64,000 nucleotides of DNA from Isurus oxyrinchus (taxonomy: Eukaryota): assembly GCA_026770705.1 (NCBI GenBank), contig JANJGN010000021.1, positions 98,022,001 to 98,086,000 on the forward strand. The letters are read 5' to 3'. Below the pieces are notes generated by a model. That model saw only the letters and a list, made by a program, of their open reading frames with translations, was not told the DNA's origin and did no database searches. Shown piece after piece: positions 1 through 64,000 of the stretch (position 1 is the first letter of the stretch; the number at the start of each line of letters is the position of its first letter). The translations under genes and the position numbers were made by a program.

Positions 1-402
1 TAAAAATCCAATTTATCTCAAGGCTTCTGCTTGTTGGGGCGATTTAAGCTGAAAAACCGCCTCTCGCGTTTTGTTGTTTATAAGTGGACGTTTCAGATCG
101 ATTGGTTTAAGGTGAATGAGTGTGTGATTTTCATTTAGTGACATGGGATACTGAGCATTAATCGCTGTCCATGGCAGTAGTTAATGATGTAATTTGCACT
201 GAGAACAATAAATGTGTAGCTAGATCTTAGTAAGAAAAACAATAAGCCCTTTCGCCGCCAGTTTCATTCAGTCCTTACCTGTTTCTCGCCACACACTCAA
301 TACAGATTGGTTAAGGAGATGTCTCGCAGCGAATGAATAAGAAAACAAATGCTGAAAACGCTCAGCTGCCTAGGCAGCAACTGTGCCTCCAAGTACAAGA
401 TG

Positions 403-2410
403 AACATAGGAAGTACGGCACGATTAGGTCCTCTGTTCCTTCGAGCCTGTTTCGCCATTCAGCTGGATGATGTCTGATCTTCTAATTCAACGCCGTGCTC
501 CAGCTGCCTCCACAACTCCCTTGATGTCTTTTAAATCTAGAAACCTAGGGATCACGGTCATGGATGCATCCTTCTTTCATCTACCCTCTCGAGGCCTTCA
601 ATAATTCTCTTGGGTTCAATGAAAGCACTTCTCATTCTTCTAAACTCTAGAGAATATAGAGCCATTGTCCTCAATCTCCCCTCTTAGGAGAGTATCACCA
701 TCCCATAGGCCAATCTGATGAAACCCTGTTACACCCCCTCAAGGGCAAGTATATCGATCTTTAGCTAAGGAAACCTAAAACGTCAAACAATACTCCAGCC
801 GCAGCCTCACCAAGGCTGCATACATTTGCAGAAAAGCCTCGTTACTCCAGCACTCAAATTCACATGCAATCGAGGCCATGAAACCATTTAGATTTCCAAT
901 TGTATGTTACATCTCCATTTAACTTTCAGGGTCTTATGAACATGGTCATCTCGGCCCCATGGGAGATCAAAATTTCCCTACCTCTCACCATATTCTGCAT
1001 TTCTGTTTTCCAAACAAAGTGGGAAACTTCACATTTTTCTGCTTTATATCGCATGTTCTTGGCCACTCACTTAGCCTGCCTAAAACCCCTTGAAGCCTAT
1101 TTACATTCACCTCTCACGCCTAATTCCCGTCCAGTTTTGTGTCATCAGCAAACTTTAAAATATTACATTTGGACCCAACATCCAAATCATTGACATTGTG
1201 AATAGCAGGAACGTAAGCGCTTCTCCTTGCAGTACCCCACTTGTCACAGCCTGCCATCCAGAGAATTACACGTTTATTCGTATGTTTTATTTTTCTGCCC
1301 ATTACCATTTCTCGAATTATGCAAATACATTGTCCCCAAACCCAAGTACGCTCCAATTTTATATACAAACGAGCTATAAGGGGCCTTATAGAAGGCTTTC
1401 CGAAAATCTAAATATGCCACATGTCCACTCTATCCTATGCATTCCGCTATTAACATCTTAAATAGCCAAACAGGATTTCCTTTCAAAATCCATACTGAGT
1501 CTGTCAAATCCTATCATTATTTTCTAAGTATCCAGATATCACTTTCTTTATAATAAATCATGGAATTTTCACCACAATTGAAATCAGGCTAAAAGGCCCA
1601 CAGTTCCTCATTTTCTCTCTCCTTATTTTCTTGCATAGTGTGATCAAATTTGTTACCTTCCAATCTGCAGAAATGTTTCCAGATTCAATATAAGTTTGGA
1701 AAATGAACACTGATTGTAGCTCTAAAGTCAGCCACCGTGGAGTGTTGGTCGTCATCAGGTCCAGGGTTGTATCAAATTTAAGTTTTTTTTTCTCCAGCAT
1801 TATTACCTTTTAGATATATAAAGGCGAAATACCGCAGGTATGGAACGGTTTATCAAACATTTTTTTGTTTTTGTTCCTGTTAGTAATAGTAGTTTATTTA
1901 TTTCCCCATTTTAATTAGTCTCTTGGTTCCATAGTACTCTTGAGAGGTTTCCTTATTCTATCTTCCACCGTGAAGAAAGGTGCAGCCTTTTGCTTAGTTG
2001 ATACTGCCACTTCCTTATTTCCCATCATCCATTCCCTTCTCGCTGGCTGTGCTGGGACCACATTTTCTTTGCTAATCTTTCGCCTCCCTTTTTAAGTACC
2101 TATGTAAATGTTTACAGACTATTGTTTATGGTTCTCGCTTGTTAACTTCCTATTCTGCTTCCTACTTCTTTATCAGTTTTTTTTTGGTCTTCAAACGGCG
2201 AATCTCAAAATGCTGCCCATCGAGTCTATCCACTTTATTGGCAATTGTATACGTCTTGTCCTTTCAGGTAAAACAACATTCAAATTATCTTGCTACCCAT
2301 AATTGGATCACATTTACTGTGAGTTCTTTTTGATCCTCAAAGCAATGTGCAGAATGTAAATGCATTGTCGGCCATAAATATGTACAAAGCATGTCTATCA
2401 TCGTAACTTA
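403..2410 (-). mobile_element. Decayed CR1-clade LINE (RT region and 3' end)
   Basis: Minus-strand RT remnants NDLDVGSKCNILKFADDTKLDG (ORF 1120-1368) and SADWKVTNLITLCKK..NCGPFSLISIVVKI (ORF 1558-1800); CR1-like 3' UTR near 403-480; many stops and frameshifts. Confidence 0.85.
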
Positions 2411-2929
2411 AATTGTATTTCGTAAATCTGCCCTAAACTATTTGCAGGCTGATGGACAGATCTTACTTAAATATGCCGGACCTGGAGAGTTCCCCCAGTG
2501 GAAGCATTTCGATTTTCCACCTATTCACGCGAAACCATGCCTCCCTTGAACTATTTAAGTCCTGGCGTGAAACTAGCCTTTATTTAAAATTCGCTGCTTA
2601 AAGAACCAACTGGTGCGAGGATGAACGAGCTGATTTCTCCTCTTCCTGAGGAACCATGGAACCCTGAGCCTCTCCATGTTCTCGTATTCCTGTCAGCCTT
2701 CTCCTTCTCCTAACGATTCCCTCCTCCTCACTGCAGGTAGTGTCTCCAACTACGGCAAAAATCCCCATTTGACTCAGAAAATTTTCACTTTTCATTCAAT
2801 TTATTTTTATTTTGTATTCACTTATTTTTATTTTTAATCATTTTATTGTTTTATTAATTTATTAATTGTTTAATGCCCCCTTTTAATCGTCCCATTTTAT
2901 CGCATTTTCAATCCTACTTTTCACCACCC

Positions 2930-3348
2930 CAGTGCAACCTCTTGAAGGGCCATCTCTTACTTGTTCATGTTGTTCTTTTCAGAGTGCTTACCTTTTTTCT
3001 GTTTTATCACATTCTGCTTTCTTACCTTTGCTACTTTCAGCACGTTCTTTAGCCCTTACCACTGTCATTAACTCTCCCTTTGTCTTTTTGTTCATGACAT
3101 CGTTATCATTTTTTCCTCTGCCCCCGCCTATATCGTTGGTCTTCTATCCAGCCTTGCCTGCTCCACCCACCTTAAACAGAATAATTTCATCACAGTTCTA
3201 TTTCTCTCCAGCTCTGAAGGAGGATGACACGGACTGTAAACGTCAACTCTGGTTTTCTCTCCACAGATGCTGTCACACCTGCTGAGATTTTGTAGCACTT
3301 TCTGTTTTTGTTTCAGATTTCCTGCATATAACGTATTTTGCTTTTACT
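2930..3348 (+). mobile_element. Decayed Neptune-type PLE 3' UTR/pseudo-LTR remnant
   Basis: 3210-3348 (ctctgaagga..aaacgtcaactct..ccacagatgctg..cctgctgag..tttctgtttttgtttcagatttcc..gtattttgctttta) parallels 11131-11232 plus the tail seen at 8262-8293. Confidence 0.75.
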
Positions 3349-3829
3349 TTTCACCCCACCCCTGTGCAAGTTACAGGAAACTGAGTCATCAAAAGAGCCT
3401 CTGAATCAGAGGAGAGATCTCTTCGTGAGCATGTTCGTCAGTCCACGCAAAAGTGCAGTACCTGCAGTCAATAGACGTTGAACTGACTCTTGTCTCAGCT
3501 ACAGATTTAATGCATGTCAATACATGCTTGCACCTATAAGAAAACGGATTCCCCAGCCTCTCGTAAATCTCGCCCTGAAGGCGTATTTTCTTCCGGCTTA
3601 TTATTGCAGTGAGATACATTGTTAATTAGTTTAACTGCCTCTTGAAATTTTATTTAAATTAGGCGGGCGGGTCCCCGCATCCTTGAAACTGCCTGCGTAC
3701 GGTATTATAGAAAAGTAACTTGATGATGCCATAAAAGGCGCCCCCCGTGGTCATCTCGCCTTATTATGCGCTCCAGAAACTCTCCCGATCTTGGAATGTA
3801 GAATTCGGCAACATGAAATATTTTTGGTG

Positions 3830-4024
3830 TAAAAAAACGTCTGGTTACCTAATGTCTTTGAGGCAATGATATCTGTTTTCCATACTTGATCTGGCCTGCA
3901 CATCTGCAGGCCTACACCAATGAGGTTGACTCTTAAATGCTCTCTGAATAAGGGCAATTAGAGGCGGACACTAAATGTTGGCCCAGCCAGCATCTCCCAC
4001 ATGCACGAATGAATATTAAAAAGA
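3830..4024 (+). mobile_element. tRNA-derived SINE fragment (SacSINE1/DeuSINE-like), 3' part
   Basis: ggttgactcttaaatgctctctgaataagggcaattagaggcggacactaaatgttggcccagccagc..cccacat..gaatgaatattaaaaa matches the SINE copies at 5875-6220 and 44194-44513. Confidence 0.7.
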
Positions 4025-4029
4025 AACTA

Positions 4030-4500
4030 GCCTGGGAAGCCGCAGGCGATTGTCAGGGACTTGCTGCCCTAAGGCGTTTCCTAGCAGAGCAAAGCCTGGA
4101 ATGTGGAAGTACAGAATGTTTGCCCTCTTGAATCATCGATGGCTGTTTCACGTGCACTACATGGATAAAACACGCATTTCCAGGCTGTGGCGAACTTGCT
4201 GTCGGAAGGAACACCAATATATATCTTGCAAATATGCCTGCCCACGCCCTAAATTTTACCGGGTTCAGAATCATTGAGTGGGAAACTCTTGATGCTAGCC
4301 GCAGTGTTTGGAGAGGAGCTGTCAGGAATGGTCGGGAAGAGCAGAGAACAAGTGAAACGATGAGATGGAGGTATACAGATTCCGGCGAAAAGAAATCGGT
4401 TTGGCCTTGGGCTGGGTTATTAATTTCTGCCCGCTGCGGAGGTGATTGTCAATAGTGAGTCGGTCTCGAAAGCCACAACACATGATGTTCATTCCAGGCG
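4030..4500 (+). mobile_element. Decayed RTE-clade LINE, ORF C-terminus
   Basis: Remnants MFALLNHRWLFHVHYMDKTRI, WETLDASRSVWRGAVRNG and a terminal zinc-finger-like ARCGGDCQ..VGLESH, typical of RTE ORF ends. Confidence 0.7.
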
Positions 4501-4904
4501 TGTCATATAAACCGGGCGCAGTTCATAGTTTCCGCTAAAAAGAATGGTGCCAGAGAGACATAAAGTAGCATGTGCGCGCGCATTTGTGTTTGCTGGAGGG
4601 GATGAGTCTGTTTGATGGAAATGTGTTGTGATGGGGGAAATGTGTGTTTCTTGGTTTATTGCAACTCCAAGTGCGTTAACACGCTGTCGCCTCTGTGATT
4701 GTCAATTCGGCCAAAACGGTGTCTTCGTCATTGTCGGATTAAAGGCATCCTTCTTTATTGGATGGCGTTACGAACATATGTTTGTTTGACGTACGATTAT
4801 ACGTTGCATTAGTATAATGATATCGGCTGAAATGAAATCTCAGCGAAGTTACATCAGCAAAGTCTTGCTTCGCACAGTTGACAAGAAATAAAAGACTAGG
4901 TTTG

Positions 4905-5032
4905 TTTTTATTCCTATTCCTATTCTTCCTGCTCATCCTCTTTCTTCTCCTTCTTATGTTTCTTCTTTTTCTTCTACTTATTAATATTACTATTATCATC
5001 ATCATCATCATCATCATCACCATGATGATTAT
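4905..5032. repeat. Compound microsatellite/low-complexity tract (TTC-, ATT-, ATC-rich)
   Basis: Visible (ATC)n run at ~4994-5018 preceded by TTC/TTA-rich sequence. Confidence 0.9.
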
Positions 5033-5874
5033 TTAAAACGTGTGTGGAAAATATTGGTGTACGTTGAAACAGAAAGTGGAACGGATTTACAAAACTAGAA
5101 GGACAATGTAACTGTTGACATTGGTTGGCATGGGGATATTGTTTCAAATAAGTGTCCTTGTATCCGTTCGCTTGTTCCAATCGTGTGTTATTTTTAAACG
5201 AAAATCGCTAATTACCCTCTCAAGCATTTTTAATGTTGCAAATGTTAAAAGTAGCTTACCTCTAGAACATTCTTGTGCACCAAAGTTCACAGTGCAAAGA
5301 ATTCCTTGACGTAACACACATTTGTTCAAAAAGTCTTGGGAAACGTGGCTGAATTCAAGTTTAATCTATTCTGATGGTAGTGTGAGTGTGAAGCGCAGAG
5401 ATAAAGACCCCAGCATTGGCTAGAAATTGAACAAAGGTCTGCAACACTGAAGATAATTATTTCACCCTTCAACCAACACTGCTAACATGAAGCACGAGCC
5501 AAGTGCCCAGTAGGAATTTAACCCTGAATTTTTCCTAAGTGAGGTGGAGACATGATGCAGGATATTGTTTTATAATTTCATCTTTTTAAAATATGCAATG
5601 AAAAGTTTACTTCTGCACTGTTGCAAGTTATGTGAACACTCATTACATCATCCAATGTGATCGTTCCTTTGATAGATGCTAAAACGACTTTCACTTTTTT
5701 TCCCCCTCCTCTTCTCGAAATACTTTTTGAGCAGGAATTTTGAGTACCGAGTACTTGCGCCTTTTGAGTCGGGTGTTTGCTTTTATTTGCTCGACCCATC
5801 TCACTAAATGAGGCTGCAGCTCGTTGACTTAATTTAACAAACTATTTGTATTTAACCACATACAATCACAGTAT

Positions 5875-6220
5875 TTTATTCGTTCATGGGATGTGGGTAT
5901 CGCTGGCCAGGCCACCATTTATGACCCATCCCTAGTTGCCCTTGTTCAGAGGGAATTTTAGAGTATATCACATTGTTTTTGGTCTGGAATTATTTGTAGA
6001 CCTGGGAGGCCAGCAGATTTCCAGAACCAGACGGTTTTTTTTATTGCAACAATTGACAATGGTTCCACGGTCATCACTGGACTGTTTACTGCAGATTTTT
6101 ATTGAATTCAAATTCCACCAACCACTGTGCAGGGATTCAAACCTCGGTCACCAGGCCATTACCATGGGTCCCTGGATTACGTTACCAGAGCTATTACCAG
6201 TACGCCATCGCCTCCCCTAT
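5875..6220 (-). mobile_element. tRNA-derived SINE (SacSINE1/DeuSINE-like), near full length
   Basis: Minus strand begins gggaggcgatggcgtactggtaat (A-box-like), has ggtttgaatccc (B-box-like) and ends tagggatgggtcataaatggtggcctggccagcgatacccacatcccatgaacgaataaaa. Confidence 0.85.
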
Positions 6221-7479
6221 GCCACATCGGTTTTTCCCACTTCTTGGCCCTTCGTATTGCTAAAGAGTTATTTTCACGGGTATTATTACTCTCCAGCAAT
6301 CTACTATTGAACGTGATTTGCCTGTCTGGTGTTCCATGCTGGCGCCCACCCCCATTCCAAATATGATTAAACCTTGACTAAGAACGTTAGAGTAAAGCAG
6401 CATTGCTTTCTGCCCAAAAAATCAGAGTAAAATAAAACATTATTTTTCAATTGTTTGGTAGTTTGAGAATTAGTGCTTATGAATGTAATATGTAGGCAGT
6501 GTGGAGAACTTTGTCAAGTGAACCTTGAAAAGAGAGTACTTCGAGCATCTTGGAATCGAACTATATTTAAGGTTAGTATTTTATTTCTTAATTATGAGAA
6601 CGCATGATTGACTATATTTACACTCTGGACTTCTTTTTCTGTATAACATGTTGATATGTGAGTTTCTCTTCATAGTATTGAATTAGATTCCTTGAGCACC
6701 ATGTAGTATCTTTGCTTGTGAGATCATTCTGGGTATATGCTCGATAACATTATGATATTTAGATCAAAATGGAAAATAATAATGCAGGTATAAATTACTT
6801 AACCCCTGAATAAATAAGTTGATAATCTTCTGGCATCCCTGGTCTATATGTGATTCCAGTCCCACACCAATGTCGTTGATTCTTAACTGCCTTCTGAACA
6901 TGGGCAATTAGGGATGGAGCGTAAATGGTTGCAACAACAGAAAGTGGGACGGGGGTCAACTGAAATTTCAGATGCCGTAATACCTTCCTTGGACAATCCT
7001 AACTATGTAATCATAATATTTTTGAAACAGATCTCGATGAAGGGCTGAAAAGGCAATAGCACGTCAATGGCGATTCTATTTCCAAACGGAAGAGAGGGAG
7101 GTGAGAAAACGAAAGGGATTATAATATTAGTTGAGGAAGCAAGTAGAACTGAGAGAAGGGTTAATATGCCGGTAGGATCCTCCAATGATGCCTTCCGATT
7201 TGGACAGAGGGACACAAAGGGAATAAACCATTTTGTTGACCGCCTTTCATTGATACCATTCAGTTTTCTTGCTCTCATTGAGACTGCCGTTGGGTCCTTG
7301 GGCCTTAAATATTCTTGGCTGCACTGAAGTATCTAAGTATGCCGTGGCTCTCGGTGAGCAGCTGTCTTTTCTCATCTCTTTCCATCCACCGTCTGTTCTT
7401 TGTCTGTAGACCTGCTTTCTTTCCATCCCACCTGCTTTGTGCTTCCAGTTCAGGAATATCTTGCACTTGCAGTTTAGTA

Positions 7480-8261
7480 GCTCCTGGATCTCCTGAATCT
7501 TTTCATTAAACACACCTTGATGTTTCCTGTTGGAGACACAAAGAACATCCGTGCAAGTGCTGGTAATGGTAGACTTAAGGGCAGACAAGGCACAGGGGCA
7601 TCTATGGTCCTAGTCCATTGCGCATCACCAGATTGCTTGTGAGGCACTGCCTCAATAGGTCTTTCAGAGCAGAGTCCTTTCGTCCAAAGACATTGATTTT
7701 CCTGCGGCAGCACTTTTAGGCCAGAATTATGAAATTAATCGCTTGGATAAGGCGATGGTTGGCCAAGCAGTCATCAGATCATGTTATGGCACGAGTGATA
7801 TGACCATTCTTGCAGTCCCTCACTCAAACGGTGATGTCGTCAAACAGGTGTCAATGTTAGGTGCGAGGGTGTTAGCATGAAGTATGTTTTTTTTCTCTCT
7901 GATGACAAATGGTGTTCATCCTGATAATACAATGTTCTCCACATTTCGTCAGAAGGAGAACGCCGTTTGCGTCAACTTTCCCTACATCTTCCATGCCAAT
8001 CAAGTTTGTCCAGAGTTTTGCGCCCCTCCAAACTCTGAGATTGAAGTCACCGAGATAAATTAGCTTGTCTCCCTTTCGGATACGGGGCAACAAGTTATCA
8101 ATGCTAAAGTCGAATTCCTCGTTGGCCCCATAATCTGCTTCGACAGTTGTGGCTTAGGCACTTATGGCAGTCGTCGACTGCCTCCGGGCTAGGGTGCGCC
8201 TTCGGAAAATGAGATGTTCGTTTACCCCAGAAGAAAGCTCGCTAAGATGGTCAAATAGTTA
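7480..8261 (-). mobile_element. Decayed RTE-clade LINE, APE endonuclease region (downstream half, split by the PLE insertion)
   Basis: Minus translation SGVNEHLIFRRRTLARRQSTTAISA*ATT..LPRIRKGDKLIYLGDFNLRV..GKVDANGVLLLTKCGEH (ORF 7872-8093): APE GDFN motif in RTE context. Confidence 0.85.
8248..8261 (+). repeat. Left target-site duplication tggtcaaatagtta
   Basis: Identical 14-mer recurs at 11230-11243; the first 3 nt (tgg) overlap the element end, so the true TSD is 11-14 bp. Confidence 0.9.
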
Positions 8262-8359
8262 TAAAAACAAAGAAAACTGCGGATGCTGGAAATCCAAAAC
8301 AAAAACAGAATTACCTGGAAAAACTCAGCAGGTCTGGCAGCATCAGCGGAGAAGAAAAG

Positions 8360-8398
8360 AGTTGACATTTCGAGTCCTCATGACCCTTCGACAGAATT
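8360..8398 (-). ncRNA. Minimal type I hammerhead-like motif, left-arm copy (two extra mutations)
   Basis: Minus strand AAUU CUGUCGA A GGGUC AUGAG GACUC GAAAUGUC AACU; the ACGU palindrome is lost by CpG decay. Confidence 0.5.
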
Positions 8399-8790
8399 TG
8401 ATATCGAGTCCAAGAAAGAGTTGAAATATAAGCTGGTTTAAGTGTGTGTGTGGGGGGGCGGAGAGAGAGAGAGAGAAACAGAGGTGCTTGTGTAGACAAA
8501 CAAGCAGTGATAGAAGCAGATCATCAAAAGATGTCAGTGACAATGGTACAAAAGAACACATAGGTGTTAAAGTTAAAGTTGGTGATATTATCTAAACGAA
8601 TGTGCTAATTAAGAATAGATGGTAGGGCACTCAAGGTACAGCTCTAGTGGGGGTGGGGGGAGCATAAAAGATTTTAAAATATTTAAAAATAATGGAAATA
8701 GGTGGGAAAAGAAAAATCTATAAAATTTATAGGGAAAAAAAAGGGGAAAAAAGGGGGAAACAGAAAGGGGGTGGGGATGGGGGAGGGAGC

Positions 8791-9537
8791 TCACGACCTA
8801 AAGTTATTGAATTCAATATTCAGACCGGAAGGCTGTAAGGTGCCTAGTCGGAAGATGAGGTGTTGTTCCTCCAGTTTGCGTTGGGCTTCACTGGAACAAT
8901 GCAGTAAGCCAAGGACAGACATGTGGGCAAGAGAGCAGGGTGGAGTGTTAAAATGGCAAGCGACAGGGAGGTTTGGGTCATTCTTGCGGACAGACCGCAG
9001 GTGTTCTGCAAAGCGGTCGCCCAGTTTACGTTTGGTCTCTCCAATGTAGAGGAGACCACATTGGGAGCAACGAATGCAGTAGACTAAGTTGGGGGAAATG
9101 CAAGTGAAATGCTGCTTCACTTGAAAGGAGTGTTTGGGCCCTTGGATGGTGAGGAGAGAGGAAGTGAAGGGGCAGGTGTTACATCTTTTGCGTGGGCATG
9201 GGGTGGTGCCATAGGAGGGGGTTGAGGAGTAGGGGGTGATGGAGGAGTGGACCAGGGTGTCCCGGAGGGAGCGATCCCTATGGAATGCCGATAAGGGGGG
9301 TGAAGGGAAGATGTGTTTGGTGGTGGCATCATGCTGGAGTTGGCGGAAATGGCGGAGGATGATCCTTTGAATGCGGAGGCTGGTGGGGTGATAAGTGAGG
9401 ACAAGGGGGACCCTATCATGTTTCTGGGAGGGAGGAGAAGGCGTGAGGGCGGATGCGTGGGAGATGGGCCGGACACGGTTGAGGGCCCTGTCAACGACCG
9501 TCGGTGGAAAACCTCGGTTTAGGAAGAAGGAGAACAT
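8791..9537 (-). CDS. PLE ORF fragment: RT thumb/linker plus intact GIY-YIG endonuclease (left arm), 248 aa
   Basis: Open frame near-identical to the C-terminal 248 aa of ORF 9395-10735; VY..YIGETKR..DRFAEH..ACHFN..KLEEQ..GLN. Confidence 0.8.
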   Translation of the reverse strand: MFSFFLNRGFPPTVVDRALNRVRPISHASALTPSPPSQKHDRVPLVLTYHPTSLRIQRIILRHFRQLQHDATTKHIFPSPPLSAFHRDRSLRDTLVHSSITPYSSTPSYGTTPCPRKRCNTCPFTSSLLTIQGPKHSFQVKQHFTCISPNLVYCIRCSQCGLLYIGETKRKLGDRFAEHLRSVRKNDPNLPVACHFNTPPCSLAHMSVLGLLHCSSEAQRKLEEQHLIFRLGTLQPSGLNIEFNNFRS

Positions 9538-10735
9538 GTCAGAGGAACCGTTTTTGAAGGTAGCATCATCGGAACAGATGCGACGAAGGCATCTCTTTAT
9601 GGGATATGTGGAACATTCCTTGTTGCAGTCCTACCCCGGCCCCCTTCCACAACTTTTTCTCCGGTACATCGATGATTACTTCGGTGCCGCTTCATGCTCT
9701 CGTCGGGACTTGGAAAAATTTATTAATTTTGCTTCCAATCTCCACCCCTCCATCATTTTCACGTGGTCCATCTCTGACACTTCCCTTCCCTTCCTTGACC
9801 TCTCTGTCTCAATCTCTGGTGATAGACTGTCCACCAATATCCATTACAAACCCACCGACTCCCACAGCTACCTCGACTACAGCTCCTCACACCCCGCTTC
9901 CTGTAAGGACTCCATCCCATTCTCCCAGTTCCTTCGCCTTCGTCGCATCTGTTCCGATGATGCTACCTTCAAAAACGGTTCCTCTGACATGTCCTCCTTC
10001 TTCCTTAACCGAGGTTTTCCACCGACGGTCGTTGACAGGGCCCTCAACCGTGTCCGGCCCATCTCCCACGCATCCGCCCTCACGCCTTCTCCTCCCTCCC
10101 AGAAACATGATAGGGTCCCCCTTGTCCTCACTTATCACCCCACCAGCCTCCGCATTCAAAGGATCATCCTCCGCCATTTCCGCCAACTCCAGCATGATGC
10201 CACCACCAAACACATCTTCCCTTCACCCCCCTTATCGGCATTCCGTAGGGATCGCTCCCTCCGGGACACCCTGATCCACTCCTCCATCACCCCCTACTCC
10301 TCAACCCCCTCCTATGGCACCACCCCATGCCCACGCAAAAGATGTAACACCTGCCCCTTCACTTCCTCTCTCCTCACCGTCCAAGGGCCCAAACACTCCT
10401 TTCAAGTGAAGCAGCATTTCACTTGCATTTCCCCCAACTTAGTCTACTGCATTCGTTGCTCCCAATGTGGTCTCCTCTACATTGGAGAGACCAAACGTAA
10501 ACTGGGCGACCGCTTTGCAGAACACCTGCGGTCTGTCCGCAAGAATGACCCAAACCTCCCTGTCGCTTGCCATTTTAACACTCCACCCTGCTCTCTTGCC
10601 CACATGTCTGTCCTTGGCTTACTGCATTGTTCCAGTGAAGCCCAACGCAAACTGGAGGAACAACACCTCATCTTCCGACTAGGCACCTTACAGCCTTCCG
10701 GTCTGAATATTGAATTCAATAACTTTAGGTCGTGA
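9395..10735 (+). CDS. PLE RT (C-terminal half) plus GIY-YIG endonuclease; N-terminal ~65 codons are antisense sequence from the inverted arm
   Basis: From 9591: LFMGYVEH (end of motif B), FLRYIDDYF (motif C), LPFLDLSV, YKPTDSHSYLDYSSSHP, then Cys linker and GIY-YIG. Track start 9395 is GTG; first ATG is 9464. RT motif A is absent. Confidence 0.9.
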   Translation: MRTRGTLSCFWEGGEGVRADAWEMGRTRLRALSTTVGGKPRFRKKENMSEEPFLKVASSEQMRRRHLFMGYVEHSLLQSYPGPLPQLFLRYIDDYFGAASCSRRDLEKFINFASNLHPSIIFTWSISDTSLPFLDLSVSISGDRLSTNIHYKPTDSHSYLDYSSSHPASCKDSIPFSQFLRLRRICSDDATFKNGSSDMSSFFLNRGFPPTVVDRALNRVRPISHASALTPSPPSQKHDRVPLVLTYHPTSLRIQRIILRHFRQLQHDATTKHIFPSPPLSAFRRDRSLRDTLIHSSITPYSSTPSYGTTPCPRKRCNTCPFTSSLLTVQGPKHSFQVKQHFTCISPNLVYCIRCSQCGLLYIGETKRKLGDRFAEHLRSVRKNDPNLPVACHFNTPPCSLAHMSVLGLLHCSSEAQRKLEEQHLIFRLGTLQPSGLNIEFNNFRS

Positions 10736-11127
10736 GCTCCCTCCCCCATCCCCACCCCCTTTCTGTTTCCCCCTTTTTTCCCCTTTTTTTCCCTATAAAT
10801 TTTATAGATTTTTCTTTTCCCACCTATTTCCATTATTTTTAAATATTTTAACATCTTTTATGCTCCCCCCACCCCCACTAGAGCTGTACCTTGAGTGCCC
10901 TACCATCTATTCTTAATTAGCACATTCGTTTAGATAATATCACCAACTTTAACTTTAACACCTATGTGTTCTTTTGTACCATTGTCACTGACATCTTTTG
11001 ATGATCTGCTTCTATCACTGCTTGTTTGTCTACACAAGCACCTCTGTCTCTCTCTCTCTCTCTCCGCCCCCCCACACACACACCTTAAACCAGCTTATAT
11101 TTCAACTCTTTCTTGGACTCGAAATCA

Positions 11128-11166
11128 AGTTCTGTCGAAGGGTCATGAGGACTCGAAACGTCAACT
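11128..11166 (+). ncRNA. Minimal type I hammerhead-like ribozyme motif in the PLE pseudo-LTR
   Basis: AGUU-CUGUCGA-A-GGGUC AUGAG GACUC-GAAAC-GUC-AACU: stem I AGUU/AACU, stem II GGGUC/GACUC, palindromic ACGU in place of stem III, predicted cut after C11162. Core deviates from CUGANGA. Confidence 0.65.
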
Positions 11167-11229
11167 CTTTTCTTCTCCGCCGATGCTGCCAGACCTGCTG
11201 AGTTTTTCCAGGTAATTCTGTTTTTGTTT

Positions 11230-11243
11230 TGGTCAAATAGTTA
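11230..11243 (+). repeat. Right target-site duplication tggtcaaatagtta
   Basis: Identical to 8248-8261. Confidence 0.9.
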
Positions 11244-11420
11244 GTTTGAATTTATGGTAAAGCCAACCCCATACAATTCCGTTCTTGTTATGTTTTACCT
11301 TTCTAGAAGGTGTATCCACCACATTCTTCCTTGAGCTGACCTTCTCCAGTCCACCATGTCTAAATCAGGGCAGTGATATTGATGTCACACTGCTAGGACT
11401 CCCCGGGTAAGATAGCATTG
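11244..11420 (-). mobile_element. Decayed RTE LINE endonuclease N-terminal part (continuation of 7480-8261)
   Basis: Minus translation DINITALI*TWWTGEGQLKEECGGYTF..KGK resembles the RTE segment DIAALSETR..GEGQL.E.GGYTFFW.GK, which normally lies just upstream of the 8261 segment. Confidence 0.8.
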
Positions 11421-11645
11421 TGGCGTTGTGATTTATCACTGCGTGGGGCTCTAATTGAGAGTCGTGATGTTTCAGGTCCAGAAATGCATTTTAAGGAGGT
11501 TGGAAATCCCTGTGAGTGGATTATTTTAACTTGGATCCGCCATTGCAACCAAACACCATACAGTCCTGGTAGAGCAAGGTATTCACCTAATGACAGGTAT
11601 AGCCAAGACGGTTCAAACCATATTCCGCTGTGTCATTGGGAGCTA

Positions 11646-11701
11646 ACACGCACGCACACGCACACACACACAGACACACACACACACACACACACACACA
11701 C
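11646..11701. repeat. (CA)n microsatellite
   Basis: Visible CA dinucleotide run with interruptions. Confidence 0.95.
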
Positions 11702-11834
11702 TGTATCCCCCAACTCCTAATATCCTGGGGACCTGAGGTCCAGCTAACTTGTCAGTTGGTGTCGAGGGAAATAGTATGATTCTGATCCTGCTCTCCAGTG
11801 GAATCATTCCTGTCCGGGAATCTGGACGGTAGCA

Positions 11835-12020
11835 ACTCACACTCGTTCACTCATCCAGGCTCACTCACTCAGCATTCACTCACTGAACGCTCACTCAAAA
11901 ACCCTGTATTATCCACCCTCACTCATCATTCGCTCACACATGCCTTATTCACTCAAACATCACTCAATCTGCCCTCCCCCGTTCAACCATCACTCATGCT
12001 AGCCTCGCTCACTCACCATC
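11835..12020. repeat. Degenerate (ACTC)n simple repeat
   Basis: Recurrent actc/tcac units. Confidence 0.7.
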
Positions 12021-13529
12021 TAATACATCATGGCATTCCTGTTTCCTAATACAATGTTGGGTTGGAGCCAGTTTCCCATTGGCTCTCTCCTGATGCTCCC
12101 CGCTTCCCCTGTGTCTCCCCAACTTCTCACCACGATCTACCCGTCTCTTCCCCGCTTCGATAATCCTCAATTCTCTTCGCTCTAGTTCCACGCTCTCCCC
12201 GACTTCTTGCCGAATGGGCTTACTCTAGTTGGCGTGCGCCCAGGTTCAGATGCTGCTAGGCCCCAGGCCTCACACACACATTCACTAACACACAGCTATA
12301 GATCACACAGCCCTCACACAGATTAACTTACACACATATGAATGAAGACTTATCTGTCAACATACACATCCAATAGCACGTATTCAAAGCAGGCAGATCA
12401 ACTAACACATATTCACTGACACATAAATGCATTGACCACGTCACTGCTCACCAGAAAACACCCAGGAAGAAATCATGTTGATAATGTGCAATGGCTATTC
12501 AAGGAGCATTTTCCAAAACAGGATGCCGTCATCATTTCGAATGACTTGATCAACATCTTGCATGGACCTGAATGCCTTATTACACATTACTTCCTCGGGA
12601 TTGGTTTATCTAACTAGCAGCATGTGCCTTTGGTTGTTCACATTAGCAGAGTACAGATCATTGTCAGCTAGCCCTTTGCGTGCAAATGCCAGCACCCAAC
12701 ACGTACAGATGTGATTCTATGACTGCGCAGTGCTTAAATCCTGAGTGCATAAATATCAATTCCAACCAATTGAAGATAATAATCCAAAATAGTCACCTGG
12801 ATTATTTACGCTTGTCAAAAGCAACATGCTTTCGGACACACAGGCCTGAACTCTCAGGACCAAAATAATAAGTACAAGCCATGCACATTTTTAAAATCTA
12901 ATTAACAGGGCTTTGGGTAGCTTATTGTGCCACGTGTCATTTTCCTTGGCAGTGCCTCGGCCAACAGTGTCGATTTGCCAACCAGTCAGCAGCCTTTTCA
13001 TATGTAACATAAATTATTGCGACTTTGAAAGTTGGCATTCTTGTGTTTGTCCTAATTATGGTAAGACACAAAGCTCCGGTAACATGTGCGGCTTCTCAGA
13101 GATGTATTTTGTTTCTAAAATTGGCCACAAATTGTACTCTTTTGCCTTGCACCGCCAATCCTGTTGCTAATTCACCTCTACTATATATTGCTTACTTGGC
13201 ACCTCGCATTTTTCTGAAACTAACGTCAACATACATTGATTTTACTTGATTAAAACCTATTAAATTTCTCTTTCCACAACTTTGGCGAATATTCATTGAC
13301 TGAAACATCATGTTATCCACACAGGTCCCCAATGGCAGACTGCGCTTCTTCCCGTGGAGGAAGAGGCGTTAACTCAAGCAATGCACAGGGCTCTCCAAAC
13401 GAAGGCAGAAGCAAAAGGGAAAAGTGTGGAGACGACGTCAGCTCAATGGTGGCAAATGTTGCCTATGTATTTAAAAGTCATCCAATCACTGCTGCTTTTA
13501 CAGAATATCCCTTATCTTGACTGATTTAG

Positions 13530-15560
13530 TTTATTCTTTCATGGAAGTTAGAGGGGTTGGAGATGTGAGTATCTACAAATGATGCATAATTGTTACTGAG
13601 AATGTGATGGTGAGCCGCCTTCTAGTGCACCTACAGTGCAATTGGAATGGAAGTGTGAAGACGTTTACCCAAAGGCCGTGAAAACATATTTATGGAATTC
13701 CAAGGCAACAGGGTGCGTCTTTTGGAGTTGAAATTGCAGGGGGCTGTGTTTCATGCCTGCTTTCCTCTCTCGTGACGGATGTGTAGACTTTGCAAGTTGT
13801 GGTTAAATGAGTCCTGATAAGTTGTTTTATTGCATCTTTCATATGATGCACATTGCTGCCACTGCGCGTTATTCTTCGAGTGATTGAATATTAATGGCGG
13901 TGGGCGGAATGATGAACAAGTGGTTTGTCTGATCCTGGGTGATGTTAAGCTCCTTTGGGTGTCGTTGAATGCGCACTCTTACGGATAAGTGGAGACAATT
14001 CCATCACACTGATGACTTGTGCCCAATGGACGAGCTTTGGAGATTCCAGAGCTGATTTGCCCTTTGGAAAATTCTCAATTCCTGACCTGCTTTCGTAGGC
14101 GCAGCATTGAAATTGTTGGTACAGTTAACTTTCTGCAGCCAGTTCTTGGTTGGTGCTTGACTTTCCCCTGACATAATCCATTGGTTGCTCCATGGCCGCT
14201 ACCTTCATTCACCCTTCTTCTTTTCCATCAGTTTGCATTCAACCATTGTTGTGCTGGCCTGCTGTGATTACTGCCTGCAAGCATCTTATGGGAAATGTGC
14301 AAGAAGATCTCATTATCATTTTTTCAGGGGACATAGGCATCACCCATACTAATTGCCCTGGAGAAGATGCTGGCGTGCCGCAGTTTTGAATCTCTGCAGT
14401 CCATCGGGTGTTGGTAGCATCTACATTGCTGTAAGGAGGTTCCAGGTTTTGGACAGGAAGGGTGGGCAATATAGCGACACGTCAGGATGGAGTGTGGCCT
14501 GGAGGCATTCTTTCAGGTGGTTATATTCCCATTCATCTGCTGCCCTTATCTGTTTTGGTAGACGAAGTCATGTGTTTGGAATGTGCATTCCAATTAGCCT
14601 TGGTGAGTTTCAGCAGTGCGACTTGAAGATGGTGTACACTGTGCGTCGGTAGTGGAGGGGGTGAATGTTTGTGGATGTGGTGACAATAAAGCGGGCTGCT
14701 TTGTCTTCAATTGTGCGAGCTCCGTGAGCCTTGCTGGAGCTGCACTCATCGAAGGAAGTATTCCATCATACTCCAGACTTTTTAATAATTCATGGCAAGG
14801 GCAAATGCCCATGGTTAGAGGACATTTAAGAATTAACCAGTAGGCCAGACCAGATCAGGACGGCAAACTTTCCCTCCTTTAAGGCACTGTTGAACCAGAT
14901 GGGTTTTTAAAACAATGTATTCAAGGTCGTCATTAGAATTTTAATTCCATATTTTTAATTGAATTCAAATTCCAGCGCTTGCCATCAAACCCAAATTCCT
15001 AGAATATTATCCTGGGTCTCTGGATCACTGGTCTACCGAATATAACGCTGCGCCATTGCCCTTGCTTGTGGTGGACACGTTGTGGTGGGTCAGGAGGTGA
15101 GTTAGTTGCCGCCGAATTCTTAGTACCTGACCTGCTGTTGTAGCCACAGTACATTTATGGCTGTTCCAGTGCAGTTTCTATCCGAGGAACCCCCCAGGAT
15201 ATTGATAGTCGGGGATTCAGCAATGCTAGTTAAATTCAACTGCAAGGAGAGGTGGCTGGATTTTCTCTTGTTGCAGATAATGATTTCATATCACCATCTC
15301 TGATTTCCCACTTGGCTGCAGATGATGGGAGAATGCATATGCCCCTGTTGGGCCTTGTAAAAAAAGAGGTGAACTCAGAAGTGGAGCAGCATGTAGTGTT
15401 CTGTACCATTGAAATTGGGTGTCCAGAAATGTCAAAAAAGCTTCAGCTTGTCTTGAGCATAGTGAAGAGTTTAGTGATGGCATTCCTGATGAGCCACAAT
15501 TTTCGTCTGAAGAAACCGATCAAAAATGTGGTGACAGTTGAGTCGAGGCCAGCACATTCG
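13530..15560 (-). mobile_element. Two decayed LINE fragments (family sharing its 3' end with the SINE), with a SINE nested at ~14780-15060
   Basis: Reverse complement of segments at 26500-27725 and 51100-52288 (e.g. gaggaacccccccaggatattgatagtcggggattcagc; aattgccctggagaag); nested SINE head at tctctggatcactggtct..gcgccattgcc. Confidence 0.7.
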
Positions 15561-16789
15561 ACCTGTGGAGAGCAGTTCTGCTTAGATGACTTGAAGCCTA
15601 GACGCCTGCGCCCTTCTCTGGCGTGCCCTGCTCGTGACTGGCTCTGATGCACTTGATATGAATTCACCATTGTGTGGGCAACCCGGAATCTTCTGTGGCG
15701 ACCTCTTCATCTGGGGCCCGGAGGCCTAGGTGAGTGAGAAACATGGCAAGTTGCCTTTCTTTTTCCGACAACTTTTGGTCCCTCGGAACAAGTGTAAAGG
15801 CACATAGAAACCAATGATAAGATGTCCCCACAGTCCTGGTACATTACCGCTGTCCTGTGACGCCTGGGAGAGCCTCTGGGCACCACGATATATGTCAAAA
15901 CACTCTGTCCCTTCTGCTCCTTGACTGAATGATCCTCACCTAGCTAACTCCCTTTGCTGCCTCAAATAATCAGGCGTTTCATTAGGCTGTTATTTGTAAA
16001 ATGCGAATTTAGCTGCAACAGTCCACGTTCAATGCTTTCCAAAATTGGAAAATTGCCAAACACCCGGCGCAGCCTGATCATGTCCCATGTAAAAGCTTCA
16101 CAACCCATGTGCTAAGTTATACCATAGGCCATGTAATATAGGCCATGGAATATAACAAGTGCTAACTCTGTTTCTCTCTTGACAGATGTCACACGGCCTG
16201 CTGCGTGTTTCAATAATTCATTTCATTATTTGTTATGTTTTCTGCTTTGCATCATTTAAGATCTCAAACTATCCACAGCTTCTATTTATTTATTTATTTT
16301 GAGGAAAGATGCGAGAAGCGGTTAGTGCACATTGGCACGGCATATACCTTAATCTGGCAGCGTGGGACAAACAGAAGCAACCGAACGGATTAGCCCTGTA
16401 CTAATAGCAAAGCAATGTTTTGGTTCCTCATATTTATTTTGAAATTGAATTTGAAGGAGCCACGGGAAACTCATTTTAAAATATCGTTTGCAGCTGAGAA
16501 AGTGCATGGATTCCAGTATTGTCACGGAATAGCGAACAGTTTTATTATTGGCAATCATGACCCAGTAATATTTTTTCATGATCCAACCGGATCCAATGGT
16601 GAATGGTTACACCAGTTACAATGCAACGACTTTCGAGTTTGCACCACTCGCAATTAAGGAGGTCGAGGCCCTGATATATATACATTATTGGCCTGGGATG
16701 TGTTTTACAGGGGACGGTTTCAAAGTTTGCAGGGAGACGAAAATCGGAAGCGTAGTCAATTGTGCTAAAGATAGGCTTGGGTCTCAAAA

Positions 16790-17545
16790 AAACCCCCAGC
16801 ATTGTTAAATTGGACAGAGAAGTGACAGATGTCGTTGAATTCAAGACACTATTAAGTAAAGGGAGAAACTCGAAATAATATACAGGAACAGAGAGACCTC
16901 AGTGTATATCTATATAAATTATTGAATATGGCAGGGTATTTTGAGAGACCGGCTAAGAAACATACGGCGTCCTAGGATTTAATTATAGGGGCATTGCGTA
17001 CACGACTAAATAGGCCATGTTGAACTTGTTTAAGAAACTATGTCGGCCTCTCTGGAGCGTTGAAACCAGTTCCGGGCGCCATACTCGAGGAAAGATGTAG
17101 AGATAATACTGAGGAGATTCATAAGAAATATTCCACGGATAAAGAACTGCAGCAATGACGATAGACTGGGGAGTCTGGGACTATATTCCTTGTAGTAAAG
17201 GAGGCCGACAGGAAACTTGATATAGTTATTCAAGATCCTGAGGGGTCTGGGCAGGGTATATAGAGATAAATTTTTAACACTCAATCGACCATCAAGCACT
17301 AGAGGGCGCAGATTCAAAATAATAGTAAACAAAAGTAAACGTGATGTGAGGTTTTTTGTTCACCCAAAGTGTGGCTGGGCTCTGGAACGAACATCCTGGG
17401 AAGGTGGTGGAGGCAGGTTCCATCAAGTTGTTTGAAAGGGAGCTGGAACGCTATCTGAAAATCAAGAATGTGCAAGGTAACGGAGTTAAGGCAGGTGAGT
17501 GGGACTTGGGGCATGGTCTTTCAGAGGGCACTCCTTCTGCATTGT
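16790..17545 (+). mobile_element. Decayed CR1 LINE 3' portion
   Basis: RT C-terminal remnants (FTQSVAGLWNEHPGKVVEAGSIKLFERELERYL, ORF 17356-17547). Confidence 0.8.
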
Positions 17546-20500
17546 AGAGATGTCGTGACTCTGACACTAAGAAGAAGAATTTGTGAGTGAGAGGGTGGGT
17601 GTTGTGCGGAAGGGAGGAGTGAGGGGCGTCCAGTTAGGCAAAAATGATCCGAAGGATGATAATCATTACTAATGCATAATAACTATTCAAACTGAGGATT
17701 CTTGATTGGTTTTCACGGACCAGATTTTTTTTTTTGTGGAAGCCAGGTAATCAGGCGTCGTAAATCATGAGGCACTCTGATGAATGCCGAAAAGAATAGC
17801 TGTTTGTCTATTTGGCGAATTGATAGCTGAACACAATCATGGAAACAGGATTAAAATGAACCGAAAAAATTGATTTTCCATTTCAATACAACATCCTTAT
17901 GACAATGTGCTACTCGCTTCGTAAGTTCATCCGAACAATAAAGTTGCATGAAGGAGAAGCTGGGTGCCATAATCCGGAAATCTAACCGATGATTGTGCTG
18001 ATCGAAGTAGATAAGAGTGGTTGGCAGAAGGTTCCAGTGAGCGTGAATTTCAGGATGGGCCCCATAGCTTGTAATTTTGCTGCAGGTTCTCTTTAACTAT
18101 AGAGAATGCGGAGCCAAATAGTCCGATAGAACCAACTTATAAAATGAAAAGTATAATTAGAAGTAGGGAAATTTACAATGTTTGGTCAAATTTCATGAGG
18201 CCAGAAGTAACTACAGTATTCTTTCAAGGAACTGGCACCGACACGACGGTCTGAATGACCTTCTTTGCTTCTAAATGCTGGTGCGCTGGAGGAAGGAATT
18301 ATGATCATCTCTATGGCTTTAATGCCTCTTTTACACCCGAAGGCCACAAATTACGCAGTACTCGAACAACGATCAATTTTGTTTTAATAATTCATAGATA
18401 TTTATGAATTTTGTTACCATTTATAAGTCCCAGGTTGCAGTTAGCTACGTTGCCATCATTTTTAGCGGGTACCTTATTTAAAGAGCGGCGTGTTGGCGCC
18501 ATATTTGCAGAATAGTCGAAAAGAACTCCTGGAGGCAGAACAAGTTAACCTCAGCTGATGTGAGGCTGGAAGTGTGCTGAAGATGTGGCAGGCAAGTTTC
18601 ATAGACAATTTGGTCCTGAGAGGGCGTGATGGGACATGTCATCTCTGTTTCTTCATAATTGCACGATTGTTCAATCGACTGTTTATTTCTGAGCAGCAGC
18701 CGTTGGATTAAGTATCTCTCCCCGTTCTTCAATTTGAAAATTTAAAAATACCAGTCTCTCTTTGTTAAAGTCTACCAAGTAAGAAAGAGCTGCATCGCTC
18801 GAATCCACCACACCTCAAACCGTCAATCATCAATGTTCAAACTATAATGAGAAATAGATCCCATAGGGGGCGGCGAGACGATTCTGTGAATAAACACACT
18901 AACGCTGGCAACAAAATTGAAAGAAAACGAGATGAGAGCAATCTACATAAACAGAGAATGTTACAGCGATTTTAATTACATCAGCTTCAGCAATAATGAA
19001 AAGAAAATAAAAGCACCGCTAAAACAAAAGAGGAGGTCTTCAGCGCAGGAACTGTGCCAAATTAAAGTTAAAACTCCAGGGGAATAAGGAAAATTGGTAG
19101 AGCAGGGCCTGTTGCCCAAGCAAGAGTCCCAGGCATAAATTCGCGTAGCATAGGGATTAATCAGTAAAAATGCGAACTAGAACTTTAACTTGACGCCCGT
19201 TAAATAAGGCCATCAATGAGAATGATCTGAAGTTGGGCATGGCAAGGCATTCGATGCATTCTAGATTATAAAGTGATTGGAAGAAGCAATGAATCTGCAT
19301 AAGGCTAATAGCTACGTTCCTGGTAAAAGTCGGTATTTTTTTTTCCTGTGGCAGCATTAGCTACACTATTCGTAAGGGGGCATTGATGGGTTAGTTGCGT
19401 GAGCAAAATTATGGCAGATAAAATTCAGTACCAAAATTGTGAAGTCATGCACTTTGTATTTAATGACGATAGTTTTTTTTTTCTCTGAATGCTAAGTTCT
19501 TCAGTGCGATATACGCACAGGCAGATATATCGCTCGCCTTACATAAGTAATTAACATCCATTGGGAATGTAGAAGTATAACTTTAAACGTTCTGGTTAAA
19601 ACCTGGTCTTTATCTCAAGAGAGTTTATTACAAAAGGAGGAAGTTAAGCTCTGACTGTATTGCATTTAGAAAGCTATATTTAATCCTGGCTACAATGCCT
19701 TCTGAAGGTAGTATTCGTTTCGGAAAGGTTGTGCAAAGATACTCCAGCTGGATAAGAAACCTAACAATATTCAATCAGGCGGATAAGCTGAACATGTAAG
19801 CCTTCATTCCCTTCTTTTGCAACTCATGTCAGGGATATCCATGATAATGTTACTTCCTGCATGTGCCCCATTTGCGAAGCTATATTTTTTCTGTCAAATT
19901 ATAAAACTTTGCTGCTGATTGACCCGACACTGCGAGGAATACTCCACAGTGGCTTCTTAAGCCTTAAGGCGATCACTTGCTGACCATCGGGATGTGTTCA
20001 CGTGAAACACGTCCAGACAAATAGTTCTCGCCTTGACATGTGAGTCAAAAATCTGCGTTTCAAGATATGTCTCTTCCCATCAGTCCCAGCACGAACAATT
20101 GCATTAACCTGTGTTTTATCATCTTTGTGACATTGTTTGCCTTGTCGAGCAGAGGATGATTATTTTAGGATTCGGACATTTGATGAAATAGAGTTTATAT
20201 CCAAGGGAAGAAAAAAACTACTTTATTTTTCCATGTCTGAAAAAAATGCAGTTTCCCCAAAAAGATGATGAAAATAATCAATTGAACCTTGCAGTTTACG
20301 TAACTTTGCCCGGGAAGCAGCATTTATATTTGTATTTAAGAAAGGCATTTTGACGGAGTAAACATCTTCTGACCAAATCACGTATTTCACGTGTTGTTTT
20401 TATTGATTTGTTTTAATTGTCATTTTTGCCATGAAGCTTCTTGTACAGTTTTCCTTTCGTCAATGCACAGCTTATTTTTTGGATTTAACATGATAATCTG

Positions 20501-22056
20501 AACGGATTTCTACAACGCAACACTCACACGTTCCAGTGTAACATTCGAATTTCAGGCCAATTGTTTCGATTGAATCTTTAACATAGTGTGAGAGATCATA
20601 TGTGTCTGTTAATATGCTAATTATTAATGCTTGTTAAATTCTGAAAATCATCAATGAGTTCAAACAAACTAAAGCAAAATCGAGAATGTCAGTATTTATA
20701 GAAGTATACTCCGTAAATACACCTGGCTAATCGCCAAATTCCCGGCCCAAATTGGGTCTTCACAATCCCTCCCGTCTTGTCATTAATCCTACCAATCTCA
20801 CTCCTATGGAGTGCAAGATTTGAAATCATCCATGTCTGCCAGTCGAGTGCTGCAAAAGGAAAATATTCTCCAGTGGCCAATTACGCCGATGATAATTATT
20901 TTCAGATAGATTTCAAACCTACCGCATAACATTGCCCATTCGTAATTCAGCATAGCGCACATCTTCAGCTATGTATGTTATATATTTAATCTCCCCTCAA
21001 TGGAAAGAATCTAAGATCAGAGTCTGCTTTGCAAGTGAGCTCCCGTACCAGCACGAGGAATTTGAATACCAACATCAAGGTTGCCTAAACCTATCTGACC
21101 ATTCGTTCCTATCTACTTCAAGTTAGGAACTAACTCCAAGAAGAATCTGTCCTTTACCGTATTACATTATTCTGAAGTTAAAGCCGAACTCTGCAGTTAT
21201 GGGGCAGGGCAACGAAGTGGGCTTGAGGTGCATCAGTTAAGATGAAATTGCTGTGCAGTGTAAGCATTCAGAGCATGATGTCGAGGTTTTGTTTTACTTT
21301 CATTGGGCGCTATCCGCTAAACATCATTATTGAGTTTCAGGTGATGGAGGCGGGGGGTGGGCGGGGGGAATCTTAGGGGTCGATTCATATTTTGGATAAA
21401 ATACAATCTAGCAAAAAGCCAAACTACTGCTAAATCACTCCCTATTAACAGTTGGGAAGATTCAGTGGATTACTTGCATAAAACCCATCGGAACGAAGTG
21501 TCCTAAGTAAGGAAAACGTCTCTTATTCTTTCACCTTCAGCCATATGCCCGTCATTATTAATGTATGTCTTTCAAAACATAACATTCATTAAAAAATATA
21601 AATAAGCAGACAATGAACCATCTATTTTAACACTTTAGAATTATCAATCATATTTCCACCTACTAATTGTGATTACTACCTTACTATGAACACCGCCCTT
21701 CGAACATAGTAACAACAAAATCCTGTTGGCATGATTGCGCTGAATATGCGAAATAACAGTTCAGGAGCATCAGTGTTATTAAAATAATTATTTCAAATTC
21801 CTTGGATTGTAACAAGAGGCAGTTTTAACTTAGCATGATAATATAACACGAAGCAAATCAACTTCTTTTAGCCTGGGTGGACCGGGTGCATGGGTGGAGG
21901 GTGGGGGGGGGGGGGTGAAGCGATGGGCTCTGGGGTGAAATCCCCATGTCACATTATCATTTTCATTTGACTCAATGGCTGGCTGTTATTATGGTCGGAA
22001 AGTGCACTGTAAGTTTTGCCTCTAATTCCTACAGTTCAAAATAACCTCATTGCAGA

Positions 22057-24694
22057 TTAATTCGTGAAGGCATTTAGATTAAGCAGAGACGTCATTAAAT
22101 TCAGGGGACTCTTAATCAGATTATTTAGCTCATCTCTAAATTTCCCCTGGGATACTGCATAAATAAATGTGTTTGTGCAGGAACTCAGCACGCTGAGCAT
22201 ATACTCTGATTGTTCCAAAATAGAGAAAGGTGAGCTGTAATTTTCTTCTAAATACTGAACATCTACAAAGTGTACACAAACATAAGACATAACGGTTATC
22301 ATCCATAGGAGGATAAAACTTCCAGATATAGCGAGCAACAAAACAATAGATTTTCTGCGGTTTTCCATTTCTGGATCGCTGTTTTTCTCACAGTTATTTC
22401 TTCCTCGGAGGCCCCGCCTCACTCTGCTTGCTAACAAAATATGACTTATGGTCAAAGCATTCAGTAGTAATATCAAAACAAATGGATGTGATGGGGTTAA
22501 AATTGTTCTCAGCCAAATTAATGCAGCCCATATCCGTGAGCTGCAGAAGCTTTCTTTTACGTGGCAGGACCACGGTATGCTGTCAACTATTTTGTGAGGC
22601 ACCTAAACAAAGTAGACAGGAACACTTGGCAAAACGCTCAGCGAGGATACCGCTGCAAGAATAATAGCCGCAGTTCTTCCTGTGTAGTATTTTGTTCGCA
22701 CTTTTTTGGCAACAAATGGTCACAAATCGATCAAACATGAAACTTACAGTAAACCACACAGAACAATCAATCGAAACAAAAATCAGGGCAAGATTGAAAC
22801 TACAAATCGATGTGTAATTCAATAATGAATACGGAAAATAAGCATCTTTAATCTCATATAGAATTACATCAAATATTAGAACCAATAGGTCAGCCGTTGT
22901 CATGGCCAGCAAGTAACGGGTGACGCATTTGGGGAGACCGCAATTTCCACGAGACAGGCCGACAATTGTCAGAAAATTAGCTCCAAAGGGAGGGAAATGA
23001 ATTTAATGGGTTTGTGTTATCTGCGAGGATGATAAACCATCAGTTTAATTGTATGAGCATTCATTTATGAATATTTTGCCAAGTTTTAAGTAAGCTCTTC
23101 TGAAGTAGTTTTACATTAATCAAATTCCTAAAAGTAGTGTAATCAGGCATCAGACCGATTTTAGATGTCGACCAATAATATTCGCCATATACTTGAATAT
23201 AGAATGACAGCAGTGGTCTCTAAAAACCAATATTTCTCCAATCTCTCAGTTTACGGCTGGCGAGTTACGCTGAAATTTCCTCATAATGTAGATTATTTCT
23301 CTGCCATCAAACACATGCTCTAATTTCGACCCTATTGCCCTTAATTGGAAGGGTATTCGATGGGGTTGTATTAATATCGCAGATCCTCAGTGCAAATTAA
23401 TCCTATCTGCATTCTGTCCCCTCCAGCAGTAAATAATCATTTTTTTAACCGGTAAACGTTGTGGGAATCATTAGAAACATTAAAGCAACTTGACTAGGAT
23501 TAATGCAACATGTGAGACTTTAATTTCCTGGCACACCATATCAAGTGAGGATTTTGATGGAACTTGATTAACATTCTTCATCAAGCAAGCTCCCCACAAC
23601 CCTCTCCAATTTCCACAATTACCGTATCTGCATAATCAGCTCTGCAGATGACATTGTGAGCAATCTTTAACTTTGAAGTTATGTCATTATACAACTTTTA
23701 GAGGTCATTGAATTAGAACTAGAAACACTATTAAACTGAACCATTCGCTCAGATGCATACAGATAATACCACAGATAAGAACTGAGTGTGGCGATATTGG
23801 CATGCATGGTGAAAGGCTTAATATCGTGGGGTATTTTCAAGGTTAATGCCATGTATACTAATTTAGTGGAGCTGTCAGGGATCCAGTCTTGACCATTTAG
23901 TCATATATGTCAATGAATTTGCAGGTTATCAAGCGAGTTTGGACTTTCCAGCTGCAGTCTCAATGCCCTTGCATATCTCATGTTTCTTGGCTCAAAGCCA
24001 AACTACAAAACGAAGTACAAGGTCTCGATCATGATTTTGCTCGTAATCCCGCTTGCTTAAGTCTCCAAGAGGACTGCAAGTTCTACAGACTGTAAACGAG
24101 TCTGCAAGAGGAAGCTTGAGCCCTGATTGGCATGCTCCAGTCGAAGTCTGGACTCTAGGCAGCCAGTTGAGATCGGTCGCCAGACTGAGCATCTTCACAG
24201 AATCAGAAATTTGTAGATCTGCCAGGGCTGCATTGTCCATAAATTATGGGCTCTTGCATCAAGTCTGAGCAACTGTTCTGGGCTGACAATTTAAAGGTTA
24301 CATATATTATCTCGGCCTTCAAATGCCGTAAAGCAGCCTGTAAGATTAGGGGAACTCTTCCTACTTAACGCTAGGAAACAGTAGCCAATACCTCTCTGAA
24401 ATAATATTGCTCAGCAAGAAATTTGCATATTTCTAGATTTTGCAATTCATAAAGAAAAAAACATCTGGCCATTTTTTAACCACCCTGAAAATTTGAAGGA
24501 ACGCCTGACTTAACTGATAGCAAACAACAATGACAGCTTCAAATGCGCCAGAAGAAATACATTTATTTTCTGTGAAAGAGCCAGCGCAGCAATGTGATAT
24601 CAATAACTGTGCATCTTGACTTAGCTGGGACACCAATAGCAGCTAAAATAGAATAGTAAATATCTGACACCTGAGAAATAATTGGCCATTCCAT
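22057..24694 (-). pseudogene. GPR139/GPR142-like class A GPCR pseudogene A (exon 1 24694-24625; exon 2 22980-22057)
   Basis: Exon 1 MEWPIISQVSDIYYSILAAIGVP; exon 2 NFLTIVGLSRGNCGLPKCVTRYLLAMTTADLL..FDRFVTICCQK..LSSCTNTFIYAVSQGKFR. Lesions: donor reads CTAAGT instead of GTAAGT (24624), +1 frameshift in the A6 run (22702-22707), TAG at 22603-22605. Confidence 0.92.
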
Positions 24695-26499
24695 ATTCTG
24701 TTAGAGGTAACTTTGACTGTCGAAACGACTTTCACACATATCACATCCTTGTCCATCAGCCTTGAGTTATATGGGTTAGGGGTCGCTGGTGCATAGAATA
24801 ATTTACATTAGTTACAGTCATTAGGCAAACATATTATGCAATCATTTATTGCGCAACCGAACCAGAAATAACATGATCTATTGCACATTTCCCAATGGAA
24901 TGTTTAAAGAAAAAAACGAAACGATTATTATTTCTGGAATAAAATAAAATACATTTATTTATTCCTATAAATGCAGTTATTCCTTGAGATCTGTGTTATA
25001 TAATAAACTAATTATAGTAAATATAGTAAGCAGTTCGTGAAAGAGACATGCCATGTTGTCCCACTTTAAGTCGTATGTTTGTTTTGTATTTTTTTTATAT
25101 ATTCTTTCATGGAATGTGAGCGTGACTGGTAAGGGGTACCATTTATTGCCCATTTGCCATTGGACTTGAGAAGTTGTTATCGAGCTGTGACTTGAACACG
25201 TGCAGCGCGTGTCATGTAGCTGGACTTTTAGGAACTGTATATCCACGATATCCTTTATCCATGGTAAATGAATACCACCATAGTTCCAAGCCAGAATGAT
25301 GTGCGATTTGAAATGAACTGGAATTCTCATTCGTCTGCTTCCAGGTACATTCTAGGTACTAGTGGTCATAGTGTTCAAAACTTGATAAGCTGCTGAACTG
25401 TTTCTGAAATGTGGTACAAACTACTGGTACTGTGGATCGGTGTTGGGGGATTGAGTCCTTATGGTTCTCCATTGTGTATCGGCAACGCGGGTTGTTTTCT
25501 TCTGCATAGCGCCAAGCATCATCCCTGTTGTTGGAGGTGCAAAGTCCAGGAAATGGGAAACTATTCCATCACATTTCTGCAGCTACCTTTGCAGATGCAG
25601 GCGGGCACTGGTGATTTAAGAGGCAGGTTACTCGCTGCATAACTGCAACCTCTGACATACCTCCTCTTACAATTTTATTTATTTTATATAGTTTGACTAT
25701 TTTTTTCTGGGCAATGGATCCCCGAATGCTGATCGCGGGAGATTCAGGGATGGTGATGCCATTGAATGTGAGGAGGCGATGGTTAGATTATCTCTTGTTA
25801 GCAATGTTCACTGCCCAGGCGTGAATGTTACTTGTTAGGATGATAAATAATAATTTGTGTTTCATTTCGAATGGTTTCTTCATCAGAACAGAGCACCTGA
25901 CAACCACAAACTGGTCTAAACCAGTCAGCACGCAAAATATTTTGGCATACTTTGATGGAGCTCCAGTCAGTCGCTTGAAGTTGCCGCTCCTAGGATGAAG
26001 CTGCCTATACTTTTTGGGTAAGGTGATTGGAATGCTGTTGGAACAGATGAACCACATGAACAATTCAAGTAACATTCGCCCACTTTTCAGTCTTAAGTTA
26101 GTAACTGTGGCTGTGAATTTCATATAGAGATGTGCCATGCCAAAAACGAAGCAGATGCAATGCTGCATGAGATAGGTGTTAAACGTCAATACCTGTCATT
26201 TCAAAGCGTGAATTAATGCAAATTAGTACCGATAACGTTTTCTTTAATCAATAACTTCATAGCTGATTGTGCCAATGGGAAATTGTCCTTCTTGGTACTG
26301 TTTAACAAATCATTGTTTAGGCTTTATTAGTCCTGGACTAAAAATCACATTTAATTTATGTAACTCTCTGGTCAAAAAAAATCCGATTACCACATCCTGC
26401 GTTGCACCGAATCATCGCATCTGTGCTCATCGATGAGCATGGCATCCTGGTTGAGCAACGCTTTGATATTAACCTTTTCATCCTAGTTTGTAAAAAGAT

Positions 26500-27725
26500 T
26501 CTCGACCTCGCTGTGACTTTAATGTCTCCAGTTCCACCAGGGCCAGTCTGCCCATGGCCTCATTAAAACTTTGGTCCAAGCATCGAAAATTAGCTGAATG
26601 CAAGAGATGAGTTGGGAGTGATTGCCCTTGACATCAAGGCAGAATTTGACCGAATGTGACATCAATGGCCCTAGCAAAAATTTGGTTAACGGGATTTGCA
26701 TTAAATCTCTTCAATTGATGAAGCCAGACCTAGCACAAAGGAACATTTTTGCGGTTGTTGCAGTTCTACCATATCAGCCCCAGTATCTGACAGGAGTTCT
26801 CAACAATTAATGTACATTCAAAGAATCTTCAGCTGCTGTATCAATCACATTCTGTCTATCCTTATGTGAGAAGTGGGGATGTTCGCTCATGATTGCACAA
26901 TGCTCAGTACTGTGTTCAAATCTTTAGATACCAAAGCAGTTCATGCCCATATGCAGCAAGACCTGGCTTGAGCTGATAAGTGGCAGGTAACATCCTCGCC
27001 ATTAAAGTGCAAGGCAATGACCCTCCCCAACAAGACAGAAGCTAACCACCTCCCGTTAAAATTCAATGGCATTAGCGGCGCTGACTCTCCCTCTATCAAT
27101 ATCCTGGGGTTTATATCGATGGGAAACATAACTGGAGCAGCCGTAGAGATGCTATGGCTACAAGAACATCTTAGTGGGTGAGAGTTCTGCGGAGTTCGCC
27201 TCCTGACTCTATAACCAATCGATCATCTATTCGACTCAAATCAGGAGTGTGATATACGACTGTCTGCTGGATGCGTGCAACAAGAAGTTTGGCGTCATCG
27301 AGTGCCAAGCAGCCTAAATATTTGGCACGTTCTCTACCACGTTAAATGTTTACTGTCTCTACCACCATAACAAAATGGCAACTGAGTATGCCATCTGTAA
27401 GATGCACTGCAGCAATTGACCAAGGCTGCTTCGATAGCACCTGCCAAACTCGCGACTTCGAGTGCATGGAAGGACAAGGGCCGCAGCTGCTTAGGATTAC
27501 CACTAGCTGGAACTTCCTTTCCAAGGCACACTTTCTGCCGTGCAACTAAATCACTTCCTTCAGTGTCGCTGCGCCGAAATCCTCATCAAAGCATTGTCAG
27601 TACCTACACCAGACGATTTAGAACATTTCAAGAAGGTGGCTCAACATCACTTTCTCAAGCGCCATTAGGGATGGGCAATAAATGCTGCAATAGCCAGCTG
27701 CGCAAATGCTCATTGAAAAAATAAT
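26500..27725 (+). mobile_element. Decayed LINE RT and 3' end (partner family of the SINE)
   Basis: IALDIKAEFDRM*HQ, GMFAHDCT, DKWQVTSSPLKCKAM remnants; 3' end attagggatgggcaataaatgctg. Confidence 0.8.
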
Positions 27726-28069
27726 GATGAGATCTACGTATCAGTGCGGCTCCATTTCTGGACTCTTGAATATCGTAATTTTCATTGCAGGAAAATTTAT
27801 GGGCTCCCCTTCATCAGTCAGGCCGTAAATTCTCGAAATCTCTATCTAATATGCATCGATACTTTTCCACCCCTTCCTTCCAAAGCCCTCATGTCAAAAG
27901 TTCCATATCCCCAAGCTTTTCGCCCTTAACTACAGTGAGAAGCGAAAACGGGAGCTATACACGACGGCAGAGCAGCACATGAGCACCTTCCATATTTCTT
28001 CATCGGGTCGGAAAATTATGCCAATATCGGAATGAAAGAGGGGGGAAATGCGAAAAATTATTAAGCGAT

Positions 28070-28745
28070 TATTTTTAGAAATCCATGTTGTACTTAAAGT
28101 TAATAGAGAACGAAGAGCATATGATATGCATCCAGGGGCACTGAGGGAAGTAAGGGTGGAAATTACACAGGCATTGGCCATAATTATCCAATCCTGCCCA
28201 TACGGAGGTGTTCGAGAAGCCTGAAAAATTACAGATGTCATACCATTGCTAAAAAGGAGTGTAAGCATAATCACCGAAAATACAATTGTCAGTTTATTTA
28301 ATCGGACAAATATGGATTACTTAAATTAAAACATTCTGGTATTGTTCAGGTGAATCTTTTTTTAAAGCGAGTTGTTTGAGGTTTCTTTATGATATATCAG
28401 ATATATTTTCAGGCGACATTAAAATGTATGTGTTTTACGTCGACTTCCAAAAGGCACCTGAGGAAATGCCACATAAGAGTGTTGTCAGTAAAATTTGAGA
28501 TCACGCACTAAAATTGTCGAAAGCAGCAAGATGACTAATTTTGCTGCGTGATAACAGAGAGGAGTGTTGAACTTTATTTTCATACCGGAGGTAGGTATGC
28601 AATTGGATTCGGTGTTACGAACCCAACGTTTGTCAATATAAAACGCTTGATTGTGTGATGTTGCCAACAGCATTTGAGAGAACACCTGATATTCACGTTC
28701 CCTTCCCAACTGACTGCAATCAGCATGAACAATGTGAATAGCCAA
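28070..28745 (+). mobile_element. Heavily decayed CR1 RT fragment
   Basis: mHPGALREVRVEITQALAIIIQS and YVDFQKAPEEMPHKS-like remnants. Confidence 0.65.
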
Positions 28746-30049
28746 CAACAATATTGTTTGGATTTAAATAACGCAGATTATTATTATCATAATAATAATT
28801 ATCATTATTCTTATTGTTGTTGTTGTTGTTGTTAATATTTGGTATGTCATCCGAAATTTAATAAGACGGAAGTCAGTCACACTCAGGGATAGTACAGTTG
28901 AAAAGAATCGTGTGCCTTTCCAGGTTATAAGTAAAGGAACGTTTCATAATTCACCGGCTTCTCTTGTTCTGGAAAAAAAACATGCAGCGAATCTGGTGGG
29001 AAAAAATCGTCATTAATCCTGCTTTAGAGCAGTGTAACAGCTAAAATCGTTTGCTAGAGTCATTTCAGGAGTCTTTCGAATGGATTCACCCTTTGCAGGT
29101 CACGGGCTTACTTGCTTGAAGTCACTTTCAACCGAGGTCAGTTTACTGTATTGGTACTCCCGAAAAGGAAAATGTCTGGGCACCTTCTCATGTTAGGCCC
29201 TCTAGTTCATTTAATGCATTGGGTTATGTTACCTTATGTTACTGCTGCGTCTGTGTCTTATTTTCAAAGGTCTGCATTTAAAAGGTTGCAAAGCGACAAA
29301 CATGGCGGCCTTACTATGCGAGTCCTCACAGTTGCAGTTGCTTTTTCAAATATCTTGGTAGCCATGGGTTGATTAGACCTATCATGGTATGTTGTTTGAA
29401 TATATGTATCCTTAGGAGAATGGCGTTCTTTCTTTCAAAAGGGTCCACTCAGTTCGTGAAAGTTTCTTGATTGTGTTACGATGTGTATAGTTGAAAGGTT
29501 TTCGTCTCTGGGGTAATTAATTTTATTTCATGTTTGTTTTTCACAATATTATAGTTTATAGCTTTTTTGAACTAAATTCGCATAATTACACATAACTAGT
29601 CAAAGTTGCATTTGGTTAATTCGTGTCAACTCAATACTGGCAGAAAATCATAATGCTTATGAAGCTCAGGATCCCGAATGATTTACTTACTGAGTTATAA
29701 CTTGGCCGTGCCACCTTCAAAGATTTATGAGCATATATTCCAAAATTCTCTGCTCATGCGCTTCATATATAATTGTGTCCTTGAATGTATTTTGGCTGTC
29801 GTCGTTCTTCCTACCAAAATAAAACACCCCACATTGCTTTAAATACATTTTAATCGGTTACTTCTCCACACAATCCACCTGACAGTCTAGGTTATCTTGC
29901 AATGTTTCAGTGGTTTCACCTCAGCTCACATTACTGTCAAATGTTGCGTACTCCACAGATTTTGAAATTCTCTCTTGTACACTAAACTCTCAAAGATTTC
30001 ATAATGTTGAAAAAGAGGCATCTCTAAGCTTTCTGCACTAATCGAGAAA

Positions 30050-30875
30050 TTTGCAAGAATTCCACTATGCGGAGTGGCATTCCAGTGGTATTCGCTACAA
30101 AGAGGATGCTGCCGTCAAGCCAAAAAGACGTTTTCTCTACAACACAAATGAGCAATCTGGTATACGAATTTCAGTGCTAGTGTGATGATAGGCACGTAGG
30201 CCGTACGTCCCAAAACTGGTGGATTTTATCAAGCAGCGTGTTCCAGCACTTATAGATTACAGCCACACAGCCCGTGTTTCCAAAGTTTAAAAAAAAACAG
30301 TTTCCAGATTAGATGTAATTCAGCGATAGGTCAACATTTACGAAATAATTTTCAATGTGCGAATAATTACGCTGAAAACTAATCTAACATTCTCATTCGG
30401 GCATGCAGTGTGGAGCACTTGCTTGTACTGAGAGCTGGATATATTTATAGAGAGGGTCCCGTTCATTGCAGACAGAAATAACATGTACATACATTGCGCC
30501 TGCTCCAACTAAACAAAATATGAGACAGCCATTGGCTGACTCATTCCTCAAGACAATATCTTCAACAATTCGGTCAGGCTGCCTGGTTTAAATTTCAGAT
30601 AATGCTTGGTGGTTAACTGTCGATCACCATCAGTGATAGATAATCTAAGGCAAGGTCCCTTGCTAACCAATCAGCACTCTCTTCAAATACAATGTAAATT
30701 GTTGCCCCTACCGTCTCCGTCCCACACGCCACGAGACCCATCCCCCCGCAAAAACCAAACACACCCCACCCCCTGCATTGGTATTCCTGTGAGTTTCCTG
30801 TTCAGGGCAATACGAAAAGCTCAGATATGTCTCCTTTTTCAGTAATACACAAGTTATATACTCCAAACGAGTACT
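30050..30875 (+). mobile_element. Decayed Penelope/Poseidon-type PLE (GIY-YIG domain and 3' UTR)
   Basis: FATKRMLPSSQKDVFSTTQMSNLVYEFQC*CDDRHVGRTSQ..FIKQRVP..NSAIGQHLRNNFQCANNY..HLLVLRAGYIYREGPVHCRQK*HVHTLRL; lacks the Neptune Cys linker. Confidence 0.85.
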
Positions 30876-32507
30876 TGCATTACATAAAACCGCTTAACTC
30901 TTCAGCCTGCTTCTTGCCAACTCGTTAATTCTGTGAACATGCTGGGAAATAACTTTCAGACAATAAGTTCAAAGAATAATTGTTTGTCAGAAAGCTGATT
31001 TCTGAACACAAGTAAATCTCACAATCCCATTTACAGAGAACACGGAACATACACGCTGCAGAAGTCAGGGAATTCAGGGCGCACACACTTTGAAGTTCAA
31101 AGATAACATCGAGCTCTTCTTGGCGGGCTAAACGAATTGGCAGCGCTCACACTGCCGCTTTCAGGTGATTCTCTTCTAGTCAAACGATTTATCTGGTAGA
31201 TCTTCGTTAAATTTATGGTTAATGTCTGTTCCCAGGACCAGCCAGTGAGGGAAAATGATTCGTATCGTGTTGAATAAGAAAGGGCAAATTGTCGATTCTA
31301 TACTCTTGGAAAGGTTCAGTGCGTCTCACATTATCATCGAGTAATTCGAGTTACAAAAGAGAAAAGGCCATTCCACCAATCACATTCAAACCGACTCCGG
31401 GCAGAGCTATGCATTTTGTTCCAATCTTCCAGGGGAAATGTGTAGTTCTGCAACTTTGTTCCCTTCAAATGCCAATCCATGGTCTCATTTTTGTTAATAT
31501 CTGCACCCTCTCCAGGACAGCCACATCTTGCCTAAACTGTGGTAATGGGAAGTGGACTGAATATTCAATTTGGGGCATAAATAGTGCTTTATAAAGGTTT
31601 AGTACAACTTTCCTGTATGTTTACTTTATCCAAAGCCTCTCTTTGTACCTGTTCATCCGGCCTGTTTAACCGCTTTGAAAACAAAGTGAAGTTCATGTTT
31701 TCTTTTAATGGCAGTATCTGATTGGCCACGAATTTAAATGTCACTGTTAGAAATCAGAGTTTTTCGAAGTAAACTTATTGGATGCGCTGACGCCAGACAC
31801 TCTTGTCAGTGATTTGTGAATCATATTTATGGTAGTGTTGATGGTAATGCATTGCAGCTACTCTTAAATTTGGTGGCGCTCACTTTCAGGTCCCTCCCTT
31901 GATCTTCGTATGCGATAGATCGCGAATATATATGAAACGCAGTCTAACATCTACTATCATGTTGCTGCTGTGCATCGTGGAAATTGTACAACCTGCAAAC
32001 ATGATGCACCAGCAGGAGAAGAATCACTATGATGGTAGATCGGGATCAAATTAAGCGAGCTAATTTGTCCTGAATTCTGTGGAGATTCCCAGTGCAGTTA
32101 GAAATTGAGTAACTGTAGCAAATGAAAAGCATTGTATTACAATATAAGCACATTTCCTTGGTGGTATTGAAAATTAATCATGCTGTCAAGAGGGGAAGCA
32201 CTCCCCTCAGAATTACAAGCTGCTCACCTGATCGTGTACCTACCTTTACCATGTGACACATCCTGCTAAATGTCTGGACAACAGGATCACCTGGAATGTT
32301 TATTAGAGGGGATTCCATGACAGCCATTCCACTGAATGTGAACGGCAGGTTGGTAAGCTCTCTGCTGTTAGAAATACTCATTGACAGACATGAATTTTAC
32401 TTAACGCTCACCTGAACCACGTAATGTGTCAGCTTACGCCAGGATGAAAGAACATTGACGAAGATGACTGGGCCTAGGACCCTAGAAGGATGGCATAGGG
32501 CTCAGAT

Positions 32508-33399
32508 TGTTAGTGTAAATACCATGTTTTTCTTTCTATTGGACTGTTGTAAAGAATATGTCTTATATTTTTTATTGGACTGCGGATTGAAATTACAATG
32601 GCTGCAGTTTGAAGGACTTGCCTTCTGAAACCGTGTGAGGGATATATAAAATGTTGCTATCCTCCAAAAATGTGTGCCATGAAAGGCAGGATGGTGCCGA
32701 GGAGGAGCCTGGTCTAATGGACAATTACCTGGCAACAAAGTTTTAATTGGCTCCTAACCAAGTGACTTAGGTTTGCATGAGAGCAGCGCAGCACAGTAGC
32801 TCCTATCCTGAGAAGAAGAGGACCTAAAACCTCTCTCTCCTTTGTGTGTGTTGCAGCGATGCTTTTCTCTCCTGATATTTCTATAACCCACTCTCTCTCT
32901 CTTTTTCTGTGACACTGCTGTCAAGATGAAAAGGGGAAAAATCACCATTACAGGCATTCAAAGGCAAATTTCACACTAATGAACGAAGGACTGAAAGTGC
33001 TGGAAGACCACTTCATGTCATTAACAAAGAACGGAAAGGAATTTCAGTGACATTGATGAAAACCAACCCATCAAATCATTTACTCTGGTGCTGTTGAACT
33101 TTTCTTTTACCCCACCCTTAAAATCTATGTTTTTGTGTGCCTTATGTACCTTATGTGTGTATAGGGATTTAAGAGGTACTGAAGTTTAGATTATTGAGTA
33201 GAAATTAGCAATTCATATTTATTCCTTTTTCCATTGGAAATGACATTTTTTTTCAACAAACAGTTATTTAGTTATTAACTTTTCAAACTGGGTTCTGTTA
33301 ACATTAATAAAAAAAAACTTGGAGGGTTGCTCAAACACTTTCACATTTGTCACCGCTTGGGAAGTAGTGGATTGCGCACTATCCATAGTGAGTCGTGAT
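32508..33399 (+). mobile_element. ~0.9 kb non-coding insertion, possibly a solo LTR, interrupting an old LINE
   Basis: Starts tgttag, ends gtcgtgata (decayed TG..CA?), AATAAA at ~33306; minus-strand LINE sequence appears on both sides (32170-32500 and 33400-33600). No TSD found. Confidence 0.35.
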
Positions 33400-34149
33400 A
33401 TTAGCCTCCAACAAGCAACAAGCACCTTGCTTTGTGATAGGTATGAGACAAAACAGTGGATCATTTCCCCAAGTTTCCTTTTGACTTAATGTTTAAAAGG
33501 GTTTAACCATAACGTATTTGTTTCAATGCTATGTTGATGTCAAGGCAAACTCATTTCCTTCCTTTTTCTGGCCAGAGCTGTGATTAACTACTTATGGAAG
33601 CTAATGGCCTTTGACCAATCCCAATTGAGCATCAGAGCGCAAATTATCTCTGCCTGAGTTAATATTGAATTAATTTTGTTGAGCCGCTCTAACTTTTGGT
33701 TGATTACTCAGAGAATTCTTGGCGGTAATTAACTAAATTGAATTTTAACACATTTTCTGGACGGGACAAACAGTAGGATTTTTTAATTTCAGTAAATGTC
33801 AGTTTGCAGCATGGTGTTCATGCTTAGCTAGAACTGTTGGTCATTCTGGAGCTTGAGGAGTAACCAGCATCCATGGTGAAGAGGAGGCAGTTGGGGCCAG
33901 GGAACAAGAAATTGTTGATATGATGTAGGGTGTCAGACGAATCACGGATTTAGGTGGGAAGGGACTGGACAAGGGGAGAGAGAATGGAGTCAAGATAGCG
34001 AGAAATAAGCTCCGTGGGGCAGGAACAGGTTGACATTTCTTCATATCAGCATATGACTTGGGAAAAAGAGTAAGCCATTTGGCCTATCGAACCTGCTCTG
34101 TCATTTGATAACAACAGATATTCATTCCCTAAGACATAAAAATCCGACA

Positions 34150-35625
34150 GCAAATAGATGAAATGTGCCTAATTTTAAAAAACATTTAAAATTGCATTAC
34201 ATCAAATGAAATGGCTTATAAGTTTGCCAAATAACGATAAGCTCGAAGAAGGGAGCAAATTAGAATTCAGCAAAGGCGACGAAGCAAGAAACTGATAAAG
34301 AAATGGACGAGAATGTGAATTCAAGTTGGCGAGAAACGTAAAGCCTGACTAAAAAATATTATTCAGTTATGTTTAAAAGAACATTTCAGCAACTTGGGAA
34401 TCATTACAGGATTAGACAGCTGACTTCGGAATGGAGAAAAGGGTTTCAGTGTAGAAACTTAAAAAAAACTTTTGTCGAAATTCATAGAGGAAGTTACAGA
34501 AAATCTGCCATTGATGCAATGAAACCTAGGGACTTGTTATGAGGAACTGAAAAAAAGTAGTGTTAATAAAGACGTAGTGCTCAAAAAAAATATTGGGATG
34601 AAAGGCTGATAATGTCCTTGAAACAGATGAACCGCATCACAGACTATTGATGGAGGTCGCTATGGGGTTAGCGGATACATTAGTGGATAACTTTCAATTC
34701 TTTATAGATTCTGGAATTGTTCAGGCAGACTGGAAAGTAGCAAATGCAATGCGGCAACGTACAAAGGATCAGAGGGTGAAAACGGAGAATTACAGATTTC
34801 TTGGTTTGAAGTAAGCTCCATCGAAAAATGTTTGAATCATTTATAAAGGATGTGATAACTGGACAGTTCGAACATAACGATATAATTGGGCTGAAACAAC
34901 ATGAATTTACGAAAGGGGAATCATGTTTCACAAACCTGCTGGAGGTGTTTGAGCATTTTACCTCTAGCATGAATAAAGGATAAGCAGTGGGTGTGATGAA
35001 TGTGGATTTTCATAAGGCTTTTTATAGTTACCCAGGCAGAAGGTTCACAAACAAAATTAGAGGACATAGGATAGAGGGTAACGTACTCTAATGAAATGAG
35101 AATTCGTTAAAAGACAGAATACAGAGAGTAGGGATGAAGGGGTCATTTTCAGCATCTCAAATTCTTACTAGTGAGGCACCAGAACCATCAGTGCTGGGGC
35201 TACAGCTGTAAACAATCTCTCAAATGTAATGCTTCAATAGTCGCTGATGAAACATCCAGATTGTGCAATCAACTCTCCTTTCCCATATACACTCTCTACT
35301 CTATCTAATTCAGCCTTAAACGGAATATATATTCATTGGCCCTTGTGCTCTGGAAAAGCGAATTCCACAGGCTAAAGATGCGCTGAGGAGGAAATATCGG
35401 CTTAAATGTTAGAACACAGAGCATTATACAATTTTGGAATTCTCGATCCTGGAGGGCTATGGACGTTCTGCCATTAGCATTAGAAGCTGATATCAATAAA
35501 TCTTGGCACATTAAGGAAAGCATGGGATAGAAGGGAAGGGCAGTCGTGCTGGGGTGATGTACATTTTCACCCATCATCTTATTGAATGGTACATTTGGTC
35601 TGACTAAACATATAACTCATGTCTT
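34150..35625 (+). mobile_element. Decayed CR1 LINE RT region
   Basis: DSGIVQADWKVANA, QHEFTKGESCFTNLLEVFE, VDFHKAFY, APEPSVLGLQL remnants. Confidence 0.85.
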
Positions 35626-36823
35626 CTCTATTCTCTTAGATACTTACATTTGTATATAATCAGGTTGGCTAGCTAAACGCAGAAGGTTCACACCTTTTCC
35701 GGCATGAAATGTTATCATTCGTCCAGTCCAGGCAGAGAAAACATTGACAGCATAAGTGAAACTCGCAGGGAGGGAGAAGTTGAACGCAGCGAAATTGGGG
35801 ATGATGTGCAAACGCAGACTTGACATGGGAGATGCATTCATCAGCTTATGTCTGTACAATCATTGGCTGAGAGGGCCACGACAAAGCCCATGTCTTTCCT
35901 TTATATGTTGATATGTGAAATTCCAATGTTAAATTATGACAAATGTTCTTACTGAAAAAAAAATGAAATCATAAACAACACACGACGAATACGGACCTGG
36001 AGTAAACGCTTTAATGATCGAATGACACATGTAAGCTTTATCAACTGTAAAGTCATATTGATACTGAACTAAATCGATTCATTAATTATTTCTACAAGGA
36101 ATTGTGTGTATTTTATGGTATTCACGCATCTGGTTGTGTTGATAATCTTTTCAATAATTAATTAATAAACTCTGTTATTTAAAATCCCTGGGGTACGCCA
36201 TTTGAAGTGCACTGGAACAGACAGCAGCAGCTGCAAGAAAATATATTTCTACTCTGTATGAAATTTGTCGCAAACACTTTCAAGGGAGTTATGCAATATA
36301 GTATGACCCCAAAATATATACGGAGATGTTAACGCAGGTGCTCAATAATTGGTGGAAGCGGTAGGAATTAAGTAAGATCTAGAGGAAAATACGAAAGACA
36401 CTTGCTAGAGAAAAAGTGACCAGCGAACTACAGGCGTAACAAAAACAGGTCAAGAATTAAAATCAGGAAAACTGAACCGACTTGAATTAGAGAAGGGTAA
36501 GTATCTTGCGGGGTAATGGGCGAGGAGGAGATTATTGAGTTGCATAGGACAATGAGGGGAGTGAAAACATAGGTGACAATTTTAAAAACGAGACGTTACT
36601 TAGTCGGAAGGCAATATAAACACGGGGACATAGGGTTGATGAATAAATTGGGCACGGTGCCAGTTAGGACACGGGCAATGAAGTCTTCGGTGAACTGAGG
36701 AGGGTAAGCATGAAATATTTTCCGGTATGATTTGGAATGTTGAAAGTATTCGAAATCACTGTGCGATTTAATTGCGAAGTATGTAGCACTTACTTTGATT
36801 CGTCGTAGTTATATGCTAATCAC

Positions 36824-36967
36824 TTGTAACTCTTTCCAGTACAAACCCATTTCCATCTGTTTCAGATGAAGTTACATAGTTTCATAGTTTGCCATTGTGA
36901 GATTTGAACTCTTGATCTTGGGGTTATAAACCCAGTACCATAACCACTTGGCCATTTAGGCCAAGCC
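36824..36967 (-). mobile_element. Short (144 bp) tRNA-derived SINE with 9-bp TSD gctaatcac
   Basis: Minus: A box TGGCCAAGTGG, anticodon-arm-like GGG-TTTATAA-CCC, B box AGTTCAAATC, 3' stem-loop CATCTG-AAA-CAGATG; TSDs at 36815-36823 and 36968-36976. Confidence 0.88.
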
Positions 36968-37712
36968 GCTAATCACGCAATGCACGCCTCTGATACTGCT
37001 TTAAGAGGCAGTTCTCGCCTAACCTCTGAAATTCAGGCCCTTCGACTAGCTTGAGCCAAGGTCGTAATCAGGTCGGGAGCTGATTGTGCGTGGCAGAATC
37101 TGAACGGACGACCAAGAGGCGGAATGAAACTTAATATCTTCTACTCATTAACACAATCTAAGACAGTTCCCAGCATTTGGCGCATGATGGAAAGTAGGAT
37201 CGTCTGGCTGATTTTGCGATCGAATTTGTCATGCATTTTATTTGCAGGGCTAAACTAGGTAATTAAGCATATGTCTGGTAGGATGATAGGGACCACAGAA
37301 GTAGGCCCATGTAAATAATCATCATATGCATCAGTTTCAGCCTTGTTCTTTATTTCACTTAGGGGCTGGTCTCCCGCATCATTTAGCATCATTTGGAGAT
37401 CTTTCCTCCGGTTAATTGTTAAAATTAAAATTTTCACTTCGACTAAGTGTTAATTGTGGCATAGCTACACATATTTGGTCTGATCCGTTAGTTGTGGAAT
37501 CACGTAGCTTTGCCCATAGCATTCTACTCCCGCGTTTATCATGCAAGTAATATCTTGTTGTTGACTTTGTAGGTTGGAACCTCATTTTCTGGTATTCTAA
37601 AGGTTCCTTCTTGCAAGCCCTCCTACGCTCCTATTTAAAGCAAGTTTTGTCAATTCATTTGACATTAATTACTGAGTGACGCATAAGCTGTAAAGTCAAT
37701 TGTGAGACACTC

Positions 37713-38629
37713 CTATGACTGTACATATTTGAATAACTTAATAATTAAGTGAAAAGGGCATTTATTCGTACGTTTTAGCTCTATTCTAAATTTCGTCTGC
37801 GCCACTGCATAAATGAATGTATTTGTGCAGGAACTGAAAAGCTGTACCATATATCCAGAGTGCTGCCTTACGTCAGGAGTGTGGCTGTAGTCATTAACAA
37901 AATGCTGAGCATCGGTAACTTTTACAAATACATAATGTACAGTAGCTATCATCCAAAGCAATATAAAACTCGCCGATATGGTCACAAGTAAAATTATGGA
38001 TTTTCTTCGATTCTGTTCCTCTGGATCATATTTATTTTCGGTCATGTTGCTGCGTCGTAGAGCCTTGCGGATTTTACTCGCCATTACAATGTGTCTGATT
38101 TCCAGAGCGTTAAACAATAAAATCAAAAACAATGGTGCGAATGGAGTTAAAATGCTATCCATCCAGCAATATGTTATCCACGCGTGTACAGTACAGAAAA
38201 TTGGTTTTGAAGTGCAATACCATGATGCACCGTTAACTATTTACCCAGGCATAAATACAAAAAACACAGGTGCGTTCTCTAAAAGGCAGAACACGCATAC
38301 TGTTGAGATAGCAATGGCGGCCATTTGTTCAGTGTAATATTTGACTCTTAGCTTCTGGCAACAAATGGCCAAAAATCGATGAAAGGTGAAAGACACCGTT
38401 AATCAGACAGAACAATCAATAGCTGAAAAACCAAGAATATGTTTCAGTTTGCACACGGTAGTGAAGTTCAAGAAGGAATTTGGGAAATAGATGCCATTAA
38501 GCTTATATAGTATTATATTGAAAATCAGGACCAGTAGATCGGCTACTGCCATGACCATTAAATAACGAGTGATGAAGTTGGAGAGGCCACACTTTCCACG
38601 AGTGAGAATCACTTTCGTCAATAAACTGG
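37713..38629 (-). pseudogene. GPR139/GPR142-like GPCR pseudogene B, exon 2
   Basis: Acceptor ttttttgcag at 38630-38631; SLLTKVILTRGKCGLSNFITRYLMVMAVADLL..DCSV*LTVSFTFHRFLAICCQKL..FSSCTNTFIYAVAQTKFR; in-frame TGA 38403-38405 and TAA 38241-38243; DRF changed to HRF. Confidence 0.92.
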
Positions 38630-40570
38630 CTGCAAAAAAGTGGATAAAGTAACCAACTCCGTTCTTTCATAAAATAAAGACTAGATAGTTCGAAATTGCT
38701 TTATACAAAATTTTAAAAATAAATAACACCGATTTCCCCTTCTCTTAACTGTGAAAATTGGAATCTCAAAAGGTTTAATTATTTAGCGATACACTAGGAA
38801 AATAAATCTGCAATTTTTCTCTTTGAAAATGATTGTTCCCACAGAATGACGTTGTTCCCTTTAGCTTACATCAATCCATAAATATTTTTTGTTCGAAATA
38901 TCGTTTAACACACAGTTAAAGGGACTTGTAAACCAATATCCCTGCACACCTTGGTTAAATATTACTCAGCGGTTCGGACGAGTGTTGAAAGTAGACTTCC
39001 AGTAGGGAGATCTGAATGGTTTTCATATCATTGTTTCTCGTAACTCCTCCTCCCTACTAAAACAATAATGTTGGACGGCTACCAATGGTACAAACTACTC
39101 GAATTACCAAAAACTGTCTTAGAGGATGGGAAAGAACTTTGTAAGATTCTGCTCTATGTAACTTGCATACGATCTTCAAAGTACCAAGATCCATTTAGGC
39201 GATGTATGAATTGTTATCACCACGTTGGCGACTGCCCACATTACATTTTTTAAAAAGTGCAATAATTGCTGGAAGGAATATAATTTTAGAACGTACAGAA
39301 GACGAATTCCGAAAGTCACGATGATAGCTGAATGGGCGGAAGTGAGAATTGTAGTAGAACTTCTGAAATTGCAGAGGATGAACTACAATGGCTGAAAGTG
39401 CGCTATCTAGTTTGAAATTTAAAAGGGGCTGTCAGGGAACATTACACGAGAGCAATGGGTGATCTTTAAGGAGGAAATATTTCAAGGACCAGTTAAGTGC
39501 ATTCCAAGAAGGCAATAAGGTAGTGAAAATCAATGACAGGGCACACTGCAGTCAGAGGAAGGCAGACAATGCAAGAAAAAAAATATTGTGACATATGCAA
39601 GATGCAAATAATTAATCTGCCGAGGTCAGGCGCTTGGCCTCTAAGCCAGTAAAGGCTTAGGTGTAGAAGGTGGAAAAGTAAATGTAGGACTAATGCTGAA
39701 ACAAAACTGCATTCAAATGCAGAGCACGTTCGAGGGGCTGTACTCCTGCTTCCTTGTTAAGTGAAGAAGTGAGTTGCTACCCTGTAAAGTCTCGGCATCC
39801 AACATTACTTCTGAAATATCAGTATATATATGGCTACTGCAGATGATTACTATTGACTTCATTTTTAATCGGGCTCCTTGAAGCCAAATCAGTTAATAGG
39901 TAGTTTGATGTCAATGGTTATCAATTTCACCTCATATCTTCCCTTGAACACTTTTGTCCTTGTGTTGTAGAAATGAGGTCAGGAGCTGAGCTGCTCTGGC
40001 GAAATTAATCTGAGCATCAGTCAGCAGGTTATTTCGCTGCAAGCGCTGCTTGATAGAAATGGCGAGGGCATCTTGCAAGATTTCACTGTTGGTTTAGCAA
40101 TAGCTTGATGAGGTGGTGATTAGCTGAATTAGATTTATTAATTCTTAACTTTTGTCTTCCATATCTGTTAAAAAAAACCTTTGAAACCCCGATAATTATC
40201 CCATAAATGCCCTGCAAGCGGTCCTTCCCATCTAAACTGTAGTTTCTCCAGAATAAATCTAGGCGTTCCTTCTTAAAGTGGGGCAACAAAAATAATGTTC
40301 AACCCACGTCGTCTGACGCATTTCAAAATTGTTCCTTTCAAAACAATAGTCCAGTTAAATATCAGGATAGATACAGTCTGCCATTAACAGTACCCTGCAA
40401 TGCAAGCACCTCTCAAGAAAATTCTTGCAGATGTTCACCGCTATTTTTCCCAAACTCTTGTGCCCTGTAACTTACACCAAGTACCGTATTAGTTCGCTTG
40501 TTGCAATTTGCATTCGTCATTGGCAGAACGCAAGTGGAATGATCTGGCAAAAGTTATATTATTTCAACAC

Positions 40571-40821
40571 AAACAAAAGCAAAATTTGCTGTAAAAACTC
40601 AGCAGGCCTGACAGCAACTGTGGAGAGGAAGACAGGGACAACGCTTCGAGTCCGTATGACTCTTTATCAGAACAGGTGTCCTGTTGCTCTGATTAAGAAT
40701 CATACAGTCTCGAAGCGTTGGCTCTGTCTTCCTCTCCACAGGTGCTGTCAGACATGCTGAGTTTTTCCAGCAATGATTGTTTTTGATTCAGATTTCGACC
40801 AGCCGCAGTATTTTGCTTTTA
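40571..40821. mobile_element. Miniature palindromic PLE pseudo-LTR element (non-coding)
   Basis: 40571-40676 is an imperfect reverse complement of ~40680-40786; both arms resemble 11128-11232; only the right arm carries the tail (to 40821). Confidence 0.85.
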
Positions 40822-41499
40822 TGTTATGTCGAAGTTCATTAAAAGTATTCTTTCCGTACCCAACGCGGCATTGCGTTGAAGCCCATGCAGTAAAATCAAC
40901 ACAAACGTCCACATTCATTGTTTGGTGGTAATGAAATGCACTGGGTTCTTGTTGCTGAAGCTGATGATTTGCTGCATGAGCTACATGATCACTGATGCAG
41001 ATTCTTTCAACTTTCTGGTGCATTTAGAAGCCACGATAAAAATGCAAACGCCCAAATTTAAAATTTATGGACGTTTCAGCTATATATCAATTGCTCGCCA
41101 CAAAGGCATCAGCTCCGAGAGCATTCTCAAGGCGTAATTTATTGAAGGAAAAACATTTTGGATATGAATATAAAACGTCATAGAATCACAGAAATTCACC
41201 GCGCACCCCCACCCCCTCCCCACCACCCTCCTCCCCCCGGCACCCGCCCCCACCCCTCTTTCCGATCCTGACCTCAGCACCATATTCTTTACCAATCTCC
41301 ATATGCCTTCAATCACCTTGAAAATTTAAATATGTCATGGTCACCCTTCAATATCCTCATCGTCTGAGTATCCATAGCCGTCTGAACTAGAGAGTTCCAA
41401 ATTCCCGTTAAACGTGCATAAATTGCAATGAAGATAGTGACGACAGATACTTTATTGGCATCTATGATGGCAGTTTGGCAATAGTTAACAGTATCATTT

Positions 41500-42490
41500 T
41501 TTTTTTCAATTTACCCCAGATTCCAAAGTGTTACCAATGGATTGTAAGGCACTTTTGTTAAAAAAAAATAAGAGTGGGAGAGATTATAGTGAAACACAGG
41601 CCCAACTGTTTAAAATAAATCGTCTTGGAAGTTCTGGAAACGATTATTAATGAAGGAGGTGACAGGGCAGTTAGAAAATCATGATATAATTAGACAGATT
41701 TAATATATTTTGGCGTAGTTAAAACTGTCTTTATAAACAGCTTTTCTATTTGGTGACTATCTAAGTAACAAGCGTAGGAAGCAATTGGAACCAGGAGAAG
41801 TAGCATATGTGAATTTTCAGAAAGCTTTCAGTAAGTGGCCACATGGAACATAATTAAAGAAGATTGGTGGTATGGAAGCTGAGGGAAATGTATTGTAACA
41901 TATACAAGATTGGTTAAAGAACAGAAATAATAATTCGGAGTTGAAATGTCATTTTCAGGCAGGCGGGTTCTTGCGGGTGAACTGCCACAATGCTCACTGC
42001 TGGGACCTTATCCATTTAAAAGCTATGCATGTGCATAGCTATGCATGATATATATGCATTTATATAGATAAGAGAGACAGATAGAGAGAGATTAAATGAG
42101 TAAGCTGGAGGGTGAAAGATGGAGCATAATAGGAAAAATGTGAGGCTGTTATTTGGCGGGAAGGATAGAAAAAAATGTTGTTATTAATTCAATACTAAAA
42201 ACGGTTAATGTTGGCATTGAAAGTGATTTGCTGCTCTTCTCTAAGAAACATTGAATGTTAACATGCAACAGCAACAGCAAATGGCGAATGATCCTTTATT
42301 TCCTGGGGTGGGCTTGGGGGTGGGGGTGGAGGGGTGGGTGTGGGGTGGTGGTTGTGTGGTGGGTGGGTGAGGTAGGGGGTGAGGTTGGAGATTGTCCTGA
42401 TAAGGAAGATATGCAGCAATCGCTGTTCAATGGTTTTTAAAAAGAAACATTTATTTGAGAAGAAATTGAAACTTTTTGAGTTGTTAAATG
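41500..42490 (+). mobile_element. Decayed CR1 RT fragment with simple-repeat interruptions
   Basis: YVNFQKAFSKWPHGT and ELPQCSLLGPYPF remnants. Confidence 0.65.
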
Positions 42491-42997
42491 GATCACGCAT
42501 TGGAATTGCCAAGCCACAGAGCACGCTGTGTATACATCAGCCAATAAAAGAAAGGAAAACCATGTAGTTTCATATTTTTAACAGATATATTATAAATAGG
42601 AATCTATAAGGATAGCGCATCTCAGACAATAAATTTCCAATTTATGCATTCAGTTCTGCGTGTGAAGCAGCTGGAACTTTCTGTCCGATTTTTAAGTTAA
42701 CAATAGTTATTGTTGTTCATCTGGACTCTAGTTTTAACGAAAGGACGAAATAAAAAAAACCTAAGTCTCTTATCAGACATTAATATGTAACAACTCTTTT
42801 CCTTGTGTTGTACGCTTAAATATTATGACAAGTTCTAACCAAAAAAAACACATTGGGGAGGCATTTAACTTCAAGTTTCAGCAACAAGTCGACTAAACTG
42901 TTGCCCCACTAAATATTCTCTTTGCAGTCAATGTACAAACCGCACAGAACTTTGATTGAAAATGTATTATTTTAGTGAGCAGAATTGCAAGATTTCC

Positions 42998-43545
42998 ATC
43001 ATAGAGTCACGTCGTAATTTTGGCACAGAACGAGGCCATTCGAGACATCAAGGGCATGCTAACTCCGAGGTTGGCAGTCAGTTCCATGCCCCACTCGTCG
43101 CCCTAGCCCCTCAAGTTTTCTTCCTTTAACTACCCATTAGCTTTTATTTTCAAAGACTTGTTTGATTCCGCTTCCACCACTCTAATCCACTGAGAGTTCG
43201 ACCTCATTGACACCTGCTGCATTTAACAAAAATCTCACATCCTCCTTGCATCTCTTACCCAGAATTATAAACCCATATCACTAATCCTTATAACCATCAT
43301 CCAATACTAAGAAATTGCCCCTGTCTACCTCATGTAAAACGGTCATAGTGCTGTAAACATCTATGAAATCTCTCCTCAATTTCTTTTGTTCAAAGGAGAA
43401 AAAATAATAGCCTTTCCAAGCAAAACCGCCACCTCCAATCCATGAAACGATTGTGGTAAATCTGCATCGCACCATCCCACGGACGTCACATATTTTCGAA
43501 AGTAATGTGACCAGAACGTGTCCGCAATGCTGAAGCTGGGACCAA
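42998..43545 (-). mobile_element. Decayed CR1 3' end
   Basis: FFSFEQKKLRRDFIDVYSTM (ORF 43281-43475); tail gactctatgatg near 43000. Confidence 0.75.
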
Positions 43546-44193
43546 CTTGCAGCACAGGATACGGTGACGTCGTATTGGTAACGTCGAGAAACAGGCTGAT
43601 ATACTGGGACCGGGGTTCAAATCACCCGACGGCATGTCGCAAAAGCTGGTTTCGGTGGACATGAAACTAATACCTGTTCCTTTTATGCAAGTAAATCTAC
43701 TGTCAGTTCCCGGTCTAGCTTACATGCAGCACAGTAATAACGCTTAACTGCCCGCTGTCTTGGCCTACAAAGGCATTGAGTTCAAGGTCAAAGAGGGAAG
43801 AGCTGCAGACGCTGGCCTTGACGGTGACGTCCGCACCCCTCACTAATAACAAAACAATGCATGGGTTCAGCATAACTTTCCTGCTTCTCTGCTCAACAAC
43901 TCTATTTATTGAAGACTGGGTCACAAATGCTTTTCTGTCCACTCGCAATATTTTCCTAAATAACTGAGGAGATCATTAGTAAACGTGGAGATCTTCAAAC
44001 ACCAACGAATACGGCATTTTTTGCCTATTCATTGCATAGTGAATATGTTGGAAACTGAGATGCTTTTGTATTGTTGAGATAATAAAATAAGAGTTGAATA
44101 TCAAACAAATGAAAACAAATATCTACCATTTTTAAACAAGCAGACTATATCGTCTGCGGGGAGGTGATGGGGAGGACAATTAGGTATGGGGTA

Positions 44194-44513
44194 GGTGATG
44201 GCATTGTGCTGTTGTCGCTGGACTAGTAATCCAAAGACCCCGGGTCTCGAATTCCGTCACGGCAGATGATCGATTTTAATTTCAATATAAGTCTAGAATA
44301 AAGAAACGTAAAGCTGATTGCTATAAAGGCCATCTGGTTCAATAATGCCGTTTTGGGAATTAAATTTCTGCAGTCCTTACCTGGTCTGGTTTAGCCGACA
44401 TGTGTCATTAGGCCCACAGCAATTTGCTTGACACTGAAATGTCCTCCGAACAAAGCCGTTTAGGGATGGCCAATAAAAGCCAGTGACGCCCACAACTCAT
44501 GAACGTATAAAAA
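44194..44513 (+). mobile_element. tRNA-derived SINE (SacSINE1/DeuSINE-like), near full length
   Basis: gatggcattgtg..gctggactagtaatccaaaga..ggtctcgaattcc head; tagggatggccaataaaagccagtgacgcccac..ataaaaa tail. Confidence 0.85.
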
Positions 44514-44563
44514 TGCTATAATTAAGTTAAACAATTGCAGCGCTACTGTTCATAATTAATTAC

Positions 44564-44630
44564 CTGGAACACCTACGCGACAATTATGAGATAATAAATG
44601 CATTTAGCTAAAGTATTGTTGACCGTCACG
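44564..44630 (-). pseudogene. Probable exon 1 of GPCR pseudogene B
   Basis: Minus: KCIYYLIIV(A, 1-nt deletion)VGVP G|GTAATT; same phase-1 donor position as exon 1 of gene A; no ATG retained. Confidence 0.7.
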
Positions 44631-45242
44631 TTGAATGAAATGCTTAATGTTATCGGGCTGTTTATCAACAGACAATTTTTTTGATATTAAAGCAGTCATG
44701 CGTTTATGCCTTTGGGAAATCTCAAAATATGCACGTAGGTTGCACAATACTTGGCACAAGTCACAGACATTTGACTGAACAGACTGGCGTTTGGTCTATT
44801 CTTAAGTTGAACAGGCAGGAAATATCTTTTGGCATTTGTCTATACCATTGTAAAAATAACTCACAGGTAGACTACGAGTTTGACGGGGTTTTTTTTTCAG
44901 AATGAAAAGGTTTAAGACGAATAATTTTCCAATCATGGATTTGTCATCATCAGCTCCAAACTTTAATTTTGGCAAATATCTCAAGCTGTCAATCATACAT
45001 CTCACACATTTGAAGAAACAAGCACCATTGTTGAATTGAGATGAGCTCAAACCAATTTTGCAGAGAATAGGAAAAAAGTGCTGAGGGGAAATTGTTGCCG
45101 AATGGCACAATGGGAACCTTTTCTTCCCCTTCGTTTGTTCCATGAAGTGTCCAAAGCGGAGCATATTCTCCATTGGAACATGAGGAAAACCGTGAAGCCG
45201 ATTGTTCTTGTTTGTTTTACCCAGACTTTGATGATCAATTAC

Positions 45243-47730
45243 AGATCATAGAGTCATGGAGTTCTACAACACATAAAAAATCCCTTCGATCCATCGATTC
45301 TGCGCCGGTCAAACAAGTACCCAACTATTTTAATCCCATTTTACAGCAGTAGCCCCATAGCATTGTATGCTATGGCATCACAAGTGCACATTCAAATACC
45401 TCTTAAATGTTCTGAGGGTTACTGCCTCTGCCACCCTTTTAGGCAGTGAGTTCCACATCCCCACCATGCTCTGGCTGAAAAATTCTTTCTCACATACCCT
45501 CTAAGCCTCCTGCCCCTTACGTTAAATCTATGACCTCCTGGTTATTTATCACTCCACCAAGGGTAAAAGTTCCTTCCTGTCTACCCCATCTAAACGCCTC
45601 ATAATTTTATACACTTCGATCATGTGCCCCTGTCCTCTGCTCCAGGAAAAATAACCCCAGTCCATCAAATCTTTCCTCATAACTAAAACTATCCTGCCCA
45701 GGCACCATTCTGGTAAGCTTCATCTGCACTCCCTGCAATGCAATCGCACCCTTTTTATAACCCGATTTCCAGAACTGAAGGTAATAATCTAGCTGTGGCC
45801 TTACCAGCCTTTTATGCAGTTCTGGCATAACCTCCCTGCTCTTATCATCTATACCTTGGTTAATAAAGACAAATATCCTATATGCCTTCTTAACCACCTT
45901 AACTACTTGTCCTGCTAACTTAAGGGGCTGGTGCACATTTACACCAAGGTCCCTTCGGTTCTCAGTACTCCCCAGGGTCCTACCATTCATCATGTATTCC
46001 GGTGCCTTTTCCGCCCTGCGCAAGTGCATCTCCTCACACTTATCCGGATTAAATTCAATTTGCCACTGATCAGCCCATCTGACTAGCCCAGCTATATCCT
46101 CCTGTAATCAAAGGCTATGCTCCTCACTATTTACCACCCTACCAATTTTCATGTCCACCACAAACATACTGATTAATCCTCCTAAATTCAAGCCTCAATC
46201 GTTTATGTATACCACAAACAGCAAGGGGCCCAAAACCGAACTGTGTGGACCCCCATTGGACACAAGCATCCAGTCACAAAAACACGCATCGACATTCACA
46301 TTCTGCTTCCTGCGACTCAGCCAATCCTGAATCCAATTTGCCAAATTGCCTAGGATCCCATGGGCTCTTACCTTCGTTATCAGTCTCCCATGTGGGCCCT
46401 TATCAAAAGCCTTGCTGAAGTCCAAGTAGACCATATTAAATGTGTTGCCCTCATCTACACACATGGTAACCTCTTTGAAAAATTCAAACAAATTGGTCAG
46501 ACATGACCTCCCCTTAACAAAATCATGCTGACTGCACTTGAATAACCCCGGCCTTTCCAAGTGTGGATTAATTCTGTCCCTCAGAATTGCTCCCAATAGC
46601 CGTTCCACCACTGATGTTATACCGACTGGTCTGTAGTTTCTTGGTTTATCCCTTCTTCCCTTCCTGAAGAACGGTGCCACATTGGCTGTCCTTAAGTGCT
46701 CTGGCACGTCTCCTGTGGAGAGAGCTGTACTGAAAATTCTTGTCAGCGTCCCCTGCTACCTACTAACTTGCCTCACTCAACAGCCTATGATACATTGCAT
46801 TAGGATCTGGAGATTTATCTAATTTTAAGCCTCACAGGCCACTTACAACCTCTTCCCTTTCTATGCTATTTTCTTTCATTATATCACAGATCTTCTGCCT
46901 GATTTCCATACCAATGTCCTCTATCTCACTTGTGAATGCCAACGGAAAGTATTCATTTCGAATGCGACGTATGCCTTCAGGCTCCGTACACAAATTAACA
47001 CTATAGTCCTTAATGGGACATGTTCTTTCCCTAGTTATCTTCTTACTCTAAATGTACTTGTCCTTTATTTTACCTGCCAAATATTATTTCATGCCCACTT
47101 TTTGCTCTCCTAATTTCCCCCCTACACATTCTATCCTCCTCCAGGGCTTCCGTTGTTTTCCGCCCCCCGTTTCTGCCATAAGCCTCCACTTTTCTGTTAA
47201 TCCAGTCGTGTATATTCCTCGACAACCTGGGTTCCCTAGATTTGTTCGTCTGATCATTTGTTTTTACTGGAATATGTTGACCCTGTACTCTCCCCATTTC
47301 CTTCTTGAAGGTGACCCAATGCTCTGACGCAGGTTTACCTAAATGTAGCTGCTCCCAGTTCAATTTAGACAAATCATATCTGATATTATTACATCTGCCT
47401 TTCCCCAACTTAGAACTCTGATTTCTGGCCCTTCCTTGCCCTTTTCCATATCAACCTTGAATCTAACGGAGTTATGATCACTATCTGCAAAACGCTCTCC
47501 CATTGATTCATTTACCACTTGCTCGGCTTCATTCTCTAAAACTGATTCCAGGACAGCCTCCCTCCCTTGTAAAGCACTCGGGGTTCTAGCCTCTAATCTA
47601 CCACAATATTACTAACCCAGTTAAAGTTGGGGAAGTTGAAATCCCCCACTATTACTAACTTATTATTTTTATGCTTCTCTTAATTTTGCCTGTTATATAT
47701 GCTCTTCTATTTCCCTCTTACTGTTTGGGG
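45243..47730 (-). mobile_element. CR1 LINE, best-preserved copy (~2.5 kb: end of endonuclease, RT, 3' UTR)
   Basis: GDFNFPNFNW (~47615-47650), ANVAPFFRKG..NYRPVGITS, QHDFVKGRSCLTNL, VYLDFSKAFDKGPH, SVLGPLLFVVYIND, LVRPQLDYYLQFW; 3' ccatgactctatgatct tail. Confidence 0.95.
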
Positions 47731-48149
47731 GGATCGATTATGCTCTACCATAAACCTGCTGAATTAAAGAACAACGTATATGATGCTCTTTCTAATGTTT
47801 CGTGGATAGAACATTGTCTCACCAAACATTTTTTTTTACACGCTGTGCAATTTTCGCTGCCAGGGAAGGATTTCGATTGCATTCATTTTCGAATATTTGG
47901 CTGATTTCAGCGTCCATTCACCTGATCATAAAAAGGCGGTTAGTTGATTAACGGTTATTTTCTCTTAATATAATTAACTCTTAAGCAAGATGTCTAACGT
48001 GACTTGTGTGATTAAGTTTATCTTAAATATATTATTACCATTACAGTGGTCCGGTCTGTAGACCCAGTAAAAGTGAGAGCAGTTTATATTCTTCAGCTTC
48101 AAACTTAATTTCCTGATTAGATAACCACTAATTAGGCCTGAAGCAAATG

Positions 48150-48975
48150 TTATCATTTTTTTCTGGACCTTTTGAAAAATTCCAAATGGCTTTTTCACTG
48201 TTAAGAGCTGCAAGACACTCAACGCGACGATTGCAGCTTCATTTCAACGGAAAGGCCTTAATCAGTGCGTTCAATAATAGTGTGACCTTGAGATTATTCT
48301 GGCCACTGCAGCGGTCTCCAACACCGGACAGATGTATTTTTTCAAGCAGCATGTTGACTCGACTTTACCGACATCGAATGTCTCCCAACAAGTGGCTTCA
48401 GATTTTAATTATGAACACTAACCTGAAGCCGCACATTTCACGCTGCATATTATTGCTTGCCTTGAACCTTCCGCATCTCACCTTTTCCAAAAGCTCTCAG
48501 CCATGATATTATTATTCTAGCATTGAATATTGTAGCATGTTCCTGGCTGGCCTACTAAGGCCACCGTCGGTAAAATGTCACAGTTAAAACTTACAGTGCA
48601 TTTCATTACTCTCATGATACTCCCATTCATACCTCGATCCTTTTTCATTGGCAGACATTGGCTTCCTGTAATGCAGAAACTCGATCGAAGTGTTTCATCC
48701 TTTTTTGTAATTCACCGCATTGTGTTGCCCTTTTCAAACTCTCTAATCTCTGATGACTCTACAACACTGTGGAATATTTGCCATCGCCTGGTGGTATATC
48801 CCAGTTTTAATTGTTCTACCATTGTTTGTTGTGCTTTTAGCTTCCTGCCTCCTACGATGTGAAATGTGTTGCCTACGTTTTGTTTTTCTCTATTTTCTGT
48901 GAGTTAACCATGGTTCTTCTTTGACGACGTCCCTTAAAACCTTCATTTTGTACAAATATTCTGTCACTGTTTTAA
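48150..48975 (+). mobile_element. Decayed L2-clade LINE 3' region
   Basis: SSIEYCSMFLAGL, RHWLPVMQKLD and TSLKTFILYK remnants correspond to L2 SRLDYCN.LLAGL / LHWLPV..RI / LKTYLF. Confidence 0.7.
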
Positions 48976-49229
48976 TATTTCCTTAAATATCCAGATGTCA
49001 TACTTAATTTTAGAATACGCTTATGATATTTTCTTGCATCATGTTCTACACTGATGAGCCTTTACATTTTCACACATAATTTTCTTTATTTTTTCCTTTC
49101 CACTACCTGTATCCGTCGAGCACATGTGATAGCGGGACATCATAGTGCTCCAACATTTGTCCTCACGGAGTTCCATGCACTGATGCAATGAAACGCAGAC
49201 TCTCTACATGATACGCATTAGATACAAAA

Positions 49230-52200
49230 GTGGAACAGATGTAATATCACTGGAGTAGTAATCAAGATGCCCAGGCTAAAATTATGCAGAAATGAGTTCA
49301 TATCCCACTACGGCAGCTGATGGAAGGTAACTTCAACTAAAAACGTGGTCTCAATAATGACGAAGACAACTATATTCGACTGTTGTAAAAACGCAACTAC
49401 CTCAGTAATGCTCGTAGGAAACCCACTGCCCTTACTTGCTTTGGGATGACTGAGACTTCAGACCCACAAAAACACGCTTGTCTTCAGAAAACGCCGAGCA
49501 AGCCAGCTATATGTTCAAAGTCGCTACAGAAAAGTCAAAAGGGAGTGAAACTATACAAACCACCGGGCATCGACTTAAGCAACGGAAAAGTCAAAGACAT
49601 ACACAGCACCATAAACCTCGCAAAGTTCTTCCGACTACCTTCTTAGTGGGGATGTGCCTGAAGTAAGAGAGCTGTTCCATAGAATAGTTAAGACGCAGCC
49701 TGACATTTCCATACTCAGAACATCTGGCAATACATCTCACATGGGCTACCATTACCATCCATTTGCATATCCTAACCCACAAGCAGGGCAAGCCAAACAG
49801 AGCCGCTAGCTGACGGCATGCAGTTGGGGGGAAACTGTCCTGGAAGTCCTCAACGTTTGGCACAATCACATCTCAAACCTGGGCAATGACACATTCAACG
49901 GATTATCACAGCTCCCTCAACTACTGATTCAGTGTACCTCCAGCATGAATTCCACTTGCTGGAAGCACTGAGGTTGACAAGGGCACATAATATACTCCGT
50001 CTGGTTGAACTTCAATGTATATCACCAAGGGGGAATCGGTGGTATCACGAATGATCGAGCTGGTCGTTTCCTCAAAGGTATGCCTGTCACATTGGGCCTG
50101 GGACAAGACAGAGGGGAAAAAAAGATGAGATCTTGTCCTCGCCAACCCAAATGTCAAAGTTGCATCATGACAGTAGAATTAGGACTAACGGCTGCACAGT
50201 CCGTATGAAGTCGAAGACCCCTTTTCACACAGAGCATTTCCTTCCCTCGTGAGGTTTTGGACTAAGACCCTCATAAATGGGAATGATTCAGAAGAGATCA
50301 AGCTGCTCAAAATTGGGCTTCCAAGAGGGACTATAGGTTATCAGGAATAGAAGAAGTTGCATTCAAGCACAGCGAATAACTTCATGGTCCATCATTTCCA
50401 CCGTTTGACCACAACTATCAAAATCAAGGCACCAACCGTGATTCAATTAGGACTGGTGGAGCGCATGCCAGGAACAGACCAATGTATATCTAAAAGCAAC
50501 CCGTAAAGCTGATGAAGCGACAACACTTTCGTTCATGAAATGGAAACAGCATGGGATAGGCAAGGCTGAACATTGGCATAAACACGGAACAATTCAAAGC
50601 TCTGCAATGATGTAGGATCCCAGAACATAAGTCCAAAAGAGAAGGATGCAGACGTTTTGATCATCGTCTGTCAAACGTGCCCCCTTGTGATCCATCTAGG
50701 TCCCCTGCACAAGTTGCAAACTTCAAAGATGCCAAATTTCATCCAATTCGATTCACTCCACGTGGAATATAAAGCGGCTGAATACGGTAAATGCCAAGAG
50801 CTATGAAAAGGTCACAGTAATAGTGCTGAAAATTTGTACTAAAGAACTAGCCATACAGCTAGCCAGAATGCTGCAGTACAGCTACAAAATTGCCATGTAC
50901 AGAACAATATGGAACAAGTTCCCATGCATGGCAATCTAAACAAAAACAGAAGAAATCATGTCGGGCCAAGTACTGCACCGCACCCCCACAACCGCCCCCC
51001 CCCCCACCCCACTTCCCCCCCCCCCCCCTCCCCGCCCCCCAATCCTCATTATCGCGATGTGGAGAGTGTGATGAATCGACACTTATGCATCAATAATGGT
51101 GCTTGTTCCTGATCCCATTATTGGCTTGGTCCAAAGATAGACAAAGGAGCCGATTCCAAGACTGGGGTTGACAGCGATTGTTCTTGACATCTAGACGGCA
51201 TTTCATGGAAAGGGACATCAAGGAACCCTGGCAAAATTGAAATTCGCATGAATCTAGGACCAAAACTCTCCAAAAACTGGCTTCTTACCTAGCACAAAAA
51301 AAATTCTTTTTTTTGCTGTTGGAGACCAGCAAATTTAATCCTTGGTCATTGCTGCAGACATTTTTAGGGTGGTGTCCTAGGACCAATCATCGCCACCTGC
51401 TTCATCAAAGACCTTCTTTCCATCATAAGATCAGAAATGGGGGATGAACACTGATAATTCCTTAACGTTCAGTACCATTCTTGACTGCTCAGATGCGGAA
51501 CAAGGGGTTATCCAAAAGCTGTACGACCGAGGTAGCATTCGCCCTTGCGCCCTTCAATGTTGAATACCATTCGAGCCACAAAACGACCAATCAATGAACA
51601 CGTTCAACAAGAGAGAAAGTGACACGTTCCCTTTACATTAAATGGCATTACAATCATTCAATGTTCCTTTGGAACTTCAGAACTTTCTTGAAACAGCCAT
51701 TTAAACAGTAAAGTTTGAAGAGCAGTTCAGAGGTTGGGAATTCTGGGACGCAAAAAACAAGACGCATGTCGACGTCTCAAAGCCTGCCCATCATCGCGAA
51801 AATACAAGCCACGGCTTCCTTACCAGGACGCGTGTAGCTTTAGCATCACTCAAGTAACGCGATAGCATTCAGGGCAACACAACATGCCTCACATGCATTC
51901 TATTCACTCTCTCCACCAGCGAAATTTAGAGGCAGCAGTGCGTAACATATAAAAATACATTACATCAATTCAGCAATGTTTATTCGACAGCATAATTTAA
52001 AGCCGAGAACTCTGAAAATTAGATGGAAAAAATGTCAGCAGGCACATGAGCAGTCAACCACCTGCAATTTCCCCTCCAAAGACATATAGCATTATGACTT
52101 GAAGCTCTATCCTTCACTGTCGCGGGATCACATACATAAAGCCTTCCTAATATCAGTGTGTACCTGCATTAGTACGACTGCAGAAGGTCAAGCAACCGCC

Positions 52201-52288
52201 ATGCCACCGCCTTTTTTGGTGGTGAATTGGTATGGGCAAGAAACAATTGCCTTGCCAGCGCCAGCCACATCCCAGAAAAGAATAACAA
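49230..52288 (+). mobile_element. Decayed ~3 kb LINE with SINE-like tRNA-derived 5' head, endonuclease, RT and SINE-shared 3' tail
   Basis: Head 49230-49490 aligns to SINE 44194-44450; EN remnants (TQPDISILR, LNFNVYHQG, LVLANP); RT remnants (VLDI*TAFHGKGHQG, GGVLGPIIATCFIKDL); tail 52215-52288 matches the SINE tail. Confidence 0.75.
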
Positions 52289-54049
52289 TGACGAAAAATA
52301 ACTGGCTCAAACTGTCAGGACACTCACGCCCTCGATTCATTCGATATTTTCTAATATATAACTGCGCCGCTAACACAAAAGTCACACAAAATGTTTGTTC
52401 CATCTAATCAGTAACATAGAGCGACAAAGGGTGTGAACTGTTGATGGACATTTTATACTATATTCACGCCATTGTATTACGTTGGACTGATTTTATTATG
52501 TGCATCCGACACCATTCCACCTCAATGTTGCCAAGCAAGTTAAGTTCAAATTGTATCTAGAGGATTAAGTACGAAACGTCTTTTGATGACGCCCACTTCT
52601 GCCTCTATGCCACCGCTCTCGAGGCATCCAATGTTTCTTTGTTAACTGACCGTTCATATTGGTGATCGCCATAACTTTCCGTAGGTAATAATTGGGAAAA
52701 TTTAAGGCCTTATCCACAGCCCTTGCCACGATCTCTTTACTGCATTGTAGTAATTGATGTTTTATTTTATTCTGCAAAAGTTGAGAAAAAAAGTCTATTT
52801 CATGGGTAGGCATGATAACCGTGAGTATTAAAGGATCTGAAGGAGCCGTTGCATCACTCAAATTAATAATGCTAAGTAATTTAATGAGCTTTGACAGAGT
52901 AAAACAACCCACGTAAAGGTTCTTCAGATCGTCATACCCGGCATTAAGCGCATAAAAAATAATTTACAATTTTGGTTAGAAATACAAAAAAGTTCTATAT
53001 ATTCCCTTGCTTTAGTAAAGGACAATGCAAGCCGCGAATTTTGAATCTAGGGGGAAAATAGGTTTTTGTTCACAATGCAATTTTTTCTAGGCTGCAATCG
53101 TAGAATTTGTAAAAAAAAACATTTTCAGGGACCATTTAATCAATACAAGCCTAATATTAAGACCGTCCAGAATTAAGTTTCCACTAAATTGGTGTATTTG
53201 TTCTAAAGTTTAATTCCATGCTGGTTTAATGTGTTTTTATTGATTGGAAAGTAGTTCCTATTATTCATAATTAAATGTGAAGTTAGATTCCGACGACACC
53301 ATTTCAAGAATTCTGTTACCCCCCACCCCCTTCTTTCTGGCACATTTATTAATGATTGGACTTGTGTATTTCTTGTCATGTTACACACAACGCATCGGAA
53401 AATCTATAACTTACTATGATATGAACACTTTGGATAATTTATTCTTTTCTATGATAAGCGCTTGCGGAATCAAATTCATAATGTTTGTTGATGGGGCACA
53501 AATGCCTATTCCCGTTATTAAAAACATTGTTGTTGCGTGCAAACAAATTGTTTTAAAGCACACATTCTGCTCCTATGGCGGATCTGTGTTTCAAATAAGT
53601 GGAACATTCAAAATCAGTAAGCTAAACTACACAAGAGCATAAACCTGGGTTTGCCTCCTCTAACAAATCCTTGATCGGTCGTGGCTTAAATACGTTCATT
53701 TGGAACATTATTAAAGTCAGGAATGGTGTCATAAGGGCCATGTATTGTACATTCGCCTCAGAGTCATCAGTCGAAGGAAATCCGCCGTTCTTACGTGGTT
53801 AGGCCGGCTAAATTTTGTCTGGCCTATTCTCCTGAATTGTTTGGCAGATTTGGCATAAAGAATACGCATGCGTTATTTAATTGATCTATTATACTAAGTA
53901 ATGCGAAGCCGAGTTTTGTGCAAGTTCTGTGCATTTTGACTCGAAGGGCAAGCAGCAGAATAGACAGCAAAACTTCAGAAAAGAGACCAAAGAATATGGG
54001 TTAACGTCAGAAAGCAATCTATGGGAGAAATGCCATGAAACGATGTGTT

Positions 54050-55385
54050 CTTAGATGCGAAGGCAAATGCACATAAATTTATTGAGGGGCTGGCCACACA
54101 TTTTCACAATTCCTTAGATACAGGAGTTTTGCCACTGGACTGGATGACAACAAATGTCACGTGTCTGCCAAAACAAACAAAAGGAAATGCAGCATGACAG
54201 AACTGGCCATTACAGGCCAGTCAGTTCAGTTAGTGTGGTGCGAAAGATCATCACAAAAATAACTGTCGAACTTCTGCACAGTCCACCTCTGGTCATATTT
54301 TTCTTAATCGTCCAACACCTTACACGACCGGATATGACAGGGGTGTATGAATGTTATTGTAGCTGGTGGTGGAAGCATCGCTTCGCTTTGCCTATTACAT
54401 ACTGTTTCCACTTCCTAAAATGCAAGTCGAACTGTGCTGTATCTGCACTAGGATAACAACCCATTTCCAGGTATGCCTGGCACTGCTGCTGTCATCAGCT
54501 TCCGTAGTCTTCATTGAACTGAAGCAGATCAGTTGACTCAATGCAGTGAAGAATATGCTGAGTCATGGCATTGCACATTCTGTGGGATAATCTGAGGTTG
54601 TGCACTTGGAAAAGAAAAATAGCGAAGCTGGATATTATTCAAATGTAGGAAGACTGTGGAAAGATGCTGCACAGAGGGATTTGGAGGTCTTTGTGCATGA
54701 ATAAAGTTAGAATACAAGTTCAACGTGTAATAGAGCAAATGGAATGTTCGACTTTATTTCAAAGGGAATGGAGTACACAAATAGGGGATTCTTCCTAAAA
54801 CTATACAAGGCACGAATTAAACCACACCTAGAATACTGTGAGCATATGTGTTCACATTACCTGAAGAAATATACATTGGCACTAGAAGCAGTCCAGGGAA
54901 TGTTCACTAGATTGACCCAAGTTATGGAGGGATTTTCTTATCAGGAGAGGTTGAATAGGTTGGGCCTGTATTCATTCGAGTTTAGAAGAATGAGAGGGGA
55001 CCTTACTGAAACATGCAATATTCTTAGAGGTCTTGGCATGGTTGATGCTGAGAAATTGTTTCTCCATCTGGTACAGTCTAGGGCAAGGGAGCATAACCTC
55101 AGAGAAAGTGGTCGGCCATTTAAGATCACGATAAGGAGGAACTTATTCTCTCAGAGGGTAGTGAACCTGTGGAATTCTTTGCGCAGAGGGCTGTAGAGGT
55201 TTAGTCGTTAAGTACATTCAAGGTTGAGAGAGATAGTTTTTTAATTCAGTAAGGGAATGATGGTTTATCAGGAAAATGCAGAAATATATAGTTGAAGATT
55301 ACCAGATTAGCCATGATATGATTGAATAGCAGAACAAAGTCGATGTGCCGAATTACCTGCTTCTACTCCTGCGTATTATAGTCTT
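54050..55385 (+). mobile_element. Decayed CR1 LINE (RT fragment and 3' end)
   Basis: ORF 54744-55196 LYKARIKPHLEYCEH..LEAVQGMFTRL..RMRGDLTET..FSQRVVNLWNSL; HYRPVSSVSVVRKI at ~54210. Confidence 0.9.
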
Positions 55386-56599
55386 GCGGCTGAGTACAAT
55401 TCTGCGGCTGTTATGAGCTACAGCGCTTCGTGGGATTCAGTTTTAGTTGCCAGATTGATTCTGATTCGAACCTATTCTGCAAGTTGCCTCCTGCACAGTA
55501 CATAATGGATGGCATGTATAATGCACTGATGAGGCTCAACCACGAGGGTTGTGTGCTTTTGACTCCCTAAAAATATTGTCTTCAAGAGGTAGATTGTGAG
55601 CCGATGACCGGATTGTTTCAAACAATGCCCCCCGCCCTGCAGCCCCACACCCCGTACCCCCCCAACACCCCCTCCCCGCCCCCCCCCCCCCCCGCCCCTT
55701 TCTGTTTTCTCACTACCTGCCATAATCTCAGTTTATCCGGCATTTCCTTGAGTTCTCCGGAACCTTGATCGGTAGTGGTGCTACCCAGCTACTCTTCGTG
55801 ATGGACGTTCGAGTACTCCAACCAGAGTGCATTTGGCAGGCCTGGGTGTTTTGTGATTGCTTCCGCTGTCTAAGTCGATGTCGGGTTCTCCGTCCAGTCA
55901 TGTTACTTTCTGACATATGTTCGGGGTTTGGTACAGCTGTGTGGCCTTCTGAGCAATTTCAGAGGGCAGTTCGGACTCAAATGCATTGCGTTGCCCTTGG
56001 AGTCAGCTGCAGGTCTAACCATGTAAGAATGGCGTATCTCCTTCCACTGATGAATCTGAGGGGAATATATAATACATGGCCCTTATGACACCATTCTGAC
56101 TTTAACCATGGTGGTTTTTTTATAAGTACCACTGAAAATGATCGTCGCTGAATATGAGTCCACTGTAATTTCTACTATCCGACCTTTCTTCATTGAAGTC
56201 CTATGTGGCTGAGCCTGACTAATTCATGTTGGTAATGGAGGCATAGGGTATTGTTGAAGTACTAACTGAGCGTTGCGCATTTTTTAACCAAAGAGTAGGT
56301 GTTCCCGACGTCATAGCGCAACAGGGTGTAGCTGTGACGCAGCATTTGACAAACATTGACATTTTCGTTGTACTAAAGCTTTAGACTTCAGGTGAAAAGG
56401 ATAAGATCCAGCCAAGGAGACTGTGGGAAGTCAGTTTCAACATTGTCAGCTCACTGGCAAAAAATATCCAATCCACACTAGATAGAGATGTACTGTCAGA
56501 AAAACGGAAAATCTGTTTGTAACATTCATGTTGCATGTTGAAAAAAGACGAACATAGGAATAATACCTATACATGCAGTCCAGTGAGTTTTCCTCGGGG

Positions 56600-57480
56600 T
56601 GGGATAAAACTTTAAACTTGCCAATAATTCCAATGTTCACATGAACTTAAGGAAAGTGTTGAAAGTGGCAAGGCAATTTGAAGAAATGGCCAGTAAGGCA
56701 TGCAGGTTCTTGGGCCTTATGAATAGAAACTTGGCTACAAAAAACAAACAAAAACGTAATGGTGAACCGTTATAAATCTCTGGTTATCCAGGGCTGGATT
56801 ATTGTGTCCAGTAATACCCATAGTATTTTAGGAAATATGTAACATAATCAAGGAGGCGCAGAAAAAATAACGTTTGGCAAGGTGACGTATTTCAGGTAAA
56901 TCAACTGTTTGGAGAAGCTTGAGCTGTTCTGCTGGGAGAAAAACATGTGTAGGGGGTTTGCTGCAGTGATCAAAATCAGGAAACCATTGGACAAAATGGA
57001 AAGAAACAAAATCTTTCCACAAGCGGAATTGTTGAGAGGTTGAGGCCAACCATTTAAGGTGTTTTTTTTCTAAGTTCATGTGGGGTGGGCGTCGTAGGCA
57101 AGACAAGCATTTATTGCCCATCGTTAATTGCGCTTGAGAAGGTCGTGGGGAATTGCCCTCTTGAATCGCTGCAGTCCATTTTGTGTAAGTATACCCAAAG
57201 GGTTGTTCGGAAGAAAGTTAGAGCACTTAGACCTAGCGACAGTGAAGGAATGGCATTATATTTCCTAAATAAAACGAACTAATATCGAGATAGGGAAAGC
57301 TGTTTTGTTTCATTCCCAAGTGGGAAGGAAAAGGAATTCGCTGCCTCTGATGCACGGTGCAGGTAGTTTCAATCGGAGTTTTCAAAAGAGGAATTGAATC
57401 TGACGAGGATTAGAGGACTACAGAGAAATGCAGAGTATGTAGGTTGCTTAATTAGATTAGTTTATCTTGCAGAGAGCCAC
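56600..57480 (+). mobile_element. Decayed CR1 3' portion with a nested minus-strand LINE/SINE tail (57062-57270)
   Basis: CR1 remnants on either side of ttcatgtggggtgggcgtcgtaggcaagacaagcatttattgcccatcgttaattgcgcttgagaagg. Confidence 0.7.
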
Positions 57481-58639
57481 TACTGACAGGTCAATTCCAA
57501 TGCGTTCCATGTTAGCTGCGAAAGCTTTATTTTTGTATATATTATCAATCTGACATCGACCACATACATGCCTCTTTTAAATTCTTCTTCATGCTGCACT
57601 ATAACAATTTCGTCATCCAGGCTGCGGCGTTGTTTGTCCGGCCATCAACTTCCTGAAAATATTTTTGGACTGTTACTAACTCCTCTTTAAAGACAGCTCA
57701 ATCCTACATAATATTCCGTCAGCCTGTCTTTGGCATCAGTGGGCCCACGTCCAACCTATGTAATCACGCTTATTTTTCAGCTTTTTTTTTCCGTGTTATT
57801 TTCTTGTTTCCCCGACTGATGCAAACCTTATGACGTCATAATCACTAGCTCATAATTACCCCGCATTAGACATTTTCCATTTAAAACATTCCATTCCAGA
57901 TGAGTAAAACCAACCTGTCGTCCTTTAGTTGGGCAGGAAGAAACTGATTACGATAACTCTGAAGGTAATTCAGAATTATTTCCAACATCTGGGCTTCGAA
58001 AATTCTGTCCATTCAATATTTGTGTGGCTAACGCATTCGATGTTCACAGTTCTTTAACATATTAACATCTCCTTTATATTCTTACTGATGTACTCCATTA
58101 TTGATTTTCATAATTTAATGCCTAACGAAATAAATTCAACTGACGGAACAGGTACACTGATATAAGTTCCGACTTTCATTGTCATCTGCACAGAATGCCA
58201 CTAGCCGAAATGACCTTGATTTATGTTCCGTTGCAAAGAGAGGACATTTTCATTTCTATGTCGAACAAAGCAATATATTGGGACGAGGTAGTAATCAGAA
58301 CATATCTCAATTCGTCTGTTAACATAAATATATCCCACTGTGCAACATCGGGAGAAGGCAAGATTTTCTATAATATCGACATGACAATTATGCACATCAC
58401 AACTACCTTGATTGCTTGCTATTACTACTCCGACGGGATTGTAAAAACGTAAATGTCACCAATGTACGGATTGTCGCCACTTCGGCTGGGGTTGCATTAT
58501 TAGTTCCGAAATAATTTTCATTAGAGGGCATTCTTAGCAATTGCATGTTGGAAGGACAAATGTCTTTGAAGACAAAAAAAGGTATTGCAGTAGATTACAC
58601 ATAACCCGAATCCATTCCTCCATTTTGTACTGTCTGATT

Positions 58640-59230
58640 CAACAATTTACCCCAAATTACCGCTCAATCTTAATTCATTTAGACTCCAAAGGACCACAGC
58701 TTTGAATTCCCCCGGCGACTCATAGGCAGCTGAAAAAGAGAAGTCCGAAGATTCACAGCACTTCGATTGAATGGTTGTCACTTTAGTCCAAATTTGCCGC
58801 CCACTAATCATTGACTCATCTGACAGGGAAGAGAGCCTGGTAGCATATATTTTCAATTCCCTTCAGATTGTAGCGTGCTTAATAAAGATTATCTACCATT
58901 CTTCCAAAAGCCAACTAGGTCTCTCTCTCCCTAGCACTAGCTGCCGATGCAAGAAACCAAGCTGAGAAACATGCCGTGCATGCCCTGTGTGCCATTGCTA
59001 CAGACATCAACATATTATCCAACAATTACTAGATCTCTATGCAATTACTGCCTGACCTCTTCACTGTAAAAACCAGGAAATAAAGGCAAACATAGTTTTT
59101 TTAAAAAAAAAATCGCTCGACTTGCATGATAACGTTTTGTGCTTCCTTACAGGGACACCCAAAACACTCCGAACACCAACATATAATGATTTTGTTATCG
59201 CCAATTGATGATATTCAGTTTTCTAATCTG
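58640..59230 (-). pseudogene. Possible highly degraded third GPCR paralog
   Basis: Minus: ..LGVP|GTAAGG at ~59150, pyrimidine-rich acceptor tttttacag at ~59064, then RSSNC..CL(V)AMA resembling RGKCG..YLVAMA. Confidence 0.3.
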
Positions 59231-60299
59231 AGTCACTGATTTCCATCTCGTTGACTTTCGTCTCAGTTCCTGCTCACTTATTAAATACTCCATACCCTGT
59301 GGCAAACACTTTTAGCCATCCTCTCAGATTCATTTCCCACGTAAATCAGTTTCATTACTACACATGGATATATTACAATTTTTCAATTCATCTAAACCAT
59401 AAAACAGATTACTTTTAGCTCGGCCCCCAACAGTGCATCATGTGGCAAAACACGAATGGCACTTTCGACTTGGAAATGTCCTGTTTATACATGTTTTCTC
59501 TTATTACTCCATGACACAATTTCCTCTCCGTGTCAATATATTACCCAGAAGTCACTGTGGAAAAAGAGGGCGAAAAAGCCTGTAGAGCCGCATTGAAATC
59601 GTTTTGAAAATTCAATGAAATTAATCTAGTAGGATTCAATTTCAGTTACCTTACTTGTTGTTCAGTCAGAAAATCCAAAAGATTTGAAAAACCCTATTTT
59701 CATTTCAGAGAATAAAATATTGGTTCTGCCCAATTGTATTACGAACCCTAAGTTTGCAGTATTCCAATCTATGAATTGGAGACCACGACGACTGATCGCA
59801 ACAGCATTCTTTTTTCTCCTTTCCTACTAACTGGAATGGTTTCCTTACCTTAATACATTGTAATCCATCGGACCACTACAAATTCTAGGGAAATTTGGAA
59901 ATTTACAACAGGTTTATTCGCACTATCTGCAGGAACCCCTTTTAGATCTTTAGGTGTAAGGGTCTTGCCGTCATTCAGTCCGACTAATTTCTCCTGACAG
60001 TTATGACATTAACCTTATCGAGTTACATTTAGCGATGTAAGTTTAAGTAACGATGCAAAAACATAGCGATGCTAAAACATAATAAACATGTCGTAAATTA
60101 TGTTGATTGAAAACCTTTTAAATGACAGGCACATGTTGAACGGGTCCTGTTCCTTTTCGTGGACGGTTATCAAAACAATGTTAAGTTTCCCCTCGTGTTC
60201 AGCTTCCATGCCATTATGCTTTGTATTCAGCCGATCATCCGTCACCATTACTGACAGCTCCATCATGATGCTTTAACATGGTTACCTTCAACTTCCCTC

Positions 60300-61170
60300 C
60301 CGTTTCAGTACTACAAAGGGGCTGTACCCCCCGAAACAGACGAATACACCCCTCAGTTACCCATAACAGCCTCCCCCTTCCCCACTACATCATCGCATGC
60401 AGGTGCGCTTGTGTACTACCCGTTTCCTTTCTCACTGCCAAATGCCCCTAACAATTCTCCCAAGTGAAACAGTAATTTATTTGAAATTCTTTAAATTCAA
60501 TGCGTTGACCTCGCGCTTCACGATGTGCCTTACTCTATAATTTGCGGAACATCTGTTTCCTGATAGATTGCCTGACCTCGAGCATTCGGTTGCCTCTTAT
60601 TTGAATTATCCACCTTACCATTTTCTGCTACTCGTTTCTAGTGGAGGTCAAGACAAAGATCGAGCAAAAACACGTTATAATTCGTCCCAGCGCTCTACAG
60701 CCTTCTGGACTCCACATGGATTTCAATCGCTTTTGATCATAACCAGTGTCATTATTATGTTCTGTTTTACTTTTGCCCTTTCTTTGCATTGCTGGATTGG
60801 TCTTCCTTTTGCTTTTACTTTCACGTTACATTCACATTTATTTTCTTGTGTAGCCATTCCTGCACCATTTGGGCACAAACTTTTTTGTTTCCTTATTGCA
60901 ACATTACCTTTCCCTTTGGCTGTTGCACCATGAAACATTTTATTGATTAACCTCCTCTGCCTTCCAACTTATCTAAGAGCTTCCCTTCTCCTCCCTTTCC
61001 ACCAATAAGTAGCTCTTATGCTTCTATATTTATTCAGTTATGATGAAAGGTCACTCGAACTCAAACGTTTGCTGTGTTTCTGACGAGAGATTTTACTTAA
61101 CTTACTGGGCTTTCCAGGACAGTCTGTACATATTTCGAGGTTGCATCATCGGTCGTATTTTGATTTTGTA
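60300..61170 (+). mobile_element. Decayed Neptune-type PLE (GIY-YIG remnant and pseudo-LTR)
   Basis: SQVKQ*FI..SRCALLY..FAEHL..PDLEHSVASYLNYPP mirrors the young copy; hammerhead relic agttatgatgaaaggtc..aaacgtt at 61036-61074. Confidence 0.75.
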
Positions 61171-64000
61171 ATGATGTATTTATATGGATGTGAGAGTGTC
61201 TCCTTCTTGGCCAATCTGGAGCAAAATTGTTAGAAGCATCACATGAATTAGAAGCATCACATGAAAACACCTAGAATAATGTGTTATTCACCTCACCGCA
61301 TTGCGATTGAATGTTATGTTAGGTCACACAAAGCAATTTAGAAAGACGCATTGGTAGCTATGTTCTATGTAAGTCATTCTTTGCTCTGCCTTGTGTTACT
61401 GAGTGCTAATAAGTTATTTCAATTCATGTACGCGTGCTAGCATCAATCTTGGAATAAAATGAAGAATGATGCGCTAGTTAATTTATTAATGTTAAAGTGA
61501 GACAAAATTCGTGGCAACAAACCCATTTCGCGCATTGTACAAATGTTGTTTCCGGTGTAGGTTTGATGCTGCTCATTCTTTCTCAGACCGTAGAAGCAAA
61601 ATTAACTTGTGGGTGGGGCGGGGTGGGGGGGGGAGAGGGGGAGGAGGTTGTGTGCGGGGTGTGTTGCGGGGGTGGGAGGGAATGGTTCTATGGATTCCGT
61701 GTAAAAAAGAAAGGCAATGTAACTAGTACCGAAAATGCTGTCAGAAAAAAAAGTCAAAGTTTGCGAGCATGTCTTCTTGAAGTTGTGCTTATTATGTTTG
61801 TCATTGAATCTCATTCACAATGGGAAAAAAACATCGTTGTGGGAGACATGACGGGATCACTACTTTACCAATTACAACTATAGTCTCTTTCCTGGCCAGA
61901 GATCCAGTCTCCTGAAGGAAGGGACCCATATTCGCTGCTCCTGCAACGTATGGTAAGTTCAAGCTTACCGTAACCTTGCAGGTTTTCAAAATAGTCTGCG
62001 CATTTCGCGCATCGTGTAAATTGATTCTAAAATTCACCTGTCTGAGACACCAATTTCGGAAACTGTTCAGATGTTTGAAAATCGATAATTCTGACTCCAT
62101 GCTAGCATTGACTATGCCGACATTATCATATTAAGTGACGTCTGAATTCCAACATGAACTCACATGCATTCTCGTCTCTATTTTCAGTGTGCCACAGGTA
62201 TAGGTCCATCCTAATAATTGGTCTGTATGTAGGTCTATGTAAATTGAGAATTCTTCTTCAGCATTCATATTGAAACCAGACTCAAAACCATCATTATATT
62301 TCCCACTTTGTTTCATCTCCCCATTTTTTCCCTTTGTTTTCGCTTTACCCCTCCTCGGCATTTCGTCCCCGTTACCATATTTCATTTTCATTCTTCCCTC
62401 CCAGTAATGTACCACTCTATATCATTATCACAGCGAGTTAACTTCTCAATAATGCTTACACCCCTGCTGTGGTTCTATATTTGGCTTCCACTAAAGTGTG
62501 CTTCTTATCCTTATGTTTCCTACATCCATCCCAGTCCAAGTACTTTTATTACATTCTAAGTACAACGTCCTCCTATATACCCTGAAAACTCTCACATATA
62601 AATTCCCTAATCCATATTTGAGAACAACTTGTTGATTTCAGCCATCAAATTTAGCCTTCCTGAATACATTGCCTCAATCTCAGGCACAATTGCTCCAATC
62701 TACTCAACACAAACTGTTTCCTTTTCCAAATCCGACGTCCTTATGAACGGCCCTGTGGAGTAAAAAAAAAAATCATCATTAGATTACAACTATACTTCGA
62801 AAAGTTCCAGTGCTTAACCCTTGGCCACCCGTTCTCCACGACATTTCTGCTGCTACCTACCTGTATAACAACACTCCAACCTCCGTCCCCCATTGCGTCT
62901 TTTCCGTTCAAACATTACGTTCTCTATCTCTGCACGAGCTCTCTGGAACTCCTCTATCTTTGCTTGCTAAATTCCAAAGTATGTAAACTTCGTTGAAAAT
63001 GGAGGGCAAATACTGTGGTCAGTCATCACCGTATTTGGGTATATCACATAAAGCACGATTGATATGTAAGTTCTATGTACGAAAACTCTTTATTAATCCA
63101 AGTTTCATATCTATCCTCTGAACTGTCCTCTTAAACCACTGTCCTGCGCAATCATCCAATTTCAGGCCCAGCCACAACGCCAAGCAGCATTGCATTCACA
63201 ATGGCCGCGTACCTTTTACTTGAAGTGGGATCAGCAAGCAATAAGATAAACAGCTTTTGTTTCTGATAAATGTAGAAAATTAATGCTGCTGGTATAGTTG
63301 AATGAAGGTCATGCCTGCATTTAGAGAGCAGTTATGTGTTTTTTACTTGTTCACTGTTTATAGCAATAATGCGACTGAAGAGCTGAAGTGTATATTTAAA
63401 TATGGCAACTGAATCATTGGGAATTAATGAAATGTACATTGTTTTACTTCCCTCTGTCACGACTCAATGGAGAAAGTTCACTGTAATATCAAGCCCCGTT
63501 CTCCACTGAGCCAACACAAATGTAAGAAATTTGAGCCATCCACCAGATTGCCCAATTCTACCTTATTCTTTAATTTAGTTTAACAGAATATGAACACCTG
63601 GTTTGTAACCTTAATAAGTAAATGACTGTTGGTTCAACAAACTTCCGTTAACCAGTGGAAAAAAGGAAGAAACATGAACTGCTAACTTCTGAATCTACAG
63701 TTTAAAATCTAACCCTTCTCTAAATCCCTACAAGGCACAAAGGGCAAAGAGATGGGTTTTAAGGGTGGGTCAAAACAGTTCAGTAACACCAATTCCGGAG
63801 AACAGGATTCGATAGGTTGATTTGGATTGATGTCTTCCGAATCCTTTACAGTTCTTGTAGATTACACGAGGTGATCTTACACCACATTTAATATTTAGTT
63901 CACTGGATGAGCACTTATCTTACATTGTCTCTAATAATGATTTTCTCCTTTGCCTCTTGAGAGGGATTTATTAGAGAGAAATCAGGCTATAGAGGTATGA

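Follow-up and report, generated by a model that had tools for sequence, protein, structure and literature searches.

In the analysed window (the whole 64,000-nt stretch of Isurus oxyrinchus DNA), a 3-kb unit is, as read from its sequence, made up of an abundant Penelope-like element (PLE) in two 5'-truncated copies, placed head to head inside one target-site duplication (TSD). It probably arose in a single insertion, with reverse transcription primed from both of the nicked target strands, the arms having drifted since then to leave a dead copy. The order along the locus is TSD, tail, left arm (minus strand), junction, loop, right arm (plus strand) and TSD, with the following features:

8248-8261, plus strand: left copy of the TSD, 14 nt, exact direct repeat
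8262-8293, minus strand: 32-nt PLE tail, at the left end only
8294-9590, minus strand: left arm, a 5'-truncated copy with late RT region, Zn-finger linker, GIY-YIG endonuclease, 3' UTR and pLTR
8357-8400, minus strand: minimal hammerhead-like motif in the left arm, with a disrupted pair in helix I and an altered helix III palindrome
8791-9588, minus strand: C-terminal fragment of the ORF, free of stops, including the CX4CX2C linker, the CCHH motif and the GIY-YIG domain
9591, no strand: inversion junction, a single base A that fits neither template
9591-9935, plus strand: loop of 345 nt, in the right copy only, with the RT motif RYIDD (9662-9676) and then further motifs
9593-10735, plus strand: stop-free 380-aa C-terminal ORF fragment with late RT, linker and GIY-YIG
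9936-11229, plus strand: right arm, the tail-less 3' part of the second copy, delimited by alignment
11126-11169, plus strand: minimal hammerhead-like motif in the pLTR of the right arm, helices I and II pair
11230-11243, plus strand: right copy of the TSD, 14 nt, its first 3 bases also matching the next 3 bases of the element

Alignment of the left arm (8294-9590, minus) with positions 9936-11232 (plus) resulted in 1298 columns with 11 substitutions and 2 single-base indels, a divergence of 0.85% (95% range 0.42-1.5%), confirming the two 1297-bp arms, the approximately 13 differences and the 345-bp RYIDD loop reported in the first-pass annotation. Its division of 8262-11232 into arms and loop was also sound, except that the 32-nt tail (8262-8293) had been left unnamed and that bases 11230-11232 serve both as the end of its right arm and as the start of the TSD. 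The tail was found only in the left copy, and the loop only in the right one. A simple DNA fold-back, in which one cDNA folded back and copied itself, is a known outcome at retrotransposon-made breaks according to the available part of one preprint (bioRxiv 10.1101/2024.12.14.628481), but it is excluded in its simple form because each arm carries sequence missing from the other: the tailed arm has no loop and the looped arm has no tail, so neither was copied from the other. A fold-back would need a later deletion of exactly the right-hand tail, leaving the TSD whole, and is regarded here as extremely improbable.

The TSD 14-mer occurs exactly twice in the 64-kb window, considering either strand, and a common 14-mer arose by chance in 3 of 200,000 random pairs of 40-nt windows, in agreement with the earlier claim of one TSD pair bracketing the whole unit. 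A separate TSD for each arm, proposed as the sign of two integrations, was not what was seen: there was one outer pair, with neither target DNA nor a second TSD at the inversion junction, which upholds the single integration put forward before. Two independent insertions of the same subfamily, either back to back or with the second at the 5' end of the first, would find some favour in the abundance of the family, in which neighbours are common. Nevertheless, the single outer pair, the clean junction and the similarity of the arms (99% alike, when 78% of the family contigs of run X1 were less than 99% alike in a rough comparison of short pieces) make them highly unlikely.

Regarding the assembly, the right junction was covered by an exact contig from X1 (11209-11640) with 21-24 letters on the element side, below the 31-letter bridging rule, while the left and middle junctions are known from the assembled sequence alone. 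The latter, together with the trouble that PLE repeats are known to cause in assemblies (PMC8557442), would fit an inverted duplication that is an assembly or library artefact (a hairpin chimera). However, a chimera would not create a TSD and a one-sided tail, the 13 arm differences are enriched in CpG changes, and X1, which may be the source sample, contains 0.96 of the sampled words from 7800-11700, so that an artefact is very hard to credit. In addition, a contig of a related organism (organism B, run X8), present at single-copy depth, matches from exactly 11230 rightwards and excludes the element; judging from this right-flank contig, the insertion is apparently absent there. The flank divergence to organism B was 12/411, i.e. 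2.9% (range 1.5-5.1%). The survival of the palindrome without collapse, considered noteworthy in the first-pass annotation, loses that standing with arms 0.85% apart, a 345-nt spacer and an insertion apparently missing in organism B.

With respect to coding capacity, the locus had been described as holding two intact GIY-YIG frames. The endonuclease part is indeed stop-free in both, with no stops or frameshifts in either frame, but the rest of the ORF is truncated. When matched to four relatives (889-955 aa), the frames begin at residue 514-575 (right) and 629-692 (left), both lacking the first 58-72% of the ORF; since both begin far inside it, neither could yield a working RT. The 380-aa frame had 157 longer relatives (best identity 51%) and carries RYIDD and then GIY-YIG in a single frame, the N-terminal RT being missing from this copy; RVT_1 and GIY-YIG were both present in the 3/3 full-length relatives scanned. 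The left arm begins at LRRICS, approximately 45 residues past the FLDL motif, a start placed with respect to what we take to be the thumb boundary. The inverted arm, said to duplicate the whole endonuclease and the RT thumb, does include the endonuclease, but only the later part of the region behind the RT core. The Pfam GIY-YIG match had an E value of 1.7e-4, just under the curated cut-off. Residues C289, C292, H311, H327 and R307 were invariant in a 10-sequence alignment (A1), with E356 and N372 nearly so, and their catalytic roles are in part our own assumption. The CCHH and the R, H, E and N residues occur in both arms, and their roles were assigned after PMC8557442. A PDB search with the A1 profile recovered only the I-TevI endonuclease (E 0.79), and no TERT structure; telomerase RTs are the group with which the RTs of EN+ PLEs cluster in phylogenies.

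Coding differences between the arms amounted to 4 nonsynonymous and 1 synonymous, against 1.2 synonymous expected, and CpG substitutions represented 4 of the 11, compared to 6.3% of sites (P = 0.004); on these patterns, the five coding differences look neutral. Selection on both endonuclease frames was considered and rejected, the chance of finding no stop with five changes being 0.87. A chimeric 446-aa ORF, running from the left arm in antisense into the RT fragment, was set aside as chance.

The motifs support classification of the element as an EN+ PLE of Neptune type, bearing out the earlier assignment: the CX4CX2C linker occurs in both arms, the endonuclease is C-terminal, and the relatives have the DKG motif (116/120, at a position upstream of the part kept by this copy) and the linker-plus-GIY pattern (85/120). 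The Neptune clade is characterized by a Zn-finger-like CX2-5CxxC linker between RT and EN, modified in Hydra and missing in the Penelope/Poseidon clade, unlike in the present element; Naiad differs in its N-terminal EN and in having DKA instead of DKG, and Nematis has the linker as Neptune does (PMC8557442). Neptune is favoured over Nematis only because sampled vertebrates had Neptune and Poseidon, according to the available part of a preprint (bioRxiv 10.64898/2026.07.22.740005), and the host is a fish. Among the papers listed in a literature search, none was relevant to shark Neptune elements.

The hammerhead-like motif of the right arm has a helix I of 4 bp, a helix II of 5 bp, an extra base between positions 9 and 10.1, an ACGU palindrome and, at core position 6, U instead of A. 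Stems were paired by hand against the description of minimal hammerheads (PMC4209133), and ribozyme activity is putative. No hammerhead was found in an Rfam search of 8100-11400, whose single match, to a snoRNA, was at chance level (E 1.9), and unconstrained folding did not produce the hammerhead fold. A regex descriptor, not a useful test, had no match in the window.

Family copies were counted in contigs from 4 of the 24 listed runs (X1, X2, X8 and X17, the last only guessed to be RNA), with the coral-metagenome RNA run X20 (share 0.26) outside these counts. The family is very abundant, with 282,036 family contigs in X1, and includes both tailed and tail-less classes of 3' ends: loose ends behind 11232 with the same tail start were found in 252, 319, 212 and 29 contigs (X1, X2, X8 and X17, respectively), and tail-less ends cluster at 11228-11231. 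Loose ends before 9592 were found in 116 and 57 contigs (agreement 0.76-0.77). Opposite strands were connected in three of the 15 joints listed (9791/10245, 11127/11198 and 11128/11193), out of a set with 559 more, so that there are at least three. At 12 sites, the right arm departs from the majority of the X1 depth, and at 10 of these both arms carry the minority letter (20 arm rows among 40 listed, with 502 more), which shows one subfamily, not one event.

Among 79 loci of distant relatives, three had inverted arms that include the GIY-YIG region, so that a long inverted arm is not special. Together with the published layout and the other inversion joints in the family, this leaves the view of an inverted coding arm as unusual unsupported. 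TSDs were checked at five of the 79 loci, picked for their head-to-head arms: exact repeats of 13-14 nt were found at two (L013 and L043), only a 7-mer at L046 and no TSD at L018, while L071 stops at a contig edge. The same layout as here was observed at L013, where the duplication covers the entire endonuclease, the TSD measures 14 nt and an extension of approximately 50 nt is present on one side.

The layout published for EN+ PLEs, consisting of an inverted 5'-truncated copy at the 5' end, a one-sided tail of 30-40 bp and a TSD (Craig et al. 2021, PMC8557442), is the one found at this locus, which is therefore of an already described, ordinary kind. A head-to-head inverted 5'-truncated copy within a single TSD is common to canonical EN+ PLEs and to Pen2a_Av of Adineta vaga, which has a 31-bp tail and a TSD (PMC3846280, available part). 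The canonical elements also resemble the present one in their tail at one end (30-40 nt; here 32 nt), the C-terminal GIY-YIG with CCHH and perhaps the hammerhead-like motif near the end, but the present element has neither a 5' direct tandem pLTR nor a full-length ORF. In the available text on Pen2a_Av, arms are 181-218 bp and TSDs 8-10 nt, compared to 1.3 kb and 14 nt in this unit. The Penelope of D. virilis, as far as described in the accessible part of PMC2377424, likewise has large inverted repeats whose size varies among copies, as well as a short terminal extension (34-bp repeats); its form as a partial tandem with an active ORF is unlike the present one. PAc, the Poseidon of Anolis carolinensis, belongs to a different clade and its priming was observed in vitro. 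In the portion available of that report (Frangieh et al. 2024, PMC11167929), it cleaves and extends both strands, two RT start sites bound the tail, as they would at this locus, a dimer is predicted, and head-to-head insertions are not modelled; its target is AT-rich, as is the one here.

Priming from both target strands, as proposed in the first-pass annotation, is the likely route to the unit, considering the location of tail and loop on different arms and the precedent of PAc. The endonuclease would make one nick per strand, at a distance of 14 nt from each other. The top-strand end would prime at the outer RT start site (with the tail) and copy approximately 1.33 kb, and the bottom-strand end would prime at the inner start site, possibly aided by 3 matching bases, and copy approximately 1.64 kb. 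Joining of the two cDNA ends, overlapping by 0-1 nt, and fill-in would complete the unit. Candidate templates are a pair of RNAs from the same source lineage, two units within a tandem RNA, or a single RNA region that was read twice. At the junction, base 9591 is A and both templates predict G, likely reflecting either an overlap of 1 nt that subsequently mutated at a CpG or the addition of a single untemplated base. After insertion, the arms would most likely have drifted neutrally, leaving what is most likely a dead copy that serves no function in its own right. The left arm has the larger part of the derived changes (at least 6 vs. 2, with 3 unpolarised, based partly on CpG and homologue reasoning), an imbalance that also fits templates that were already different.

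In L1 twin priming, extension of the second primer begins at a more upstream position on the same RNA, and no sequence is duplicated. The locus is like it in that both target strands would prime and the cDNAs meet at a low-overlap inversion junction, but here the 3' end would be the starting point for both primers, and the locus contains 1.3 kb in duplicate. Instead of the inverted, non-overlapping upstream segment of the L1 type, the inverted segment duplicates 1297 nt. The earlier term "twin-priming-like" is thus apt for the priming of both strands, but not for what was copied, i.e. the same 1.3 kb twice rather than a different part of the RNA.

Alternatively, the palindrome could have pre-existed in the template, as a head-to-head source transcript or an antisense self-primed intermediate, and been inserted as one 3-kb unit, in which case the arm differences would partly predate the insertion. 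Self-priming on an antisense template is the explanation preferred for head-to-head repeats in the available text of PMC3846280, and the uneven distribution of derived changes between arms would suit it. On the other hand, no palindrome was found at the junction (9590/9592), unlike in the Adineta cases as far as described there, the left end would need to coincide precisely with the end of the tail, next to the TSD, despite not being a priming site, and the arm divergence is below that of the flank (0.85% vs. 2.9%), so that no extra age is needed. This origin is possible, yet rather unlikely. As for two-ended priming, the ingredients of the model are both already in print, and the model itself was not found spelled out for head-to-head PLE insertions among the papers listed in a literature search.

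If the locus were transcribed through, a 1.3-kb RNA hairpin could give rise to siRNA or be edited by ADAR and in this way act on the family, which is compatible with a two-ended insertion. The 99% complementary arms would pair if transcribed, and Penelope families yield small RNAs in Adineta and Drosophila according to the available part of PMC3846280. The family-wide A>G share was 19/129 in X17, compared to 20/407, 24/407 and 29/429 in the DNA runs, but X17 did not exceed them in absolute A>G counts, and it is a separate sample whose identity as RNA is a guess. Moreover, the changes in the arms look neutral and of CpG type, as in methylated DNA, and there was no sign of selection keeping the copy, one of many such insertions; such a role is very unlikely. 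Among the papers listed in a literature search, none was relevant to siRNA from Penelope hairpins. X17 depth was 0.26 over 11247-11315 and dropped to 0 beyond it on the right; as contigs can reveal that a sequence is present but not that it is missing, these values are not taken as evidence. There is equally little reason to expect that two-ended priming of PLEs routinely builds kilobase hairpin loci and that this one, when read through, silences its own family via siRNA or ADAR; if true, PLE insertion chemistry would write the element's own brake.

The locus itself matters little, since its layout is published and its family, of which it is a single dead copy, is very abundant. It has modest value as a clean data point on the formation of PLE inverted repeats: tail and loop on different arms exclude a simple fold-back and fit priming from both nicked strands.

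Pairwise alignment of the reverse complement of the left arm (8294-9590, minus strand) with the right arm (9936-11232, plus strand) of the Penelope-like element (PLE) insertion resulted in 11 substitutions and two single-base indels over 1298 columns, confirming the two near-identical inverted arms, with about 13 differences, described in the first-pass annotation. The 345-nt loop between them does encode the annotated RYIDD motif of the reverse transcriptase (RT) in its frame, and the single target site duplication (TSD) reported around the whole unit was recovered as an exact 14-nt direct repeat at both outer ends (8248-8261 and 11230-11243), with no other occurrence in the window (when 40-nt windows were paired at random, 3 of 200,000 pairs shared a 14-mer). 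Positions 11230-11232 are both the last three bases of the right arm and the first three of the TSD. The 32 nt that separate the left arm from its TSD copy (8262-8293) are the minus-strand continuation of the element and are absent on the right; this tail thus accompanies the left arm only, and the loop the right copy only. Both 3' ends of the element point outward, each beside one TSD copy. The inversion junction contains neither target DNA nor a palindrome; a single base there matches neither template (G is predicted by both). A separate TSD for each arm, the sign of two independent insertions, was not seen.

GIY-YIG domains were detected in the 380-aa frame at 9593-10735 (plus strand; Pfam E 3e-4) and in the frame at 8794-9588 (minus strand; E 2e-4), both slightly below the curated cut-off. 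The search for longer proteins returned 157 relatives (top identity 51%), and RVT_1 plus GIY-YIG were present in all three of those scanned. When compared with four relatives of 889-955 aa, the first residue corresponds to 514-575 in the right copy and to 629-692 in the left; both are 5'-truncated and, consequently, neither encodes a whole RT. The left arm presumably starts partway through the stretch that follows the RT core, given the thumb boundary that we assume. The annotated duplication of endonuclease and RT thumb therefore holds for GIY-YIG, found in both frames, but the left arm lacks a whole thumb. The CX4CX2C linker, the CCHH motif and the R/H/E/N positions were conserved in an alignment of 10 sequences, the linker-plus-GIY pattern occurred in 85 and DKG in 116 of 120 relatives. 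Under the criteria used to separate Penelope/Poseidon, Hydra, Naiad, Neptune and Nematis (PMC8557442), linker, DKG and motifs rule out the first three and leave either Neptune, the assignment first proposed, or Nematis. Read in antisense, the left arm also continues in frame into the RT fragment (9395-10735); the resulting stop-free frame of 446 aa contains ATGs at 9464, 9536, 9578 and 9599 and is probably due to chance.

Coding sequence within the inverted arm had been regarded as unusual, but the head-to-head layout is already published. Pen2a_Av has a TSD, a 31-bp tail and a pLTR in inverted orientation, and head-to-head is given as the commonest arrangement (PMC3846280); in D. virilis, large inverted repeats vary in size by copy (PMC2377424). 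Among 79 relative loci from metagenome contigs (best 80 of 545 kept; many share a few assemblies), an inverted coding piece lay upstream of the match in five, and included the GIY-YIG region in three (L010, L013 and L071). This 3/79 is probably a floor, because contigs assembled from short reads frequently end at repeats of this kind. In locus L013 the arms are ~600 bp long (92.7% alike), the TSD is 14 nt, and only the left side is extended, by ~50 nt. The inversion in L071 (636-2406) is complex, with query residues 1-57 then 265-375 on the minus strand and 57-375 on the plus strand, partly non-overlapping and partly duplicated.

Contigs from four of the 24 sequencing runs listed were aligned to 9591-11640. 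In run X1 (282,036 contigs aligned), summed depth reached millions on the element vs. ~30 on the flank, depth here being no measure of copy number. Family 3' ends fell into two classes, either stopping at 11228-11231 followed by unrelated DNA or running past 11232 into the tail. Three of the 15 joints listed (559 others) changed strand, and one in run X2 (9791/10245) implies arms of ~1 kb in another family copy. An exact X1 contig spans 11209-11640, its element side of just 21-24 letters being below the bridging threshold. A contig from the related organism B (run X8; 1832 nt, depth 21.6) aligned with 11230-11640 apart from 12 differences and a single gap, beginning at the first TSD base with no element match beyond; it has 1380 unmatched letters if positions run in the record's own direction, and 40 otherwise. 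Judged from the right flank alone, it would look like an empty site.

A pairing check against the description in PMC4209133 was made for the following feature and its left-arm counterpart:
11126-11169, right arm (plus strand): minimal hammerhead-like motif
Helices I and II pair in this motif, the left-arm counterpart has one broken helix I pair, and both arms carry U at core position 6; an Rfam search around the element gave no hammerhead match. In many family contigs (113 in X1, 86 in X2) unrelated DNA gives way to the element at 11128, family depth at 11109-11246 is several-fold above that of the element body, and inversion and tandem joints gather there. Position 11128, at the start of the motif, is a preferred 5' boundary in the family.

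The arms diverge by 0.85% (range 0.42-1.5%) and the flanks of organisms A and B by 2.9% (1.5-5.1%); for this reason the insertion is judged to be young. Survival without collapse, considered noteworthy in the first-pass annotation, needs no special cause at such low divergence and with a 345-nt spacer. Four of the five coding differences are nonsynonymous and one synonymous (neutral expectation, 1.2 synonymous), and the probability that the frame stays open after five random changes is 0.87. CpG sites carry 4 of the 11 substitutions (P = 0.004), as expected of methylated genomic DNA. At 20 arm sites among the 40 rows listed (502 others), the right arm had the minority letter at 12 and the left arm the same letter at 10, so that both arms derive from one subfamily; at the remaining two the right arm alone is changed.

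If transcribed through, the arms would pair with each other, and Penelope families elsewhere yield small RNAs (PMC3846280); a read-through hairpin with a function at this locus is nonetheless very improbable. The A>G share was 19/129 in run X17 vs. 20/407, 24/407 and 29/429 in DNA runs, a family-wide signal whose absolute counts in X17, a different sample only guessed to be RNA, are not above those of the DNA runs.

Other related PLE remnants occur in the window. An older end palindrome (40571-40821; 104-nt arms, 85% alike, 10-nt spacer) has a tail on the right end only and a weak candidate 12-nt TSD (40554 and 40819; two mismatches, equalled by 126 of 3000 random pairs). A solo decayed 3' end with tail lies at 3100-3350 (73-80% alike to other copies), and a decayed copy at 60171-61150 (plus strand; 32-47% protein identity) retains a 3' UTR and a hammerhead-like motif whose core position 6 is A, and no inverted partner was found for this copy. 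The window also contains paralogous rhodopsin-family GPCR fragments (22057-22602 and 37713-38240, minus strand; Pfam 7tm_1 E 3e-6 and 1e-5; ~65% DNA identity over 840 bp), LINE-type RT ORF fragments that we take to be CR1-like (45607-46755 and 54711-55196; RVT_1 E 6e-14 at 46198-46755), and a ~98-nt inverted repeat (53711-53808/56009-56105; 88%, 2.2 kb apart) around a LINE-like fragment.

A single integration primed from both target strands, as first proposed, is consistent with the one TSD and the outward 3' ends. The likeness to twin priming is partial: L1 twin priming duplicates no sequence, whereas here the arm sequence is present twice. Simple fold-back copying was rejected, since a fold-back copy holds only what its template holds, and the left arm has the tail without the loop while the right copy has the loop without the tail; neither arm was thus copied from the other. 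Instead, the two strands were probably nicked 14 nt apart, with the 3' end at each nick priming reverse transcription, one primer using an outer and the other an inner start site, and the two cDNA ends then being joined. In PMC11167929, PAc in purified form cuts and extends both strands, has two start sites bounding the tail and is predicted to dimerize, although no difference in start site between the strands was seen and PAc belongs to another clade. The strongest competing explanation is that the template itself already held the palindrome, for instance through the antisense self-priming proposed in PMC3846280; it is compatible with the uneven derived changes (at least six left, two right, three open). 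For two-ended priming, a literature search, mostly of papers outside subscription and without supplements, found no paper combining all elements of the model for head-to-head PLE insertion. The insertion is real, young and ordinary, adding one more case of an established PLE insertion layout, and its value beyond that layout is one tidy mechanistic hint.
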